Shown here: in pieces, positions 1 to 64,000 of the stretch | Layout of the letters: each line of letters starts with the position of its first letter | How positions within the stretch are numbered: position 1 is the stretch's first letter | NCBI GenBank assembly: GCA_964563165.1 | Contig: CAZLWA010000043.1 | Coordinates: 9,372 to 73,371, forward strand | DNA length: 64,000 nucleotides | Direction of reading: 5' to 3' | Source: an uncultured Bacteroidota bacterium | Lineage (GTDB): Bacteria > CLD3 > SB21 | The notes under the pieces: model-generated | What the model was told of the DNA's origin: nothing | The model's input: the letters and a program-made list of their open reading frames with translations, nothing else | Database searches by the model: none | Position numbers and translations under genes: made by a program

Positions 1-390
1 GCCGTCCATGAAATCAAAAACGGTACGCATCTGATCCTGCGTGAGAAAACTCGGAACGGGCTTTTCAAATTTAGGTGTCGCGATCAATTTAGCCGGGCTG
101 GTCTTGATGATCTGCTGCTTCACCAGGTATCGGCAAAAAGACTTGATGGAGGAAAGCTTCCGTGCGAGACTTTTCTTTTGAATGCCGCGGCGCACGGTGG
201 CGCTTAAAAACGCGCGAATCTCATTCTTTGAAATGTCGCTTGGCGCAAAAGTCCGGCTGTCAAATCGCTTTTCAACGAAAAGAATAAATTCCTCCAAATC
301 GGATTGATACGCAAGAGTTGTTTTGGGGGAGTAATTTTTTTCGGCGTCCAGGTAACGGAGATAACGGTCAAGTTCGGGGCGAATCGTCAT
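1..390 (-). CDS. xerC: Tyrosine recombinase XerC/XerD family, N-terminal part (truncated by window edge)
   Basis: Not in ORF track (no stop inside the window). Manual translation from ATG at 390: MTIRPELDRYLRYLDAEKNYSPKTTLAYQSDLEEF...SLARKLSSIKSFCRYLVKQQIIKTSPAKLIATPKFEKPVPSFLT, a typical XerC SAM-like N-domain and linker. xerC versus xerD is not certain from the N-domain alone. Confidence 0.85.
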   Translation of the reverse strand, partial: MTIRPELDRYLRYLDAEKNYSPKTTLAYQSDLEEFILFVEKRFDSRTFAPSDISKNEIRAFLSATVRRGIQKKSLARKLSSIKSFCRYLVKQQIIKTSPAKLIATPKFEKPVPSFLTQDQMRTVFDFMDG

Positions 391-471
391 AAAGCGCTGT
401 GTCATAGTGGGCAGGTTGAAAAAGCTGTATTAAGGTACCAAATTTCGAGTGTTAAGTCAAGCTCGCGTAAA

Positions 472-918
472 TTATTTTCCTGTTTCCAGAACTTCAATCG
501 TGACCTCTGCGGTTCCCGTTCCCAGCATATCAAGCTGTTTGGCAGCGGCCAGTGAGACGTCAATGATCCGGTTCTTGACAAACGGCCCGCGATCGTTGAT
601 ACGTAAAGTTACGGATTTGCTGTTCTTCACATTCGTGACCGTAACCCGGGTTCCGAACGGCAGGGTTGGGTGCGCGGCGGTAAACGCATTCATATTGTAA
701 GTCTCACCATTGGAAGTTTTCCTTCCGTGAAATTTATCAGCGTAGTACGAAGCGACGCCCGATTGAATATTCGAACGGGTCTTATTTTTATATTTCTTTG
801 TCTCAGCGCCTTCATGTTTTGAAGTGTAGAGAACCTGCGGGGTGCAGGATCCAAGCAAACACGTGATGAAAAAAAGCACGGATAGATTATTGCTGATCGT
901 CTTTCTTTTCAACGTCAT
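472..918 (-). CDS. rlpA: Septal ring lytic transglycosylase RlpA family lipoprotein
   Basis: Lipobox LLGSC; GVASYYADKFHGRKTSNGE..AAHPTLPFGT..INDRGPF..RIIDVS motifs; AGGAGG Shine-Dalgarno 3-4 nt before ATG, inside the 3' end of the upstream TPR gene. Confidence 0.95.
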   Translation of the reverse strand: MTLKRKTISNNLSVLFFITCLLGSCTPQVLYTSKHEGAETKKYKNKTRSNIQSGVASYYADKFHGRKTSNGETYNMNAFTAAHPTLPFGTRVTVTNVKNSKSVTLRINDRGPFVKNRIIDVSLAAAKQLDMLGTGTAEVTIEVLETGK

Positions 919-3466
919 CGGCCTCCTTCTTATCCTTAAATTCTTCCCTTTTGCGTTTCTTATCCTTGTCAGATTTTTTCGGCATCAGACCTTTCATGAA
1001 TTCCTGCATTCTGATCGCCGTACTGTCGTCCATCGCAGGTTTTGAGGATTTTATCAGCAATTTGTTGTCGGACCGGTGCCGCGTCGAATCCGACGCGCCG
1101 CTCAAAGACGCAGAGTCGAGTTGTTTAAGCGAACCTGTTTTCATTTCAGCCCTGGTGATAGAAACATAACTCGTGTCTATCCAATTCATCAGCGAATCTG
1201 ACGAAATTTGCTTCCGCTGAATGTAAGCATCCACTTTGGGTCTGACAAGCCTGGACCATTCGGAATTAGGTGCCGCATAGGTCAGGGTGTGGTACAGACG
1301 AAACGCCTGCGGATAATCGGCCAATTTATTCTCATACAGAAGGCCCATAGCATACAGAGCCGAAAGCTTGAAGCGTGAAGCATTATCATGCGCAACGGTT
1401 CGATACCAGCGGAGGGCCTCGGCAACATCACCGTCTTTGATAAGACTTTTCTCCGCCTGTTCAAACCGGTATTGAGAGCTGTCCGTGATGGGTTCATCCA
1501 GGCTCAGGAACTGTCTGCCAACCCTCGCTAATTTTCCGTCAGGAAACTTAGTAAGCGCGTGTTGATAAAACCGGAGGTAATCCGGATTATTTTTCTTTTG
1601 CTCAAAACGCGCCAAGGCGTACAGCGCCAATTCCTGTGATGCGTTATTGGGAAATTTATCTGTAACGGCTTGATAATAGAATTGAGCCGAATCGTATTCA
1701 TTGAGATCATAAAAATAATCCGCCAGCGCAATGTAATCTTCCGCGATTTGGTCAAGAAATAACCCTTCCTTTTTCTTCAACGTATCTCTATCGCTCAGGC
1801 GGTCGATTTCACTCATTTGAAGCTCAACGGAAGACAATTTGGTTATTAGATCGGAATTGACAATTTTCACATCGGCGAACTCATCTTTCGTTTTGTCTTC
1901 TTTTTCAACCGGGCCGATTCGCTTCGATACCATTTGTTCGATGGAATCCTTCTGCGTCCATAATTGCGATTGAAGAATAACGGCTTTCGTCGAATCATCA
2001 TTGCTCAATAGATCCGTCCGCAGACTGCCGGTCTTTTTTGTCTTTGAACCGAGAGAATCGATCTTAGCTCCTCTTAACGTATCGATCGGCGTGATATTTT
2101 GAGTCACACTGTTTACATCTATCGCATGGTGAGTTTTCTTCGCCTTAAGGAAGGATTGCTGCATACGCTTTTCCTCGATCTCGTTTCGAATTGAATCCTG
2201 CCGGAATTCTCCCCAGACATCCCAAGCCGGGATCGCGCGATCCGGATCGGCCGACTTCAAGCGAATCCTGTTCAGTACCTCCCCGTCGGCCTTTATGGCA
2301 CCTTTGAGGAAATCGACTCGCATCAGATAATCATACCGTGCCGACGCAACAGAAAACAAGTCCGAAGTTGGAAATTTTGTTTTTACAAGATAATAATATT
2401 TTTTGGCGACATGGAGACTCGGCTGGAATCCGTCCGGATACAACACGGCCGGGGCGTCGTTTATCAGGCCTAGAAAATAATAGGCGTCATCCGTAACATT
2501 GGGATTTTTATAATTGGAAATAACATAATTGAATTGGTCGGCGGCATCCTGACGCTTTCCTTTCAGGCGCAGCACATCGGCAATTTCAAACTCGGCCCTG
2601 ATGTAATAACTCTTGTAACGCAGGTCACTGATCATGTCATCTAAAAGATCCAGGGCTTTATCGTATTGTCCTTCGAGTTTCAGCGCGCGCGCTTTCATTA
2701 AGAGTATGTCAAAACGATCGCTGAAATTCGGATCGGTTTTTTCTAACGCGTCAAAATATTCCTCCGCCAATTTGTAATCTTTGAGTTTGAAATAGCAGTA
2801 AGCGGTCTTAAATATCGCGTGCTGTTTGAGAACCTTTTCGGACGCGGTTGCGGATGCCTTCGCATAATAGCCTGAGGCGGTCTTGTAATTGAGTTCGTTA
2901 GCAGAAATATCACCGAGATAAATTAACGATTCGGATTGGATATCGTTATCTGCGGTGAAAGAAGGAATCTCAAGAAAAGTCTTTGCGGCCTGATCATCCA
3001 GATGCAATTTCAAAAGCGTCTTTCCATACCACAACTTGGCTTCGGCTAAGTATTTACTGTCAGGAAAACGAATCAGAAAAACCTCGAGCCGGTTTTGGGC
3101 GTCGTAATAGTCATTACCCGATGCCCGCATGTAATAGGCCTTACCCAGAAGCAATATCGCATTTTCAACCCAGCCGCTTTGCGGATGCAGCGCGACCACT
3201 TTATTGGCTTTTTCTATCGCGATGTCAAAAAATTGTTTGCCTTCGGCGGCGGCGCTTTTCCGCTCCAACGAAAACCGGTCGAAAGGAATCTCTCCCGTAC
3301 TCACATTTTGTTCCCGGGCTTGTTCTCTGTTTTGCCTGAGGCTTTGAACCCCGTTTTCATAGGCCCTGCGCGCATTATAATACGTGTTAAAAAAAGCGCA
3401 GCCTGAAAACGCGGAGGATAGAAGCAGCGCAAGAAATAAGTGTTGGATCGGCTTGGTCTTCGGCAT
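887..3466 (-). CDS. Large TPR-repeat outer-membrane lipoprotein (BamD-like repeats; possibly PorW/SprE-like)
   Basis: 859 aa; lipobox AFSGC; N-terminal FFNTYYNA; many TPR-like units (AILLLGKAYY, AKLWYGKTLL, AIFKTAYCYF, AYYFLGLI, ALYAMGLLY); Lys/Asp-rich tail. Confidence 0.75.
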   Translation of the reverse strand: MPKTKPIQHLFLALLLSSAFSGCAFFNTYYNARRAYENGVQSLRQNREQAREQNVSTGEIPFDRFSLERKSAAAEGKQFFDIAIEKANKVVALHPQSGWVENAILLLGKAYYMRASGNDYYDAQNRLEVFLIRFPDSKYLAEAKLWYGKTLLKLHLDDQAAKTFLEIPSFTADNDIQSESLIYLGDISANELNYKTASGYYAKASATASEKVLKQHAIFKTAYCYFKLKDYKLAEEYFDALEKTDPNFSDRFDILLMKARALKLEGQYDKALDLLDDMISDLRYKSYYIRAEFEIADVLRLKGKRQDAADQFNYVISNYKNPNVTDDAYYFLGLINDAPAVLYPDGFQPSLHVAKKYYYLVKTKFPTSDLFSVASARYDYLMRVDFLKGAIKADGEVLNRIRLKSADPDRAIPAWDVWGEFRQDSIRNEIEEKRMQQSFLKAKKTHHAIDVNSVTQNITPIDTLRGAKIDSLGSKTKKTGSLRTDLLSNDDSTKAVILQSQLWTQKDSIEQMVSKRIGPVEKEDKTKDEFADVKIVNSDLITKLSSVELQMSEIDRLSDRDTLKKKEGLFLDQIAEDYIALADYFYDLNEYDSAQFYYQAVTDKFPNNASQELALYALARFEQKKNNPDYLRFYQHALTKFPDGKLARVGRQFLSLDEPITDSSQYRFEQAEKSLIKDGDVAEALRWYRTVAHDNASRFKLSALYAMGLLYENKLADYPQAFRLYHTLTYAAPNSEWSRLVRPKVDAYIQRKQISSDSLMNWIDTSYVSITRAEMKTGSLKQLDSASLSGASDSTRHRSDNKLLIKSSKPAMDDSTAIRMQEFMKGLMPKKSDKDKKRKREEFKDKKEADDVEKKDDQQ

Positions 3467-3473
3467 AAAGGTC

Positions 3474-4232
3474 CTATAAAGTGATCTTCAATCCGTCGTA
3501 GGCCAGGGCCATGCGTTCCGGCAATAGTTTTGAAGCAGATCCATGTTCGATATCATGGGACATATGCGTGAAATAGACTTGTTTGACGTTCAGCCGTTTT
3601 GCGGTTTCGACCGCCTGATCGAAATTAAAATGCGTAGGATGGGATCTAAACCGCAGGCAATCCAGGACGACGACTTCCGCGCCTGAAAATTTACTCCATG
3701 AACTTTCGGGAATCAAACTGCAATCGGTCGCGTAAACAAAATTGCCGATACGGTATGCGAAAATAGGCTGAGAACCATGCATGATTTCAATGGGAAGAAT
3801 GGAATTGCCGAAGAGTTCAAACGATGAGTTAACGGCAATAAATTCGATCATAGGAATTCCGCCTGGAATTTCCGGATATTCAAAAATGTAGGAAAATATG
3901 TGTCGAAGTTTACCGATCGTATCGGGGCTTCCATAACAACTCATCTTTTTGTTCTGGATTTTATTGAATACGCGGGTGTCGTCCAAACCGAAAATATGAT
4001 CCGCATGATGATGCGTGAATAGGATCGCGTCCAGATGGTGAATGCGGTAGCGCAGGCACTGCTGACGAAAATCCGAGGACGTATCAATGAGAATATTTGT
4101 TTTTTCAATCGTGACTAAGATTGACGGACGAAGCCGATTATTTTTAAGATCCGTGGAAACACACGTCGCGCAAGAACATCCGATGACAGGAATACCATGC
4201 GAAGTGCCGGTTCCGAGAAAAAGTATTTCCAT
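3474..4232 (-). CDS. MBL-fold metallo-hydrolase (PhnP-like phosphodiesterase family)
   Basis: GTGTSHGIPVIGCSCATC, THHHADHIFGLDD, HPTHF, FTHMSH motifs. Confidence 0.9.
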   Translation of the reverse strand: MEILFLGTGTSHGIPVIGCSCATCVSTDLKNNRLRPSILVTIEKTNILIDTSSDFRQQCLRYRIHHLDAILFTHHHADHIFGLDDTRVFNKIQNKKMSCYGSPDTIGKLRHIFSYIFEYPEIPGGIPMIEFIAVNSSFELFGNSILPIEIMHGSQPIFAYRIGNFVYATDCSLIPESSWSKFSGAEVVVLDCLRFRSHPTHFNFDQAVETAKRLNVKQVYFTHMSHDIEHGSASKLLPERMALAYDGLKITL

Positions 4233-4256
4233 TCTAATTAGGATTTCCGAATTGAA

Positions 4257-6563
4257 TCATTTTGGCAACAGACTGCCGCCGTCCACTCGCGTCGCGCTGA
4301 TGACGCTCTGCACTTTCCGCAATTTATCCAAAATCGCATGAAGATGAGCGATGTTCCGTACCTGAATGATGAACATGTTGACCGTTTCGGTGCCCGATGT
4401 TTTGACTTCCGCACTCACAATATTGGTATCGGCGGCGGAGATCTTTTGAGTAATGTCATTGAGAAAATTTTTGCGATCGTACCCGACAATTTTGATTTGC
4501 ACGGTAAAGTTTTTCGAGTCATCAACCTCCCACCTGGTTTGTACCGCACGTTCGGGTTCTTTGCGAAGCGCCTCGATGATATTGATGCAGTCTTTTCGAT
4601 GCACATTGATGCCGCGCCCCCGCGTGACGTATCCCAAGATACCATCCCCCGGTATCGGATTGCAGCATCGCGCAAAATGGATCATCAAATTATCCATCCC
4701 GTTGATGATAATGCTCTTGGATTCGGCTCCCCCGCGTTTGATGAGCCGTTTGAAAAATGAACTTTCTTGAGGAACTTTATCTGTGGTAATAATTTTAGAA
4801 ACCATTTTTTGAGCCACGCTTTGCGCCGATACATTGCCTCGGCCGATAGAAGAGAGGAGCATATTGGAATCGTCAAAGCCCAGCTCATGAGCAATTTTCT
4901 TGAATTCTTCATGCATTTCCGGAGTGGGTTTTTTAGGCGCTAAGTTCTTAACTTCCTGCTCAAGAAGATTTTCTCCCAGCGCTATACTTTGCTCTAATTC
5001 AGTGTTGCGGAAATAACGTTTAATATGGCTCTTCGCTTTGGAGGTCTTTACAATTTCCAGCCAATGTTGACTGGGCGTTTGCGGTTCCGACGTGAGAACT
5101 TCCACCAAATCACCGCTGGCTAATTCACTGTGGAGAGGAACGATCTTTCCATTCACTTTTCCTCCGATGCAATGCAGACCGACTTCCGAGTGAACGGCGA
5201 AGGCAAAATCAATCGGCGTGGCGCCTTTCGGCAGACTTATCAAATCGCCTTTCGGCGTGAAAACGAACACTTCATCCTGAAAGAGGTCAATTTTCAAGTC
5301 TTCAAGAAATTCTCCGGGGTCGTTGCTTTCCTTTTGCCGATCAATCAGCTGGCGGATCCATCCGATCTGCCGATCCAGATTATCCATCTGCAATTTGCCT
5401 TCTTTGTAGAGCCAATGTGCGGCAATACCTTCTTCGGCAATGTGGTGCATTTCACGTGTGCGAATCTGAATTTCCACCATCTTGCCGTCCGGGCCGATGA
5501 CGGTCGTGTGGATGGACTGATACCCGTTGATTTTTGGAACGGCGATATAATCTTTGAATCGTTCGGTAACGGGCGTGTACGTACTGTGAACCACGCCGAG
5601 GGCCTTATAACAATCCACTTTTTCGTTCACGATAATCCGAATGGCAAGCAGATCGTAAATCTCATGGAACGGCTTATTGCGTCTTTTCATTTTATTATAG
5701 ACGCTGAAGAAATGCTTGGCACGGCCGATGATCTGGGATTCGATTTCCGTCTCTTTTAATTTTTCACGAAGCGGCCGGGCAATTTTCTCGATATACGTTT
5801 GACGTTCCTCGCGCCTTTCCGCGATGAGCCGCGACAATTCCCAGTAGGCACCCGGGTCAAGTGTTTTCAGGACAAGATCTTCCAGTTCCCAACGAATACG
5901 CGCCATTCCGAAGCGGTGCGCGAGCGGAGCATAAACGTCCCGCGTCTCGATCGCAATGCGCTCTTGTTTCTTCACCGGAAGAAAGTCAATGGTCCGCATA
6001 TTGTGAAGCCGGTCGGCGAATTTGATGATGATGACGCGAATATCCTTGACCATCGAGAGCAGCATTTTGCGATAATTTTCTGCCTGCTTTATTTCCAAAC
6101 TTCCGAATTCGAATCCGCCGATCTTGGTCAAGCCGTCCACAAGATTTGCGACATCGCCGCCGAATTTTATTTTGAGCTCGTCAAAGGTCTTATCTGTGTC
6201 TTCGATCACGTCATGCAAAAAGGCTGCAATGAGCGTGGTTACATCCATATTCTGTTCGACCAGGATCTGAACGACTTCAATGATGTGATCGAAATAGGGA
6301 AGCCCGGATTTTCGAAATTGACCTTCGTGGGACCGGTAACTGTATTGATACGCTTCCCGGAGTGAGGCAACGTCGCTGTTTTTTGAATAGGTCTTATAAT
6401 GTCTTTCAATTCCGCGGAATTTTTTGTCATAATAAGTTTTGTCGCGGGTAACGGGCGGTGTTTTTTCATCGACGTTCTTTTCCATGACCGCTTCGGAAGC
6501 CGGTTTAACTTCCGCCTCAGCGCGCAAAACTTCTGCAGGATTATTTTGTTGAGTGTCTAACAT
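4257..6563 (-). CDS. rel: Bifunctional (p)ppGpp synthetase/hydrolase (RelA/SpoT, long RSH)
   Basis: Intact HDVIED hydrolase motif, RFKD synthetase motif, EIQIRT, TGS domain (TPIDFAFAVHSEVG), CCNPIPGD and C-terminal ACT domain. Confidence 0.97.
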   Translation of the reverse strand: MLDTQQNNPAEVLRAEAEVKPASEAVMEKNVDEKTPPVTRDKTYYDKKFRGIERHYKTYSKNSDVASLREAYQYSYRSHEGQFRKSGLPYFDHIIEVVQILVEQNMDVTTLIAAFLHDVIEDTDKTFDELKIKFGGDVANLVDGLTKIGGFEFGSLEIKQAENYRKMLLSMVKDIRVIIIKFADRLHNMRTIDFLPVKKQERIAIETRDVYAPLAHRFGMARIRWELEDLVLKTLDPGAYWELSRLIAERREERQTYIEKIARPLREKLKETEIESQIIGRAKHFFSVYNKMKRRNKPFHEIYDLLAIRIIVNEKVDCYKALGVVHSTYTPVTERFKDYIAVPKINGYQSIHTTVIGPDGKMVEIQIRTREMHHIAEEGIAAHWLYKEGKLQMDNLDRQIGWIRQLIDRQKESNDPGEFLEDLKIDLFQDEVFVFTPKGDLISLPKGATPIDFAFAVHSEVGLHCIGGKVNGKIVPLHSELASGDLVEVLTSEPQTPSQHWLEIVKTSKAKSHIKRYFRNTELEQSIALGENLLEQEVKNLAPKKPTPEMHEEFKKIAHELGFDDSNMLLSSIGRGNVSAQSVAQKMVSKIITTDKVPQESSFFKRLIKRGGAESKSIIINGMDNLMIHFARCCNPIPGDGILGYVTRGRGINVHRKDCINIIEALRKEPERAVQTRWEVDDSKNFTVQIKIVGYDRKNFLNDITQKISAADTNIVSAEVKTSGTETVNMFIIQVRNIAHLHAILDKLRKVQSVISATRVDGGSLLPK

Positions 6564-6867
6564 GAATTTTTCAAACGGGCCTACTGAAAAACAACGGAAT
6601 GATACTTAATTAAACGTTCCCCAAAACCGGATATTCCTTAAATTTTTCCGACTATTTTCAAACATCGGATGTATAATGCATTGCCGCCGTAAGCAGATTG
6701 ACCAAGCGGCAGAAATGCAGCTATTTCTTAACTTACTATTCAATTAATATATTGAATGAGGCGTCTTTTCACAAGGATTTTCTGGAATATTCCGCTTGCT
6801 TCGCGGTTTAAAAGTTAGTACCATGGCTGCTGTAATTAAGAAATAAGTTTTTCGGAGGAATGGATCC

Positions 6868-8700
6868 ATGTGCGGAATTATAGGCTACGTCGGTAAACGT
6901 GCGGCGCTTCCCATTATCATGACCGGTTTAAAGCGAATGGAATATCGGGGCTACGATTCCGCCGGTATTGCGGTCATAGAAAGTGGAAAACTGGAAATCC
7001 GAAAGCAAGCGGGCAAGTTGAGCGAATTAGAAAGAGAGCTGGAGGGCGTGAGTTTTGAGGGAACTATCGGGATCGGCCACACGCGCTGGGCCACGCACGG
7101 CGCCCCCAATCAGATCAACGCGCATCCGCACGTCGGCGAAAGCGGCGGCATTGCCATTATTCACAACGGCATCATCGAAAATTATTCCGCGTTGAAAATA
7201 GAATTACAGAAAAAAGGACATACCTTCCATACCGAAACGGACACGGAGACCGTCGTTCATTTGATCGAGGAATTCTACGAAAGTTCTCACGATTTTGAAA
7301 TTGCCGTACGGGAAGCGTTGTATTGCGTGAAAGGGACGTACGGATTTGTGGTCATCAATGCAAAAGAACCGGATAAGCTGATCGTGGCGCGTCACGGAAG
7401 CCCGTTGGTGTTGGGTTTCGGGGACGATGAATTTTTTGTTGCCTCGGACGCGTCGGCGATCGTTGCCCACACGCGGCAAGTCATGTATTTGGGAGACGGT
7501 GAAATGGCGGTCATTTCACGGGACGGTATTGAAACTAAAACGATCGACAATCAGCCGGTCGTCAAGAAAGTCGAAGAGATCACGTTCGATATCAGTCAGA
7601 TCGAAAAAGGCGGTTATGCGCATTTCATGCTCAAAGAAATTTTCGAGCAGCCGGACACGATCATTGACGCGATGCGCGGACGGCTGGTCATGGAAGAAGG
7701 TATGGTTCGGCTCGGCGGCCTTACGCATCATCTGGAAACGCTTGCAAAGGCGAAAAAAATCATCTTCATTGCCTGCGGAACATCCTGGCATGCGGCGTTG
7801 GTCGGAGAATATATGATCGAGGAGTTTGCGCGTATCAATGTGGAAGTGGAATACGCTTCGGAATTTCGCTATCGGAACCCGATCCTGGAAGAAAATACGG
7901 TCGTTGTGGTTATCAGCCAGTCCGGAGAGACCGCTGACACGCTGGCCGCGATGCGCGAAGCGAAACTGCGCGGTGCGACGGTTCTCGGCATCTGCAACGT
8001 AGTCGGAAGTACGATCGCCCGTGAATCGGACGGCGGCGTATATACGCATGCCGGCCCCGAGATCGGAGTTGCCTCGACAAAAGCTTTTACTTCCCAACTG
8101 ACCGTCATTGCGCTCCTGACCGTGCTCCTCGCGCGATTGCGCAACATGTCGGCGGTGGAAGGAAAACAAATTTTGGGTGAACTCCAGTCCCTGCCGGAAA
8201 AAGTCAGAACGATATTGAAGAGCAGCGACTACATCCGGGAAATTGCCGAAAAGTATATCGATAAAAGAAACTTCCTGTATCTTGGACGCGGGTACAATTT
8301 TCCTGTGGCGCTCGAAGGCGCTCTGAAATTAAAAGAAATCTCTTACATCCATGCCGAAGGCTATCCGGCGGCGGAAATGAAACACGGCCCGATCGCCTTA
8401 ATTGACGAGGATATGCCTATCGTTTTCATTGCGCCGAAAGATGCGATCTACGACAAAGTCATCAGTAATCTGGAAGAAGTTCGCGCGCGCGGGGGGAGGG
8501 TGATCGTGATTACGACCGAGGGCAACCATGAGATCAAGAACAAAGCCGATCACGTCATATTCATTCCGAAAACACAGGATTTTCTGATCCCGATCTTGTC
8601 CGTGATCCCGCTGCAATTGCTTTCGTATCACATGGCGGTGGTGCGCGGCTGCAATGTGGACCAGCCGAGAAATCTGGCGAAGAGCGTCACGGTGGAATAA
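6868..8700 (+). CDS. glmS: Glutamine-fructose-6-phosphate transaminase (isomerizing)
   Basis: MCGIIG N-terminus, GHTRWATHG, SQSGETADT, C-terminal PRNLAKSVTVE; GGAGG SD. Confidence 0.99.
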   Translation: MCGIIGYVGKRAALPIIMTGLKRMEYRGYDSAGIAVIESGKLEIRKQAGKLSELERELEGVSFEGTIGIGHTRWATHGAPNQINAHPHVGESGGIAIIHNGIIENYSALKIELQKKGHTFHTETDTETVVHLIEEFYESSHDFEIAVREALYCVKGTYGFVVINAKEPDKLIVARHGSPLVLGFGDDEFFVASDASAIVAHTRQVMYLGDGEMAVISRDGIETKTIDNQPVVKKVEEITFDISQIEKGGYAHFMLKEIFEQPDTIIDAMRGRLVMEEGMVRLGGLTHHLETLAKAKKIIFIACGTSWHAALVGEYMIEEFARINVEVEYASEFRYRNPILEENTVVVVISQSGETADTLAAMREAKLRGATVLGICNVVGSTIARESDGGVYTHAGPEIGVASTKAFTSQLTVIALLTVLLARLRNMSAVEGKQILGELQSLPEKVRTILKSSDYIREIAEKYIDKRNFLYLGRGYNFPVALEGALKLKEISYIHAEGYPAAEMKHGPIALIDEDMPIVFIAPKDAIYDKVISNLEEVRARGGRVIVITTEGNHEIKNKADHVIFIPKTQDFLIPILSVIPLQLLSYHMAVVRGCNVDQPRNLAKSVTVE

Positions 8701-8705
8701 AAAAA

Positions 8706-8811
8706 CAAAATACAAATACCAAATAACAAATAAATCTCAAAGAGCCGAAATCCAAATTCGATATTGGAATTTGGTTTTTATTTGCAATTTGGTATTTGTA
8801 TTTTGGAATTT
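8706..8811. repeat. Long inverted repeat built from AT-rich 7-bp units; probable bidirectional terminator between glmS and the ZIP gene
   Basis: Perfect 19-bp arms CAAAATACAAATACCAAAT (8706-8724) and ATTTGGTATTTGTATTTTG (8787-8805); inner 8-bp stem CCAAATTC (8752-8759) / GAATTTGG (8767-8774); lies between convergent stop codons. Confidence 0.8.
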
Positions 8812-8816
8812 TCGAC

Positions 8817-9551
8817 TTAGTGGCGAACCACGAGTGAGCTCACCCAAAATAACCCGACTCCGAGAAAAACTACCAGCGGCATCCACCGCTCCTTCGAATC
8901 ATTAATACGGGGAATCAGATCTGTCGTGGCTACATGGATAAACGTTCCGGCGGAAACGCTGAGCGCAAAGTCCTTGACCGGCCATTGCTCCATATTGAAA
9001 GAATAGATTAGCGCCGTTCCCAACAGCGACGACAGCGCGAGCAGGATCGTTCCGATGACGCCGTGTCTTCTCCGGTGATGCGAGGCGAACATGATCGATG
9101 AGATCGTGAATCCTTCCGGCAATTTGTGCAAAAGCGTTCCGACAAAAATAACTAAACCGATCTGATAGCCGGTCAGCATGCCCGATCCGATGGCGACGCC
9201 GCTGAAAAAATTATGAACCATGAGCCCGATCAGCGCGCTGGTGCTGACGGTATTTGAGATCAGGTGGGTATGCGTTTCCTCTCCAAAATGAAAATGCGGC
9301 GTGACGACGTGTTCAAACAAATGAACGATCAAATAGCCGAAGATCACAAACGTCATGGAGTAAGGGGAGGAGGCGAAGGCTTCGGGGATCATGTCCAAAA
9401 GGGCTACGGCAAGAATAAATCCGGCGCCCAGAGCGATGAAAAAATCTAAATGGCTGGATTCCCAGTTTTTTTTTGAAGCGAAGATCCACCCGCCCAAAAT
9501 AATAGTCAAACCCGACAGCAGGCTGAAAACAAGCGACCATCCTAAATTCAT
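8817..9551 (-). CDS. ZIP family divalent metal transporter
   Basis: Hydrophobic helices; HFHFGEETHTH loop, HNFFSGVAIG, LHKLPEG motifs. Confidence 0.92.
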   Translation of the reverse strand: MNLGWSLVFSLLSGLTIILGGWIFASKKNWESSHLDFFIALGAGFILAVALLDMIPEAFASSPYSMTFVIFGYLIVHLFEHVVTPHFHFGEETHTHLISNTVSTSALIGLMVHNFFSGVAIGSGMLTGYQIGLVIFVGTLLHKLPEGFTISSIMFASHHRRRHGVIGTILLALSSLLGTALIYSFNMEQWPVKDFALSVSAGTFIHVATTDLIPRINDSKERWMPLVVFLGVGLFWVSSLVVRH

Positions 9552-9554
9552 TTT

Positions 9555-10457
9555 CTAATTGCCAAATAATGTGACATTGATTTTCATCCCCTTTTGGCGC
9601 ACGGCGGCGAGTAGCGAATCGATCTGGGCGGTCGCACTGGTTAATTTATTATAAACGGAATCGTCGTAGACCATTTTTCCCAAAGTGCCCTCCCCGCGCT
9701 GAATCTTACGGGATATACTATCCAGCGCAGTCGTGATATGAAGAACCGTTCGGGTCACTTCCGTAATATTGCCGAAGGCCGTATCCATGCGTACGTCGGT
9801 TTTTTCAAGCAGCGATCTGAAAATCTTAGTGGAGGAAGATAAACGCGTCAGCACGGTATCCAGTTTATCCTCGCTGTTGTCCACGATCGATTTCACGCGC
9901 TCGGTCGTCGATTCCAGATTATAAATGGCCTTTTTGAGGGAAGCCATCACGGCTTGGTCGCCCACGAAACTGTTCACGCCGGTCAAAACGCTGTCCATTT
10001 TTCCAAGCGTGCCCTTGACATCGTTGGCGATTTCCTTGAATTGGCTTGTGAGTTCCGTGAGGTCAGGTTCCCGTATACCGCGCAGTCTTGTTTTGCCGTC
10101 GAAAGCCTGTTCCGCTTTGCCCGGAATAAGCTCAATACGTTTTCCGCCAAAAAAATCCACGCTGGATATCATGCCGGAAGCATCTTTTCTCAGCTTGACC
10201 GAATTCGATAAGCTGGCGGTGACGATCACAGAATCTCCCTCGAGAAGAATATCGGAAACTTTGCCGACGCGCATGCCGCTCAATGTGATCGCATCACCGA
10301 TCTGCAATCCGGACGTATTGTTAAATACGACGGATACTTCGAACGTATTCGGTTTGAATGTAATCCCCTTAAGCCACACAATGCCCATCACCAGCATCGC
10401 AATGCCGGCTAAAATGGTGATGCCGACTTTAACTTCCAGTAGTTTTGTATCGTTCAA
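9555..10457 (-). CDS. MlaD/MCE family protein
   Basis: N-terminal TM (EVKVGITILAG), GLQIGDAITLSGMRVGKV MCE motif, helical tail with GEGTLGKMVYDDSVY; TTG start. Confidence 0.92.
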   Translation of the reverse strand: MNDTKLLEVKVGITILAGIAMLVMGIVWLKGITFKPNTFEVSVVFNNTSGLQIGDAITLSGMRVGKVSDILLEGDSVIVTASLSNSVKLRKDASGMISSVDFFGGKRIELIPGKAEQAFDGKTRLRGIREPDLTELTSQFKEIANDVKGTLGKMDSVLTGVNSFVGDQAVMASLKKAIYNLESTTERVKSIVDNSEDKLDTVLTRLSSSTKIFRSLLEKTDVRMDTAFGNITEVTRTVLHITTALDSISRKIQRGEGTLGKMVYDDSVYNKLTSATAQIDSLLAAVRQKGMKINVTLFGN

Positions 10458-10474
10458 TTCATTAGCTCCGGGTG

Positions 10475-11500
10475 TTACTCGAAATCTCTTTCCAAGTAGT
10501 TATTAAAGGTTCTTGATTTGACGCTTTTGTTTTGAATTTCCTGAGTCAATTTTCTGGAAAATTCTTTCGCGGCGTCGTAGCCGTAAATTTTCAATAATTG
10601 ATTGAGCGCAATGGCTTCCGCGATCACGGTAATATTTTTTCCGGGGTAGATCGGAAGTTTGACCACCGGAATGTTCACGTTCAAAATTTTGATCATTTCC
10701 TCGTCCAGGCCCAGGCGTTCGTATTCTTCTTTGCCGTCCCACAGCTGCAGGTCAATTTGAACCTCCAGCCGCTTTTGCACGCGAACGGCGCGAATACCGA
10801 ACATCTCACGCACATCGAGAATACCGACACCGCGGATCTCAATAAAATGTTTTAATTTGTTATGTCCGCGCGCCATCAAAATATTCTCTGAAAACCGGCT
10901 GATGATAACCGTATCGTCTGCGACGAGACGGTGCCCGCGCTCGATCAGGTCCAATGCGATCTCGCTCTTACCGATACCGCTTTTGCCGGTGAACATCATG
11001 CCGATGCCGTAGACATCGACCATAGAGCCGTGAAGAGAAATTTCGGGCGCAAAGATTTCTTCAAGATAGCTGCTGATGATGTGGATCGTATCCGTGGTGG
11101 AAAAATTAGTAATGACCAGGGGTACGTTCTTGCGCTTGCACAGATCCAGCATCGCGGGCAGCACTTTATTGCCGTTGGTGATAATGATGCACGGCATGTC
11201 GAATTGAAACAGTTTTTCGAGCGAATGGGTTCGCTCGTCCTCGGACAGGCTCAGCAGATAATAATTTTCCGTGTTGCCGAGAATTTGAATTTTATCATGG
11301 GTGAAAAGTTTGACGAAACCGGCTAAGGCAAGCCCGGGGCGGTGCAGATCCCGCTGGGAGAAAAATTTCTTCTCAATGCCGTTCGTGACCAAAAAATCCA
11401 GATGCATCCGTTCACGCAAGTCGTCAAACAGCTTTCGAACCGCCATTTTTTCAACTTGTTTGATATTACCTTTTTCGGTTTTGAAGACGATTTCTTCCAT
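10475..11500 (-). CDS. hprK: HPr(Ser) kinase/phosphorylase
   Basis: LHRPGLALAG, HGSMVDVYGIGMMFTGKSGIGKSE (Walker A), LVADD, IEIRGVGI, PGKNITVIAE. Confidence 0.97.
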   Translation of the reverse strand: MEEIVFKTEKGNIKQVEKMAVRKLFDDLRERMHLDFLVTNGIEKKFFSQRDLHRPGLALAGFVKLFTHDKIQILGNTENYYLLSLSEDERTHSLEKLFQFDMPCIIITNGNKVLPAMLDLCKRKNVPLVITNFSTTDTIHIISSYLEEIFAPEISLHGSMVDVYGIGMMFTGKSGIGKSEIALDLIERGHRLVADDTVIISRFSENILMARGHNKLKHFIEIRGVGILDVREMFGIRAVRVQKRLEVQIDLQLWDGKEEYERLGLDEEMIKILNVNIPVVKLPIYPGKNITVIAEAIALNQLLKIYGYDAAKEFSRKLTQEIQNKSVKSRTFNNYLERDFE

Positions 11501-11575
11501 AATTTTCTAGGTGTGTGATGGGGCAATGTAAATAATAAATAGTATTCTTTCAATTGTTAATTTCTTTAAAGCCTG

Positions 11576-14491
11576 TCACGCAGGTTGCTCAAATCGCCCG
11601 AGTTCCATTTTCAAAAATTTAGATGTGAAAGAATTCTTAACCTTGACAATTTCTTCCGGGGTTCCGGAAGCTATGATCTCGCCGCCGCCATCGCCGCCGT
11701 CCGGGCCAAGATCGATGACCCAATCCGCACACTTGATCACCTCCAAATTGTGTTCGATGATAACGACCGTATTGCCTTTATCCGCCAATTGACCCAGCAC
11801 GTTCATCAGCATTTTGATATCTTCAAAATGCAGGCCGGTCGTAGGTTCGTCAAGAATGTACAGCGTTCTTCCCGTACTGACACGGGATAATTCTTCGGCG
11901 AGTTTCACGCGCTGCGCTTCACCTCCCGACAAGGTCGTGGCCTGCTGTCCGAGATGGATGTAATCGAGGCCGACGTCATGCAGCGTCTGGATCTTACGTT
12001 TGATGTTCGGGATAGCCTCGAAAAAATCCAGCGCTTCGGCAACGGTCATTTCCAAAACTTCGGAAATATTTTTATCGCGGTATCTTATTTCCAGCGTTTC
12101 GCGGTTGTACCGTTTGCCGTCGCAGGTCTCGCAGAGCACATAGACGTCCGGGAGAAAATTCATCTCAATTTTCTTCAGTCCCGCACCCTGACATTCTTCG
12201 CAGCGTCCTCCGGGAACGTTGAAGCTGAAACGCCCGACTTTATATCCGCGGATCTTTGATTCCGGCAAACTGCCGTAGAGGTCACGAATGAGGCTGAATA
12301 AATTGGTATAGGTTGCCGGATTACTGCGCGGCGTTCGCCCGATCGGCGATTGATCGATGTCGATCACTTTGTCAATTTCTTCCAATCCCTTAAGGGTCTT
12401 ATACGGCAAAGGCGCTGTTGTGGCACGGTAAAAATGGCGCGCGAGGATGCGGTAGAGAGTTTCATTGATCAGCGAACTCTTGCCCGACCCGCTCACACCC
12501 GTAATACCGATGAGTTTTCCCAGCGGGAGTTCCAGGTCCACATGTTTCAGATTATTTCCGCTGGCGCCGCGGAGAATGATCTTCTTTCCGCTACCCGCAC
12601 GCCGGGCATTTGGAATTTCAATTTTTTTTTCGTTGCGCAGGTAAGCGCCGGTGATCGAATTTTTATACCTTAGAAACTCTTTCGGAGAACCTTGTGCGAC
12701 GATGCATCCGCCGAGCCTTCCGGCGCCGGGCCCGAGGTCAATGAGGTGATCCGCATGTTCCATCGTCTCCCGGTCGTGCTCGACGATGATGACCGTGTTG
12801 CCGAGATCGCGCAGTTGCAGAAGGGCGTCGATCAATTTTTTATTGTCGCGTTGATGTAAGCCAATGCTCGGTTCATCCAGAATGTAAAGCACGCCCACCA
12901 GTTGCGATCCCACCTGGGTTGCGAGGCGGATGCGCTGCGATTCGCCCCCGGAGAGCGTTCGTGCGGAACGGTTCAGCGTCAGATAATTCAGTCCCACTTT
13001 CAGCAGGAATCCCAGCCGCTCGTTGATCTCTTTTAAAACCGGCTCACCGATTTTGACCAGCCGCAGAGGGAGTTTAATAGAAGAGAAAAATTTGGCCGCC
13101 TGCGTCACCGATAAATTAACGCATTGATGAATATTCACATTTTCAATTTTGTATGAGAGCGCTTCCGGCTTGAGCCTGCCTCCGAGGCATGAAGGGCAAA
13201 TTTTTTCCGACATGAATCCTTCCGCCCATTGGCGGATCTGGTCCGACGAAGTGCCCCGGAAGTAATGCAGAATGCTCCCTGTGATACCTTTGTATCTGCC
13301 GGAATAATTTTTTTTCTTTTTTCCCGAAAAGTAATAGAACGCATGGCGCGTCGATCCGGTGCCGTTCAGCAATGTTTCGTAGGCCTTCTTTGAAAGCTTA
13401 TTCAGCGGGGTATCGAAATCATGGCCGAATTTGGATAAAATAATTTCCATCTGAACGTAGAACCATGTTCGTGTTTTGGCGTTATCGTATGCCGCAATGC
13501 CGCCCTGGTTGATGGTCAATGATCCATCCGGGATGATCAGATCCTCGTCAATTTCCCGGATGACGCCCAGCCCTTCACACTGCGGGCACGCGCCGTAGGG
13601 GCTATTGAATGAAAACGCTTTGGGAAAAGGTTCTTCATAACTTATCCCGCAATTTAAACACGCCAGATGCCGGCTGAAAGTCCTGTCCCCGCTTCTGGAA
13701 TTTTCTTTCGGATTGTCCATAGGGCTCACGATCAAAACGCCCTCGCCCAATTCCAGAGCTTGTTCGACGGAATCCACCAATCGCTGGCGGGACTCGTCAT
13801 TGAGCTCAATCCGGTCCACGACGACTTCAATATCGTGTATCTTAAACCGGGAAACTTTATCTACGTTCTCCAGTTCTTTGATCTCACCGTCAATACGGAC
13901 TCGTACAAATCCGCTTTTCCTTAGCTTTTCAAAGAGTTCCTGATAGTGGCCTTTGCGTCCGCGCACGACCGGCGCCAGGATCAAAACCCTGGTTCTTTTT
14001 TTGAACTTGAAGATAGCATCGATGATCTGATCTCGTGTTTGTTTTTTGATCTCGTTGCCGCAATTATAACAAAACGGCGTTGCGACCTTGGCATAGAGAA
14101 GCCGGAGATAGTCGTAGATTTCAGTGACCGTTCCGACGGTCGAGCGGGGATTGCGGCTTGCTGTTTTTTGCTCGATACTGATCGCGGGGCTCAGTCCGTC
14201 GACCAGATCTACATCGGGTTTTTCCATCATATTGAGAAATTGCCTGGCATACGCGGACAGCGATTCCACGTAGCGCCGCTGCCCTTCGGCATAGATCGTA
14301 TCGAAGGCGAGTGAGGATTTTCCGGACCCGGATAAGCCGGTGAGAACCGTCAATTGATTCCGCGGAATGTCCAGGTCGATATTTTTTAGATTATGGACAC
14401 GCGCGCCGCGAATGATGATCTTATCTTTGAAAGCGGTTGAAGACTGTTCGGGAAAAAGAAGTTCGGTCTGAATTTTTTCAGTTACGGGCAT
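11576..14491 (-). CDS. uvrA: Excinuclease ABC subunit A
   Basis: GARVHNLKN, GLSGSGKSS, two ABC cassettes (LSGGESQR, LSGGEAQR), Zn-finger CxxC pairs. Confidence 0.99.
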   Translation of the reverse strand: MPVTEKIQTELLFPEQSSTAFKDKIIIRGARVHNLKNIDLDIPRNQLTVLTGLSGSGKSSLAFDTIYAEGQRRYVESLSAYARQFLNMMEKPDVDLVDGLSPAISIEQKTASRNPRSTVGTVTEIYDYLRLLYAKVATPFCYNCGNEIKKQTRDQIIDAIFKFKKRTRVLILAPVVRGRKGHYQELFEKLRKSGFVRVRIDGEIKELENVDKVSRFKIHDIEVVVDRIELNDESRQRLVDSVEQALELGEGVLIVSPMDNPKENSRSGDRTFSRHLACLNCGISYEEPFPKAFSFNSPYGACPQCEGLGVIREIDEDLIIPDGSLTINQGGIAAYDNAKTRTWFYVQMEIILSKFGHDFDTPLNKLSKKAYETLLNGTGSTRHAFYYFSGKKKKNYSGRYKGITGSILHYFRGTSSDQIRQWAEGFMSEKICPSCLGGRLKPEALSYKIENVNIHQCVNLSVTQAAKFFSSIKLPLRLVKIGEPVLKEINERLGFLLKVGLNYLTLNRSARTLSGGESQRIRLATQVGSQLVGVLYILDEPSIGLHQRDNKKLIDALLQLRDLGNTVIIVEHDRETMEHADHLIDLGPGAGRLGGCIVAQGSPKEFLRYKNSITGAYLRNEKKIEIPNARRAGSGKKIILRGASGNNLKHVDLELPLGKLIGITGVSGSGKSSLINETLYRILARHFYRATTAPLPYKTLKGLEEIDKVIDIDQSPIGRTPRSNPATYTNLFSLIRDLYGSLPESKIRGYKVGRFSFNVPGGRCEECQGAGLKKIEMNFLPDVYVLCETCDGKRYNRETLEIRYRDKNISEVLEMTVAEALDFFEAIPNIKRKIQTLHDVGLDYIHLGQQATTLSGGEAQRVKLAEELSRVSTGRTLYILDEPTTGLHFEDIKMLMNVLGQLADKGNTVVIIEHNLEVIKCADWVIDLGPDGGDGGGEIIASGTPEEIVKVKNSFTSKFLKMELGRFEQPA

Positions 14492-14675
14492 GATCGTTTG
14501 CAGGTAAAATTAATTTTTACAAAAAAAATTCCAGAGGGCGGAAATATATTAACGGGTTGGTTGAATAGCAAGGTTATTAAACAAGGCAGGTACAAAAAAA
14601 ACCTCGAATCACTTCAAGGCTTCCAAATTTGAATACGTGGTTTAACGTGCAGATATTTAACAACCCCCCCGACAC

Positions 14676-14721
14676 TCCCTCGACACTTGTCCCGAGTCTG
14701 TTGAGGGAAGCTCGGGACAGG
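14676..14721. repeat. REP-like element with two interleaved inverted repeats
   Basis: TCCCTCGACA (14676-85) pairs with TGTTGAGGGA (14699-708, one mismatch); TGTCCCGAG (14688-96) pairs perfectly with CTCGGGACA (14711-19). Confidence 0.7.
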
Positions 14722-14746
14722 TTCTTTGATAAAGGGAAATTATGAA

Positions 14747-17134
14747 CTACTTCGGGTTTCCGATCATGACATAGGGCGCCCAGAAAAAAGGATGAATATG
14801 GAAATCACCTTTACGAATCAAAGTGATTTGCGCCTGGCGCATGGCTTCGGACTTTGGCAGCCCTTTTTTCAAATTACTGAAAAAATTCGTCATGATAATT
14901 TTCGTCGCCTGATCGTCCACCGGCCAAAGCGTAGCGACCGTGGTTGGCGCCCCGGCTATTGCAAACGCCCGGGAAAGACTGATCAACTCGACTCCCGTAG
15001 CGCTCTTCCCCATGGATGTATTACACGCGGACAATACCGCCAATTGATTCTTGTCTTTCAGAGGCAAACGGAGAATTTCACTGATAGTTAATTTATCGTC
15101 GTCATTCGTAGATTTATTCGGCGCCGTCAACAAAAACGATTTCTGCGGTTCATCACTGGACAAGAATCCGTGCGTCGCAAAAAGAACCGCCTCGTAGTTG
15201 CCGACGAGCGTCTTAATTTTATCTTTGGTCGCATCCAGATTTTTATACAAAGCTGCGTTGCTATAGGAACTCTGGACGGCTTTTGCTTCCTCTTCCGCAC
15301 CGGCCAAGCTGCCGTCCGGATTGGCAAAAATAAGCACATTAGAAATTTGTTTCCCTTTGGTTTTCGAAACCAGATCCATAAGCGTGGCCGCGGTCAGGTA
15401 ATTTACCGCTTTTTTCTCGATCAGGAAGTTAAGGTCTCCGTCTTGCGTTTCCGTCGCTAAACACTGAAATGGCAGATAGTATAAACTGCCCGCAGGAATG
15501 ATCGTGACATTTTTGATCTTATCATCCTTAATGGTTTCCCAAACCGGCAAAATTAAATAATCATTCAGTTTCGTCATGATTTCTCGGAACGGTTTCGCAT
15601 GACGATCGGTAAAACGAGAACTTTCACCTTGCTTCCAACTAACCATGCCGCTCAATCCGCGCGACATCCAGGATGCAATGTCATTTATGAAATAGCGGTA
15701 GCGCGTGACGAGTGAATCCAGCTCTTTAACGCCGACCGGAACGGATTTCGCTTCGATCTTATCTTTGGTGATCATGAAAATATACAACGCGTCGTCGGCC
15801 GGGAAGTATTCGAGCAGCACCACGTCATCGGCAAGCTGTTTTTGAAGATCGCTCAGCTGGATCGGATCCACTTTGATGACCTGATAAATATTCGGATATT
15901 TGGTTTCGAGATCGATCATGAGCGCATTGAAATCGCCCTGGTTTTTAGTTAACGTTTTACTCAGGTTGTCGATTTTTGCTTTGTCCTGCTTTTCGATCGG
16001 CTTCGCTTTTTCTTCCGTCAGTTGTTTTTGCAAGTCGTCATTGGCGTTCTGAAGTTGTTGAACCTTGTCCACGGCTTTTTGTTCCGTTTTATCCGTCACC
16101 TGCAATTTGTCCGCGTTGAGTACGTCGTTGGAAATTTTCGCTTTGTTGCGTTCGATGTATTGGAAGGCTTCCGTATTACTGCCCGCGTGCCTGAGCAGAG
16201 AGATGAGCCGCTTGTAAACCGGGTTCTTATCTTTCAGGAAACTCTCAAAAAAATCTTTCCGTGTGAAATTGCCGCGCAAACCTTCAATGTAATCAACCGA
16301 TTTTTTCAAGGCCGCAATGGCATTTTTCATGTCGTCCGCAGCTTTTTTCATATCCCCGCGAATTTCATTCTGCTTCATGGACGTTTCATAGATCGTTCCG
16401 ATGAACGAATAGGTGCGCCACAGTCCTTCACGATCGCCGATATCTTCAAGAAGGGACGCGCTTTTCTGATAGTATTTCCGCGCGCTGTCCATGTCGCCGG
16501 TTTTCATGTAGATGCGGGCCAAATTGGCAAGATCGTACGCAATACCGCCTTTGGAGCTGACCTCGGTGTGCAACGTCATCGCCTGATTCAGATAGTCCGC
16601 GGCCTGCTGATACAGCTCCGCTTCAAAATACATCGTGGCGATATTGTTTAGGTCGTTTCCTGCGCCGGCCTTATCTTTGAGTTCTTCATGAAATTGTTTT
16701 GCTTTTTCGTGAAATGCGGAGATCGTTCCGATATCTTCCAGGCTGAGGCTCTGGCCGGTCTTTTTCAGGTCCGCTTCTTTTACGCGATACGCCGAAATAC
16801 CCCAATTGCCCAACGCACTCGCCGCACCGGATTTGTTCTTCGTTTCGACAAATAAGGGCACAGCCGTTTTGAAATAGTCCACCGCCTTGTCGTGCTGGTT
16901 CAGCAATTGAAAAACCAACCCCAAATAATTATTCGCATCCGCCATGCCGGACCTGTTTTTTGCCGAAGTGTATGCGGTCAGAGCGGTTTGAAATGAATTT
17001 ACCGCCTGCTCGTACTGACCGTTCTTGAAGGCCGCGGCGCCGTTTTTAAAATCGTCTTGTCCGAAAACCACGGGGCGGTTCCCCAATAGTACCATCAGAC
17101 TCAGCATCATGCCGGACGTTAAGAATCTTCTCAT
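14747..17134 (-). CDS. Exported TPR-CHAT domain caspase-like cysteine peptidase
   Basis: 795 aa; signal peptide ending VFG|QDD; about 5-6 TPR units; coiled coil; CHAT motifs LLEYF, IIPAGSLYYLPF, FATHG (His655), LSACNT (Cys704), ATLWPVDD, HPFFWAPYVMIG. Confidence 0.93.
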   Translation of the reverse strand: MRRFLTSGMMLSLMVLLGNRPVVFGQDDFKNGAAAFKNGQYEQAVNSFQTALTAYTSAKNRSGMADANNYLGLVFQLLNQHDKAVDYFKTAVPLFVETKNKSGAASALGNWGISAYRVKEADLKKTGQSLSLEDIGTISAFHEKAKQFHEELKDKAGAGNDLNNIATMYFEAELYQQAADYLNQAMTLHTEVSSKGGIAYDLANLARIYMKTGDMDSARKYYQKSASLLEDIGDREGLWRTYSFIGTIYETSMKQNEIRGDMKKAADDMKNAIAALKKSVDYIEGLRGNFTRKDFFESFLKDKNPVYKRLISLLRHAGSNTEAFQYIERNKAKISNDVLNADKLQVTDKTEQKAVDKVQQLQNANDDLQKQLTEEKAKPIEKQDKAKIDNLSKTLTKNQGDFNALMIDLETKYPNIYQVIKVDPIQLSDLQKQLADDVVLLEYFPADDALYIFMITKDKIEAKSVPVGVKELDSLVTRYRYFINDIASWMSRGLSGMVSWKQGESSRFTDRHAKPFREIMTKLNDYLILPVWETIKDDKIKNVTIIPAGSLYYLPFQCLATETQDGDLNFLIEKKAVNYLTAATLMDLVSKTKGKQISNVLIFANPDGSLAGAEEEAKAVQSSYSNAALYKNLDATKDKIKTLVGNYEAVLFATHGFLSSDEPQKSFLLTAPNKSTNDDDKLTISEILRLPLKDKNQLAVLSACNTSMGKSATGVELISLSRAFAIAGAPTTVATLWPVDDQATKIIMTNFFSNLKKGLPKSEAMRQAQITLIRKGDFHIHPFFWAPYVMIGNPK

Positions 17135-17192
17135 AAATTATTTACCTCTAAATACTTTCGTTGTAAGTAATTTCAATCTCTGTTAATCTCAA

Positions 17193-17789
17193 CTAACTGG
17201 GTGTGGTAAGCTGTCTTTTTTTCTCTGCCAGAAAGAATTCTTTGAAGCTCTTTTTGAATTGTTCAACGTCGGAACCCAGGAATTTGGATTTGGTACCGAC
17301 TTCAACCACGATACGCTCGATCTCCGAATATCCGTCATCCAGCGGCATTTCAACCGTCGCGAAGGTGGTATCGCCCTTGTCCGATTTGGAATACTCGGAA
17401 ATTCGGCTGTTGCGGAGCGTCGTGGATTTTTTAAACGCGTCTGTAATCTGATTGCAATATTGCGCCACATCCACGCTGCCTGCAAAAAGGTCTTTTTGAA
17501 CCGACGAAAATTTTTCCACCATCCGGCATGCATCGGCGCTCAGCATGGTGATGATATTTTCCCGCGCTTTGAGTTCCGCCTTCGAACGCGCCATGGATTC
17601 GGTTTTCAGCGTCGAACTGCCTATTGCTTCATAGTCTCCGGATTCGGTGGATCCGGACTGCATTTTTGAATCGGAGGCGGTAGACGATGAATCGGCCTTT
17701 ACACCGTCTTTTTGGGGTTCCTGTTTTTTTGCCGGGGGGCAGCCTGCCAGGATAAAACCTAGTAAGAAAATCCAGTTTATTTTTTTCAT
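17193..17789 (-). CDS. Lipoprotein with LPP20-like domain
   Basis: Lipobox ILAGC; Ser-rich linker; YEAIGSS..MARSKAELKARENI pattern shared with neighbouring LPP20-like domains; GGAG SD. Confidence 0.7.
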   Translation of the reverse strand: MKKINWIFLLGFILAGCPPAKKQEPQKDGVKADSSSTASDSKMQSGSTESGDYEAIGSSTLKTESMARSKAELKARENIITMLSADACRMVEKFSSVQKDLFAGSVDVAQYCNQITDAFKKSTTLRNSRISEYSKSDKGDTTFATVEMPLDDGYSEIERIVVEVGTKSKFLGSDVEQFKKSFKEFFLAEKKRQLTTPS

Positions 17790-17832
17790 TTGATCTCCGA
17801 TAATTTTAGTTTCAAACCGGTGCGAACAGATA

Positions 17833-19398
17833 CTATTTCAACGCTTTGCTCAAAGCGTCATAAACTTCTTTGGAAGCTTTTTTACTCAAATTCTGAATGG
17901 CAATGATCCCGGCTTTTTCCTTCGCGCCGATCGAGATCCCTTTTTCCCTCTGAATGTCGCTGTTGGCGATGGTCTTTGAATTGTCGAGATCGATACAGCG
18001 GATCGAACAGTCCGCCCAGGCCGATACGCGATTTCCGCTGCCGCCGCCGTATGGATTATCGGAGCCGCCGACCGATTCCATCGCTTTCACCGTTCCGATG
18101 ATCAGCACATCGGCGACCGACTTTAACGCGCTCGAAACCGCATCGTCATTATTGGTTTCGGCAGAAGATTGCGCCTGCTGTTTACTCACGGCCTTGAAAA
18201 CTTCACTTTTATCAATCACCTTGAATTTGTTGGAGACCAGCAGCTTAACGATATCGCCTTCGACGATGGAGTTCGGCTGATCTTTTTCCATATTCGATTC
18301 AAATATCAAAATGACGATCTTGGTGATCGCCGAACCCTTCGCGGTAAACGTAAAGTCTTTGAAGACGAGTTTTGCCTTCTGAACCGCGCCGGGAAGATGG
18401 TTTTTGAACGGTTCAAATTCCAATGCGTTCAATCCTACGCGAATTTTATTCTGTCCGCTCGGATTCACAGTTTCTACGGAATGGATGGTAAATTTCGCAA
18501 CCCCGTCGCCGCCGGTCTGCGCTTCCGCGTCGGCCGTTACTACGGTCGGCGTAACGGAAGAACAAACCAGATTCGCGTTTTTTACCGGCTGCACATTGCC
18601 GTTGTCGTCATACACTAATTTAGCTGACAGCGGTTCTCCCAACGGTTCGCCCTTGGTGCCTTTTTGACCGTCACCGCCGGCAATCTCCACGCGCATTTTT
18701 CCGAGCAGATTTTTCAGCTGCGTATCGAATGTTGCCCTGACGGATACGGTTTTGCCCGTGCCTTCGATATCGCCCTCGATCGGTTCTTTATTGATCAATT
18801 CCGCGACTACGACCTCTTTGGCGCCCGAAAAATACTGATCCAACGCGATATAAAAATTTCCGTTTGCTTCCGCCGCGTGCGCCGCCTGGTAATAGGTTTT
18901 GGCGATGTTAAGCGCTTTCTTCAGCCGTTCGGCAAACTGGCGATTGACTTCTTCGATGGAAATTTCACAATACGCGTAGTGTTTTTTGTCTTTTTTCTCG
19001 TCGCGGTAAAATTCCACTTTCATATTCTTCAGCGTTTCATTTGAAAAAGCCTCCGATACGGAACTGAAACTTTCACTGACATCACTGACGCCGTTCTTGG
19101 TGCTTTCTTCTGAAACGTTTTTGATTTTGCTGGTAATCTCGGACCGGATAGCGCGAATCACCATGGCGCGGGCCTCTCCTTCGGATTTTTGCGCATCGGC
19201 GGATTGGTCTTTGGTCAGCGGAATCGCGCCCAGGCCCTGATAATAACCATCGCGCTTCGGCATATTGGGAAGGCTTTTTTTCCAATCCACGCTGCCGCCC
19301 GATTGTTTCGTCTTGTTCTTTTGCGCGAAAATATGTCCTTGCGGGAGGATCACAAGTATGGTCATACATACTACCGTGGCAAAAAGTAATTTTTTCAT
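17833..19398 (-). CDS. Exported multidomain protein: LPP20-like + Ig-like + CsgG/FlgT-middle-like alpha/beta domain
   Basis: Signal peptide IFA|QKN; YYQGLG..EARAMVIRAIRSEITS (LPP20-like); GGDGQKG..PLSAKLV..QPVKNA..TGGDGVAKF (Big-1-like); KFKVIDKS..ADVLIIGTV..IRCIDLDNSKTIA (CsgG/TolB-N-like). Confidence 0.7.
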   Translation of the reverse strand: MKKLLFATVVCMTILVILPQGHIFAQKNKTKQSGGSVDWKKSLPNMPKRDGYYQGLGAIPLTKDQSADAQKSEGEARAMVIRAIRSEITSKIKNVSEESTKNGVSDVSESFSSVSEAFSNETLKNMKVEFYRDEKKDKKHYAYCEISIEEVNRQFAERLKKALNIAKTYYQAAHAAEANGNFYIALDQYFSGAKEVVVAELINKEPIEGDIEGTGKTVSVRATFDTQLKNLLGKMRVEIAGGDGQKGTKGEPLGEPLSAKLVYDDNGNVQPVKNANLVCSSVTPTVVTADAEAQTGGDGVAKFTIHSVETVNPSGQNKIRVGLNALEFEPFKNHLPGAVQKAKLVFKDFTFTAKGSAITKIVILIFESNMEKDQPNSIVEGDIVKLLVSNKFKVIDKSEVFKAVSKQQAQSSAETNNDDAVSSALKSVADVLIIGTVKAMESVGGSDNPYGGGSGNRVSAWADCSIRCIDLDNSKTIANSDIQREKGISIGAKEKAGIIAIQNLSKKASKEVYDALSKALK

Positions 19399-19434
19399 CG
19401 CGATATTCCTCTTTTTTATTTTAGAATTTTGAAA

Positions 19435-20949
19435 TTAATTTGAATCTAATTTGTCCAGAGCGGCATTAAGCTTGTCCAGAGCCGCTTTGGCTTTTTCGCG
19501 TCCTGTAGCGAGAATTTGCTGCGCGCCGGTTTCATCTTTTTCAGCGGGCAACTCAATGATCTGCGAAGCTTTCTTTTTGAGCTTGGCTATCATACCCCCG
19601 GTATACAGCCGTCCCAGCGAGTAGTACGTGTCCTTTCCTTCCGCGGAAGTCTTCGTAAAGGTCGCTACGATTTGCGATCCTTCCAGGCTTACGTCCGTCG
19701 CTTCTTTGGTCATCTGGCTCAAATAGTCATTCTTCGGCCGACCGTCCAGGGCGTCGCTGTTTTCCTGCATCCACGCGGAGGTCACGGATTCGATCTGCAC
19801 CGAAACCGTTTTGGCTAATTTGGTTCGCGCCGCACCGCGCGCTTTTTCGAGACCTTGAGTTTTGGAAAAATATTTTCCTTCGTCGATACCGACGGCGAAC
19901 ACAGCGCCCTTATCCTGCGGAATCTTTGAGATCCAGACCGGAAATCCGTTCTTAGATTTCAAATAATCCCGGTTGATCAACTTGCCCAATTTGTCCTTCA
20001 ACCCCTTGAGCGCTTTCGTGTCTTTGACCTTCGACTGTGCTTTTTCACTGATTTGACCGATCAGCTGGGAAAGCGACATGCGTGCCAGGGCGTAATGCCA
20101 TTTGGTCGTTCTGTCGTACCACGTTTCCACGATCTGCGACCCGCTCAGTGTGGCTTCGGAAACAGTATTGGACATTTCGTCCAGGAAGCTTCTTTCTAAT
20201 CCGTACGAGTCGCTGCCCTCGTTCGATTCATACCAGTCGGTCAGGACCGCGTTCACTTCCGTCTTCATCGTAGCGGCCATTTCTGCGCGCGACTTATCTT
20301 TGGCGGATTCGCGCCCATTCACATAAAAATAAAATTTTTCAGTAATGCCCAGGGCATACAGGGCGTCGTCTTCTTCCGGCAGAACGTTGATCCACACGGG
20401 TTTGTCTTTTCGAATGTACGATTTCGAATCGCCTAAATTTTTTAATGAAATCTCTAATTTTTCAATTTTCTTATTTTTTCCGTCCGGGCCTTTTTTCGCT
20501 TCTTCTATTATTTTCTTTTGTATCCCGGCGATCGCTCCGCTCAAAGGCATTTCGGCTAAGGCGTACGTCAATCCTTCGGGATCCACCCATCGTTCCAGGA
20601 TCTTTGCATTGCGGACGGATGCCGTGACATCGTCGTCGATACTTTTTTCAAGCTCAGACACAAAGCCGCTCTGCATCGTTCCCGACCATGACGCAGCAAT
20701 GGATTTGACGTTCACTTTGATCGTTTGCGCTAATTCCATCCGCGCGGCGCTGTCCGCCGCGGCTTCGCCGGCCTTCTTTTCAAAATAGCGATTGACCACG
20801 CCCACGGCGTAAATTTTTCCGTCCGCCATCGGCAATTCATTGGCCCACTTCGGCGCCGGTTTGTTTTGTGAAAAAAGAAGCCCGGAAAAACCGAAGAAAA
20901 AAACCATGACGAAATTCGGCAAGTTTCCCGTATGAAAAAAACCGGTCAT
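19435..20949 (-). CDS. Exported protein with three tandem LPP20-like domains
   Basis: Signal peptide LFS|QNK; three repeats starting PKWANELP..IYAVG, PVWINVLP..LYALG, PVWISKIP..VFAVG, each with A..AR.E/KLA..V and a downstream YAL/YSL strand; GAGGAG SD. Confidence 0.8.
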   Translation of the reverse strand: MTGFFHTGNLPNFVMVFFFGFSGLLFSQNKPAPKWANELPMADGKIYAVGVVNRYFEKKAGEAAADSAARMELAQTIKVNVKSIAASWSGTMQSGFVSELEKSIDDDVTASVRNAKILERWVDPEGLTYALAEMPLSGAIAGIQKKIIEEAKKGPDGKNKKIEKLEISLKNLGDSKSYIRKDKPVWINVLPEEDDALYALGITEKFYFYVNGRESAKDKSRAEMAATMKTEVNAVLTDWYESNEGSDSYGLERSFLDEMSNTVSEATLSGSQIVETWYDRTTKWHYALARMSLSQLIGQISEKAQSKVKDTKALKGLKDKLGKLINRDYLKSKNGFPVWISKIPQDKGAVFAVGIDEGKYFSKTQGLEKARGAARTKLAKTVSVQIESVTSAWMQENSDALDGRPKNDYLSQMTKEATDVSLEGSQIVATFTKTSAEGKDTYYSLGRLYTGGMIAKLKKKASQIIELPAEKDETGAQQILATGREKAKAALDKLNAALDKLDSN

Positions 20950-21103
20950 TCTCTCTCCTCGAGGGTCTGATTTGTGAATGAATCAAGGGACGGGACTGGC
21001 AGTAAATATCAAATTTTTCCAATCAAGAATCAAGATATAAGGCTCGCAGTAAAGGGCGTGGTGCATCCTATGCCCTGATATGAAAAACTATTCAACAACA
21101 AAA

Positions 21104-21679
21104 TTAGTTATCCGCGTTTGTTTTTTCCCATTTCGAGATGGCGCTGTCGAGGGCTTTGAGCGCTTCGTCCGCGCTGGCTTTGACGCCTTTGATCTTCTTT
21201 GCCGCGACGTCTTCCGTAACTTTTTTCTTAAATTCGTCAATGAGCGAATTCTTTTTCATTACAACTTTAGCGTAAATTTTAATGCGGTTGCCGTCAGCCT
21301 GGCCAAACGGCGGCCAATATTCTTCAATATGGGCTCCGCTTAACGTGACGTTGGTTACGCTTTGCGTGACTTCCTGAAAATATTCCTGCCGTGCGGTTTC
21401 GGAAACTTTTTCCGTCGAAGCTTCTTCCATAAAACTCGTCGTCAAACTTTTGATCTGGGTCTGAAGGGTCTCCGCAATGCGCTTGCGGCCGTCCAGATCG
21501 GCCTTGGCTTTGGCGCTGCGCTCATCCAGACCTTCTCCCAATCCCGCTACGACGATCGCATCTTCATAAATGCCGGACTTCGTAACCCATTTCGGAGCGC
21601 CCGCAGACGACTTTCCGCCGCTGCAGCCGACAAGATACCCCAGCGGCAGCAGTAATAATAAGTTCATAAATAATTTCAT
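21104..21679 (-). CDS. LPP20 family lipoprotein
   Basis: Lipobox LVGC; APKWV, AGLGEG, AKAKADLDGRKRIAETL, LSGAHIEEYW; paralogue of 21766-22446. Confidence 0.85.
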   Translation of the reverse strand: MKLFMNLLLLLPLGYLVGCSGGKSSAGAPKWVTKSGIYEDAIVVAGLGEGLDERSAKAKADLDGRKRIAETLQTQIKSLTTSFMEEASTEKVSETARQEYFQEVTQSVTNVTLSGAHIEEYWPPFGQADGNRIKIYAKVVMKKNSLIDEFKKKVTEDVAAKKIKGVKASADEALKALDSAISKWEKTNADN

Positions 21680-21706
21680 AATCCATCCTCTGCCTGAAGT
21701 TCATTT

Positions 21707-21746
21707 AAAAAAAATAACCGTAGTCCCTGATTTCGGGACTACGGTT
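21707..21746 (-). terminator. Intrinsic terminator after the first gene of the LPP20-CHAT cluster
   Basis: Perfect 12-bp stem AACCGTAGTCCC (21716-27) / GGGACTACGGTT (21735-46), 7-nt loop, followed on the minus strand by A then T8. Confidence 0.85.
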
Positions 21747-21765
21747 TCACATTTACCGGGATAAA

Positions 21766-22446
21766 CTAGTTATCATCTTTCTTCGTCTCATCCTTCATGT
21801 CGTCTCCGCCGCCTTCGGTGGATTCATCAAGCGCACCGTTATTCGATTTCTTTTCCCATGCGCCAATAGCTTTGTCCAGTGATTTCAATGCGTCGTCGGC
21901 GGACATTTTCACGCCTTTGATCTTATCTTCCACAATGGCTTTCTGCATTTCTTTCTTATACATGTCTACGACGTTGGATTTTTTCAAGATCATTTTGGCG
22001 TAAACATGATACTTGCCGTCTTTCCCTTTTTCCAAGGGTCTCAGCGGCCAATATTCTTCGGATTGCGATCCTTCGATGTATTTCTTGGTAATGGCTTGCG
22101 TGATGCTTGACATGTAGTCTTGCGCAGCGCCCGTCGAACCTTCTGCGGTTGTGGTATTGGCTTCTTCATTGAAGGCCGTGGTCATGTTTTTAATCTCGGT
22201 TCCGAGGACTTGCGCGATCTTAACGCGGCCGTCCAGTTCCGCTTTGGTGATGGCATTTTCTTCTTTAAAGCCGTCACCGCTGCCTGCAGCCACGATCACA
22301 TCCTCATACAGACCGGGTTTGTTGACCCACTCCGGCGGATCGTTTTTGCCTCTTTTTTTCTTTTTCGCCATGGCGTCATGATTAACCAACGCGATCGCCA
22401 ACAAGGCAATCATAGACAAGAAAAGGATTCTGCCTAACGTCTTCAT
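21766..22446 (-). CDS. Exported LPP20-like protein (no lipobox)
   Basis: Signal peptide ending AMA|KKKKRGK; PPEWV, AGSGDG, AITKAELDGRVKIAQVL, IEGSQSEEYW; acidic tail; AGGAG SD. Confidence 0.85.
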   Translation of the reverse strand: MKTLGRILFLSMIALLAIALVNHDAMAKKKKRGKNDPPEWVNKPGLYEDVIVAAGSGDGFKEENAITKAELDGRVKIAQVLGTEIKNMTTAFNEEANTTTAEGSTGAAQDYMSSITQAITKKYIEGSQSEEYWPLRPLEKGKDGKYHVYAKMILKKSNVVDMYKKEMQKAIVEDKIKGVKMSADDALKSLDKAIGAWEKKSNNGALDESTEGGGDDMKDETKKDDN

Positions 22447-22661
22447 ACCGTTCTCCTAGTTAGTGTTAAATAAATAGTGACCTGAGAGTTAGCTTAACTC
22501 TTTAATTGATTAGAAAATTTTGAGGCAAATGGATATTCCGAAAAGCTGTTAAATTTATTTAAGAATGCCTGTAAAGTCAAGTTCAAATTCGTGAATTCAT
22601 AGAACCGTCAAGCAGAATGAATATGCCGTAGGCGGGAAAGGTAAACGGGATTTGTCCGGAT

Positions 22662-23666
22662 TCAGGCCCGCCGCACAAAACCCATAACGAACGATTCTTC
22701 TTTTTTGCTTTTCAGAACTTTCTGTGTGTGATCCGCGTCTTCTTTGTCGACGATCAAGATCATTCCGACGCCTAAGTTAAACGTCTCAATCATATCGTCG
22801 TACGGAACATTGCCAAGGCGCTGGATCAACTCGAAAACGGGCGGGGTTTCCCACGAAGACCAATCCAGGTTTAGTTTAAGTCGTTTCGGGATCACGCGCA
22901 TCGTATTTTCGATAATGCCGCCGCCGGTGATGTGGGCAATGCCTTTGACGTCAATTTTTTCCATCACGGCAGAGACCGGCTTCAAATAGGACCTGTGGAT
23001 TCTCAGAAGTTCCTCGCCCACGGTGCTGCGTAATTCATCCACATAGGCGTCGAGTTTTAATTTTTCCAATAAGACTTTTCTCGCCAGTGAATACCCGTTG
23101 GTGTGGAGGCCGGAGGCATGGAGCCCGATCAGGACGTCGCCGTTTTTAATCCGCGATCCGGTTATCCGGTACTCTTTCTCGACGACTCCGACGATCGCGC
23201 CCGCCATATCGTATTCGCCGTCCGCATAAAATCCCGGCATCTGCGCCGTCTCGCCACCGATCAGGGCGCAGCCGTTATTTTTACAACCGCGCGTCAAGCC
23301 GGACATGATTTCAGGTATCACCCGGTTATCAATTTTCCCGGAACTGAAATAGTCCAGAAAGAAAAGAGGTTTCGCGCCGCAGGCGAGAATATCGTTGACG
23401 CAGTGATTGACCAGGTCTTCTCCGACGGTGTTGTGGATGTTCATCATCATCGCTATTTTCAATTTCGTTCCGACGCCGTCCATACTGGAGACCAGCACCG
23501 GCTTCTTAAAATCCTTTTTCGCCAACTCGTAGAATCCCCCGAATAAACCAATCTCCGAAAGCACATTTTTATTGTGCGTTTTCCGCACCATTTTCTTAAT
23601 TCGGTCTTTCACGGCATTGCTCCCGGCTATATCCACGCCGGAATCTTTGTAGGTCACAGGTCGCAA
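22662..23666 (-). CDS. purM: Phosphoribosylformylglycinamidine cyclo-ligase
   Basis: TYKDSGVDI, DGVGTKL, GGETAQMPG, HITGGG, FNLGVGM; start moved to TTG at 23666 behind a GAGGAG SD (ORF track starts at 23714). Confidence 0.97.
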   Translation of the reverse strand: MRPVTYKDSGVDIAGSNAVKDRIKKMVRKTHNKNVLSEIGLFGGFYELAKKDFKKPVLVSSMDGVGTKLKIAMMMNIHNTVGEDLVNHCVNDILACGAKPLFFLDYFSSGKIDNRVIPEIMSGLTRGCKNNGCALIGGETAQMPGFYADGEYDMAGAIVGVVEKEYRITGSRIKNGDVLIGLHASGLHTNGYSLARKVLLEKLKLDAYVDELRSTVGEELLRIHRSYLKPVSAVMEKIDVKGIAHITGGGIIENTMRVIPKRLKLNLDWSSWETPPVFELIQRLGNVPYDDMIETFNLGVGMILIVDKEDADHTQKVLKSKKEESFVMGFVRRA

Positions 23667-23697
23667 CGACTTCTCCTCACATTTGAATTCAACGAAA

Positions 23698-26600
23698 TTA
23701 TTTGGTGACCGCAATTTTAATGGTGCGGGAAATTTTCTTTCCGCTTATGCCGGTCGCATTGATTTTAGCGAAATAAACACCGCTCTGAATATGCTGCAAG
23801 TTCCAGCTCACCTCATTATCCGTCTGCGCTATGCCGCTTCCGGCGAGGGTTTTCACCAAATCGCCCGCCAGATCGTAAATATGGATTTTTACGGCGGCGG
23901 ATTCGGTCAAAAAATACCGGATCGTCGTGACGCCGCCGTGAGCCGGGTTGGGATAATTGTACGCACTGGATTTCGGAATCAAGTCGCCGCCCGCCGGCGT
24001 CAAAACATTTTTTTCTTTCGTTAAAGAGCTGTTCGACGCATCGTGCAAATATTTTTCCCATTTGATATGGGCGGCGTCATAAGCTGCGGAACCATTCCAC
24101 ACGTAAATAAACCCGTCTTCGCTCGTGGCGGCTATTTCCAGCATGCCATTCTTGTCTATGTCAAGCAAGGCCGGGGTCGAAAAAACCGGTTTTCCCGTTG
24201 CCAATGGAAATCCGGGTATGAGCTGCGCTGCCCTGTCATACGCATAAACGTTACCGTTCGGCGCTGCGACGATCAGGTCCTCTTTGCCGTCGCCGGTGAT
24301 GTCGCCGATCAAAACGGATGAAGAAATTTTTCCCACCGGATGAGCCGCATCGATGGTAATGGGAAAATTGGTAACCAACGTTCCATTGTGATTGTACGCA
24401 TAAATTTTATTATCGCCTCCGAAGACGATCTCTAGGTAGCCGTCGCCGTCAATATCGGCAAGGCTCGGGGAGGAGATTATATTTTCGATCAACGCGGCCG
24501 GAAAACCGGCGGGATGGGTTAGGTAAGCCGCGATTTGATTTTCCGATACGTTCACGGCCGTCCGTTGTCCGTTTTGTAAAATTTCGCCCGTTGCAAGCGC
24601 GGTTCTTTGTGAGGAAGAGAGTATTTCCAAAGACGAAAAAATGAAGGCAGTTAGGTTAAGGACACCGATCTGATTTTTGGTCTTGATCATGACCGAATCG
24701 CGATTCCAAAGCGAAAGGCTGAGAACTTCATCGGCCACATCTTTTGAATTGATTAAAGCTCCCGCTGAGTCCAATGCAGAAATTTTGCCGTTCTTATTTC
24801 CGAAGATGATCAGCCCGGATTCGGTGATGACGGGTGTGGTCGTGATAGCTGCGCCGGAATTATAAGTGAACAACGTGTCTGCGAGTCCGTCCAAATTCAG
24901 ATCCACGGCTTTCCACGCGTACAGAATTCCGTCATTCGAACCGGCGATCACGTCCAGTTTACCGTCATTATCCAGATCCGCCAATGCGGGCGACGTGAGA
25001 ATCGAATCCGTGGTCTGTGCAAATAATGCAGCCGGCAGCCGGGTCGAATCGCCGCCGAGCCCCTGAAAAACCTTGGAAAAATTATTTGAAATGACCTTTT
25101 CTCCGTCATGCTGCCACGCGTAGATCTTTCCGTCCTGACCGGCAGCCATCACTTCGTTCCTGGTATCCCCGAAAATGTCGCCGAAGGTCAGTGAATTGGT
25201 TCCGAATGCCGTTCCTGTAAATTGCGGAAAACCTTTATGACTCGTCGACGATCGTATATTGAAATTCATGACTGGCTGTATCGCACTTATTTGCGTAATA
25301 TTGACTCCGGAATTCGACCGGTCATTGGCCAAAGAATTTGGAACGGAAACCGGTGTGAAGAAAACAGAATCCGCGTTGGAATTATAAAATTTGAACCCTT
25401 CGTTGCCGTTATAAAAAAAGTCAAAACGGTCGCCCGATCCTACGGCGGTACCGAAAATATCCGAGACGCCGAACCCGATATCCTGTGCGCCGGAGCCTTC
25501 GACCAGCCGTACGCCGCGGCGGTGAATATCATTGTTAACCGCATTGGACGGTAAATTCTGAGCGATGATATTTTCATCGATATGCCAGATCAAGAGCCCC
25601 GAGCCGGGCAGCGCATTGTCGTACTCGTCGATCTTAGTGATCACTTTTGTATCCACGGAACGCTCTACGCCCGCGAAATAAACGGTGTCATAAAAAACAT
25701 TATTTTGGGAATCAAAGACCGTGTCAATGCGCAAAATAACTTCGCCTGAAAGATTATTAGGAACGACGTCGCGTTGTTTATTTTCAATCAAAAAATATTC
25801 TGACGCGTTGATCGGAACTTTCAGAATCGTGTTTTTCCCGGCAATTTTTTTCGGCAGTAAATTAAAATTAATTGAATCGTGTAGGATGACGGGATGGGCC
25901 CACCCCATAAAAATTTTTGTCCACGGATCGGGTTCCGCCGGAATCAGTCCGTCGCCGTTGACGGCCCCTTGATCTTCCAAACCGAACACGCCGATCGCCG
26001 GATGACCGTTGGCCGTATTGAAAAGATCCGGCATGCCGATCTGACTGCCGAAATTCGAAATCAGGATCCCTGCAAGCCCGACTTCTCTGAAGATATCCAC
26101 ACCCAAGATCGGATCGGTAAAAAACTGGCTTTCCGTTTCCGGGACCACGACGCCGTTCGGAATGAAAAAGGAATTCGCATTGACCGCGACTCCGGTAAAG
26201 CCGTCACCGTAGCGCTTTTGCAACAGTGCGGTTGAAACAAAGCGCGAAGACAGGTCATTCGGCGTATTATCCTGCAAACTGAAATCCTGTCCGACGCCGG
26301 CGTGAAAAATGACCACGTAATCGTATTGGGAGAAATCTATGGTATCCGTTTGGTCTGCTTTGGTTACGGCGTCGTTGAAAAATTCAGCCAGGCGGATATC
26401 GCGCGCGTCGGACGATCCCAGCACGCCGTAGTAGTTCATGAATTTATCCAGCGTGTAGGCGGCGGTGTCGGCGTCGGGTTTGACCGTAGCCGTGATCAGG
26501 AGGCTTGAATCCGATACGTCGAGAAAATAATTTTTCATCGCGAGCAGCTGGTCTTCAAAATAGCGTTTGGTATGGGGCGGTGGATCGATCGTCCGTTCGC

Positions 26601-26853
26601 TTTGTAAATTGCCGAGATCAAAATGACCATTGCCAGTCGTGCTCGCCTGGTCGGGGTTTTCCAACCTAAATCGCACGCGCAAGGCGAGGACCCTCGCAAT
26701 GGTCGGTACGCCCTGTGCGCCGGCCGCCTTCAGGTTAGCGCCATTTCTCTGCTGAATTTTTCCCAACGTTTTTTGCGGAGCGTGCTGTGCCTGAATGATT
26801 GGAAAGGGCGCAAGGTATAGAACAAAAGATAGAAACAAGGAAACGGTTTTCAT
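23698..26853 (-). CDS. Secreted M6/immune-inhibitor-A-like protein lacking HExxH, with FG-GAP/VCBS repeats and C-terminal sorting domain
   Basis: Signal peptide IQA|QH; VIFHAGVGQD, GMPDLF, PDPWTKIFMGW, EYFLIENKQ, GLLIWHIDE (M6-like); repeated DLDNDGKLD/DIDGDGYLE/DITGDGKED units; C-terminal YNYPNP..IYDLAG..SGVYF. Start set at ATG 26853 (26859 also possible). Confidence 0.8.
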   Translation of the reverse strand: MKTVSLFLSFVLYLAPFPIIQAQHAPQKTLGKIQQRNGANLKAAGAQGVPTIARVLALRVRFRLENPDQASTTGNGHFDLGNLQSERTIDPPPHTKRYFEDQLLAMKNYFLDVSDSSLLITATVKPDADTAAYTLDKFMNYYGVLGSSDARDIRLAEFFNDAVTKADQTDTIDFSQYDYVVIFHAGVGQDFSLQDNTPNDLSSRFVSTALLQKRYGDGFTGVAVNANSFFIPNGVVVPETESQFFTDPILGVDIFREVGLAGILISNFGSQIGMPDLFNTANGHPAIGVFGLEDQGAVNGDGLIPAEPDPWTKIFMGWAHPVILHDSINFNLLPKKIAGKNTILKVPINASEYFLIENKQRDVVPNNLSGEVILRIDTVFDSQNNVFYDTVYFAGVERSVDTKVITKIDEYDNALPGSGLLIWHIDENIIAQNLPSNAVNNDIHRRGVRLVEGSGAQDIGFGVSDIFGTAVGSGDRFDFFYNGNEGFKFYNSNADSVFFTPVSVPNSLANDRSNSGVNITQISAIQPVMNFNIRSSTSHKGFPQFTGTAFGTNSLTFGDIFGDTRNEVMAAGQDGKIYAWQHDGEKVISNNFSKVFQGLGGDSTRLPAALFAQTTDSILTSPALADLDNDGKLDVIAGSNDGILYAWKAVDLNLDGLADTLFTYNSGAAITTTPVITESGLIIFGNKNGKISALDSAGALINSKDVADEVLSLSLWNRDSVMIKTKNQIGVLNLTAFIFSSLEILSSSQRTALATGEILQNGQRTAVNVSENQIAAYLTHPAGFPAALIENIISSPSLADIDGDGYLEIVFGGDNKIYAYNHNGTLVTNFPITIDAAHPVGKISSSVLIGDITGDGKEDLIVAAPNGNVYAYDRAAQLIPGFPLATGKPVFSTPALLDIDKNGMLEIAATSEDGFIYVWNGSAAYDAAHIKWEKYLHDASNSSLTKEKNVLTPAGGDLIPKSSAYNYPNPAHGGVTTIRYFLTESAAVKIHIYDLAGDLVKTLAGSGIAQTDNEVSWNLQHIQSGVYFAKINATGISGKKISRTIKIAVTK

Positions 26854-26936
26854 GATCATTTTGTGTTGGATAAAAAAAAACCGAATCAACTCCGATGCTC
26901 ACGAATTGATCCGGTTGAGTCTTGAGAAAAAGGGCG

Positions 26937-28034
26937 TCAGAAATTCAAACCGATGCTGTAAAATTGCGAACCGTCGCGCGGATTGAACTGGCTCCCCAAT
27001 CCTTTCGTATACGCAAAATCTATCTTAAAAACGGAGTACTTGATTCCTGCCCCGAACGTAAGATTATAGAGTTTGCCTGCTAAATCCAACGAGGCGCCCG
27101 AGCGCAGCGCCAGGAAATCGGAATAAGAATATTCCGCGCCCAAATTGTGCCCCAGCCGGTGCCAGCCGTTATTTCCCCACGTGCTGATGATTGCGGAATG
27201 GGAAAGATGACCGAGATCGAGAAGCGGATCGGAAGTTTTCGACCGTCCGCGTACGATCTGACGATTGATCTCGTAGGCAACTACTACGGTATTGAATTCA
27301 GATTTATACACCGGATACGAAACTCCGAAACGCAAATTCGTCGGAAGCGGATCGGCTTGCGCATCGTCGATATAGGCTATTTTCGGGCCGATATTGGCCA
27401 AGCTGGCGCCGAAGGTCAGGTCTTTCACTAAGAAATTTCTCTTCATCACCCCGATATCGATGGCCACGGAACTTCCCGTTCCTTTCTGTGTCTCACTCGT
27501 ATTGCCGGTCCTGTTGGAAAGGCGGCTGTAGATGTATTTGAGATTGCCGCCGACCCCCAGATCTTCGCTGAGTTTCGTGGCATAGGTTAAGCCGAAAGAC
27601 AGATCGAAACTGCTTACGGTACCTAAGTAAACGGCCTGTTCATCTGTGATATCCTGATCGCCTAAATTGAAAAAAGTGAAATTCGCTCCCACAACACCAA
27701 CGTCCGGCACATACCATGTGAACGATCCGTAATCATAGAACAGATCGTTGAGCTTGAATTGCGGCAGCCAATTCACGTGCATGAACTGTAAATCGCGAGG
27801 ATGCTGTTCATCCTGAATGAATCCCAACGCACCGGGGTTCCAATAAATGGCATTGGCGTCTTTGACGGTGGACACACCGGTTTCGCCCATGCCGTTATGG
27901 CGGGCACCGGGGGGAATTAAAAGAAACAAGACGCCGGCTTCGCTGGTTTGTGCAAGAACCGGCAGCGACGGCATCGTAAATGCCAGGCAAAAGACAAATC
28001 CGATATATTTTATTTTCAATGTAGTGTGCATCAT
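26937..28034 (-). CDS. porV: PorV family outer-membrane beta-barrel (type IX secretion shuttle-like)
   Basis: FLLIPPGARHNGMG..DANAIYWNPG, DPLPTNLRFG, C-terminal Phe; start moved to ATG 28034 with GAGAGG SD. Confidence 0.8.
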   Translation of the reverse strand: MMHTTLKIKYIGFVFCLAFTMPSLPVLAQTSEAGVLFLLIPPGARHNGMGETGVSTVKDANAIYWNPGALGFIQDEQHPRDLQFMHVNWLPQFKLNDLFYDYGSFTWYVPDVGVVGANFTFFNLGDQDITDEQAVYLGTVSSFDLSFGLTYATKLSEDLGVGGNLKYIYSRLSNRTGNTSETQKGTGSSVAIDIGVMKRNFLVKDLTFGASLANIGPKIAYIDDAQADPLPTNLRFGVSYPVYKSEFNTVVVAYEINRQIVRGRSKTSDPLLDLGHLSHSAIISTWGNNGWHRLGHNLGAEYSYSDFLALRSGASLDLAGKLYNLTFGAGIKYSVFKIDFAYTKGLGSQFNPRDGSQFYSIGLNF

Positions 28035-28349
28035 AGTCAACCTCTCAATCCTGTAAAAAAAATTACATGAACATAAACGGCGATAGTCTAACAATATTCT
28101 CTCGTTCTTCTCCTTTTGCAATTTTTTTTAAGTATAAAGAATTCCGCCATTCATAGCAAGTTGAATTTTGTACAAAAACGGAGCCGGAATTTTTAATCAG
28201 TAATTTCTCGAAAAATATTTTATACAGCTTCTCGTAACAAATTTCTGATAAAATCTCCTGGAGGATTCATGGGGTACTGGGTTATAGGCAAACTAATATA
28301 TGAAAACAAAACGGCAGTGTCAAGAAATTCGTTCGAGCAGTAAAATGAC

Positions 28350-28378
28350 TTGATAAAGATTGGCATAAATAATACATT
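28350..28378 (+). promoter_or_regulatory. Candidate sigma70-type promoter for pyrB
   Basis: TTGATA-17 nt-TACATT, 42 nt upstream of the pyrB ATG. Confidence 0.4.
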
Positions 28379-28420
28379 CTCGAAACTTTGCATGTAAGAT
28401 CATTTTCATTTGGATAAGGA

Positions 28421-29341
28421 ATGGAGCTACAGGGCCGTCATTTGCTCGGACTGAAGGGAATGAGCAAAGAAGAGATCGAGTTAATTCTCGATACGGCATT
28501 GTCATTTAAAGAAGTTCTCAATCGTCCGGTCAAGAAAGTCCCGGCCCTGCAGGGCTATACGATAGTTAATTTGTTCTTTGAACCCTCCACCCGCACGCGA
28601 ATTTCATTTGAGTTGGCGCAAAAACGGCTGTCGGTAGACACGATCAATTTCACCCCAAGCGGCAGCAGTACTTCCAAAGGTGAAACTCTGAAGGATACCG
28701 CACGAAACATCGAGGCGATGAAGGTGGAAATGGTGGTTGTAAGGCATGGTTCAGCCGGTGCGGCGCAATTTTTGTCGGAACGTTTGCAGGCAAAAGTGAT
28801 CAATGCCGGAGACGGTGCGCACGAGCACCCGACCCAGGGCCTTCTGGATATTCTCACTCTGAAAGAAAAATTCGGCGATCTGAATAAGGTGCGCGTGGTG
28901 ATCGTCGGCGATATTGCGCACAGCCGGGTGGCCAAATCAAATATTTACGGTTTGAAAACCATGGGTGCGGAGGTCGCGGTTTGCGGACCGCCGACGTTCA
29001 TGCCCCGCGAACTTGGCCGCATGGGCGTGCGAATTTATAATCATATTACCGAGGCGATAAGGAATACGGATGTGCTCAATGTCTTACGCATTCAGATCGA
29101 ACGTCAAACGTTGGGATTGTTTCCCTCATCGCGCGAATATCATGAGAAATTCGGGATCACGAAGGACAAATTAGCGCATGCCGGCAATGCCATTACGATC
29201 ATGCACCCGGGGCCGATCAATCGCGGACTGGAATTGGACAGCGACGTAGCCGACGGCGAACATTCGGTGATACTGGATCAAGTGCTGAATGGCGTGGCCG
29301 TCCGCATGGCGGTTTTGTATTTGTTGAGCCTGAAAAAATAA
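28421..29341 (+). CDS. pyrB: Aspartate carbamoyltransferase catalytic subunit
   Basis: FFEPSTRTRISF, INAGDGAHEHPTQGLLD, GDIAHSRVA, MHPGPINRG. Confidence 0.98.
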   Translation: MELQGRHLLGLKGMSKEEIELILDTALSFKEVLNRPVKKVPALQGYTIVNLFFEPSTRTRISFELAQKRLSVDTINFTPSGSSTSKGETLKDTARNIEAMKVEMVVVRHGSAGAAQFLSERLQAKVINAGDGAHEHPTQGLLDILTLKEKFGDLNKVRVVIVGDIAHSRVAKSNIYGLKTMGAEVAVCGPPTFMPRELGRMGVRIYNHITEAIRNTDVLNVLRIQIERQTLGLFPSSREYHEKFGITKDKLAHAGNAITIMHPGPINRGLELDSDVADGEHSVILDQVLNGVAVRMAVLYLLSLKK

Positions 29342-29353
29342 AAGGAGAAGCGT

Positions 29354-30364
29354 GTGCAGTCCATTTTGGTAACCGGCGGAGCGGGATTTATCGGGAGCAA
29401 TTTTGTCCGCCACATGCTGAATACCTATCCTTCGTACCGCATTGTTGTTTTGGATGCGCTGACCTATGCGGGGAACCGCGAGAATCTGGCGGAATTTGAA
29501 AAAGATCCGCGTTATCTTTTTTATCACGGAAATATCTGCGATCGTGTGATCGTGGACCGGCTGGTTTCAAATGCGGATGCGGTGGTCAATTTCGCGGCGG
29601 AGACGCACGTGGATCGTTCCATTCATGAAGCGGATTCTTTCGTCCAGACCGATGTGATGGGAACGCTGGTGCTTCTGGAAGCGGCGAAAAAATACAAAAT
29701 CGAGCGCTATGTTCAAATCTCCACGGATGAAGTGTACGGGTCGATCGAAAAAGGCGCATTTACCGAAACGCATCCCCTCGCGCCGAACAGTCCGTATTCA
29801 GCCAGCAAGTCCGGCGGTGATCTGATGGTGCGCGCGCATTACCAGACGTACGGCACCCCGACGTTGATCACGCGTGCGTCGAATAATTACGGCCCCTACC
29901 AATATCCGGAAAAATTGATCCCGTTCTTTGTAACAAATGCCATCGATAATTTGCCCTTGCCGCTGTACGGAGACGGATTAAATGTCCGGGATTGGCTATA
30001 CGTGGATGACCACTGTAAAGGCGTGGACTACGTTTTGCACCACGGAAAAATCGGCGAAGTTTATAATATCGGCGGCGGGAACGAAAAAACGAACCTGGAA
30101 ATCACGAACCTCATTTTGAAATCGTTGAATAAGCCGGGTACGCTGATAAAGGGAGTCGCCGATCGTCCGGGCCATGACCGGCGTTATGCGGTGGACACCG
30201 CCAAAATCCGGCAGCTTGGCTGGAAGCCGGCCTGCCGTTTTGAGGAGGCCCTTGCCGAGACGATTCAGTGGTACGTGAAAAATGAGCCGTGGTGGCGTAA
30301 GATCAAGGAGAAACAAAAAGCGTTTCAGGAATTTCTGAAAAAAAATTATGAAGATAGAAAGTAA
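29354..30364 (+). CDS. rfbB: dTDP-glucose 4,6-dehydratase
   Basis: TGGAGFIGSNF, FAAETHVDRSI, STDEVYG, PNSPYSASK, DRPGHDRRY; GTG start with AAGGAG SD. Confidence 0.96.
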   Translation: MQSILVTGGAGFIGSNFVRHMLNTYPSYRIVVLDALTYAGNRENLAEFEKDPRYLFYHGNICDRVIVDRLVSNADAVVNFAAETHVDRSIHEADSFVQTDVMGTLVLLEAAKKYKIERYVQISTDEVYGSIEKGAFTETHPLAPNSPYSASKSGGDLMVRAHYQTYGTPTLITRASNNYGPYQYPEKLIPFFVTNAIDNLPLPLYGDGLNVRDWLYVDDHCKGVDYVLHHGKIGEVYNIGGGNEKTNLEITNLILKSLNKPGTLIKGVADRPGHDRRYAVDTAKIRQLGWKPACRFEEALAETIQWYVKNEPWWRKIKEKQKAFQEFLKKNYEDRK

Positions 30365-30431
30365 ACCTTATTTCAGTCGGACTTCGATGAGCGGGCCCGT
30401 CCGACGTCACACTTCAACTCATTAAGAATTT

Positions 30432-30905
30432 ATGCCGACACCCAAAGAAAAATCATTGGAAGATCTGATCAAAAGCGTAGAAATTTTTGACGGATTGGAG
30501 ACGCGCGATATTAATAAGGTCCTCAAAGTCGCGGCCGGAAAAAAATACGAAAAGGATCAGATCATTTTCAATGAAGGCGATCTGGGGGATTGTTTCTATC
30601 TGATCATCGAGGGCTCGGTGCGCGTGATCAAGAGATTGGACCGGGATAAAATTGAAGAAGTGGCGACGCTCAAAACGGGAGATTATTTCGGCGAGATGTC
30701 ATTGCTCGACGGCGAACCGCGCTCCGCTTCCGTGATCGCATTGCAAACGAGTAAACTGCTGGAAGTGAAGAACAGCCAATTTATCAAGATCATCATGAAC
30801 GATGATAATTTCGCACGTAAAGTTCTTTGGGCTTTTTGTACTACCTTCGCACGGCGGCTGCGGGCGACCAATGCGCTTCTCGGACAATTTGGAAAGAAAA
30901 ACTAA
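30432..30905 (+). CDS. Stand-alone cyclic-nucleotide-binding domain protein
   Basis: IIFNEGDLGD.FYLIIEGSV, GDYFGEMSLLDGEPRSASV; 157 aa, no HTH. Confidence 0.9.
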   Translation: MPTPKEKSLEDLIKSVEIFDGLETRDINKVLKVAAGKKYEKDQIIFNEGDLGDCFYLIIEGSVRVIKRLDRDKIEEVATLKTGDYFGEMSLLDGEPRSASVIALQTSKLLEVKNSQFIKIIMNDDNFARKVLWAFCTTFARRLRATNALLGQFGKKN

Positions 30906-31816
30906 AAATCAAACGCCGCACTGATCCGGTGCGTAGCGCCCAGAGAATTTGAAAACGGCATGTAGCCGTAATCCATACGGATGTTTTTCATCACCGTGAG
31001 TCCCAATCCGGCCGAAATGCCCCGCGTATCATAACCGAATTGATATCCCGCGCGCACAAAGACCATATCTTTGTAACCGAATTCCGTTCCTAGGTGTACT
31101 CGAAAATTATCATGGATCGGTTTTACAACGTCTGCCGCGACCGTCCAAATGTTTTTCGATTCCTTATCATGAAAAATATCGTACGCCGATCCGAATTTCA
31201 ATACGGCCGGCAACGCGACTCTACTGCTGATAAATTTTCCCGAAAATCCGAAATTGGACATGACGAGACCCAGCCGCAAACGATCGCCCGTGTTGAAATA
31301 ATCAGCCGTATGCCAAACACCGAGGTCGAAACCCACGGCCGATACGCTGTTTTGAATGCGTTCATAGATATAATTAACCGTAATACCTGCAAACCAGCGC
31401 GCGTTGATCTTCCGCGCGTAAGTGATACCCAATTCAATTTCGTGCGATGAAAAATATGCCGTGGGTGTCTCGGAAGGAATTTCTCTCTGCTCGATGCCGT
31501 CTACCCCGGTGGAGATATAATGCACGCCAAAGGCATTGGAGCCGCTAACGAACTTGGCGGCAAAAAAATTATGTTGGACATTTTCGATCCAGTGATTGTA
31601 AGTAAACAAAACGCTGCGGCGCTCCTCGACGGCTAATCCCGCAGGATTCCAATACGTAGCCGTTGCGTCGGTCGAGAGGACCGTGGCGGCCTCACCCATA
31701 CCCGCTGCACGTCCGCCGATGCCGATCTTTAAGAAAGAAAACCCCGTTTCTCCCGTTCCGGCTGAAAGCAGAGAAGGGTATCCTAAACAAACAATTAATA
31801 TGAATCGCAGTTTCAT
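30902..31816 (-). CDS. PorV/UPF0164 family outer-membrane beta-barrel (second copy)
   Basis: FLKIGIGGRAAGMGEA..DATATYWNPAGL, alternating beta-strand pattern, C-terminal FDF. Confidence 0.85.
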   Translation of the reverse strand: MKLRFILIVCLGYPSLLSAGTGETGFSFLKIGIGGRAAGMGEAATVLSTDATATYWNPAGLAVEERRSVLFTYNHWIENVQHNFFAAKFVSGSNAFGVHYISTGVDGIEQREIPSETPTAYFSSHEIELGITYARKINARWFAGITVNYIYERIQNSVSAVGFDLGVWHTADYFNTGDRLRLGLVMSNFGFSGKFISSRVALPAVLKFGSAYDIFHDKESKNIWTVAADVVKPIHDNFRVHLGTEFGYKDMVFVRAGYQFGYDTRGISAGLGLTVMKNIRMDYGYMPFSNSLGATHRISAAFDF

Positions 31817-31824
31817 ACGGGTGA

Positions 31825-33312
31825 TTAATTCCGGGTGAAAGAAGCCAGTTTAACTAGAATCAAATCCTGAATCTTTTCAATTTCCAATTTATCCACGGTG
31901 AAGTTATTACACAGGATGCTGAATAGCAATTCTTCGTTATCCATCGTTTTGACAAATCCCGAAACCGTTCGTACGTTATGAATGTAGCCGGTCTTGGCAC
32001 GCACGTTCTTTTCCGCCGGCGTGTCCTTCATACGGTTTTTTAAGGCGCCGTCCACTCCGGCGATCGGCAACGATTCGTAAAACACCGTTCCATATTTGTG
32101 GCGGCGAATAAATCTGAGGGTTGCGGTAATATCCATCGGTGAAACTAAATTCGATCGCGCATAACCGGATCCGTCGATGATCGCCATCGTTTCTACCGAA
32201 ACTCCGATGGATTTTAAGAATTCTTTTTCCAGTGCTTCGGCGCGTTTACCCGTGCCGTGCGAATCCAGGACCGCGGCGACGGTGCGCCAGGCCTGTTCGG
32301 CATAAAGATTTTGACTTTTCTTGTTGATGACTTTCAGGATCTCGGTCAGTTTGGGCGATCGGTAGGAGGCTATTTGAATGACGTTGGAATCGGACGGTGT
32401 GTAAGAAAAATTCTTCAAGCTGTCTATATCTGCGGCGCCGCTGTCAATGCGGACACCCCGGCTTTGCAGGAGTTCCTTAAGAACCGTCACTGTGTAAAGC
32501 GTTGGGTTTTCGACGGTCACGTTACCCGTCAGAGTTCCGGCATCCATGAAAATTTTCCCCTCCGCGCGTACCCGGTTGGAGCACCGGTCGCGGATAAATT
32601 CAATATCTCTTGCTTCCGACGGCGTTCCGACGGTCAGAATGCGGTTGGAAATGGTCAGATAACCCGTGTTCGGTGTGATCTTGATTTTAGCCGGCTGCCC
32701 GATCTGAGTCGGCGTGACAAACCAGTCCACGCAATTATCATTAAAACAGAGGCCGCCGACCTGAGCGGAGTACCAATTTGATTCCTCGCTCCACTCCCAA
32801 TCCCTCCCGAGAATATCGTCGCCGAAAAAATTGTCATCGCCGATAATTTTTCCCCGAAGGATTCTTATTTTTTTCAAGCTGTCGGCCCAATCTTCGAGCG
32901 TCTTCGTGACTTTATTTTCGTTAAAACGTCCGGAGATCGTGGGGTCGCCCATACCGCGGACAATAAGATTACCGTTGAACGTCGTGTCATTTTCAAAACG
33001 GCCCTGCAAAAAAACTCCGGTGGTGTACTGAAAATCCGGCCCTAATCTATCGAGGGCAAAAACGGAAGTGAAAATTTTCATGTTCGACGCGGGAATGAAG
33101 TTCATCTTGGAATTGATATCGCACAGAACCTCATCGGTTTTCAAAGGCTGAATGACGATACCCCACGAGGCGTTTTCAAAGGGTTTTTGACGGATGAGCT
33201 CCAGAATTTCCTTTTGGAGTTTTTTTTCCGGACGGGGTTTTGTTTGAGAATACAGCGGAGGAAGAAACAGGAATAGAAGCAGTAAATTTACGCAGCGTGA
33301 ATACGTTATCAT
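31825..33312 (-). CDS. dacB: D-alanyl-D-alanine carboxypeptidase/endopeptidase (PBP4, S13)
   Basis: PASNMK (SxxK), SQN (SxN), AKTG, DGSG.ARSN; signal peptide. Confidence 0.95.
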   Translation of the reverse strand: MITYSRCVNLLLLFLFLPPLYSQTKPRPEKKLQKEILELIRQKPFENASWGIVIQPLKTDEVLCDINSKMNFIPASNMKIFTSVFALDRLGPDFQYTTGVFLQGRFENDTTFNGNLIVRGMGDPTISGRFNENKVTKTLEDWADSLKKIRILRGKIIGDDNFFGDDILGRDWEWSEESNWYSAQVGGLCFNDNCVDWFVTPTQIGQPAKIKITPNTGYLTISNRILTVGTPSEARDIEFIRDRCSNRVRAEGKIFMDAGTLTGNVTVENPTLYTVTVLKELLQSRGVRIDSGAADIDSLKNFSYTPSDSNVIQIASYRSPKLTEILKVINKKSQNLYAEQAWRTVAAVLDSHGTGKRAEALEKEFLKSIGVSVETMAIIDGSGYARSNLVSPMDITATLRFIRRHKYGTVFYESLPIAGVDGALKNRMKDTPAEKNVRAKTGYIHNVRTVSGFVKTMDNEELLFSILCNNFTVDKLEIEKIQDLILVKLASFTRN

Positions 33313-33348
33313 GCGATGCCTTAGTAACTCAAAAAAACTTCAGATTTC

Positions 33349-34602
33349 TTATTTTTTCAAACTGCGCGTGGCGATGATGGCGCCCAATTTGAAATAAAAA
33401 ACGTATTGGCCGTTGGGAACCTCCGCGTCGTTCTCATCCGTACCGTTCCATTCCAGCGTAAACTGGCCTTCGGGGAGGTCCTTGTCAAATTCAAAATATT
33501 TTCGAATAGATTTGCCGGTGGAATCATAGAGGTACATGCTGACATTCTTATACGAAGCCAAGATACCGACGTCTGCGGTATTCGGTTTGGAATAATTGTC
33601 CTCATACAACAATACAATTTTCGCCTGACTCAATACACCGCCGCCTGCCGCCGCCGTATTTTGGTTCAAATAAATGAGAACCTGCGAATTGACGGAATCC
33701 AGGACTGCAATATCGGTTTTTTTGTCTTTGTTAAAATCGCCCAACGCAAACGCCGTGGCGCCCGCAGGAGCTTTTAAGCGAGCCACTTTATTCAGAATAA
33801 GGCCGTTGCTTTCGGCTAAATGTATTCGAATTTCTGCGGCCGAACGATTGAATGAAACTGCATCTTCAAATCCGTCGCCGTCCATATCGGCGAGAACGGC
33901 AAATTCCGGATGCGTCAGCATATTTATTTTTACGCCGCTAAATTCCCATTTGTAATTTTTATTTTCATCCGCACCCAGAATGGATACATCCGACGTGTCG
34001 CTGTAGGTGACCAGCATGTTTGCAAACCCGCCGTTTGCATAATCGTTGACCCGCAGGCATATCGGCTGCGAATCCAGAACCTTCGTTGCAACGAGTTTAT
34101 AGCTGCCGCCCTTGAACACATTCAATTCTTTCGTTGCCCGGACGAGAACTGCCAGATCCCATTTCCCGTCCTTATTGAAATCCCCGACGCCGACGGCACC
34201 AGGTTCCCCTTTGATCTTGATCGGGTCTTTCGTTTTGAAACTGCTTTTCTGATTAATAAGGATGGTGACGGTTTGTGCAACGCTGTTGCAGGTGACGATA
34301 TCAAGCAGCCCGTCATTGTCGATGTCGACAATTTGAATGCAGACGGGATACTTGCCGGCGGGCAAGTCTATTTTGTTCTTGAAGGTGCCATCCCCTTTGC
34401 CGTAGAGGATCGAAATAATACCCTGTCCGTCGAGATCGTTCTTTCCTCCGACAACGACGTCTGTGATGCCGTCAATATTGAGATCCGCAGAAGCCATCGC
34501 AGCGGGTGAGAAATAAATATTGGACGGGACGCTGTTGGTAAACAGCTCTTGGGAGAACAGGGAAGGAATAAGAATAAAAAAAAGCCATGTACTCTTCATC
34601 AT
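33349..34602 (-). CDS. Secreted FG-GAP/VCBS repeat protein with C-terminal FlgD-Ig-like domain
   Basis: Signal peptide LFS|QEL from ATG 34602 (ORF-track extension overlaps selB); DLNIDGITD, DIDNDGLLD, DFNKDGKWD, DMDGDGFED, DFNKDKKTD repeats; LEWNGTDE..VPNGQYVF tail. Confidence 0.85.
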   Translation of the reverse strand: MMKSTWLFFILIPSLFSQELFTNSVPSNIYFSPAAMASADLNIDGITDVVVGGKNDLDGQGIISILYGKGDGTFKNKIDLPAGKYPVCIQIVDIDNDGLLDIVTCNSVAQTVTILINQKSSFKTKDPIKIKGEPGAVGVGDFNKDGKWDLAVLVRATKELNVFKGGSYKLVATKVLDSQPICLRVNDYANGGFANMLVTYSDTSDVSILGADENKNYKWEFSGVKINMLTHPEFAVLADMDGDGFEDAVSFNRSAAEIRIHLAESNGLILNKVARLKAPAGATAFALGDFNKDKKTDIAVLDSVNSQVLIYLNQNTAAAGGGVLSQAKIVLLYEDNYSKPNTADVGILASYKNVSMYLYDSTGKSIRKYFEFDKDLPEGQFTLEWNGTDENDAEVPNGQYVFYFKLGAIIATRSLKK

Positions 34603-34630
34603 GAATAACAAACCGTTAGCGCGGAGCGAT

Positions 34631-36502
34631 CTACCGATTGAGTTTCCGACTATCACCGTCGCGCAGTGTAATGTGACTGGCATCAAAAAATTCAAGAAGG
34701 GATATGGCAAATTTTCGACTGGTCTGTAGTTGTTCTTTGAAATTGATGACGGTAATATCCCCATTTTTGCCAATAAAATCAATAAGTATTTGCCGCGCGC
34801 GATCCACCGCAGAGGAGTGGAAATAGATTTTTTCGCCGGTTTTGACGGCTTTGTTCAACCGCACCATCAATGCGATCAACCGGGTTAATTCGGGAGGTTT
34901 CAAATTCATCTCGGTTCCCAACGATTCAAGCGCCGGCGGCGAGAAAAGGTTCTCGATCAACCTGTTTTCAATGCGATTCAAGAGAGGTTCATCTTTCGGA
35001 TTCACTGTGAGGCGATGGCCCTCCAGATGTATCCATTCATGGGTGTCCGACAGTACGCGATCGCGCTCCAATCGTTCAATCACCGCTTGAAACATTTCAT
35101 CCTGCATATTCTCAAAATATCTCATTTTAAATTCGGTCGTGCGAATGGCATTTTCGGACGGATGTTCACGAAGAAAGGATTGCAGAGCGTAAATGAGTTT
35201 CGCCTGAAGTTCGGAAAAGTGGAGCGCATCACAGACGATCCCATCGGACAAGAAGACAATCCTGTTGTTCTTCTGAATAGCTTCCAGCGCATTCCGGGCA
35301 ACGCTTGGCAGACAGCCCATGACGGATATGATATGTTTCAGTGAAACGATTTTATGGTGATAAATAAAAAAGGCCATCCGGTCTGAGAGGCTTTCTGTCT
35401 CCAGGCTCTTGAGATAATCTACGGGGACCGCTTTTTCTTTTTGGCTCTGATCCAAAACCATGCCACCGCCCACGGTTGCGGAAGAATTGAACTCACGGAT
35501 AATGAACCGGTCTCCAAAGACGCATGTCAATGGCTCATCCACCGCGATGCGCACGTACCCGCTATTTCCCGGAATCAGAGGCTCATCACCGGCCGTTTGA
35601 ATTTTTCCGAATCTCTCAGCCGTTCCGATGAGCAGGCGAATGCGCACCGGGCTCTTGAGGGATTTGGCCGAGCTGTTCAGCATATGGATTTTTGCGTAAA
35701 AAGAATGCGTCAACGCCAAATAATCCGGCTCGATCAAAACGTGTCCGCGGCGTATCTCGTTTTTGTCTACCGACGATAGATTAATTGCCGCCCGATCTCC
35801 GGCCGTCACACGGCCCACCGCACGCGTATGCTTTTGCAGCCCGCGCACGCGAACGGGCTTCTGGTCGGGCTGCCATGCTAAATAGTCGCCCACTTTCACG
35901 GAACCGGATAAAACCGTCCCGGTCACCACCGTGCCATATCCTTTCATGGAAAAGCTTCGGTCCACATTCATTCGAAAAAAACCGCGATCATCATTCGGAA
36001 CCGGGCGCTGCGAAACGTGTTCCAGATACGCTGTCAATTCCCCGATTCCTTCTTTCGTGACGGAAGAAACTCTGAATATCTTTCCGGCGGAAAAAATTGT
36101 TGGCTCTAAAAAGATTCTTATTTCGGCTTCAACTTCATTCAGCCGGTTGCTTTCAACGGTGTCGATTTTTGTTATCACGACGGCGCCGTGCGGGATCTGC
36201 AGGAGCTGCAGAATTTCAAGGTGCTCACGTGTCTGCGGCATGATACCGTCGTCTGCGGCGATCACCAGCAGCACAAAATCGATGGCGCTCACGCCGGCGA
36301 CCATGTTGCGGATAAATTTTTCATGGCCCGGCACATCAATAATCGTGATGTGGTCCTTCCAGTAGGCAAATCCGAGGTCAATCGTGATGCCCCGCAGCTT
36401 TTCTTCTTTCAGGCGATCCGTATCGATACCCGTTAAGGCCTTTACCAATGAGGTTTTTCCGTGATCAATATGTCCGGCCGTGCCGATGATGAAATGTCGC
36501 AC
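34631..36502 (-). CDS. selB: Selenocysteine-specific translation elongation factor
   Basis: [53 protein letters not shown] and the C-terminal winged-helix motif [21 protein letters not shown]; 623 aa; GTG start. Confidence 0.95.
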
Positions 36503-36583
36503 AATGAATAATGAGTAATGAATAATGAGTAATGAATAATGAGTAATGAATAATGAGTAATGAATAATGAGTAATGAATAATG
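36503..36583. repeat. Perfect tandem repeat (AATGAAT AATGAGT)x5 plus AATGAAT AATG
   Basis: Five exact 14-bp units at 36503-36572 plus a partial sixth; the 7-bp register continues degenerately to 36621. Confidence 0.97.
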
Positions 36584-36732
36584 GGAAATTACTAAAGGCC
36601 AATGGCTAAGCGCTAATGGCTGTTATTAACGTAAAATAAATTTCAGTCAGATTCAACGGAGTAAAATATTGATTCTCTTTGCTAAATTGTCTACCTTCAT
36701 GAAATAAACTTTAGAATTAGAATTATTGTCTT

Positions 36733-37395
36733 ATGGCACTCATTGCACCATCGATTCTATCGGCTGATTTTGCGAATCTGGAGCGCGACGTAAGGATGGC
36801 GGAAGAAGGCGGCGCGGATTGGCTCCACGTGGACGTCATGGACGGCCATTTTGTACCCAATATCACGATCGGTCCCGTGGTCGTGGAACATCTGCGCAAA
36901 GTCACCAAACTGCCTCTGGACGTGCATTTGATGATTGAAAACCCGGATCGCTATGTTCAGGATTTCCGTCACGCCGGCGCAGATATCATTTCCGTTCATC
37001 AGGAAGCCTGCATTCATCTCCATCGCACGCTGCATTTCATCCGCAGCACGGGCGCCAAGGCGGGAGTGGTACTCAATCCGGCCACGTCCCATGAATCCCT
37101 GCAGTACGTCCTCGACGACGTGGACTTGATCTTGGTCATGTCGGTCAATCCCGGATTCGGCGGACAGGAATTCATAAAATCGTCCGTTCAGAAAATTCAG
37201 GCGATTTCCAAGATGATCGGCTCAAGAAAGATTGTTATCGAAGTCGACGGGGGTGTTAATGATTCCACGGGGCAGCAAGTGGTCAGTGCCGGCGCGAATG
37301 TACTTGTAGCGGGTTCTTATATTTTCGGCGCCGCCGACATGAAAAAAAATATTGTCAAATTAAAAAACCTTTCTCCGAATTCGAGAGTTGTATAG
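36733..37395 (+). CDS. rpe: Ribulose-phosphate 3-epimerase
   Basis: [46 protein letters not shown]. Confidence 0.99.
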
Positions 37396-37443
37396 TCCGG
37401 GTCCATAGACAGGCCTAACAGATAGATTGGAAATAATGATCGT

Positions 37444-38460
37444 ATGATGACGCTGCCTCCGTTTGAATTCATCGCTCCTGAAAATATCAACGATGCCGTG
37501 CAATTGCTTGACCGGTACAAAGACCGCGCAAAAATTCTGGCCGGCGGCACGGACCTGATCCCGAGCATGAAAAACAAATTGTTCAATCCGGAGGTTCTGA
37601 TCAGTGTGAACAACATCGCTTCCCTGAAGAAAATCCATTTCGATGCGAAAGAAGGATTGACGTTGGGCGCGCTGGTTTCGATTACCGATGTCGGTCATCA
37701 TCCGCTCGTCGCCGAGCACTATCCCGTTCTTGCTGAAGCCGCTCAAAAAATAGCCACGCCGCTTTTGCAGAATAAGGGCACCATCGGCGGTAATATTTTA
37801 CTCGACACGCGCTGTTATTATTATAACCAATCCCAATTTTGGCGTAACGCGGTCAACGGCTGCATGAAAAAAGAAGGCGATGTCTGCCGGGTCGCGCCGG
37901 GCGGGCACCGGTGCTATGCGATCTCATCGTGCGACACCGTTCCGGTATTGTACGCGCTGAATGCGGAGATCAGATTGCTCAGCGCGCAAGGGGAGCGCGT
38001 CTTGCCCGTGCGCGAATTCTATCTCAACGACGGTATGGTTTTCAATAAGTTGCTGCCTAATGAAATTCTGACGGAAGTTCACGTGCCGGTTCCGGCGAAA
38101 GGATTCCGCGGCGGATATATGAAATTGCGACGACGTCAGGCTATTGATTATCCGATGCTCGGAGTGATGGTGGGATTGGTCCTGGATGAAAAAGATATTT
38201 GCCGCGACGCCAAAATTATTTTAGGCGCTATCTTCCCCTGTCCGTGGGAAGCTTTTCAGGCGCAGGAGATTCTCATCGGGAAGAAGATCACCGAGAAGGA
38301 AATTGAAGCCGCATCCGATAAGGCTTATGAAATTGCCAAGCCGATGGATTTGACCAATTTCCGTCCGGCGTATCGAAAACGCATGGTGAAGGTATTTACC
38401 AGGCGATTATTGCAAACATTGATCGGACAATCGGTATATACCGAAGAGGTATTGGCGTAA
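37444..38460 (+). CDS. FAD-binding subunit of a xanthine-oxidase-family enzyme, 4-hydroxybenzoyl-CoA reductase beta (HcrB)-like
   Basis: AGGTDLIPSMK, GTIGGN, and the HcrB-type 4-Cys insert RCYYYNQS.FWR...GCMK..GDVC......RCYA; LRRRQAIDYP. Confidence 0.88.
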   Translation: MMTLPPFEFIAPENINDAVQLLDRYKDRAKILAGGTDLIPSMKNKLFNPEVLISVNNIASLKKIHFDAKEGLTLGALVSITDVGHHPLVAEHYPVLAEAAQKIATPLLQNKGTIGGNILLDTRCYYYNQSQFWRNAVNGCMKKEGDVCRVAPGGHRCYAISSCDTVPVLYALNAEIRLLSAQGERVLPVREFYLNDGMVFNKLLPNEILTEVHVPVPAKGFRGGYMKLRRRQAIDYPMLGVMVGLVLDEKDICRDAKIILGAIFPCPWEAFQAQEILIGKKITEKEIEAASDKAYEIAKPMDLTNFRPAYRKRMVKVFTRRLLQTLIGQSVYTEEVLA

Positions 38461-38522
38461 TTTCAAAGAAACAAAGCGGGTGCTGCGGCGTTATACGATT
38501 AGATGCAACAAGCACATTTTCA

Positions 38523-39269
38523 ATGTCAGAAATCAGAATTAAAAATATTTATACTTCCCTCGATGACCACCAGAGGAAACTCTTCAGGGGGCTTCTCATA
38601 TCCTTTTCAGTGAATTTCTTACTCCTTTTGGCCGTGGTCATCTATCAGCAGCTACAGGCTCCCGAAAAGTCTTTGACCAATACCGAAGCCATGGTGATTC
38701 TGAATCTTCAGCAGGAAGAGGAGATTAAGAAAGTGAAAGAGATGTTGGAGAAACCCGCTGAGAATAAACCAAAATCTTTGAATCAATCCGTCATGGACGA
38801 ACCGGCGATGGCGCTGAAGGGCTTGCCGATCGAGCCCATCAACCCGGCCAATGCGGAAATTGTTCCGGATGCACTGGCCGACACCGGGCGCATCGAGCTC
38901 GGAATCAAAGGCCTTGAAGGCGGTGTGGTTAACGGCGTTGCAGGAGGCTCTCTCACCGGGACGGGTTTGGGCGGCGGGAGCGGCGAGTACATTCCTCCAA
39001 AGCTCATGGTGAGCAAATTTCCCGAATATCCGAAGAGCCTTCAAAAAAAAGGCGTTTCAGGGATCATCGTGCTGCAGGTGAAAGTGGATACGACCGGGCG
39101 CGTCGTAGATTACAAAGTTAAGCTGAATACGACGAACAACAGCGTTCTCGAAAAACTCGCGATCGAAACGGTTTTCAAATGCCGTTACAATCCGGCAAGC
39201 GACGGCACACATCCGATCATGGCGTGGACGGATCACCGATTTGAATTCATTGATAAATCAAATCAGTAA
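38523..39269 (+). CDS. Energy transducer TonB family protein
   Basis: N-terminal TM helix; C-terminal TonB_C pattern PEYP..LQKKGVSG.IVLQVKVDTTGRV..AIETVFKCRYNPA. Confidence 0.85.
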   Translation: MSEIRIKNIYTSLDDHQRKLFRGLLISFSVNFLLLLAVVIYQQLQAPEKSLTNTEAMVILNLQQEEEIKKVKEMLEKPAENKPKSLNQSVMDEPAMALKGLPIEPINPANAEIVPDALADTGRIELGIKGLEGGVVNGVAGGSLTGTGLGGGSGEYIPPKLMVSKFPEYPKSLQKKGVSGIIVLQVKVDTTGRVVDYKVKLNTTNNSVLEKLAIETVFKCRYNPASDGTHPIMAWTDHRFEFIDKSNQ

Positions 39270-39341
39270 CCTTTCAAAGGCACAGGCTAAAATGATTCGT
39301 TATCGTATCTTTTGCGTGCGTGCGGCATGAGTGACCCCGGA

Positions 39342-40634
39342 ATGAACATTCTCGTTGTCGGCGGCGGCGGGCGCGAACACGCGCTGGTATGGAAAATTGC
39401 GCAATCCAATAACGTGAACAAAATTTTTTGCGCACCGGGCAACGGAGGCATTGCCGCACTTGCCGAGTGCATTCCGATACAAGTCCATGCCGTTGAGGCC
39501 CTGCTGCAATTTGCGCGTCGGCAAAAAATTGATCTTACCGTCGTGGGTTCCGAAGAGCCGCTCACGCTGGGAATAGCCGACACGTTCCGGAAACACGGTC
39601 TGAAAATTTTCGGACCCTCGGCTCTTGCGGCGGAAATCGAAGGCAGCAAGGTTTTTGCCAAACAGTTGATGAAAAAATACGGCATTCCGACCGCCGGATT
39701 TGAAGTGTTTTCGGATCCCGATTCCGCTAAGCATTTTATCCGAAAAAAAAATCAGCCATGCGTGGTTAAAACGGACGGGCTTGCGGCCGGAAAAGGAGCG
39801 CTCGTTTGTCCGGAAGTCAACGAGGCGCTGAGCGCGGTGGATATCGTGATGTCGGAAAAGAATTTTGGCGCGGCCGGCCGGAGGATCGTGGTTGAAGATA
39901 TGATGCAGGGCGAAGAAGCATCGGTGTTTGCCGTTACGGACGGAGATGATTACATCGTCTTACCGAGCGCCCAGGATCACAAGAGAATTCTCGACGGCGA
40001 CCGGGGCAAGAACACCGGGGGAATGGGCGCGTATGCACCGGCGCCCGTCGTTACGCAGGAAATTCTGGAACGCGTGAAACATGAAATTATCAAACCGACG
40101 ATTGATGCGATGGCGGCTGAAGGAAGAATGTTTCAAGGGGTCTTGTATTGCGGAATCATGCTTACCGCCGAAGGACCCAAAGTCGTTGAATTCAATTGCC
40201 GGTTCGGCGACCCGGAATGTCAGGCCCTGATGCCTCTCATACAAAGTGATGTCGTAGAAATGTTTCTTGCGGTGGAGGAGGAAAAATTGAAAACATATCC
40301 ATTGAAGCTGAACAAGCGGCATTGCGTTTGCGTCGTGATGGCGTCCGGCGGTTATCCCGACCGTTACGAAAAGAACAAATGCATACTCGGACTCGATGAC
40401 ATTGGGGATACCCACATCATGGTCTTTCACGCCGGGACGGAAAAAAGGGGCCATCAGTTATTCACAGCCGGCGGGCGCGTGCTGGGCGTAACGTCGATTG
40501 CAGAAAATCTCGCCGGGGCGGCTAAACAGGCATACGAAGCGGTCGGCAGGATCCAATTTGAAAACGCGTATTTCAGAAAAGACATCGGTCATCGCGCGCT
40601 GAATCATGCACTAGCGCTGGAGGCAACCCGGTGA
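39342..40634 (+). CDS. purD: Phosphoribosylamine-glycine ligase
   Basis: ILVVGGGGREHAL, DGLAAGKG, QDHKR, NTGGMGAY, EFNCRFGDPE, GGRVL; start set at ATG 39342. Confidence 0.98.
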   Translation: MNILVVGGGGREHALVWKIAQSNNVNKIFCAPGNGGIAALAECIPIQVHAVEALLQFARRQKIDLTVVGSEEPLTLGIADTFRKHGLKIFGPSALAAEIEGSKVFAKQLMKKYGIPTAGFEVFSDPDSAKHFIRKKNQPCVVKTDGLAAGKGALVCPEVNEALSAVDIVMSEKNFGAAGRRIVVEDMMQGEEASVFAVTDGDDYIVLPSAQDHKRILDGDRGKNTGGMGAYAPAPVVTQEILERVKHEIIKPTIDAMAAEGRMFQGVLYCGIMLTAEGPKVVEFNCRFGDPECQALMPLIQSDVVEMFLAVEEEKLKTYPLKLNKRHCVCVVMASGGYPDRYEKNKCILGLDDIGDTHIMVFHAGTEKRGHQLFTAGGRVLGVTSIAENLAGAAKQAYEAVGRIQFENAYFRKDIGHRALNHALALEATR

Positions 40635-42193
40635 AATCTTTTTTTCTGACCCTGAGCTTTTCACTTTTAGCGGTTCACGCATTCGGCCAAAATCAGATAA
40701 AGCTGGAGTGGGGAAAGAACTCCAGAATATTGATTCCCGTTTATTCGGGCGATCAGGAGTGGATTGCGCTTAAAGAAATCGCCGAACTGCTTGAAGTAAA
40801 CACGTTCGAAAATCCTGCGAAGAAAAAAATTGTCTTATTCCTTCCGTCTCACCAGATCAAAATCACGGGTAACAATGCGTATGTGGTTGCGGATGAAAAG
40901 ACGATTCTGCAGATGCCTGTCCAAATCCAGATGATAGACGGGGCATGGCTGGTGCCCGTTAAATTTTTTATTCCCATTCTCAATGCGTTTCTTTCGCCGC
41001 CGATTCTGGTTAATGATAAAGGTTATGCGGCCGATATCCATCCGTCCGACCATTCGAAAACGGTCGTGGAAAAAATTATTCCTCCGAAAAAAATAAAAGC
41101 CAATGTAACGGGAATCGATTTTGAAAAAAAATCCAACGGATTGCTGGTGGCATTAAAAACCGAGAAGGCCTTTCAAAAAAGCGATTTGGAAATATGGAAA
41201 AACAAAAACTGGCTCTACGTTACTATTTCCGGCGGCGTGGTTTCGGAGGAAGCAACGGAGCAGGTCAAATCGGCCGAGCAATATAAGTTGATCCGCACGG
41301 CCTTGACATTTCAGCACAAGAATTCAGCCCAGCTGTCGTTTGAATTGGAAAAAGAAATTTCCGGTCAGGAGATTTTTCTGGACGAAAAAACAGGGGCTAT
41401 TTTGGTGAGTTTAAGAACGAACGATCCGAGCTATCTTGAAAAAGATGAAGCAAAAGCGGTGAACAAAAACGCAACCCTTGTCAAACAGAAGGACCAATGG
41501 AAAATAGACAGGATCGTTTTAGACGCGGGGCACGGCGGGAAGGACCGGGGCGCCACCGGCAAGAACGGCACGAAAGAAAAGGATGTGACGCTCGCTATCA
41601 CGCTGAAGTTGGGAAAATTGATCGAAGACCGCTTGAATATCGCCGTGGACTACACGCGTAAGACGGACGAATTTCCGACGTTGCAAGGGCGCACGCGGTA
41701 CGCCAATGCGCACAATGCAAAACTCTTTGTCAGCGTTCATTGTAATTCATCGACCAATCGCAAAGGAAACGGATTTGAAGTTTTCTTTTTGTCGCCAAGC
41801 CGTACGTCCGAAGCTCTGGCGGTGGCGCGCAAGGAGAATGAAGTCATTCAATTGGAAGAGGAAAAACACGATTACGGCGATTTTACAAACGAAAAATTCA
41901 TACTTGCCAACATTATGCAGAGCGTTTTCGTGAAAGAAAGCGAAGAATTGGCGGCGAAAGTACTGAAAGGAATTGACAAACATGTCGATTTGGAGGACCG
42001 CGGTGTGAGCCAGGCGCCGTTCTATGTTCTCATGGGCGCCTCCATGCCTTCAATCCTGGTCGAAACGGCGTTTATTTCAAATCCTGCGGAAGAGAAGTTC
42101 CTGACTTCGGAAAAAGGGCAAAAACAAATGGCGGAGGGCATTTTCGAAGGCATTAAGAGCTTTATTGACGGGTACGCGAAATCGGAGAAATAA
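40631..42193 (+). CDS. N-acetylmuramoyl-L-alanine amidase (Amidase_3) with N-terminal accessory domains
   Basis: Signal peptide AFG|QNQ; LDAGHGGKD, EKD, VSVHCN, LVETAFISN. Confidence 0.95.
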   Translation: MKSFFLTLSFSLLAVHAFGQNQIKLEWGKNSRILIPVYSGDQEWIALKEIAELLEVNTFENPAKKKIVLFLPSHQIKITGNNAYVVADEKTILQMPVQIQMIDGAWLVPVKFFIPILNAFLSPPILVNDKGYAADIHPSDHSKTVVEKIIPPKKIKANVTGIDFEKKSNGLLVALKTEKAFQKSDLEIWKNKNWLYVTISGGVVSEEATEQVKSAEQYKLIRTALTFQHKNSAQLSFELEKEISGQEIFLDEKTGAILVSLRTNDPSYLEKDEAKAVNKNATLVKQKDQWKIDRIVLDAGHGGKDRGATGKNGTKEKDVTLAITLKLGKLIEDRLNIAVDYTRKTDEFPTLQGRTRYANAHNAKLFVSVHCNSSTNRKGNGFEVFFLSPSRTSEALAVARKENEVIQLEEEKHDYGDFTNEKFILANIMQSVFVKESEELAAKVLKGIDKHVDLEDRGVSQAPFYVLMGASMPSILVETAFISNPAEEKFLTSEKGQKQMAEGIFEGIKSFIDGYAKSEK

Positions 42194-43586
42194 TATTTTC
42201 CAGCGCTTTCAAAATGCCGCGCGCTTTGTCCCAGCATTCCTGATATTCCTCTTCGGGATCCGAATCCCAGACGATCGCGCCGCCCGTTTGAAAATACGCA
42301 CGGTCGCCTTGTGTAATGAGCGTCCGTATGATCACGGACAAATCCAGATTTCCATCGTATCCGATGTATCCCAGCGCTCCGGAATAAATCCCGCGTTTGA
42401 ATTTTTCCAATTCTTCGATAATTTCCATTGCACGGATTTTGGGCGCCCCGGTCATCGACCCCGGCGGGAAACAGGACGTGATCGCGTCCATGAATGTATG
42501 CTTTCGATCCAGCGTGCTTTTGACAGTGGAAACCATTTGAAACACCGTGGAGTATTTTTCGATCGTGAAAATATTTTCAACGTGAACCGATCCGATCTCG
42601 GAAATCCTGCCCAGATCATTTCGCACCAGATCCACGATCATCAGATTCTCCGCGCGGTCTTTGTCGCTGTGTAATAAATCCAAAAATTGTTTTTCGTCCT
42701 CATGAAAATCATTTTTTCGCGGCCGCGTACCCTTGATGGGTTTGCTTTCGCAGGAGCCGTCGCTGATTTTTAAGAAACGTTCGGGGGAGGAACTGATGAC
42801 GGAAAAATCTTTGCACCGCAAGATTGCCGAAAAAGGAGACGGGCTGGTTTCCACCAAATTTCGAAAAATATCAATGTCCGTTCCGGAGTTCTTATTCCTG
42901 AGATGGATATCGAATCGCTGGGATAAATTCACTTCATAGGCATCTCCCGCCGCGACCAATTCCTTTATTTTCTTGATACTGTTGAGATAACCATTCTTGG
43001 CCACGGTGGTTGCAAGTTCAAAATCAAAATAAGCCTGTGATGGACTGGGGACGTCCGATCGGATTATGTTTTCAAGCTTCTTAATGGTATCGGCATCGCC
43101 AACCAGGTACTTTTTATTCGATACGTGATCCACAAAAGCGATTCCGGTATAAAGCATCCAATAAGAATCCGGCAGGCCGAGATCGTCTTCCGCCCGGGAA
43201 CCCAGCGATTCCAATTGATCCTTTAGATCGTAGCCCCAATACCCGACCGCTCCGCCAAAGAAGGGCTTTTGACCAAAAATGGTTTTGTCAAAACAATAAT
43301 TCAGCCTATCGGCATGCATAAGCTGCGCAAAGCGATCCCAAGGATTACCCGTGAACGTTTCAGTTTTGTCCCCGGAAGTGATTGTGACGCGGTCCCGTTT
43401 TGAAAAAAACACCGCCTGGGGATTACAACCCAGGTACGAAAAACGCGAATTTTCCGTATTCGGCAGGGAACTGTATAAGAAAAAGCTGTGTTCGCAGGGA
43501 TAGAATCTGGCGTAGAGATCAAGGAGGGATTTTGTCCATTCAAATTCTTTTAAGAAAATATCGCTCACATTACTCCAGAATTTCAA
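42162..43586 (-). CDS. pabB: Aminodeoxychorismate synthase component I
   Basis: YEVNLSQR, SSSPERF, PIKGTRPR, ENLMIVDLVRND, FPPGSMTGAPK, YSGALG, GGAIVWDS. Confidence 0.9.
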   Translation of the reverse strand: MKFWSNVSDIFLKEFEWTKSLLDLYARFYPCEHSFFLYSSLPNTENSRFSYLGCNPQAVFFSKRDRVTITSGDKTETFTGNPWDRFAQLMHADRLNYCFDKTIFGQKPFFGGAVGYWGYDLKDQLESLGSRAEDDLGLPDSYWMLYTGIAFVDHVSNKKYLVGDADTIKKLENIIRSDVPSPSQAYFDFELATTVAKNGYLNSIKKIKELVAAGDAYEVNLSQRFDIHLRNKNSGTDIDIFRNLVETSPSPFSAILRCKDFSVISSSPERFLKISDGSCESKPIKGTRPRKNDFHEDEKQFLDLLHSDKDRAENLMIVDLVRNDLGRISEIGSVHVENIFTIEKYSTVFQMVSTVKSTLDRKHTFMDAITSCFPPGSMTGAPKIRAMEIIEELEKFKRGIYSGALGYIGYDGNLDLSVIIRTLITQGDRAYFQTGGAIVWDSDPEEEYQECWDKARGILKALENIISPISRTRQ

Positions 43587-44448
43587 TAAGGGTCTGTCTA
43601 AAGGAATCCAGGATGTGCTTCGTCCAATCCCCGATATTTCCCCTTCCGACAGTTATTTCTTCAGTTTGAGATACCGGCAGCACCTCGATGTTGGTGTTCG
43701 TCAAAAAAATTTCGTCCGCTTCCAGTACGTCGTTCTTTGAAAAAGTACTTTGAGAAAGCGGAAGGTTCAATTTATTCTTCAGCAAATAAATCACGCGTTC
43801 CCTGGTCACGCCGGGCAAAACGCCGGCTAAGACGGGTGGCGTAAAAACGGTTTTATTTTTTATTATGAAAATATTACTGGACGTTCCCTCGTAAACGGTT
43901 TCAAAGAAATCCATGAAAATCATTTCGTAGCAATTCTTATCCAGCGCCTCTTGCTTAGGCAGAACGTTGCGCTGGGCGCTGAGGGATTTCATGCCGCGGC
44001 CGTCATGGCTATTGAAAAAATTTGTTTTTTGAAAATCGATCTTTACGCCTTTCTGATAAAGACTTTCAGGAATTTCTTTTCTGGGGCGAACCATCACGAG
44101 AAAATTGGGTTTCATGGTTTTTGAAAACCCAAAACCGAATTGGTCCCCGGTACCGCGGGTAACGGTAATTCGGATATACGCATCGAGGAGATCGTTGCGC
44201 AGAAGCAATTCGCCGAGGATATGCCGTACGTCCGACGGTGAATAATTCAGCGGAATTCGCATGCGCTGGCAGTCGTCTTTAAGCCGGTTAAAATGCTCAT
44301 GGTAAGAGACCACTCCTCGCTTGATGGCACGCAGCGTATCGAAAACGCCGTCGCCGTATAAGAACCCGCGGTCACTCGGGGAAATCGCAACGGCACTTTC
44401 CGGAAGATACGTATCGTTGTAAAAAGCAATGTATGCGGGGGAAGGCAT
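43570..44448 (-). CDS. Class IV aminotransferase, probably aminodeoxychorismate lyase (PabC-like)
   Basis: DRGFLYGDGVFDT, PLP Lys in GMKS, EGTSSNIF, LPGVTR; overlaps the pabB start; start set at ATG 44448. Confidence 0.85.
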   Translation of the reverse strand: MPSPAYIAFYNDTYLPESAVAISPSDRGFLYGDGVFDTLRAIKRGVVSYHEHFNRLKDDCQRMRIPLNYSPSDVRHILGELLLRNDLLDAYIRITVTRGTGDQFGFGFSKTMKPNFLVMVRPRKEIPESLYQKGVKIDFQKTNFFNSHDGRGMKSLSAQRNVLPKQEALDKNCYEMIFMDFFETVYEGTSSNIFIIKNKTVFTPPVLAGVLPGVTRERVIYLLKNKLNLPLSQSTFSKNDVLEADEIFLTNTNIEVLPVSQTEEITVGRGNIGDWTKHILDSFRQTLIEILE

Positions 44449-44615
44449 AACCTGATTCCTTGAGAAACAAACCGTGATTGGCACCGGTCGAAGTTAATCA
44501 CGGGGCTTTTTACATGCAAACGAAAATCATTCGGAAACTTCTTGAATCGAAGCTCTTTTTTATTTATGTTAGTCAAGTTTCAATAACTTTTGAAAGTTCA
44601 AATTCGAAGGCTCTT

Positions 44616-45698
44616 ATGATAGATCATATTATTGGCAAGGTCGAGAACGGGGAGCGGTTGAGTTTTGAGGACGGTGTGGCGCTCTATCAATGCAAAGAGC
44701 TGCCCCTGCTGAGTTTTCTTGCGAATTACGTCCGTCAAAAGCACAAACCGGGTACTACCGTCACCTACATCATAGATCGCAACATCAATTACACCAACGT
44801 GTGCGTGGACCGCTGCAGTTTCTGCGCGTTCTATCGCCCCGTAGGTTCGACGGAAGGTTATACGCTGCCGACGGAAGTCATCGATGCGAAGATCGACGAA
44901 CTCATTTCGCTCGAAGGCATTCAAATTTTAATGCAGGGCGGATTGAATCCGAAATTGAAAATCGATTATTATGAGGATCTATTTCGCCATCTCAAATCGA
45001 AATATCCTCAGATCTGGCTGCACGTGCTGAGTGCGCCGGAAATTGATTACATTGCTAAAATTTCCGGTCTCAGTTTGGAAGAAACTTTGTCGCGCCTCAA
45101 AGCGGCGGGTTTGGATTCGGTACCTGGGGCGGGAGCCGAGATCCTCGTGGACCGTGTGCGCGAAGAAGTTTCCCGCGGTAAATGCGATGCCGACAGTTGG
45201 CTGGAGGTTCACCGCACTTGCCATAAACTCGGCATCACAACAACTGCGACGATGATGTACGGTCACGTAGAAACGATTGAAGATCGGATCAATCACTTGC
45301 TCACCATTCGAAACTTTCAGGATGAAAGTCTTTCGAAATACGGTGTCGGTTTTACCGCGTTCATTCCATGGAATTTCCAGCCCGGGGGAGTGCCGCTCGG
45401 AGAAAATCCAAATGTCCGGCTCACGACAACTGTCGAATATTTACAGACGCTCGCTATCTCGCGATTGATGATCGACAATATTGAAAATTTCCAGGTCTCG
45501 TGGGTGACACAAGGGCAGGACATCGGGCAAATGGGGCTCAATTACGGCGCGAATGATTTCGGCAGTTTAATGATCGAAGAAAATGTTGTGAGCCAGAACG
45601 GAACGAGCTTCAACGTCACCGTTAAAGATATCGAGCGCATGATTGCCGACGCCGGTTATGTACCGAAGCGCAGGAACAATCATTATCAGTTTATTTAA
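44616..45698 (+). CDS. mqnC: Cyclic dehypoxanthinyl futalosine synthase (radical SAM)
   Basis: DRNINYTNVC..C.FC, MQGG, TATMMYGH, GANDFGSLMIEENVV; start set at ATG 44616. Confidence 0.92.
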   Translation: MIDHIIGKVENGERLSFEDGVALYQCKELPLLSFLANYVRQKHKPGTTVTYIIDRNINYTNVCVDRCSFCAFYRPVGSTEGYTLPTEVIDAKIDELISLEGIQILMQGGLNPKLKIDYYEDLFRHLKSKYPQIWLHVLSAPEIDYIAKISGLSLEETLSRLKAAGLDSVPGAGAEILVDRVREEVSRGKCDADSWLEVHRTCHKLGITTTATMMYGHVETIEDRINHLLTIRNFQDESLSKYGVGFTAFIPWNFQPGGVPLGENPNVRLTTTVEYLQTLAISRLMIDNIENFQVSWVTQGQDIGQMGLNYGANDFGSLMIEENVVSQNGTSFNVTVKDIERMIADAGYVPKRRNNHYQFI

Positions 45699-45766
45699 TC
45701 GTCCATCCGTAATCTTCAATCTGCTATTTCTTTCCGCCACCACGTCTAAGTCAAAGAAGCCTCATC

Positions 45767-47197
45767 TCAGCGGGTACCGCTGACGGAGGCATCGTAGTCT
45801 ATGCCTTGCCTTACGAGCACCTGTTTTACTTTCCAGCCATAGAATGTGAGATAGGCAAAACACAAAACCGGAATGATATAAGAAAGATGGATATCAAATC
45901 TATCGGCGCAGTAACCCTGGAGCGGGGGAATGATCGCACCGCCGGCAATCATCATGATTAAGAGCGAGGATCCCTGATTCGTATATTTTCCAAGCCCTGC
46001 GATGGAGAGCGAAAAAATGCACGGCCACATGACCGAACAAAATAATCCGCCGCTCACAAAACAATAAAGAGCTAATTTTCCCGAAGAAAACAATCCGATC
46101 AGCATCATGACTGCCGCCAGCGCTCCGAAAAGCGTCATCGTAAGAGCCGGTTTTTCCCGGGAAAGAAAAAATCCTGCGATCAGAATTAAAATAAACGGAA
46201 AATAAAAAAACAGATCAATCATTTTATCGCCTTGGCCTGCGGCATTCAACTTTATGAAATTCACGATCAGAATGACTCCATAAGCAGCGAGCGGAACAAC
46301 GATCATTAAAATTTTTTTCAAAGTTTTGCCCGGATCAAAGGCGGTTATCGCCCCGGTCCATCTTCCGATCATTAAACTTCCCCAGAACAGCGAAACAAAG
46401 TGTACCGTTTGAGAAGATTCCAGGCCGAGGACCTGCGGCTGCCTCATCAACTCGGGTAAGTTGCTTTGAATCGTTACTTCTACACCGACATAAACAAAGA
46501 TCGCGATCATACCGAGAATGAGTTGTGGAAATTTCAAAGCGCCAAGATCCTTTTCTAATTTTTCGGGATTGGTAACGGGTGGAAGTTTGGAGAAACCTAG
46601 AATAGCCGCAAAAAGAAGAAAAGCTGCAGAAAGAAGGACGTAGGGCATCTTGATTACACTCAATTCAACTTCACCCGTTCCCGCCAGACTTCCAAAAATA
46701 GCATAGCCCAAAAGTAAAGGCCCGATAGCGGTTCCGAACGAATTAATTCCCCCGCCAAGGCTGATACGGTGAGAACCGGTTGCCGGGTCGCCGAGCGCAG
46801 TCATGTAAGGATTGGCAACGATCTGCTGCAGGGCAAAACCAAGGCCTACTACAAAGAGCGACGTGAGCATAAGTGCAAAAGATTGAAGAGACGCGGCAGG
46901 AACAAAACCGAGCGCGCCGATCGCAGAGGTCGTAAGCCCGAGTACCAGGCCTTTTTTGTAGCCGATCTTATTCAGCGGGTCGCCGGTTGAAACGGAAATG
47001 ATAAAGTAAATAAGCGAACCGACGGTGTAGGAAATGTAGAAAGCAAAGTCAACCAACTGGCTTTGCCACTGCAATAATATGAAATGTTTTTTGAAAACGG
47101 GTATAAGAACGGTATTGCTTGCCGCGACAAATCCCCAGAAAAAAAACACGGAGATCAGCAAGGCCAGCGATGATTTCGTATTGTTGGAATAGTTCAT
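45767..47197 (-). CDS. Sugar MFS transporter, FucP/GluP family
   Basis: FFWGF, ANPY, FVYVGVEV, FWGSLMIGR, GGAIIP; start set at ATG 47197. Confidence 0.9.
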   Translation of the reverse strand: MNYSNNTKSSLALLISVFFFWGFVAASNTVLIPVFKKHFILLQWQSQLVDFAFYISYTVGSLIYFIISVSTGDPLNKIGYKKGLVLGLTTSAIGALGFVPAASLQSFALMLTSLFVVGLGFALQQIVANPYMTALGDPATGSHRISLGGGINSFGTAIGPLLLGYAIFGSLAGTGEVELSVIKMPYVLLSAAFLLFAAILGFSKLPPVTNPEKLEKDLGALKFPQLILGMIAIFVYVGVEVTIQSNLPELMRQPQVLGLESSQTVHFVSLFWGSLMIGRWTGAITAFDPGKTLKKILMIVVPLAAYGVILIVNFIKLNAAGQGDKMIDLFFYFPFILILIAGFFLSREKPALTMTLFGALAAVMMLIGLFSSGKLALYCFVSGGLFCSVMWPCIFSLSIAGLGKYTNQGSSLLIMMIAGGAIIPPLQGYCADRFDIHLSYIIPVLCFAYLTFYGWKVKQVLVRQGIDYDASVSGTR

Positions 47198-47226
47198 ACG
47201 GATGATGGTGCACCGGAAGGTATTCT

Positions 47227-48492
47227 CTAGTACATCTTCTGTGTCGACGTTCCGCGGTAGAAAAATTGCAGAATTTGTTTGTACGTATATCCCAATTTTG
47301 CCATAGTCCGCGCGCTGTATTGGCACATGCCTACGCCATGCCCGTACCCGGCGCCTTTACATACGACAGTTTGGATCGTGCCGTCCGGATTGCGCGTCAG
47401 GTCTAACCGGAAAAGGGAACTGTATAAAATATATCTGTCCCCCTTTAAAATTCGCCGAATCTGTTCGCCCGTGACAACGTAGCTGTCTTTGGCAAAGCCG
47501 ATCTTAAATTCCTGAACACGTTGGGATGAATCGCGCTTAAGTATCGTGAGATTATACAATTTTTGCGAATCGAGTTTGGCGAAATTTTCATTGGGCATTT
47601 GGTCTTTCAAAACTGCCGGTAAATTTGCTTTGATTAATTTACTTATCTCATCGCCCGCCCATTTCAATTCCCACCGGTAACGCGGCGACTCCGCGCATAG
47701 CGCCGTATCGCCGATCTGATTACTGATGCTGACCAGGTAAGGCGCATGCGGCGACGATTTCCAAACGTCTTGCGCATTCGCCGTCACGCCGCCGCACGTC
47801 GAAAAATACAACGCATTGATCGGCTTGCCTTCATACGTGGCGATTTCACCCAGCGTTTCCAAAACGGCTTGATTCGTCAACTCGCTTTCACTCGATGCGC
47901 CCTGATAAACCTGATCGCTGACATCGCTGGCAAAAAAATAATCCTGTTTCATATTTTTGTTCTTGTTTCTCACCGCATACGTCCGTGCGGCAACTGCCTG
48001 TGCTTTGCCGGCGTCGAGCTGATCGGACGCAAGGCTTCCAATTTCATTTTTTACCACCCCCATCACATACGATTCCATATCAAGGTTATTTACAATAAAT
48101 ACCTGCTGTCCGTCCGTCCAGGCCGTTAAACTCCCGCGGTAAGCGTTGCTGCCGACCTGAAACCGGTTGTCCGGTGACTTAGCCAGCATCCAAACTTTCT
48201 CGAAAGTTCCCAGGGATTTAAGCTGAGCATTGAGTATTTCTATTTTGTTCTGTGCGGGCTTCAATTGAATTTGCTCGCCGGCTGAAACGAACGTAATATC
48301 CTGCTGGGTGTCGGAATTTTTTGCCGCGAAAGCCATCGTTGCAGAAATTACAACGGGCTGGGAGGTTTTTTGAATGAGAACTTTGACTTGAGGAATATTG
48401 GTATTTTCCGGAACGGAACGAAAGGTCGAAGGGCCCGCACAGCCGATGGCGATCACCATACCGGCAATCATGGAAAAAAAAACTGTTTTCAT
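47227..48492 (-). CDS. SpoIID/LytB family lytic transglycosylase-like lipoprotein
   Basis: Lipobox IAIGC; YRG, VNNLDMESYVMGVVKNE, AQAVAARTY, DQVY, GYGHGVGMCQ. Confidence 0.92.
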   Translation of the reverse strand: MKTVFFSMIAGMVIAIGCAGPSTFRSVPENTNIPQVKVLIQKTSQPVVISATMAFAAKNSDTQQDITFVSAGEQIQLKPAQNKIEILNAQLKSLGTFEKVWMLAKSPDNRFQVGSNAYRGSLTAWTDGQQVFIVNNLDMESYVMGVVKNEIGSLASDQLDAGKAQAVAARTYAVRNKNKNMKQDYFFASDVSDQVYQGASSESELTNQAVLETLGEIATYEGKPINALYFSTCGGVTANAQDVWKSSPHAPYLVSISNQIGDTALCAESPRYRWELKWAGDEISKLIKANLPAVLKDQMPNENFAKLDSQKLYNLTILKRDSSQRVQEFKIGFAKDSYVVTGEQIRRILKGDRYILYSSLFRLDLTRNPDGTIQTVVCKGAGYGHGVGMCQYSARTMAKLGYTYKQILQFFYRGTSTQKMY

Positions 48493-48576
48493 TTTTGACC
48501 GTTTTCAGTTTTGGTTGTATAATTAAATTAACTCACTGATCACATTTTCTTAAAACCTAAATTAATTCATTTGTTT

Positions 48577-48675
48577 ATGGCCGACATGAATGACATGCTG
48601 CTGTTACTGCTCTTAGTTTCTCTTTTCTCCTTCTTCTGCGGAACGCTGTTCGTCCTGCACAAATATTATAAGTAA
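48577..48675 (+). CDS. Putative 32-aa single-pass membrane protein (below the ORF-track cut-off)
   Basis: Manual translation MADMNDMLLLLLLVSLFSFFCGTLFVLHKYYK*; fits wholly in the intergenic gap; no clear SD. Confidence 0.45.
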   Translation: MADMNDMLLLLLLVSLFSFFCGTLFVLHKYYK

Positions 48676-48689
48676 GGCAACCTTCAATT

Positions 48690-50072
48690 TCAATTTGAAT
48701 TTTCGTCATCCGCGATCTTATCCGATTCGATCGAATAGTATTTCAATTTCTTGTGCAGATTGGTCCGTTCTATTCCCAGATCATTTGCCGCCCGCGTCAC
48801 ATTCCAATCACATTTTTGCATCACATGCAAAATATGCGCACGTTCAACTTCCTCCTTGACCTCCTTTAACGTTTTTTCAAACGAGATGTTTTTGACATAC
48901 CCACCGGTCTCATTTTCAACGATACCTTCAGGCAATTCGTTTTCCTGAATCACATCGCCGGCACTGAGAATGATCATACGCTCCACGACGTTTCGCAATT
49001 CACGGATATTACCCTTCCACTGGTATTCAGTCAGCCGCGCCATGGCTTCAGGCGAAAACGCTTTTATTTTCAATCCGCTTTCGTCGCAGCATTGCTTCAT
49101 GAAATAATCAATGAGTAAAGGAATGTCCGGTTTCCGCTGGCGGAGGGGCGGCATTGTGATCGGAACGACGTTCAGGCGAAAATACAGATCTTCCCTGAAA
49201 TTTCCCTTTCCGACTTCGGCCTTTAGATCTTTATTGGTTGCCGCTATGACGCGTACATCCACTTTGATGGTCTTGGTGCCGCCGACCTTCTCAAATTCGC
49301 CTTCCTGAAGCGCGCGCAGGGCTTTGGCCTGAACCTTCAAACTCATGTCGCCGATCTCATCAAGAAAGATCGTTCCGGTATCCGCCAGAGAGAATTTTCC
49401 GTCGCGGTCCGCGACCGAGCCTGTATACGCTCCCTTGACGGCGCCGAACAATTCGCTTTCAATGAGTTCCTCCGGAATCGCGGCGCAATTGACCTTGATG
49501 AACGGCCTGTTGACACGGGAGCTGTTATCGTGGATCGCCCGCGCAACCAGTTCCTTTCCGGTTCCGCTTTCCCCGAAGACAAGCACCCGTACATTGGTGG
49601 AAGCAATTTTGCGGATTTGCGCCCGAATGTCATTCATTACAGAACTCCCGCCGACCATTTCAAATTTCTTAGAGACCTCATTCTTGAGTGAGCGGTTCTC
49701 CTCACGCAGAGAGATTTTTTCAAGTGCGTTCTTGGCCAGGATCAAAACTTTTTCTTTGGTCAGCGGCTTTTCGATAAAATCATACGCGCCCGATTTCACC
49801 GCGTCCACCGCATTTTCGATCGATCCGTGCCCGGACATCATCACGACGATCATTTCCGGTTTGTGATTCTTGATCTGCTTTAGAACATCAATACCGCCCG
49901 TTTCCGGCATCAGCAGGTCCAAAAAGACCAGGTCGATCCCGTTGTCGCGGATCACCTTCATAGCCTCCGCGCCGTTTTCGCTCGAATGAACGCGGTACCC
50001 GTCGCTTTGTAAGATCATCTCCAGCGAGCGGCGAATATTTTTTTCGTCATCCACGATGAGAATATGGTTCAC
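48690..50072 (-). CDS. Sigma-54-interacting response regulator (NtrC/NtrX family)
   Basis: Receiver (VDDE, FLDLLMP), [14 protein letters not shown] in place of [22 protein letters not shown], Fis-type HTH; GTG start with AGGAG SD. Confidence 0.95.
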
Positions 50073-50090
50073 TCAGACTCCTAACAATAT

Positions 50091-51701
50091 TTAAGAAGAT
50101 CCTTTTTTAAAAATTCTCCCCATCACGCGGTTCAGCACGGAAAAATCAGCACACTTGAAAACGACGGTCAGGCTGAAATAGATGGCCGCACCGATTCCGA
50201 TTCCGATTACGGTCCGCAGCAAATACTGAATGCGGTCCGTATGCGTCAGCATCCATGAATTATGCTGAAGAAAATAATTGCACATCAAAACAACGCCGGC
50301 CATCGCGAGTGCGCAACCGAGCAGTTTGGATGAATTGACCCCCGCGGACTTAAGATCAAATTCCGCTATGCGTGATTTGAGTCCAAACACGAACAGACAA
50401 ATTTGAATGAAGAACGCAACCAAAAGCCCGATTGAAAACGCCGACGGACCGATCTGAAAAGCAAATACGTAACTGATCGTCAAATTAACGATCGTTCCGA
50501 ACAGGCGGTACCAAAACGGAGTCCAGGTGTTTTTCATCGCGTAAAACGCTCGAGCAAAGAGATACCACAGGCTTTCCAGGGGAACGGCCAGCGCATAAAA
50601 CAATAAGATCGAAGCGGTCATATCAATATCACCCGGTTCAAATTTTCCGCCGCCGAGGACCAGCCCGATGATCTCCCGCGACAGCACGGCCATCCCGACT
50701 CCGGCGGGAAGTGTCAGGTACAGGATCTGCCGAATGGAGTTTTGAATGTTATAATTAAAGTTTACATAGTTTTTCTGGCTCACGTTTTCGGCAAGATAGG
50801 GAAAAATCGCCGTGACAAAGGAAATACCGAACACGTTCACGGGAAAACTTTCGAAATTCAACGCGTAGCGGAATGCAGAATAACTTCCTTCCTGCAATTG
50901 AAAAGCTATTCTCGAGTACACCAGGAACAATCCCTGAAGCAGGGCAAGGTTAAGTAAATTGGGGATCGCAAGGAGATAAATATTTTTGACACCCGGCATT
51001 TTCCAGTCAAAAGAGAATTTGAAATGATAATTCGTTCCGCGCAGGTCCAGCATATTTACCAGCACGACCAGACACGCGCCGATCACAGCGCCGTACGCGG
51101 CAGAATATATGCCGTGGTCACGGTGAAATAATACAATGCCCAGAATGATTGCAGGATTATACACCAGCAAAGCCAGCGCGTAAGCCGTGAAATGTTTGTT
51201 GGCCTGTAAAACTCCGCTGAAGATCTTACTCAGTGCGAAGGCTATCTGGGAAACGAGAAACAACCGCGAAATGAATACGATTGCATCTTTGTGCTCCTGC
51301 GGCATGCCGTGCGCCAGCCAGATTTCGGTAATTTGAGGCATGAAAATTCCGGTCAGCAGGCAGACCGCCGTGAACAAAGCCAGCGTGAGGTTCAAAAAAC
51401 TATTCGCGAGTTTGTTAGCCTCGTCTTTGGAAAAATTACTCAGGTACTCCGCATAAATAGGAATGAACGACGACGAGGTCACACCCATGATCAGTACGTT
51501 TTGGAGCGTGTCCGGAACCGTGAATCCATAATTGTAAAAATCCGTCTCGAGGCTCGCGCCGAAATAATGCGCCATCACCTTGTCGCGCACGAGACCGAGG
51601 ATCGTGCTCAGAAGCGTAGCGATGGTTACAAACAAAGCAGCGGCTCCGGCTTGCTGAGACCTGAATATTTTCGATTTTTCTACGGTCGTAGACTCGATCA
51701 T
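50091..51701 (-). CDS. murJ: Lipid II flippase MurJ
   Basis: LGLVRD..MAHYFGA, FTVPD, SSSFIP, multiple TM helices, RAFYA.KNTWTP. Confidence 0.93.
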   Translation of the reverse strand: MIESTTVEKSKIFRSQQAGAAALFVTIATLLSTILGLVRDKVMAHYFGASLETDFYNYGFTVPDTLQNVLIMGVTSSSFIPIYAEYLSNFSKDEANKLANSFLNLTLALFTAVCLLTGIFMPQITEIWLAHGMPQEHKDAIVFISRLFLVSQIAFALSKIFSGVLQANKHFTAYALALLVYNPAIILGIVLFHRDHGIYSAAYGAVIGACLVVLVNMLDLRGTNYHFKFSFDWKMPGVKNIYLLAIPNLLNLALLQGLFLVYSRIAFQLQEGSYSAFRYALNFESFPVNVFGISFVTAIFPYLAENVSQKNYVNFNYNIQNSIRQILYLTLPAGVGMAVLSREIIGLVLGGGKFEPGDIDMTASILLFYALAVPLESLWYLFARAFYAMKNTWTPFWYRLFGTIVNLTISYVFAFQIGPSAFSIGLLVAFFIQICLFVFGLKSRIAEFDLKSAGVNSSKLLGCALAMAGVVLMCNYFLQHNSWMLTHTDRIQYLLRTVIGIGIGAAIYFSLTVVFKCADFSVLNRVMGRIFKKGSS

Positions 51702-51848
51702 TCGCTGTCTCTTTCTAAAAATTCAAAAGTCAATGGTCAAAATAAAAATGGGAAGCCGAAAGAAAAAGTTTTTACTTTGGCTTTTTCAGCCAGAGGCTTA
51801 TGCGCCTTGGGCGCAGATTTTTGACGTGATAATTACGGCCGAAAAAGT

Positions 51849-52493
51849 TCACAGCTTCTTGTTATGTAAATAACCGTTGCCGCTGATGATACTTTCGATC
51901 TCCTTGGTCACTTTTTGCCGGTCGATCATGCGGCGCAAGGCCGACGTCGCTTTTTTCAACCGCTCGGAAGTGGAAGTCATTTCCAAAAAAGCCTGCTTTT
52001 CGTCTAAATTGAATCCCGCACTCGCGGCGATCATGAAAGAAAGTTCTTGGGCTTCCAGATTTTCAATGGCAGGAAGAACGGCGTCTTTGGCGCCGTGTCT
52101 GACAGCGTCTTGAAAAAGTTTCGATGCCGCAACGGACAAAGCTTTCAATTCCGTAGGTTCATCAGAATTCTTGTCTTCTAAAATTTCCACATCTCCGACC
52201 AGGTAGGGTTTATCGTTCATGATTTGGTGAATCGTAAACCGCTCGACCCCTTCCGTCATAATGTTCATACGCCCGTCATCGAATTTCTTAAGAATCTGTT
52301 TCAGTTTAGCCGTACAGCCGATCCGGTAAAAGTTTTCACCCGTATAATACACGACGCCGAAAACCGAACCGGATTGAAGGCATTCGCCGATCATCAGTTT
52401 ATACCGCTCCTCGAAGATGTGAAGCGGCAGAGGCGTTCCGGGGAACAATACGACGCCCAAAGGAAATAACGGAATCTTAATTCTTTGATCCAT
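51849..52493 (-). CDS. LON peptidase substrate-binding domain protein
   Basis: IPLFPLGVVLFPG..LPLHIFEERYK.MI, EKQAFLE..ERL; no protease or ATPase domain. Confidence 0.92.
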   Translation of the reverse strand: MDQRIKIPLFPLGVVLFPGTPLPLHIFEERYKLMIGECLQSGSVFGVVYYTGENFYRIGCTAKLKQILKKFDDGRMNIMTEGVERFTIHQIMNDKPYLVGDVEILEDKNSDEPTELKALSVAASKLFQDAVRHGAKDAVLPAIENLEAQELSFMIAASAGFNLDEKQAFLEMTSTSERLKKATSALRRMIDRQKVTKEIESIISGNGYLHNKKL

Positions 52494-53598
52494 AGGAGAT
52501 CAGCTGTTTCAGGTATTCAAAACTTTGTTGTGCTGCCGCTTGGTTTTCACCGTCGGCGATGATTGCTTTGCCGATCGAGTCTAATACGACCCAGCGCACA
52601 CGGTTGTTTTGCGCTTTCTTGTCCGATCGCATCGCCGTTAAAATATTGTTCCAATGGAGCCGTCTAAAAAGACGAATAACATTCTTTCGTTTTAGGACGC
52701 CGGGCAACAGCGCCGAAATACATTGTTCGATCCGAATCCATTCCGGATAGGAAATTCGTTTTAGTCGATAGGACAAATGGCCGGCGGCAAGCATGCCCAG
52801 TAAAACGGCTTCGCCGTGTTTCAATATGGTATATCCTGATAAACTTTCGAACGCATGCGCCCAGGTATGGCCGAAATTCAAAAGCATTCGCCGGTGCGAC
52901 TCCTTTTCGTCCTGTTCGACAATGCCTGCTTTCAATTCACACGATCTCACGACCGATCGCCGGATACATTCTTCTTCCAGCAAGAGAATTTTACGGAATT
53001 TTGTTTCAAGCCAAATGAAAAAGTTTTTATCAAGGGTCAGTCCGTATTTGATGATTTCGGCCAGTCCGCAGACCCGTTCACGCTCCGGCAGTGTTTTCAA
53101 AAACGCCGTATCGATGAAAACGAATTTCGGCTGGTAAAATGCCCCGATACTGTTTTTCGCTAAGGGATGATTGACGGCCGTTTTGCCGCCGACGGCGCCG
53201 TCCGCCATGGCAAGCAGCGTTGTCGGAACCTGCACGAACGCCACTCCGCGCATGTACGTTGCCGCGACGAATCCCGCGAGGTCGCCGGTCACGCCGCCGC
53301 CGAACGCAACGATCACACTTTTTCTATCCGCGCCGTTCTTGACGAGCTGAGTAAAAACGAAATTTGCCGTTTCTATTGTTTTATACTTCTCACCATCGGG
53401 AACCGTGATCACATGGCTTTCCGGAAAAAGCGAATCAAATTTGCTTTGATATAGTTTTCTGACGGTCGTATTGGTCACGACGAAACAGGCCGAACCCGGG
53501 AAATGCTTTCTTAGCAGAGATTTCAATTTTTCCGGATGACCGTGCCCGAAAAAGATCGGGTAGCTCCGTTCGCCTAGTTTAACAATTAGCTTTTTCAT
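52477..53598 (-). CDS. aroB: 3-dehydroquinate synthase
   Basis: DGEKYK, FGGGVTGDLAGF, QVPTTLLAM, GGKT, NSIGAFYQP, LNFGHT; start set at ATG 53598. Confidence 0.97.
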   Translation of the reverse strand: MKKLIVKLGERSYPIFFGHGHPEKLKSLLRKHFPGSACFVVTNTTVRKLYQSKFDSLFPESHVITVPDGEKYKTIETANFVFTQLVKNGADRKSVIVAFGGGVTGDLAGFVAATYMRGVAFVQVPTTLLAMADGAVGGKTAVNHPLAKNSIGAFYQPKFVFIDTAFLKTLPERERVCGLAEIIKYGLTLDKNFFIWLETKFRKILLLEEECIRRSVVRSCELKAGIVEQDEKESHRRMLLNFGHTWAHAFESLSGYTILKHGEAVLLGMLAAGHLSYRLKRISYPEWIRIEQCISALLPGVLKRKNVIRLFRRLHWNNILTAMRSDKKAQNNRVRWVVLDSIGKAIIADGENQAAAQQSFEYLKQLISYGSKN

Positions 53599-53605
53599 AA
53601 ATCTC

Positions 53606-53682
53606 ACCGCAGAGACGCAGAGACGCGGAGTCGCCGAGGTTTTTAGGAATTTTTCTTCTTTGCGTCTCAGCGCCTCTGCGGT
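53606..53682. repeat. REP-like 21-bp inverted repeat between ychF and aroB
   Basis: ACCGCAGAGACGCAGAGACGC (53606-26) versus GCGTCTCAGCGCCTCTGCGGT (53662-82): 19/21 complementary; arms built of CGCAGAGA-like units. Confidence 0.85.
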
Positions 53683-53692
53683 TTAGTTGAAT

Positions 53693-54787
53693 TTACACAT
53701 TAAATTTAAAATGCATGACATCGCCGTCACGAACGATGTATTCCCGGCCTTCGGTTCGCAGCAAGCCTTTATCTTTGCAGGCCTGCTCGGTCTTATATTT
53801 CACATAATCTTCCCACCATATGACGTCCGCGCAAATGAATCCGCGTTCAAAATCCGAGTGGATCACGCCCGCGGCCTGCGGACATTTCGTCCCGCGATGG
53901 ATCGTCCAGGCGCGCACCTCATCCGGACCCGCGGTAAGAAAGGTGTTCAGCCCGAGCAGCTCGTACGTTTCTTTGATCAACGAATGCAGGCCGGGCTCCT
54001 TCAAACCGAGGCTTTCCAGAAAAGCCGTACGTTCTTCTGCCGGCAGTTCGGAAATTTCCGATTCGATCTGTCCGGAGATCACGACGGTGCGCGATTTTTC
54101 CTGTGCGGCGATAGTGCGAACGGTTTTAACGTAATCATTTTCTTTGATCACATCACTCTCGGAAACGTTACAGATGTAAAGCACCGGTTTCATGGTGAGC
54201 AGAAAAAGATCGGCAATATGCTTTTGATCCGATTCCGAAAGATTCAAATGGCGGACGGGCTTGCCGTCATCGAGCTGGTTTTTTACTTTTGCCAGGACTT
54301 CCAATGAAGCTTTTGCATCTTTGTCTCCGGTTTTCGCGGCGCGCTCCGTTTGATTAAATCGTTTGTGGACGCTGTCCATGTCTTTGAGAACGAGCTCCGT
54401 ATCGACGATCGCGATGTCGCGTTCGGGATTGATGCTGCCTTCTACGTGAACGACGTCCGCATCGTCAAAACAGCGTACCACATGACCGATGGCATCCACT
54501 TCGCGGATGTGGCTCAGGAACTGATTGCCTAAACCCTCACCTTCATTCGCTCCTTTGACAAGACCCGCGATATCCAGAAAATTGACGGTGGTGTAAAGGG
54601 TTTTTTTTGGTTTGATCAATTCGGACAATTGATCGATGCGGTGATCGGGAACATTGACGACGCCGATATTCGGTTCGATCGTGGCGAAAGGATAATTCGC
54701 CGCGAGCGCGCCGGCTGCCGTGAGCGCATTGAAAATAGTTGATTTTCCGACATTGGGTAAGCCTACTATTCCACATTTTAAAGGCAT
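53693..54787 (-). CDS. ychF: Redox-regulated ATPase YchF
   Basis: GIVGLPNVGKST, NYPFATIEPN, DIAGLV.GA..GEGLGNQFL, IHSDFERGFI, DGDVMHFKFNV. Confidence 0.99.
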   Translation of the reverse strand: MPLKCGIVGLPNVGKSTIFNALTAAGALAANYPFATIEPNIGVVNVPDHRIDQLSELIKPKKTLYTTVNFLDIAGLVKGANEGEGLGNQFLSHIREVDAIGHVVRCFDDADVVHVEGSINPERDIAIVDTELVLKDMDSVHKRFNQTERAAKTGDKDAKASLEVLAKVKNQLDDGKPVRHLNLSESDQKHIADLFLLTMKPVLYICNVSESDVIKENDYVKTVRTIAAQEKSRTVVISGQIESEISELPAEERTAFLESLGLKEPGLHSLIKETYELLGLNTFLTAGPDEVRAWTIHRGTKCPQAAGVIHSDFERGFICADVIWWEDYVKYKTEQACKDKGLLRTEGREYIVRDGDVMHFKFNV

Positions 54788-54961
54788 TGAACGGAGATCC
54801 TTTTTAGTTAATTAATTTTTTTAAAGCGGCACAAGATAAAAACTATCGCCGTTAAAATAAAGCGAAAAGATTCGAGCCTCCGCATGCGCATTGCTGATTT
54901 TGTTTGGAATGTGATAAAAATATGTTCTATATTTTTTATTCAACAGTGAAAGGATTCAGCT

Positions 54962-56626
54962 ATGAAAACTTTTTCAAAAGCATTTTTTCTATTCACCGTT
55001 TGCCTCGGTTGTTTCCTCCTCGGTATGATCTTCCAGACACAGAATAATCCGATCACGCGTGAAATGGTCGCCTCGGCAGAAAAGATCATCGGACTTAATT
55101 TCAATGAGGCCAAACGGGATTCCATGCTGGACGGATTGAAAGATCAGCTCGGCAATTACGAAAACATCCGAAAAGTAACTCTGCCGAACAGCATTCCGCC
55201 GGCGGTTTTGTTCAACCCGATACCTGCCGGAATGAAATTTCCTACGGAGAAAAAACCATTCAAGACAAGTAAGATCGATCAGATCGTTGTTCCGGCGAAT
55301 CTTGAAGACCTGGCGTTTTCTTCGATCGGTCAACTTTCTTACTTGATCAAAAACCGGAAAATCACTTCCGTGCAATTGACCAAGATGTATCTGGATCGGC
55401 TGAAAAAGTACGGGCCGAAATTGGAGTGCGTCATCACAGTGACCGAAGACTTAGCGCTGAAACAAGCTAAACAAGCCGACGATGAGATCGCGAAAGGAAA
55501 ATACCGCGGGCCTTTGCATGGAATTCCTTTCGGCGTGAAGGATTTGCTTTCGGCTAAGAACTATAAAACAACCTGGGGCTCCGTTCCGTACAAAGATCAG
55601 GTCATCGATGAAGACGCGACGGTCGTGAAACGGCTTGAAGATGCAGGCGGCGTGCTCGTTGCCAAGCTCACGATGGGCGAGCTCGCATGGGGTGACGTGT
55701 GGTTCGGAGGAAAGACTCGCAATCCGTGGAATTACGAACGTGGTTCGAGCGGATCGTCCGCAGGATCGGCTTCGGCAACTTCGGCGGGGTTGGTCGCGTT
55801 TGCTATCGGTACTGAAACGTGGGGATCGATCGTATCGCCATCGACGGAATGCGGCGTTACGGGGCTGCGTCCGACATACGGTCGCGTGAGCCGGCACGGC
55901 GCGATGGCGCTCAGCTGGTCCATGGATAAGATCGGGCCGATCTGCCGCACGGTCGAGGATTGCGCGATCGTTTTCAACGCCATTTACGGCCCGGACGGAT
56001 CGGATCAGACGCTCTACGACGTTCCTTTCAATTATGACTGTGATCAGGATATTAAAAAGTTACGCATCGGATATTTGAAAAAAGATTTCGATCGCGACAG
56101 CTCGCATTTGGCGAACAATAACGCCTCGCTCGCCTTATTGAAAAAGCTCGGCATCCAATTGGTTCCGATTGAATTGCCGAAATATCCGATAATCGACCTT
56201 TCGATTATTTTAACGGCTGAAGCCGGCGCGGCCTTTGACGAACTTACGCGCAACGGCAAAGACGATTCCATGGTGCGGCAGATCAAAGACGCCTGGCCCA
56301 ACGTTTTTCGGGCGTCGCGATTTATCCCTGCGGTGGAATATATTCAGGCCAACCGCATCCGATATCTGGTCATTCAGGACATGCAAAAGATCATGAATGA
56401 CCTGGACGTTTATGTTGCGCCGTCGTTCGAGGGTGATAATTTGCTGATGACCAATTTGACCGGGCATCCGTGCGTGGTCGTGCCTAACGGTTTTTCGGAC
56501 AAAGGCGTTCCGACAAGTATCTGTTTTATGGGAAAATTATTCGGCGAAGCGGAGGCGCTGATCGTTGCGAAAACGTTTCAGGATGCGACGGAATTTCATA
56601 AGAAGCATCCGGCTTTAAAGAATTGA
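54962..56626 (+). CDS. Amidase signature family enzyme with N-terminal export/anchor segment
   Basis: PLHGIPFGVKD (Lys), GSSSGS, GTETWGSIVSPS (Ser-Ser-Lys triad). Confidence 0.92.
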   Translation: MKTFSKAFFLFTVCLGCFLLGMIFQTQNNPITREMVASAEKIIGLNFNEAKRDSMLDGLKDQLGNYENIRKVTLPNSIPPAVLFNPIPAGMKFPTEKKPFKTSKIDQIVVPANLEDLAFSSIGQLSYLIKNRKITSVQLTKMYLDRLKKYGPKLECVITVTEDLALKQAKQADDEIAKGKYRGPLHGIPFGVKDLLSAKNYKTTWGSVPYKDQVIDEDATVVKRLEDAGGVLVAKLTMGELAWGDVWFGGKTRNPWNYERGSSGSSAGSASATSAGLVAFAIGTETWGSIVSPSTECGVTGLRPTYGRVSRHGAMALSWSMDKIGPICRTVEDCAIVFNAIYGPDGSDQTLYDVPFNYDCDQDIKKLRIGYLKKDFDRDSSHLANNNASLALLKKLGIQLVPIELPKYPIIDLSIILTAEAGAAFDELTRNGKDDSMVRQIKDAWPNVFRASRFIPAVEYIQANRIRYLVIQDMQKIMNDLDVYVAPSFEGDNLLMTNLTGHPCVVVPNGFSDKGVPTSICFMGKLFGEAEALIVAKTFQDATEFHKKHPALKN

Positions 56627-56764
56627 CGATCGTCGATTTTGGATTGTTAATTGATTGTAAAACAATTTATTTACAAATGTCTAAATGACAAAAATAGCAG
56701 TATTATTTCCATTCTTATTCATCATAATATCAGCCCATTTAATAACTATAAACCGGAGTAACGA

Positions 56765-59698
56765 ATGAAATTCCATGGAGCATTCATTTTCAGTGTGCTT
56801 TTTTCGATGTCGGTTTTTGCGCAGAAGTACGAAGGGGTCGAGCAAAAATCAAAGGACGGCAGATTTACTTACAAAACCGTTACCAATGACCCTTTGAAGA
56901 CGCGGATCTATACCCTTAAGAATGGTTTGACGGTGATGATGTCGCCCAACAAACGCGAGCCGCGCCTTCAAACCATGATTGCGACGCGCGCCGGGAGTAA
57001 GAACGATCCTGCAGACAATACAGGCCTGGCTCATTATCTTGAACATTTGCTTTTCAAAGGAACGGACAAGGTCGGCACCAAAGATTTTGCGAAAGAAAAA
57101 ATTGAGTTAGATAAGATCGAAGCCTTATACACGCAGTACAACCAAACAAGCGACAGTCTTTCCCGCGAACGCGTTTACCGCCAAATTGATTCCATTTCCG
57201 GCGTCGCGGCTCAGTACGCCATTGCCAGCGAGTACGACGCCATGATCAGCGCGATGGGCGCCAAGGGTTTGAACGCGTTTACCGGAAGCGAACAGACCGT
57301 TTATATTAACGATCTTCCCCAAAACGAAATGGAGAAATGGCTGAAAACCGAAGGCGAACGCTTTCGAAATCCGATTCTCAGACTTTTCCACACGGAATTG
57401 GAAGTCGTTTACGAAGAAAAAAACAGAGGCCTGGATAACGATGGGCGGAAAGTAAATGAAGCGCTTTTCCGCGGTTTATACCGGAATCATCCCTACGGAA
57501 CTCAAACAACCATCGGTACCATTGAACACTTGAAAAATCCGTCTATTACTAAAATTAAAAAATATTATGACACTTACTATGTTCCCAACAATATGGCTAT
57601 TATTTTAGCGGGCGATTTTGATATGGATCAAACCATTACGTTGATTGATCAATATTTCGCTTATATGCAGACCAAAGAAATCCCGCCGTTCACATTCAAG
57701 CCGGAAGAAGAACGCAATCAGCCCACGGAAATAACCGTGCTTGGCCCGGAGGCGGAAAACGTGACCATCGGATTTCGTCTGCCCGGAGCGGGTTCCAAAG
57801 AAGCGCTGATATTGGAAATAGCTGACGGATTGTTAAGTTACAACAATGCAGGTTTGATTGATCTTAATTTAGTCAAACAGCAGAAAATTTTGAATGGGTA
57901 TTCAACATATTGGAGTCAAAAGGATTACACGACACATTGGTTGTACGGCCAACCTCGGCAAGGCCAGACTTTGGATGAAGTGAAAAAAATGTTGATGGAT
58001 CAGATGGATCTGCTGAAGAAAGGCGAATTTGGTGAAGAAATGATGAAAGCCGTTGTGGCAAACTTAAAGGCAGATAAAATTCGCCAGTATGAAACGAACT
58101 CCGGACGAGCATTTGACATGCTTGCCGCATTTGATACCGGACAAAATTGGCCGGATTTTGCCCAACACCTGGATCGTATGAGCGAAATAACAAAAAAAGA
58201 TGTCGTTACCTACATGAATCAGTATTACAAAAACGACTATGTGGTTGTTTCTAAAAAAATCGGCGAAGATAAAAATGTCAAAAAAGTTATTAAACCTAAA
58301 ATTACGCCACTGACGGCCGACAAAGAATCCAGCTCGGATTTCAAGAAACAAATTTTGGGAATGGCCGAAACGCCGATCAAACCCGTATTCATTGACTACA
58401 AAAAAGATGTCGTGACGTCCTCTTTGAATAAAAATGTCCCTATCTATCTTTATCCCAACACGGACAACGAACTCTTCGATCTCTCGTATCATTTTGATAT
58501 GGGAAGCAATCATAATAAGAAACTGCCTTATGCGATCGATTATTTGCAGTATTTGGGTACGGATACATATTCCGCACAACAAATCAGCAGGGAGTTTTTT
58601 AAATTAGCTTGTTCATTCAATGTCAGCAACGGTGAAGACCAAACGTATGTTACCCTCAGCGGTCTCGGCGAAAATTTTGACAAAGCGCTTGAACTATTCG
58701 AACATCTTCTGGCGAATGCCAAACCCGATCAGGAAGCCCTTAATAAGATGATCGAAGGCGAGCTCAAGAGCCGTGCGGACAGTAAATTAGATCGTCAAAG
58801 TATTTTTTGGAATGCGATGTGGAATTATTCCGTTTACGGAAAAAAGAATCCGTTCGCCGATCAATTATCAGAGAGTGAGTTACGGGCGCTTAAAGCGGAC
58901 GACCTCGTACAATGGATTCGTGATCTGACGAGCTATCCACACCGAGTATTTTATTACGGCAGCAAATCCACCGAAGAGGTGGGATCATCCTTGTCCAAAT
59001 ACCACAAATTGCCGGCTGTGTTCAAAACTTTTCCGGCTAAGATCAAGTACGAACGCCAGGAATTGAAAGACAACATCGTTTATTTTGTAAACTACGATAT
59101 GGTGCAAGCGGAATTGAGATGGACCGCGAAAATGGAAACGTACGATCAAAAACTGGCGCCCTCGGTTGCCTTGTTCAATCAATATTTCGGCGGGTCTTTT
59201 CCGTCCGTCGTTTTCAAAGATATTCGCGAAACGAAAGCCCTGGCTTATTCCGCATTTGCCACGTACGCCCGTCCGGTCCGTAAAGGTGATCCGTATTACT
59301 TTTCTTTTTATATCGGAACACAAGCGGACAAAATTCATGAGGCAATGAGCGCAATGAAAGACATGCTCAAAGCGTTGCCGAAAGACGATCAAATATTCGG
59401 CGCGGGCGTTGACGCGCTGAAGAGGAAGATCGAAACGGAGCGAATCGTAAAACAGCAGGTGCTGTTCAATTTTGACGATGCCGTTAAAATGGGATTAGAT
59501 CATGATATTCGACAAGACGTTTACGAAGACATTCAGAAAATGACCTTTTCCGATATCCAGCAATTTTTCAATTCCCGGATTCCGAATAAACCGGGTGTGC
59601 TTTGTGTGATTGCATCCAAAAATAAAATAACATTGGATGAATTAAATCGTTATGGAAAAGTAATCGAATTAAGCCTACAAGATATATTCGGATATTAA
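56765..59698 (+). CDS. Exported M16 family zinc peptidase (insulinase-like)
   Basis: Signal peptide VFA|QKY; GLAHYLEHLLFKG (HxxEH), ELEVVYEE, YYVPNNM; degenerate second half. Confidence 0.95.
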   Translation: MKFHGAFIFSVLFSMSVFAQKYEGVEQKSKDGRFTYKTVTNDPLKTRIYTLKNGLTVMMSPNKREPRLQTMIATRAGSKNDPADNTGLAHYLEHLLFKGTDKVGTKDFAKEKIELDKIEALYTQYNQTSDSLSRERVYRQIDSISGVAAQYAIASEYDAMISAMGAKGLNAFTGSEQTVYINDLPQNEMEKWLKTEGERFRNPILRLFHTELEVVYEEKNRGLDNDGRKVNEALFRGLYRNHPYGTQTTIGTIEHLKNPSITKIKKYYDTYYVPNNMAIILAGDFDMDQTITLIDQYFAYMQTKEIPPFTFKPEEERNQPTEITVLGPEAENVTIGFRLPGAGSKEALILEIADGLLSYNNAGLIDLNLVKQQKILNGYSTYWSQKDYTTHWLYGQPRQGQTLDEVKKMLMDQMDLLKKGEFGEEMMKAVVANLKADKIRQYETNSGRAFDMLAAFDTGQNWPDFAQHLDRMSEITKKDVVTYMNQYYKNDYVVVSKKIGEDKNVKKVIKPKITPLTADKESSSDFKKQILGMAETPIKPVFIDYKKDVVTSSLNKNVPIYLYPNTDNELFDLSYHFDMGSNHNKKLPYAIDYLQYLGTDTYSAQQISREFFKLACSFNVSNGEDQTYVTLSGLGENFDKALELFEHLLANAKPDQEALNKMIEGELKSRADSKLDRQSIFWNAMWNYSVYGKKNPFADQLSESELRALKADDLVQWIRDLTSYPHRVFYYGSKSTEEVGSSLSKYHKLPAVFKTFPAKIKYERQELKDNIVYFVNYDMVQAELRWTAKMETYDQKLAPSVALFNQYFGGSFPSVVFKDIRETKALAYSAFATYARPVRKGDPYYFSFYIGTQADKIHEAMSAMKDMLKALPKDDQIFGAGVDALKRKIETERIVKQQVLFNFDDAVKMGLDHDIRQDVYEDIQKMTFSDIQQFFNSRIPNKPGVLCVIASKNKITLDELNRYGKVIELSLQDIFGY

Positions 59699-59719
59699 TT
59701 TTGAACCATTGAGCCCGGG

Positions 59720-59750
59720 AAAACCGCGTGTTCACAAGACCCGCGGTTTT
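59720..59750 (+). terminator. Possible intrinsic terminator after the M16 peptidase
   Basis: 9-bp stem AAAACCGCG / CGCGGTTTT with a 13-nt loop, then GTTATT. Confidence 0.45.
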
Positions 59751-59825
59751 GTTATTCGTAAAAACCGTTTGATTAAGTGCGGATGTTGATTTATATTCTG
59801 TAAAATTTTGAGAGTTCAGGAAAAT

Positions 59826-60812
59826 ATGCATATCGGGGAGATCGGTGAATTTGGATTAATCGAATTAATTCAAAAAGCCGTCTCCGCGAAAAAATCGGGT
59901 TTGATCTTGGGCATCGGCGACGATGCGGCGGTTTTTAAAACTTCCAAATCGAAATGGCATTGCGCCACGGTCGATGCGCTGGTCGAAGGAATACATTTCG
60001 ACCTGCGATTCACAGATTTTCAAACGCTGGGTTGGAAATCCATTGCGGTTAACATCAGCGATATCGCTGCCATGGGCGGCGAAGCAAAATGGGCATTGGT
60101 TGCGTTGGCGATCCCCGACCAAATTTCGACCGAAAATATTTTAGAATTGTATCAGGGTATGCGGCGGTGCGCGGGCCGGTTTGGCGCATCGATCATCGGG
60201 GGTAATATTTCCAGGGCCCGTTCTGATTTTTCGATCACCGTAACCCTGCTTGGCGAAGTGAAGTCAAAAAACATTTTGGAACGATCGGGTGCAAGGGACG
60301 GAGATATCATTGCGGTGACGGGTGATTGCGGCGCGGCGCATGCCGGACTGCAGGTTTTGAAAAAAGGTCTGGACCCGACAAAGTTCCCGCATTGCATAAA
60401 GAAACATTTGTCCCCCATGCCGCGTAGAAATTGGATTGCCGGGCTTCTGAAACACCATGTTAAGATAAATTCATGCATCGACCTCAGCGACGGGCTTGCT
60501 TCCGATCTGCACCGGTTATGCCAATCGAGCAAAGTCGGGGCGGAATTACAACCTGACCGGATCCCGATCCACGATGAAACAAAAGCAATTTCCCGGCTGT
60601 GCAACGAACCCGCTTCCGCGTTTGGTTTGAACGGCGGAGAAGATTACGAGCTATTGATGACGCTGCCGAAAAAGGAATTTATCAGAGCCAAAAAGATCCT
60701 GAAAAATAATTTGGCCGCTATCGGCGTTATCACTCAAACCAAGAAAATAGTCGGCATTTATTCTAACGGAGAAAAAATAGAAATTCCCCCGAACGGGTAC
60801 ACACATTTTTAG
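59826..60812 (+). CDS. thiL: Thiamine-monophosphate kinase
   Basis: GEFGLI, GIGDDAA, VNISDIAAMGG, IDLSDGL, GGEDYELL; start set at ATG 59826. Confidence 0.96.
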   Translation: MHIGEIGEFGLIELIQKAVSAKKSGLILGIGDDAAVFKTSKSKWHCATVDALVEGIHFDLRFTDFQTLGWKSIAVNISDIAAMGGEAKWALVALAIPDQISTENILELYQGMRRCAGRFGASIIGGNISRARSDFSITVTLLGEVKSKNILERSGARDGDIIAVTGDCGAAHAGLQVLKKGLDPTKFPHCIKKHLSPMPRRNWIAGLLKHHVKINSCIDLSDGLASDLHRLCQSSKVGAELQPDRIPIHDETKAISRLCNEPASAFGLNGGEDYELLMTLPKKEFIRAKKILKNNLAAIGVITQTKKIVGIYSNGEKIEIPPNGYTHF

Positions 60813-60821
60813 GAGCATTCT

Positions 60822-62024
60822 ATGGCCAGCGAAACAGAAAGCCGCATCAGGAAAATTCAGGAAACGATCACGCACAACGGATTCGACGGGTGGCTGATGT
60901 ACAGTTTCCGCCACAATAACCCGATCGTCGAAAAATTATTGAATCTGCCTCATGCGATGGCGAAGCGCCGGTTCTATTATTTTGTGCCGGCAAGCGGCAC
61001 GCCGCAAAAACTGGTGCACGGTATCGAACGGTACGCGCTGGATACGGTTCCGGGCGACCGGCATATTTATTCAAGCTGGCAGGAGCTGGAAGCCGGATTA
61101 AAAACGATCACGGGCGGAGCGAAAAAAATTGCCATGGAATATTCGCACGAATGCGCGATCCCGTATGTTTCCATCATCGATGCCGGTACGATCGAACTGA
61201 TCCGAAAGGCAACGGGTGCCGAAATTGTTTCCTCGGCGGACCTGGTGCAGGTTTTCGATGCGACCTGGGACGACGAGCAATTGAATCTTCATCTGGAAGC
61301 CTCGCGGGCGCTGATGGAAATCATCGGAGAAGCCTGGGCAGAAATCAAGAATAAGATCCTGGCAAAGCAAACCATTACCGAATGCGACGTGCAGCAATTC
61401 ATTCTTGATCGTTTCAAACAGCACGGTGTGCATACGCAAGACGCGCCGAACTGTTCGGTGAATGAGAATTCCGGCAATCCGCATTACGACCCGATGAAGG
61501 AAACGTGCAAAGAAATTCACGAGGGCGATTTAGTGTTGATCGACTGGTGGGCTAAGAAAATTCATCCGCGCGGCGTGTATGCCGATTATACCCAGATGGG
61601 ATTTGTCGGCAAAGAAGTGCCGGGGAAATATCAAAAAGTATTTGAGGCCGTCAAAGGTGCGCGCGATGCCGCCATCCAGTTCGTCAAGGCTGAGATCGGA
61701 AAGAATAAACCACTGTACGGATGGCAGATCGATGACGTGTGCCGGAATTTCATTCAGTCGAAAGGCTACGGCGAATATTTCATTCACCGCACGGGCCATT
61801 CGATCGGCGAAGAAGTCCACGGCAACGGCGCCAACATTGATAATTTGGAGACGAAAGATAACCGGCAGATCATTCCCCGCACGTGCTTTTCGATCGAACC
61901 CGGGGTCTATTATGTGGATGATTTTGGCGTCCGTACGGAGATCAATGTCGTTATTACCGAAAAGAAAGACGTGCTCGTAACAGGCATGCCGCTGCAGCAG
62001 GAAGTTCTCGCGATCTTGAAATAA
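60822..62024 (+). CDS. M24 family (Xaa-Pro) metallopeptidase
   Basis: LIDWW, YADYT, HRTGHSIG, SIEPGVY, VRTE pita-bread metal ligands. Confidence 0.92.
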   Translation: MASETESRIRKIQETITHNGFDGWLMYSFRHNNPIVEKLLNLPHAMAKRRFYYFVPASGTPQKLVHGIERYALDTVPGDRHIYSSWQELEAGLKTITGGAKKIAMEYSHECAIPYVSIIDAGTIELIRKATGAEIVSSADLVQVFDATWDDEQLNLHLEASRALMEIIGEAWAEIKNKILAKQTITECDVQQFILDRFKQHGVHTQDAPNCSVNENSGNPHYDPMKETCKEIHEGDLVLIDWWAKKIHPRGVYADYTQMGFVGKEVPGKYQKVFEAVKGARDAAIQFVKAEIGKNKPLYGWQIDDVCRNFIQSKGYGEYFIHRTGHSIGEEVHGNGANIDNLETKDNRQIIPRTCFSIEPGVYYVDDFGVRTEINVVITEKKDVLVTGMPLQQEVLAILK

Positions 62025-62072
62025 GAGTTTTGTTGATTTAAGGAAGTCATAGGATAGGAGCGCCGCATTCCA

Positions 62073-62546
62073 ATGGCAAAGTTCTACGTGACCCATGAGG
62101 GGTTGGTTAAATTGAAGAAGGAGATCAATCACTTAAAAAATGTGAAGCGTCCGGAAATTGCCAAACGGGTCCAGATCGCGCGCGAGCATGGTGATCTGAA
62201 AGAAAATGGCGAATATCATGCCGCGAAGGAGGAGCTGCAGCATTTGCAAAGCCGCATCAATGAAATGGAAATGAAACTGATGGATGTGGTGGTGATCAAG
62301 GAAGACGAAATCCCGATCGACAAAGTTTATATTTTAGCGACGGTAAATTTGCAGGACATAAAAACGAAAGAAAAATTGAAATACACGCTCGTGCCCGATA
62401 CGGATGCGGATTGGGAAAACGGAAAAATTTCGGTGAATACACCGATCGGAAAAGGTTTGCTGGGGAAGTCGGTGGGGGAAACCGCGGTGATTCAAACACC
62501 CGCCGGCGAAATGCACCTGAAAATTACAAAAATCTCAAGAAATTAG
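62073..62546 (+). CDS. greA: Transcription elongation factor GreA
   Basis: AREHGDLKENGEYHAAKE, ISVNTPIGKGLLG. Confidence 0.98.
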   Translation: MAKFYVTHEGLVKLKKEINHLKNVKRPEIAKRVQIAREHGDLKENGEYHAAKEELQHLQSRINEMEMKLMDVVVIKEDEIPIDKVYILATVNLQDIKTKEKLKYTLVPDTDADWENGKISVNTPIGKGLLGKSVGETAVIQTPAGEMHLKITKISRN

Positions 62547-62557
62547 TCCGGGGATAA

Positions 62558-62797
62558 GTGATGGAAAAAAATAAGGAGCCCGTACCGGAAAACTTGGCTG
62601 AAGGGGCCAACCTGGAAGCGGAAGCGAGGCGCAAGCGAGCCTGGCGCTGGCAGATCTTCGGATGGTCGGTTATCGGGCTGATGATCGCGGCGATTGTTTT
62701 GAACCTCCTTAATGTGCTCACGCCGGAAATCAATAAGTATTTATTAGGCGTGATAATCGGGGCTTACGCCGTGTACATTTTTCTTCGAAGACGCTGA
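62558..62797 (+). CDS. Small hypothetical membrane protein (2 TM)
   Basis: 79 aa, two hydrophobic helices, basic RRR end; fits between greA and bshA. Confidence 0.7.
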   Translation: MMEKNKEPVPENLAEGANLEAEARRKRAWRWQIFGWSVIGLMIAAIVLNLLNVLTPEINKYLLGVIIGAYAVYIFLRRR

Positions 62798-62828
62798 GAA
62801 TCCGGACCGATCAACAGAAAGTCAATAC

Positions 62829-63983
62829 ATGAAAATTGGAATTACGTGCTATCCTACCTACGGCGGAAGCGGCGTCGTGGCGACCGAGCTGGGTATCGAG
62901 CTCGCCAAACGCGGACACGACATCCATTTTATCACTTCCGATATCCCGTTTCGTTTATCGGGATTTCGTGAACATATTTATTTTCATGCGGTGGAGGTCA
63001 TGACCTATCCGGTCATCGATCAGTCTCCGTATGCGCTCACGCTCGCAGCGCGTATGGCGGAAGTCGCGGAATTTGAGGACCTGGATCTACTGCATGTCCA
63101 TTATGCGATTCCGCATGCGCCCAGCGCGTATCTCGCGAAACAGATCATTAAAAAAAATAACCGCCTGAAAGAGCTGAAAACCGTCACGACGCTGCACGGC
63201 ACCGATATTACGCTGCTCGGCCTGGACCGCTCATTTTTGAATTTGATCAAGTTCAGCATAGATGAAAGCGACGGCACGACGGCGGTTTCCAAATACCTGC
63301 GGAATCGAACGTACTCGGAATTCAAGCCGAATCGAAAGATCGAAGTGATTCACAATTTCATTGATACCGAAAAGTACAAGCCGCAGCCGGACCGGGATCC
63401 GTGCGGAGGTTTCTTACATAAGATCGCTCCGAACCGCGAGAAGATCATTATGCATACCAGCAATTTTCGTCCGTTGAAGCGGGTGGCGGATGTCGTGAAG
63501 ATTTTTGCGAAGGTCCGGGACACGGTCGATTCGAAACTCATCTTGGTCGGCGACGGGCCGGAACGTTACGCGATCGAACAGCTGGTGCGTGAATTAAAAG
63601 TGGAAAACGATACGTTTTTCTTAGGGAAGCAGGAAGCGGTTTCGGACCTGGTATCTTCGGCGGACGTCTTCCTGCTGCCGAGCGAATCGGAGAGTTTCGG
63701 TCTGGCGGCGCTGGAAGCGATGAGCTCAGGCGTTCCGGCGGTGACCACGAACGTGGGCGGATTGCCGGAAATCAATATTCACGGAGAGACCGGCTATATG
63801 GAGAAGCTCGGCGATGTGGATGCCATGGCCGGTGATATTGTAAAAATTTTATCCGACGACGATCTGCGGCGTACGCTGGGCGATCAGGCGCGTCAGCGCG
63901 TCATTGAGAATTTCGGAACGGATAAGATCGTCAAACAATATCAGGATTACTACGAAAGCGTGTTACAAGGAAAAAACAACTAG
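62829..63983 (+). CDS. bshA: N-acetyl-alpha-D-glucosaminyl L-malate synthase (bacillithiol biosynthesis)
   Basis: MKIGITCYPTYGGSGVVATELG, HVHYAIPHA, TTLHGTDITL, SNFRPLKR, ESFGLAALEAM. Confidence 0.97.
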   Translation: MKIGITCYPTYGGSGVVATELGIELAKRGHDIHFITSDIPFRLSGFREHIYFHAVEVMTYPVIDQSPYALTLAARMAEVAEFEDLDLLHVHYAIPHAPSAYLAKQIIKKNNRLKELKTVTTLHGTDITLLGLDRSFLNLIKFSIDESDGTTAVSKYLRNRTYSEFKPNRKIEVIHNFIDTEKYKPQPDRDPCGGFLHKIAPNREKIIMHTSNFRPLKRVADVVKIFAKVRDTVDSKLILVGDGPERYAIEQLVRELKVENDTFFLGKQEAVSDLVSSADVFLLPSESESFGLAALEAMSSGVPAVTTNVGGLPEINIHGETGYMEKLGDVDAMAGDIVKILSDDDLRRTLGDQARQRVIENFGTDKIVKQYQDYYESVLQGKNN

Positions 63984-64000
63984 TGCCGAAAAAAATTTTA

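Follow-up and report, generated by a model that had tools for sequence, protein, structure and literature searches.

CHAT proteases are known chiefly from cytoplasmic roles, namely separase, HetF, craspase and gasdermin activation. The locus described here raises the question of where a CHAT protein with a signal-like N-terminus acts and with which partners, its gene being the last of an operon in which the five upstream genes all encode signal-bearing LPP20-fold proteins (Table 1; positions refer to the window, that is, the whole stretch of 64,000 nucleotides that was analysed). We regard it as somewhat probable that the product would be a Sec-exported, soluble periplasmic TPR-CHAT protease that belongs to a lineage-specific LPP20 operon and binds a peptide of a partner through its TPR array, with export, activity and binding each standing as predictions.

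Table 1. Features of the CHAT gene and its operon, in positions of the window.
Feature	Position	Strand	Basis
Exported TPR-CHAT gene (795 aa + stop codon)	14747..17134	(-)	ORF list; Pfam CHAT + TPR
Signal peptide MRRFLTSGMMLSLMVLLGNRPVVFG, residues 1-25, predicted SPI cut before Gln26	17060..17134	(-)	sequence, orthologues
TPR array, residues ~26-286, paired helices	16277..17059	(-)	Pfam TPR_12, TPR_1, TPR_2, others; AF2
Middle region, residues ~287-517, helical	15584..16276	(-)	AF2 secondary structure; orthologue conservation
CHAT peptidase domain, residues 518-793	14756..15583	(-)	PF12770 full coverage; Foldseek Csx29, DdvA, separase
Predicted catalytic His655 codon (CAC, motif VLFATHG)	15170..15172	(-)	sequence + alignments
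Predicted catalytic Cys704 codon (TGT, motif AVLSACNT)	15023..15025	(-)	sequence + alignments
p198 lipoprotein (lipobox LAG|C), directly upstream of CHAT	17193..17789	(-)	lipobox; hhalign
p521 exported protein	17833..19398	(-)	AF2 pLDDT 78.5; Foldseek
p504 exported protein, three LPP20 units	19435..20949	(-)	Pfam LPP20 E 1.4e-20, three stretches
p191 LPP20-like lipoprotein (lipobox LVG|C)	21104..21679	(-)	Pfam; signal reading
Terminator-like hairpin, 12-bp stem then T run, between p226 and p191	21716..21746	(-)	
p226 exported LPP20-like protein, poly-Lys tract right behind signal peptide	21766..22446	(-)	Pfam

The start of the CHAT protein is well defined, because a stop codon in the same frame precedes its ATG by two codons and the N-terminus cannot be extended. 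Its C-terminal part is matched by the Pfam CHAT profile over positions 2-289 of 289 (E 3.5e-63; 214.2 bits against a gathering cut-off of 24), and this whole-domain match, together with a His and then a Cys, each behind a hydrophobic strand, places the protein among CHAT-domain proteins. In the AlphaFold2 model (pLDDT 88.8, pTM 0.85), His655 and Cys704 are located in loops right behind strands 649-653 and 698-701. The protein can be aligned end to end with the members of 21 orthologue clusters at 60-86% identity, and both residues are invariant across the 22 orthologous sequences, throughout which the motifs FATHG and LSACNT show little or no variation. A broader alignment of 68 CHAT sequences, which takes in relatives down to 20-28% identity, retains only five invariant columns, and these two residues account for two of the five. 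The intact His-Cys dyad proposed in the first-pass annotation is thus confirmed, and the gene product is predicted from its sequence to be a cysteine protease of clan CD with His655 and Cys704 as the putative dyad.

Ahead of the peptidase, several Pfam TPR families are matched within residues 32-236, the top PDB sequence matches of the array are the TPR domains of LGN/Pins, and Asn 69, 110, 164 and 204, which occupy equivalent positions of the TPR repeats, are invariant in the orthologue alignment. The middle region is also strongly conserved among orthologues and comprises, in the AlphaFold2 model, a long helix pair (349-376 and 385-412) and a small three-stranded sheet (438-465). Of the TPR array and coiled coil first read at this place, the TPRs stand, whereas the coiled coil corresponds to the two long helices of the model. 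The best Foldseek matches of the whole model are Csx29 (8EEY_B, E 2.3e-15), DdvA (E 4e-13) and separases. A PDB sequence search (phmmer) matched only the TPR part and found no CHAT chain, and the kinship to Csx29, DdvA and separase became visible by fold only.

The N-terminus, MRRFLTSGMMLSLMVLLGNRPVVFG|QDD, can be divided as MRR / FLTSGMMLSLMVLLG / NRPVVFG|Q into the regions of a Sec/SPI signal, with a positive n-region, a 15-residue h-region, V at -3 and G at -1; most orthologues have a more canonical c-region, with A-x-A, than the NRPVVFG found here. Signal-like N-termini, varying in sequence and constant in character, were found in all 21 orthologue clusters by a crude heuristic that makes about one false call (GlmS) among the cytoplasmic proteins of the window. 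Furthermore, 21 of the 22 sequences carry Gln at +1, preceded by a small residue where cleavage is predicted, which agrees with the Bacteroidetes Q-rule for mature SPI substrates (PMC5837995, PMC10653852), and Gln at +1 also occurs in other predicted SPI proteins of the window. In the AlphaFold2 model, residues 1-25 form a detached N-terminal helix of low confidence, and the mature protein contains two Cys residues only, compared with 15 in UvrA. The cut by SPI would most likely fall between Gly25 and Gln26, and the new N-terminal Gln would be cyclised to pyroglutamate according to the Q-rule.

Other export classes were considered and rejected. An SPII lipoprotein would carry a lipobox, which is absent, as is any Cys within residues 1-557; as for a Tat substrate, RRFL lacks the spacer residue of S/T-R-R-x-F-L-K and twin Arg is found in no orthologue. 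The organism has a T9SS, as seen from PorV homologues and from the neighbouring gene 23698-26889, whose cargo product carries a Por_Secre_tail. The CHAT protein is not itself a T9SS cargo, as Pfam finds no Por_Secre_tail in it and the CHAT match reaches residue 793 of 795. No further hydrophobic segment or second membrane helix was found in the protein past the signal peptide. Since the mature protein carries neither a lipid anchor nor a membrane helix nor a T9SS domain, it should remain in the periplasm, and a soluble periplasmic location, rather than one at the surface, is likely. These observations, together with the SPI or lipoprotein signals of all five co-operonic proteins, support what had first been proposed, namely a cleavable signal peptide, an extracytoplasmic and probably periplasmic enzyme, and a C-terminus without a sorting domain.

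The five operon partners contain a total of seven LPP20-like modules, the domain common to them being that of the LPP20/FlgP family (PF02169; SHS2-like fold). In hhalign comparisons, p504 gives three matches to the p191/p226 profile, and p198 matches this profile with a probability of 96.7% (E 3.6e-10). The p198 protein consists of a disordered linker of ~40 aa, an LPP20-like domain and a C-terminal tail that is conserved in the alignment as FFLAEKKKxLTxPS. In the AlphaFold2 model of p521, an LPP20-like N-domain is followed by a helical hairpin, an Ig-like sandwich and a C-terminal alpha/beta domain, the last of which resembles CsgG, GNA1162 and HpaA in Foldseek. PDB sequence searches with p521 and p504 returned nothing significant, and no p521 homologues were found outside this clade of uncultured Bacteroidota. 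FlgP is a periplasmic protein that oligomerises into rings and has a fold in common with Lpp20 and FlgT (PMC12222027); the CHAT operon differs from this family in that it has no flagellar context and in that p521 adds Ig-like and CsgG/GNA1162-like domains.

Wherever an orthologous locus has sufficient flanking sequence, the operon is kept. In all orthologous loci p198 adjoins CHAT and p521 lies two genes upstream of CHAT, including the locus L081, where the trio p521-p198-CHAT is kept despite different flanking genes and the loss of all other synteny. Identity across the orthologous loci is 66-73% for CHAT, 66-73% for p521 and 70-81% for UvrA; CHAT and p521 are about as well conserved as UvrA. 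Beside 67 distant CHAT loci, phmmer and a custom LPP20 HMM found no LPP20-like genes among the ORFs. Part of the synteny may be mere inheritance, since LPP20 and CHAT were found linked within a single, fairly narrow clade only. For scale, the studied CHAT family forms a single cluster at 50% identity, whereas the superfamily as a whole is very large, with ~108,000 clusters at this level matching the CHAT domain. What is specific to this CHAT gene is its lineage-specific LPP20 operon context, with p521-p198-CHAT as the core trio. We found no paper that links CHAT and LPP20 in any system, and the only literature found to name both TPR-CHAT and the periplasm is the DdvA paper.

Among known systems, Csx29 of the type III-E craspase is the best fold match (TM ~0.5), and its TPR, middle and CHAT regions follow one another as in the studied protein. 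Its substrate, Csx30, is encoded in its own operon, and 8EEY is a Cas7-11 complex with Csx29 and Csx30. Unlike the CHAT protein, which is predicted to be exported, Csx29 acts in the cytoplasm, where RNA activates it through Cas7-11. Sequence similarity to Csx29 is marginal and identity with it is rejected, as NF041237 scores 35.9 bits compared with a cut-off of 300, and no CRISPR genes, CRISPR array or Cas7-11 (gRAMP) were found at the CHAT operon, the neighbours being LPP20-like genes, uvrA and purM. In separase and cyanobacterial HetF, too, a helical-repeat arm is joined to a CHAT/C50 caspase-like domain, and both are regulated, substrate-specific proteases. Compared with the studied protein, they are much larger and are either eukaryotic or cytoplasmic, and the fold alignments show 10-13% identity.

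The first-pass annotation had placed characterised TPR-CHAT enzymes in the cytoplasm, a premise that overlooks the periplasmic TPR-CHAT domain of DdvA, solved by cryo-EM in 2024 (PMC11506125). DdvA, a transmembrane anti-sigma factor of Myxococcus xanthus (PDB 8RW5, 8ROT), is a single-pass protein of ~1000 aa that forms dimers, has a cytoplasmic zinc-binding anti-sigma domain, pairs with the ECF sigma factor DdvS and controls a defence island (PMC11506125). Its solved structure has the dyad in a resting state and is without a three-helix motif at the active site; protease activity was not demonstrated, and dyad mutants had no phenotype in the conditions tested (PMC11506125). The likeness lies in the TPR-CHAT module, periplasmic in DdvA and probably so here, and in the canonical His-Cys dyad, DdvA being among the top fold matches of the studied protein. 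However, the studied protein has only 25 residues before its first TPR helix and no anti-sigma domain there, and it has LPP20-fold partners in place of a sigma or anti-sigma neighbour. Pfam scans of the CHAT operon and its flanks found no sigma-70 family gene, and a pairing of the DdvA type is absent there.

Signal peptides prove common among the closest CHAT relatives, since 83 of the 97 nearest full-length representatives (~86%) look exported by our own heuristic. Such TPR-CHAT proteins are widespread, occurring in Bacteroidota, Gemmatimonadota, Acidobacteriota, Cyanobacteria and further phyla, and have a signal peptide or lipobox, TPRs and a C-terminal CHAT domain (Pfam architecture was scanned for seven of the 97). 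They are usually 900-1800 aa long, and differ from the present protein in having longer TPR arrays, different partners and no LPP20 neighbours. In the module of Gemmatimonadota, an ECF sigma gene, a zf-HC2 anti-sigma gene and CHAT are followed by an Ig/beta-propeller lipoprotein. Exported CHAT proteins are thus common and one periplasmic example, DdvA, is solved; what is specific here is the LPP20 context, and it is the linkage to partner genes, not the signal peptide, that is informative. Most members of the sampled CHAT branch look exported by the heuristic. With its three genes, for a soluble TPR-CHAT protein and two proteins of the LPP20 fold, the compact, strongly conserved module offers a tractable entry to periplasmic caspase-like proteases, and could reveal their roles and how they are gated by the TPR arm.

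In our working model, the enzyme would be a partner-gated protease, with its LPP20-fold neighbours as substrates or docking sites. By analogy with other TPR-CHAT proteases, it would be inactive at rest, and its activation by a ligand is suggested by analogy with craspase, separase and DdvA only. The LGN-like TPR groove and the middle region may take up an extended peptide of a co-encoded partner, a lead that follows from the resemblance of the TPRs to those of peptide-binding LGN/Pins, the invariant Asn residues and the conserved tail of p198. As candidate peptides, p198 would offer either this C-terminal tail or its disordered linker, and p521 its conserved flexible loops at 95-113 and 445-454. 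Binding could dock the enzyme at an envelope scaffold, or it could present the partner for cleavage. A more specific version, which we hold to be possible but rather doubtful, is that p521-p198-CHAT would constitute a self-contained periplasmic proteolytic switch, docked through the TPRs on an LPP20/SHS2 lipoprotein scaffold beneath the outer membrane, which would be cleaved on an envelope signal. If so, an exported CHAT protease would for the first time have a defined substrate, and the trio would represent a new type of module for envelope remodelling or sensing.

Several other explanations concern the location of the protein. With an uncleaved N-terminus, it would be a signal-anchored inner-membrane protein bearing TPR-CHAT on the periplasmic face, that is, of DdvA-like topology minus the cytoplasmic anti-sigma domain. 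Arg and Pro occur in the c-region, the last residue of which is Gly in place of Ala, and DdvA, the sole solved periplasmic TPR-CHAT protein, is membrane-anchored; however, the h-region of ~15 residues, which includes T, S and G, is short for a membrane helix, the orthologues have the Bacteroidetes SPI signature of small residues at -3/-1 followed by Gln, and we consider such an anchor unlikely. It seems similarly improbable that the protease is surface-exposed or released, for example by being carried through its lipoprotein partners to the surface or to outer-membrane vesicles. Clan CD includes well-known secreted proteases, among them gingipains and clostripain-like C11 enzymes, and the organism possesses a T9SS, but the CHAT protein lacks both Por_Secre_tail and lipobox. 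Surface lipoproteins of Bacteroidota are marked by an acidic export signal after the lipidated Cys, and neither p198 (C-PPAKKQE) nor p191 (C-SGGKSS) has one. A cytoplasmic protein, the hydrophobic N-terminus of which would be a start-codon artefact, is very improbable: Met9, Met10 and Met14 could serve as internal starts, but the upstream stop codon, the signal-like segment in all 21 independently called orthologue clusters and the predicted export of every operon partner argue for a genuine signal.

Soluble periplasmic location being preferred, the remaining explanations concern function. On the model of the CHAT proteases of craspase, Borvo and gasdermin systems, the protein might be an envelope-located effector of phage defence or cell suicide that is triggered by infection and destroys envelope proteins. 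This idea, to which we give little credence, draws on the defence island controlled by DdvA, on the distant exported TPR-CHAT genes beside ECF sigma and anti-sigma pairs, and on a PADLOC match to BovA that is weak, at 30 bits. The flanks, however, are the housekeeping genes uvrA, hprK and purM, syntenic across the clade, no other defence genes or marks of mobile elements were seen, and the GC content is the same as in the rest of the window. A known anti-phage system is rejected, as PADLOC gave for the CHAT protein only the BovA match and a generic TPR model, and for the partners only p521 at 13 bits. Finally, TPR-CHAT could be a non-catalytic adaptor that organises the LPP20 proteins, with the dyad a relic, as might be thought from the DdvA dyad mutants that show no phenotype under the tested conditions; yet the dyad provides two of the five columns that are invariant in 68 sequences, within near-invariant FATHG and LSACNT motifs, and relics are rarely so constrained, which makes a purely scaffolding protein quite unlikely.

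The operon is covered by RNA-labelled sediment libraries, unevenly, while coverage by a DNA library is even; the former are labelled 'METAGENOMIC RNA-Seq' and were read as assembled contigs, with DNA carry-over possible. A scan for sigma-70 promoters gave no more than the shuffled expectation, the model probably being unsuited to Bacteroidota promoters. One RNA-labelled contig spans the end of p521, the whole of p198 and the start of CHAT. In addition, the depth of the RNA-labelled contigs falls from ~22 to ~5 downstream of p191/p226, and the hairpin between these two genes may attenuate read-through.

The 795-aa TPR-CHAT protein is likely to be exported, judging from an N-terminus that reads as a Sec/SPI signal, with MRR as n region, FLTSGMMLSLMVLLG as h region and NRPVVFG as c region, ahead of QDD. 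A search of ~5.8 billion proteins returned 21 orthologue clusters at 60-86% identity, below which identity falls sharply, the next matches lying at no more than 28%. In all 21 clusters the N-terminal segment is alike in character and unrelated in sequence, a pattern typical of signal peptides. A small residue followed by Gln stands 3-8 residues ahead of the first TPR helix in 21 of the 22 sequences. Gln after a small residue matches the Q-rule that describes SPI substrates in Bacteroidetes (PMC5837995, PMC10653852), a rule that other predicted SPI proteins of the window also obey. The cleavable signal peptide proposed in the first-pass annotation is thus upheld as likely. The ORF begins with an ATG at 17134, with AGAGG ~10 nt upstream, and an in-frame stop two codons before this ATG in the window sequence means that the N-terminus cannot be longer. 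Export by Tat is unlikely, as the twin Arg is not conserved. The mature sequence shows neither a lipobox nor another hydrophobic segment, and it has only two Cys, catalytic Cys704 and Cys558 (the latter absent from homologue P0021), compared with 15 in UvrA.

A type IX secretion system (T9SS) is present in the organism, with PorV-like components and, as cargo, a 1063-aa protein. The CHAT protein carries no Por_Secre_tail-type tail, its C-terminus coming 2 residues past the catalytic domain; a soluble periplasmic protein is therefore the best reading of the sequence, and the location suggested earlier from the missing sorting domain appears likely even though the host has a T9SS.

Coordinates of the features discussed (window numbering unless a locus or residues are named)
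Feature	Position	Strand	Source or role
TPR-CHAT ORF, 795 codons, intact	14747-17134	-	ORF list
Cys704 codon, AVLSACNT	15023-15025	-	window sequence
His655 codon, VLFATHG	15170-15172	-	window sequence
N-terminal helix, detached, lower confidence	residues 2-18		AlphaFold2 model
TPR helices, paired	residues 26 to ~286		AlphaFold2 model
Middle region, helical, with two long helices	residues 349-376 and 385-412 (long helices)		AlphaFold2 model
Small sheet	residues 438-465		AlphaFold2 model
CHAT domain, alpha/beta			AlphaFold2 model
HPr kinase/phosphorylase-like gene	10475-11500
p198 gene	17193-17789	-	LPP20-like lipoprotein
p521 gene	17833-19398	-	exported protein, LPP20-like N-terminus
p226 gene	21766-22446	-	exported LPP20-like protein
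Terminator-like hairpin between p226 and p191	21716-21746	-	12-bp stem, 7 GC pairs, T run; strong
FG-GAP protein, Por_Secre_tail C-terminal domain	23698-26889		T9SS cargo
PorV-like gene	26937-28121		T9SS component
PorV-like gene	30902-31816		T9SS component
Gemmatimonadota module, L015	8346-14358
Gemmatimonadota module, L024	8999-14562
Gemmatimonadota module, L036	6961-13437
Gemmatimonadota module, L052	7859-13941

In Pfam the CHAT profile matches over its full length at residues 518-793 (E 3.5e-63), and several TPR families match within residues 32-236; these TPR matches, together with the paired helices of a confident AlphaFold2 model built from a 68-sequence alignment (mean pLDDT 88.8, pTM 0.85), confirm the TPR array reported at first pass. 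What had been called a coiled coil before the peptidase corresponds in this model to two long helices. The His-Cys dyad is intact, its codons lying where they had been placed, and both residues are invariant with their flanking motifs in 22 of 22 orthologues; when distant TPR-CHAT proteins are added, only five columns remain invariant, and His655 and Cys704 are two of them. That the protein is at once exported, periplasmic and catalytically competent we consider probable, with some reserve.

The best fold matches of the model are Csx29, the craspase protease (8EEY_B, E 2.3e-15, the top match), DdvA, a Myxococcus xanthus anti-sigma factor (8RW5, E 4.3e-13), and separases. Identity with Csx29 by sequence was rejected (score 35.9 bits, cut-off 300), and phmmer with this protein as query found no CHAT chain in the PDB. 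DdvA has a periplasmic TPR-CHAT part whose solved structure contains the canonical dyad in a resting state, and signal-induced autoproteolysis has been proposed by its authors as a putative activity (PMC11506125). The contrast initially drawn with cytoplasmic TPR-CHAT enzymes overlooked both DdvA and abundant exported relatives. The CHAT domain is matched by ~108,000 clusters (50% identity); among the nearest representatives, 97 of 149 look full-length (Met start, at least 600 aa), and 83 of these 97 (86%) have SPI- or lipoprotein-type N-termini, as do ~40 of 61 more distant matches of the first search, by our signal heuristic, which is crude but not indiscriminate (about one cytoplasmic window protein, GlmS, was mis-called). 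A Pfam check of seven of those representatives identified all as TPR-CHAT proteins. An exported CHAT protein is therefore not very unusual. In Gemmatimonadota, distant exported TPR-CHAT genes recur in a four-gene module that encodes, in order, an ECF sigma factor (Pfam-confirmed in L036, weakly in L052), a zf-HC2 anti-sigma factor (Pfam-confirmed only in L052), CHAT and a lipoprotein combining a beta-propeller (RCC1, PQQ or PD40) with a Big_5 Ig domain; the arrangement resembles a DdvA whose fused anti-sigma and TPR-CHAT parts have been divided among separate genes. What remains new here is the soluble form with obligate LPP20-fold partners, which is clade-specific.

All five upstream same-strand genes (p198, p521, p504, p191 and p226) encode products with SPI or lipoprotein signals and LPP20-like modules: three LPP20 units in p504 (Pfam, E 1.4e-20), one LPP20-like unit apiece in p191 and p226, to whose profile p198 aligns with 96.7% probability (hhalign), and a weak match at the N-terminus of p521. 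The p521 model matches Lpp20, HP1454, FlgT, HpaA, CsgG and GNA1162. An SHS2-like fold is common to LPP20, FlgP and FlgT, and FlgP is a periplasmic flagellar component that forms concentric rings (PMC12222027). Homologues of p521 are confined to the clade of the CHAT protein; the protein is 521-522 aa long in the window, L001 and L010, and ~720 aa in most orthologous genomes (L002-L009, P0089-P0105), with an extra p191/p226-like LPP20 unit fused N-terminally. In p226 a poly-Lys tract directly follows the predicted cleavage site (AMA before KKKKRGK in the window, AQKKKKKKKK in orthologues L004-L010) and is also present in p521 orthologues; such strong positive charge directly behind a Sec signal is unusual.

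The operon is kept in every orthologous locus with enough flank, all from MAGs whose titles read 'uncultured Bacteroidota bacterium' or 'bacterium'. Much of this synteny takes in uvrA, hprK and mlaD as well and may thus be merely inherited; uvrA and the MlaD-like gene flank the HPr kinase/phosphorylase-like gene, the three being syntenic across the clade. Stronger evidence of linkage comes from locus L081, where CHAT has 60% identity and lies among wholly different flanking genes, yet p521-like (515 aa), p198-like (196 aa) and CHAT genes are still contiguous. No LPP20-like genes were found near the 67 distant CHAT loci. Against the window's own proteins, identity at orthologous loci is 66-73% for both CHAT and p521, 70-81% for UvrA and 38-47% for p198, a fast-evolving lipoprotein except for its strongly conserved C-terminal tail, F-x-E-F-F-L-A-E-K-K-K-x-L-T-x-P-S, a possible ligand of the TPRs or site of cleavage.

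In the most likely picture, the protein would be exported by Sec, cleaved by SPI ahead of Gln26 and kept in the periplasm, a clan CD protease at rest, which a co-encoded LPP20-fold partner may regulate or target through the TPR arm. The TPR array most closely resembles the peptide-binding TPRs of LGN/Pins, and four of its repeats carry an invariant Asn at the equivalent position. In LGN complexes the TPR groove holds an extended peptide, and a similar mode of binding would fit these features. The ligand or substrate could be supplied by p198, through its tail or linker, or by p521, through two conserved loops that are modelled with low confidence (95-113 and 445-454). A substrate from the same operon is the norm among characterised CHAT proteases (Csx29 with Csx30, DdvA with itself); the partner-directed mechanism specifically is nevertheless offered tentatively, at rather less than even odds.

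Contigs across the operon occur in two freshwater-sediment libraries labelled RNA-Seq, and a single contig runs from the end of p521 through the whole p198 gene into the start of CHAT. RNA-labelled depth is ~22 over p191 and p226, ~4-fold above the genes downstream, 5-7 over CHAT, mostly ~0-2 over uvrA (~4 at its 3' end) and 0-2 over purM, whereas a DNA library from a sample of this kind has an even depth of ~15. This suggests co-transcription in situ, the data being assembled contigs with ambiguous library labels. The hairpin between p226 and p191 could cause the drop in depth after these genes. One RNA-labelled contig (run X3) has a 1-nt insertion (T) at 16955 within the CHAT ORF, absent from the DNA run X1, which probably reflects a minor variant or an error made in sequencing or assembly.
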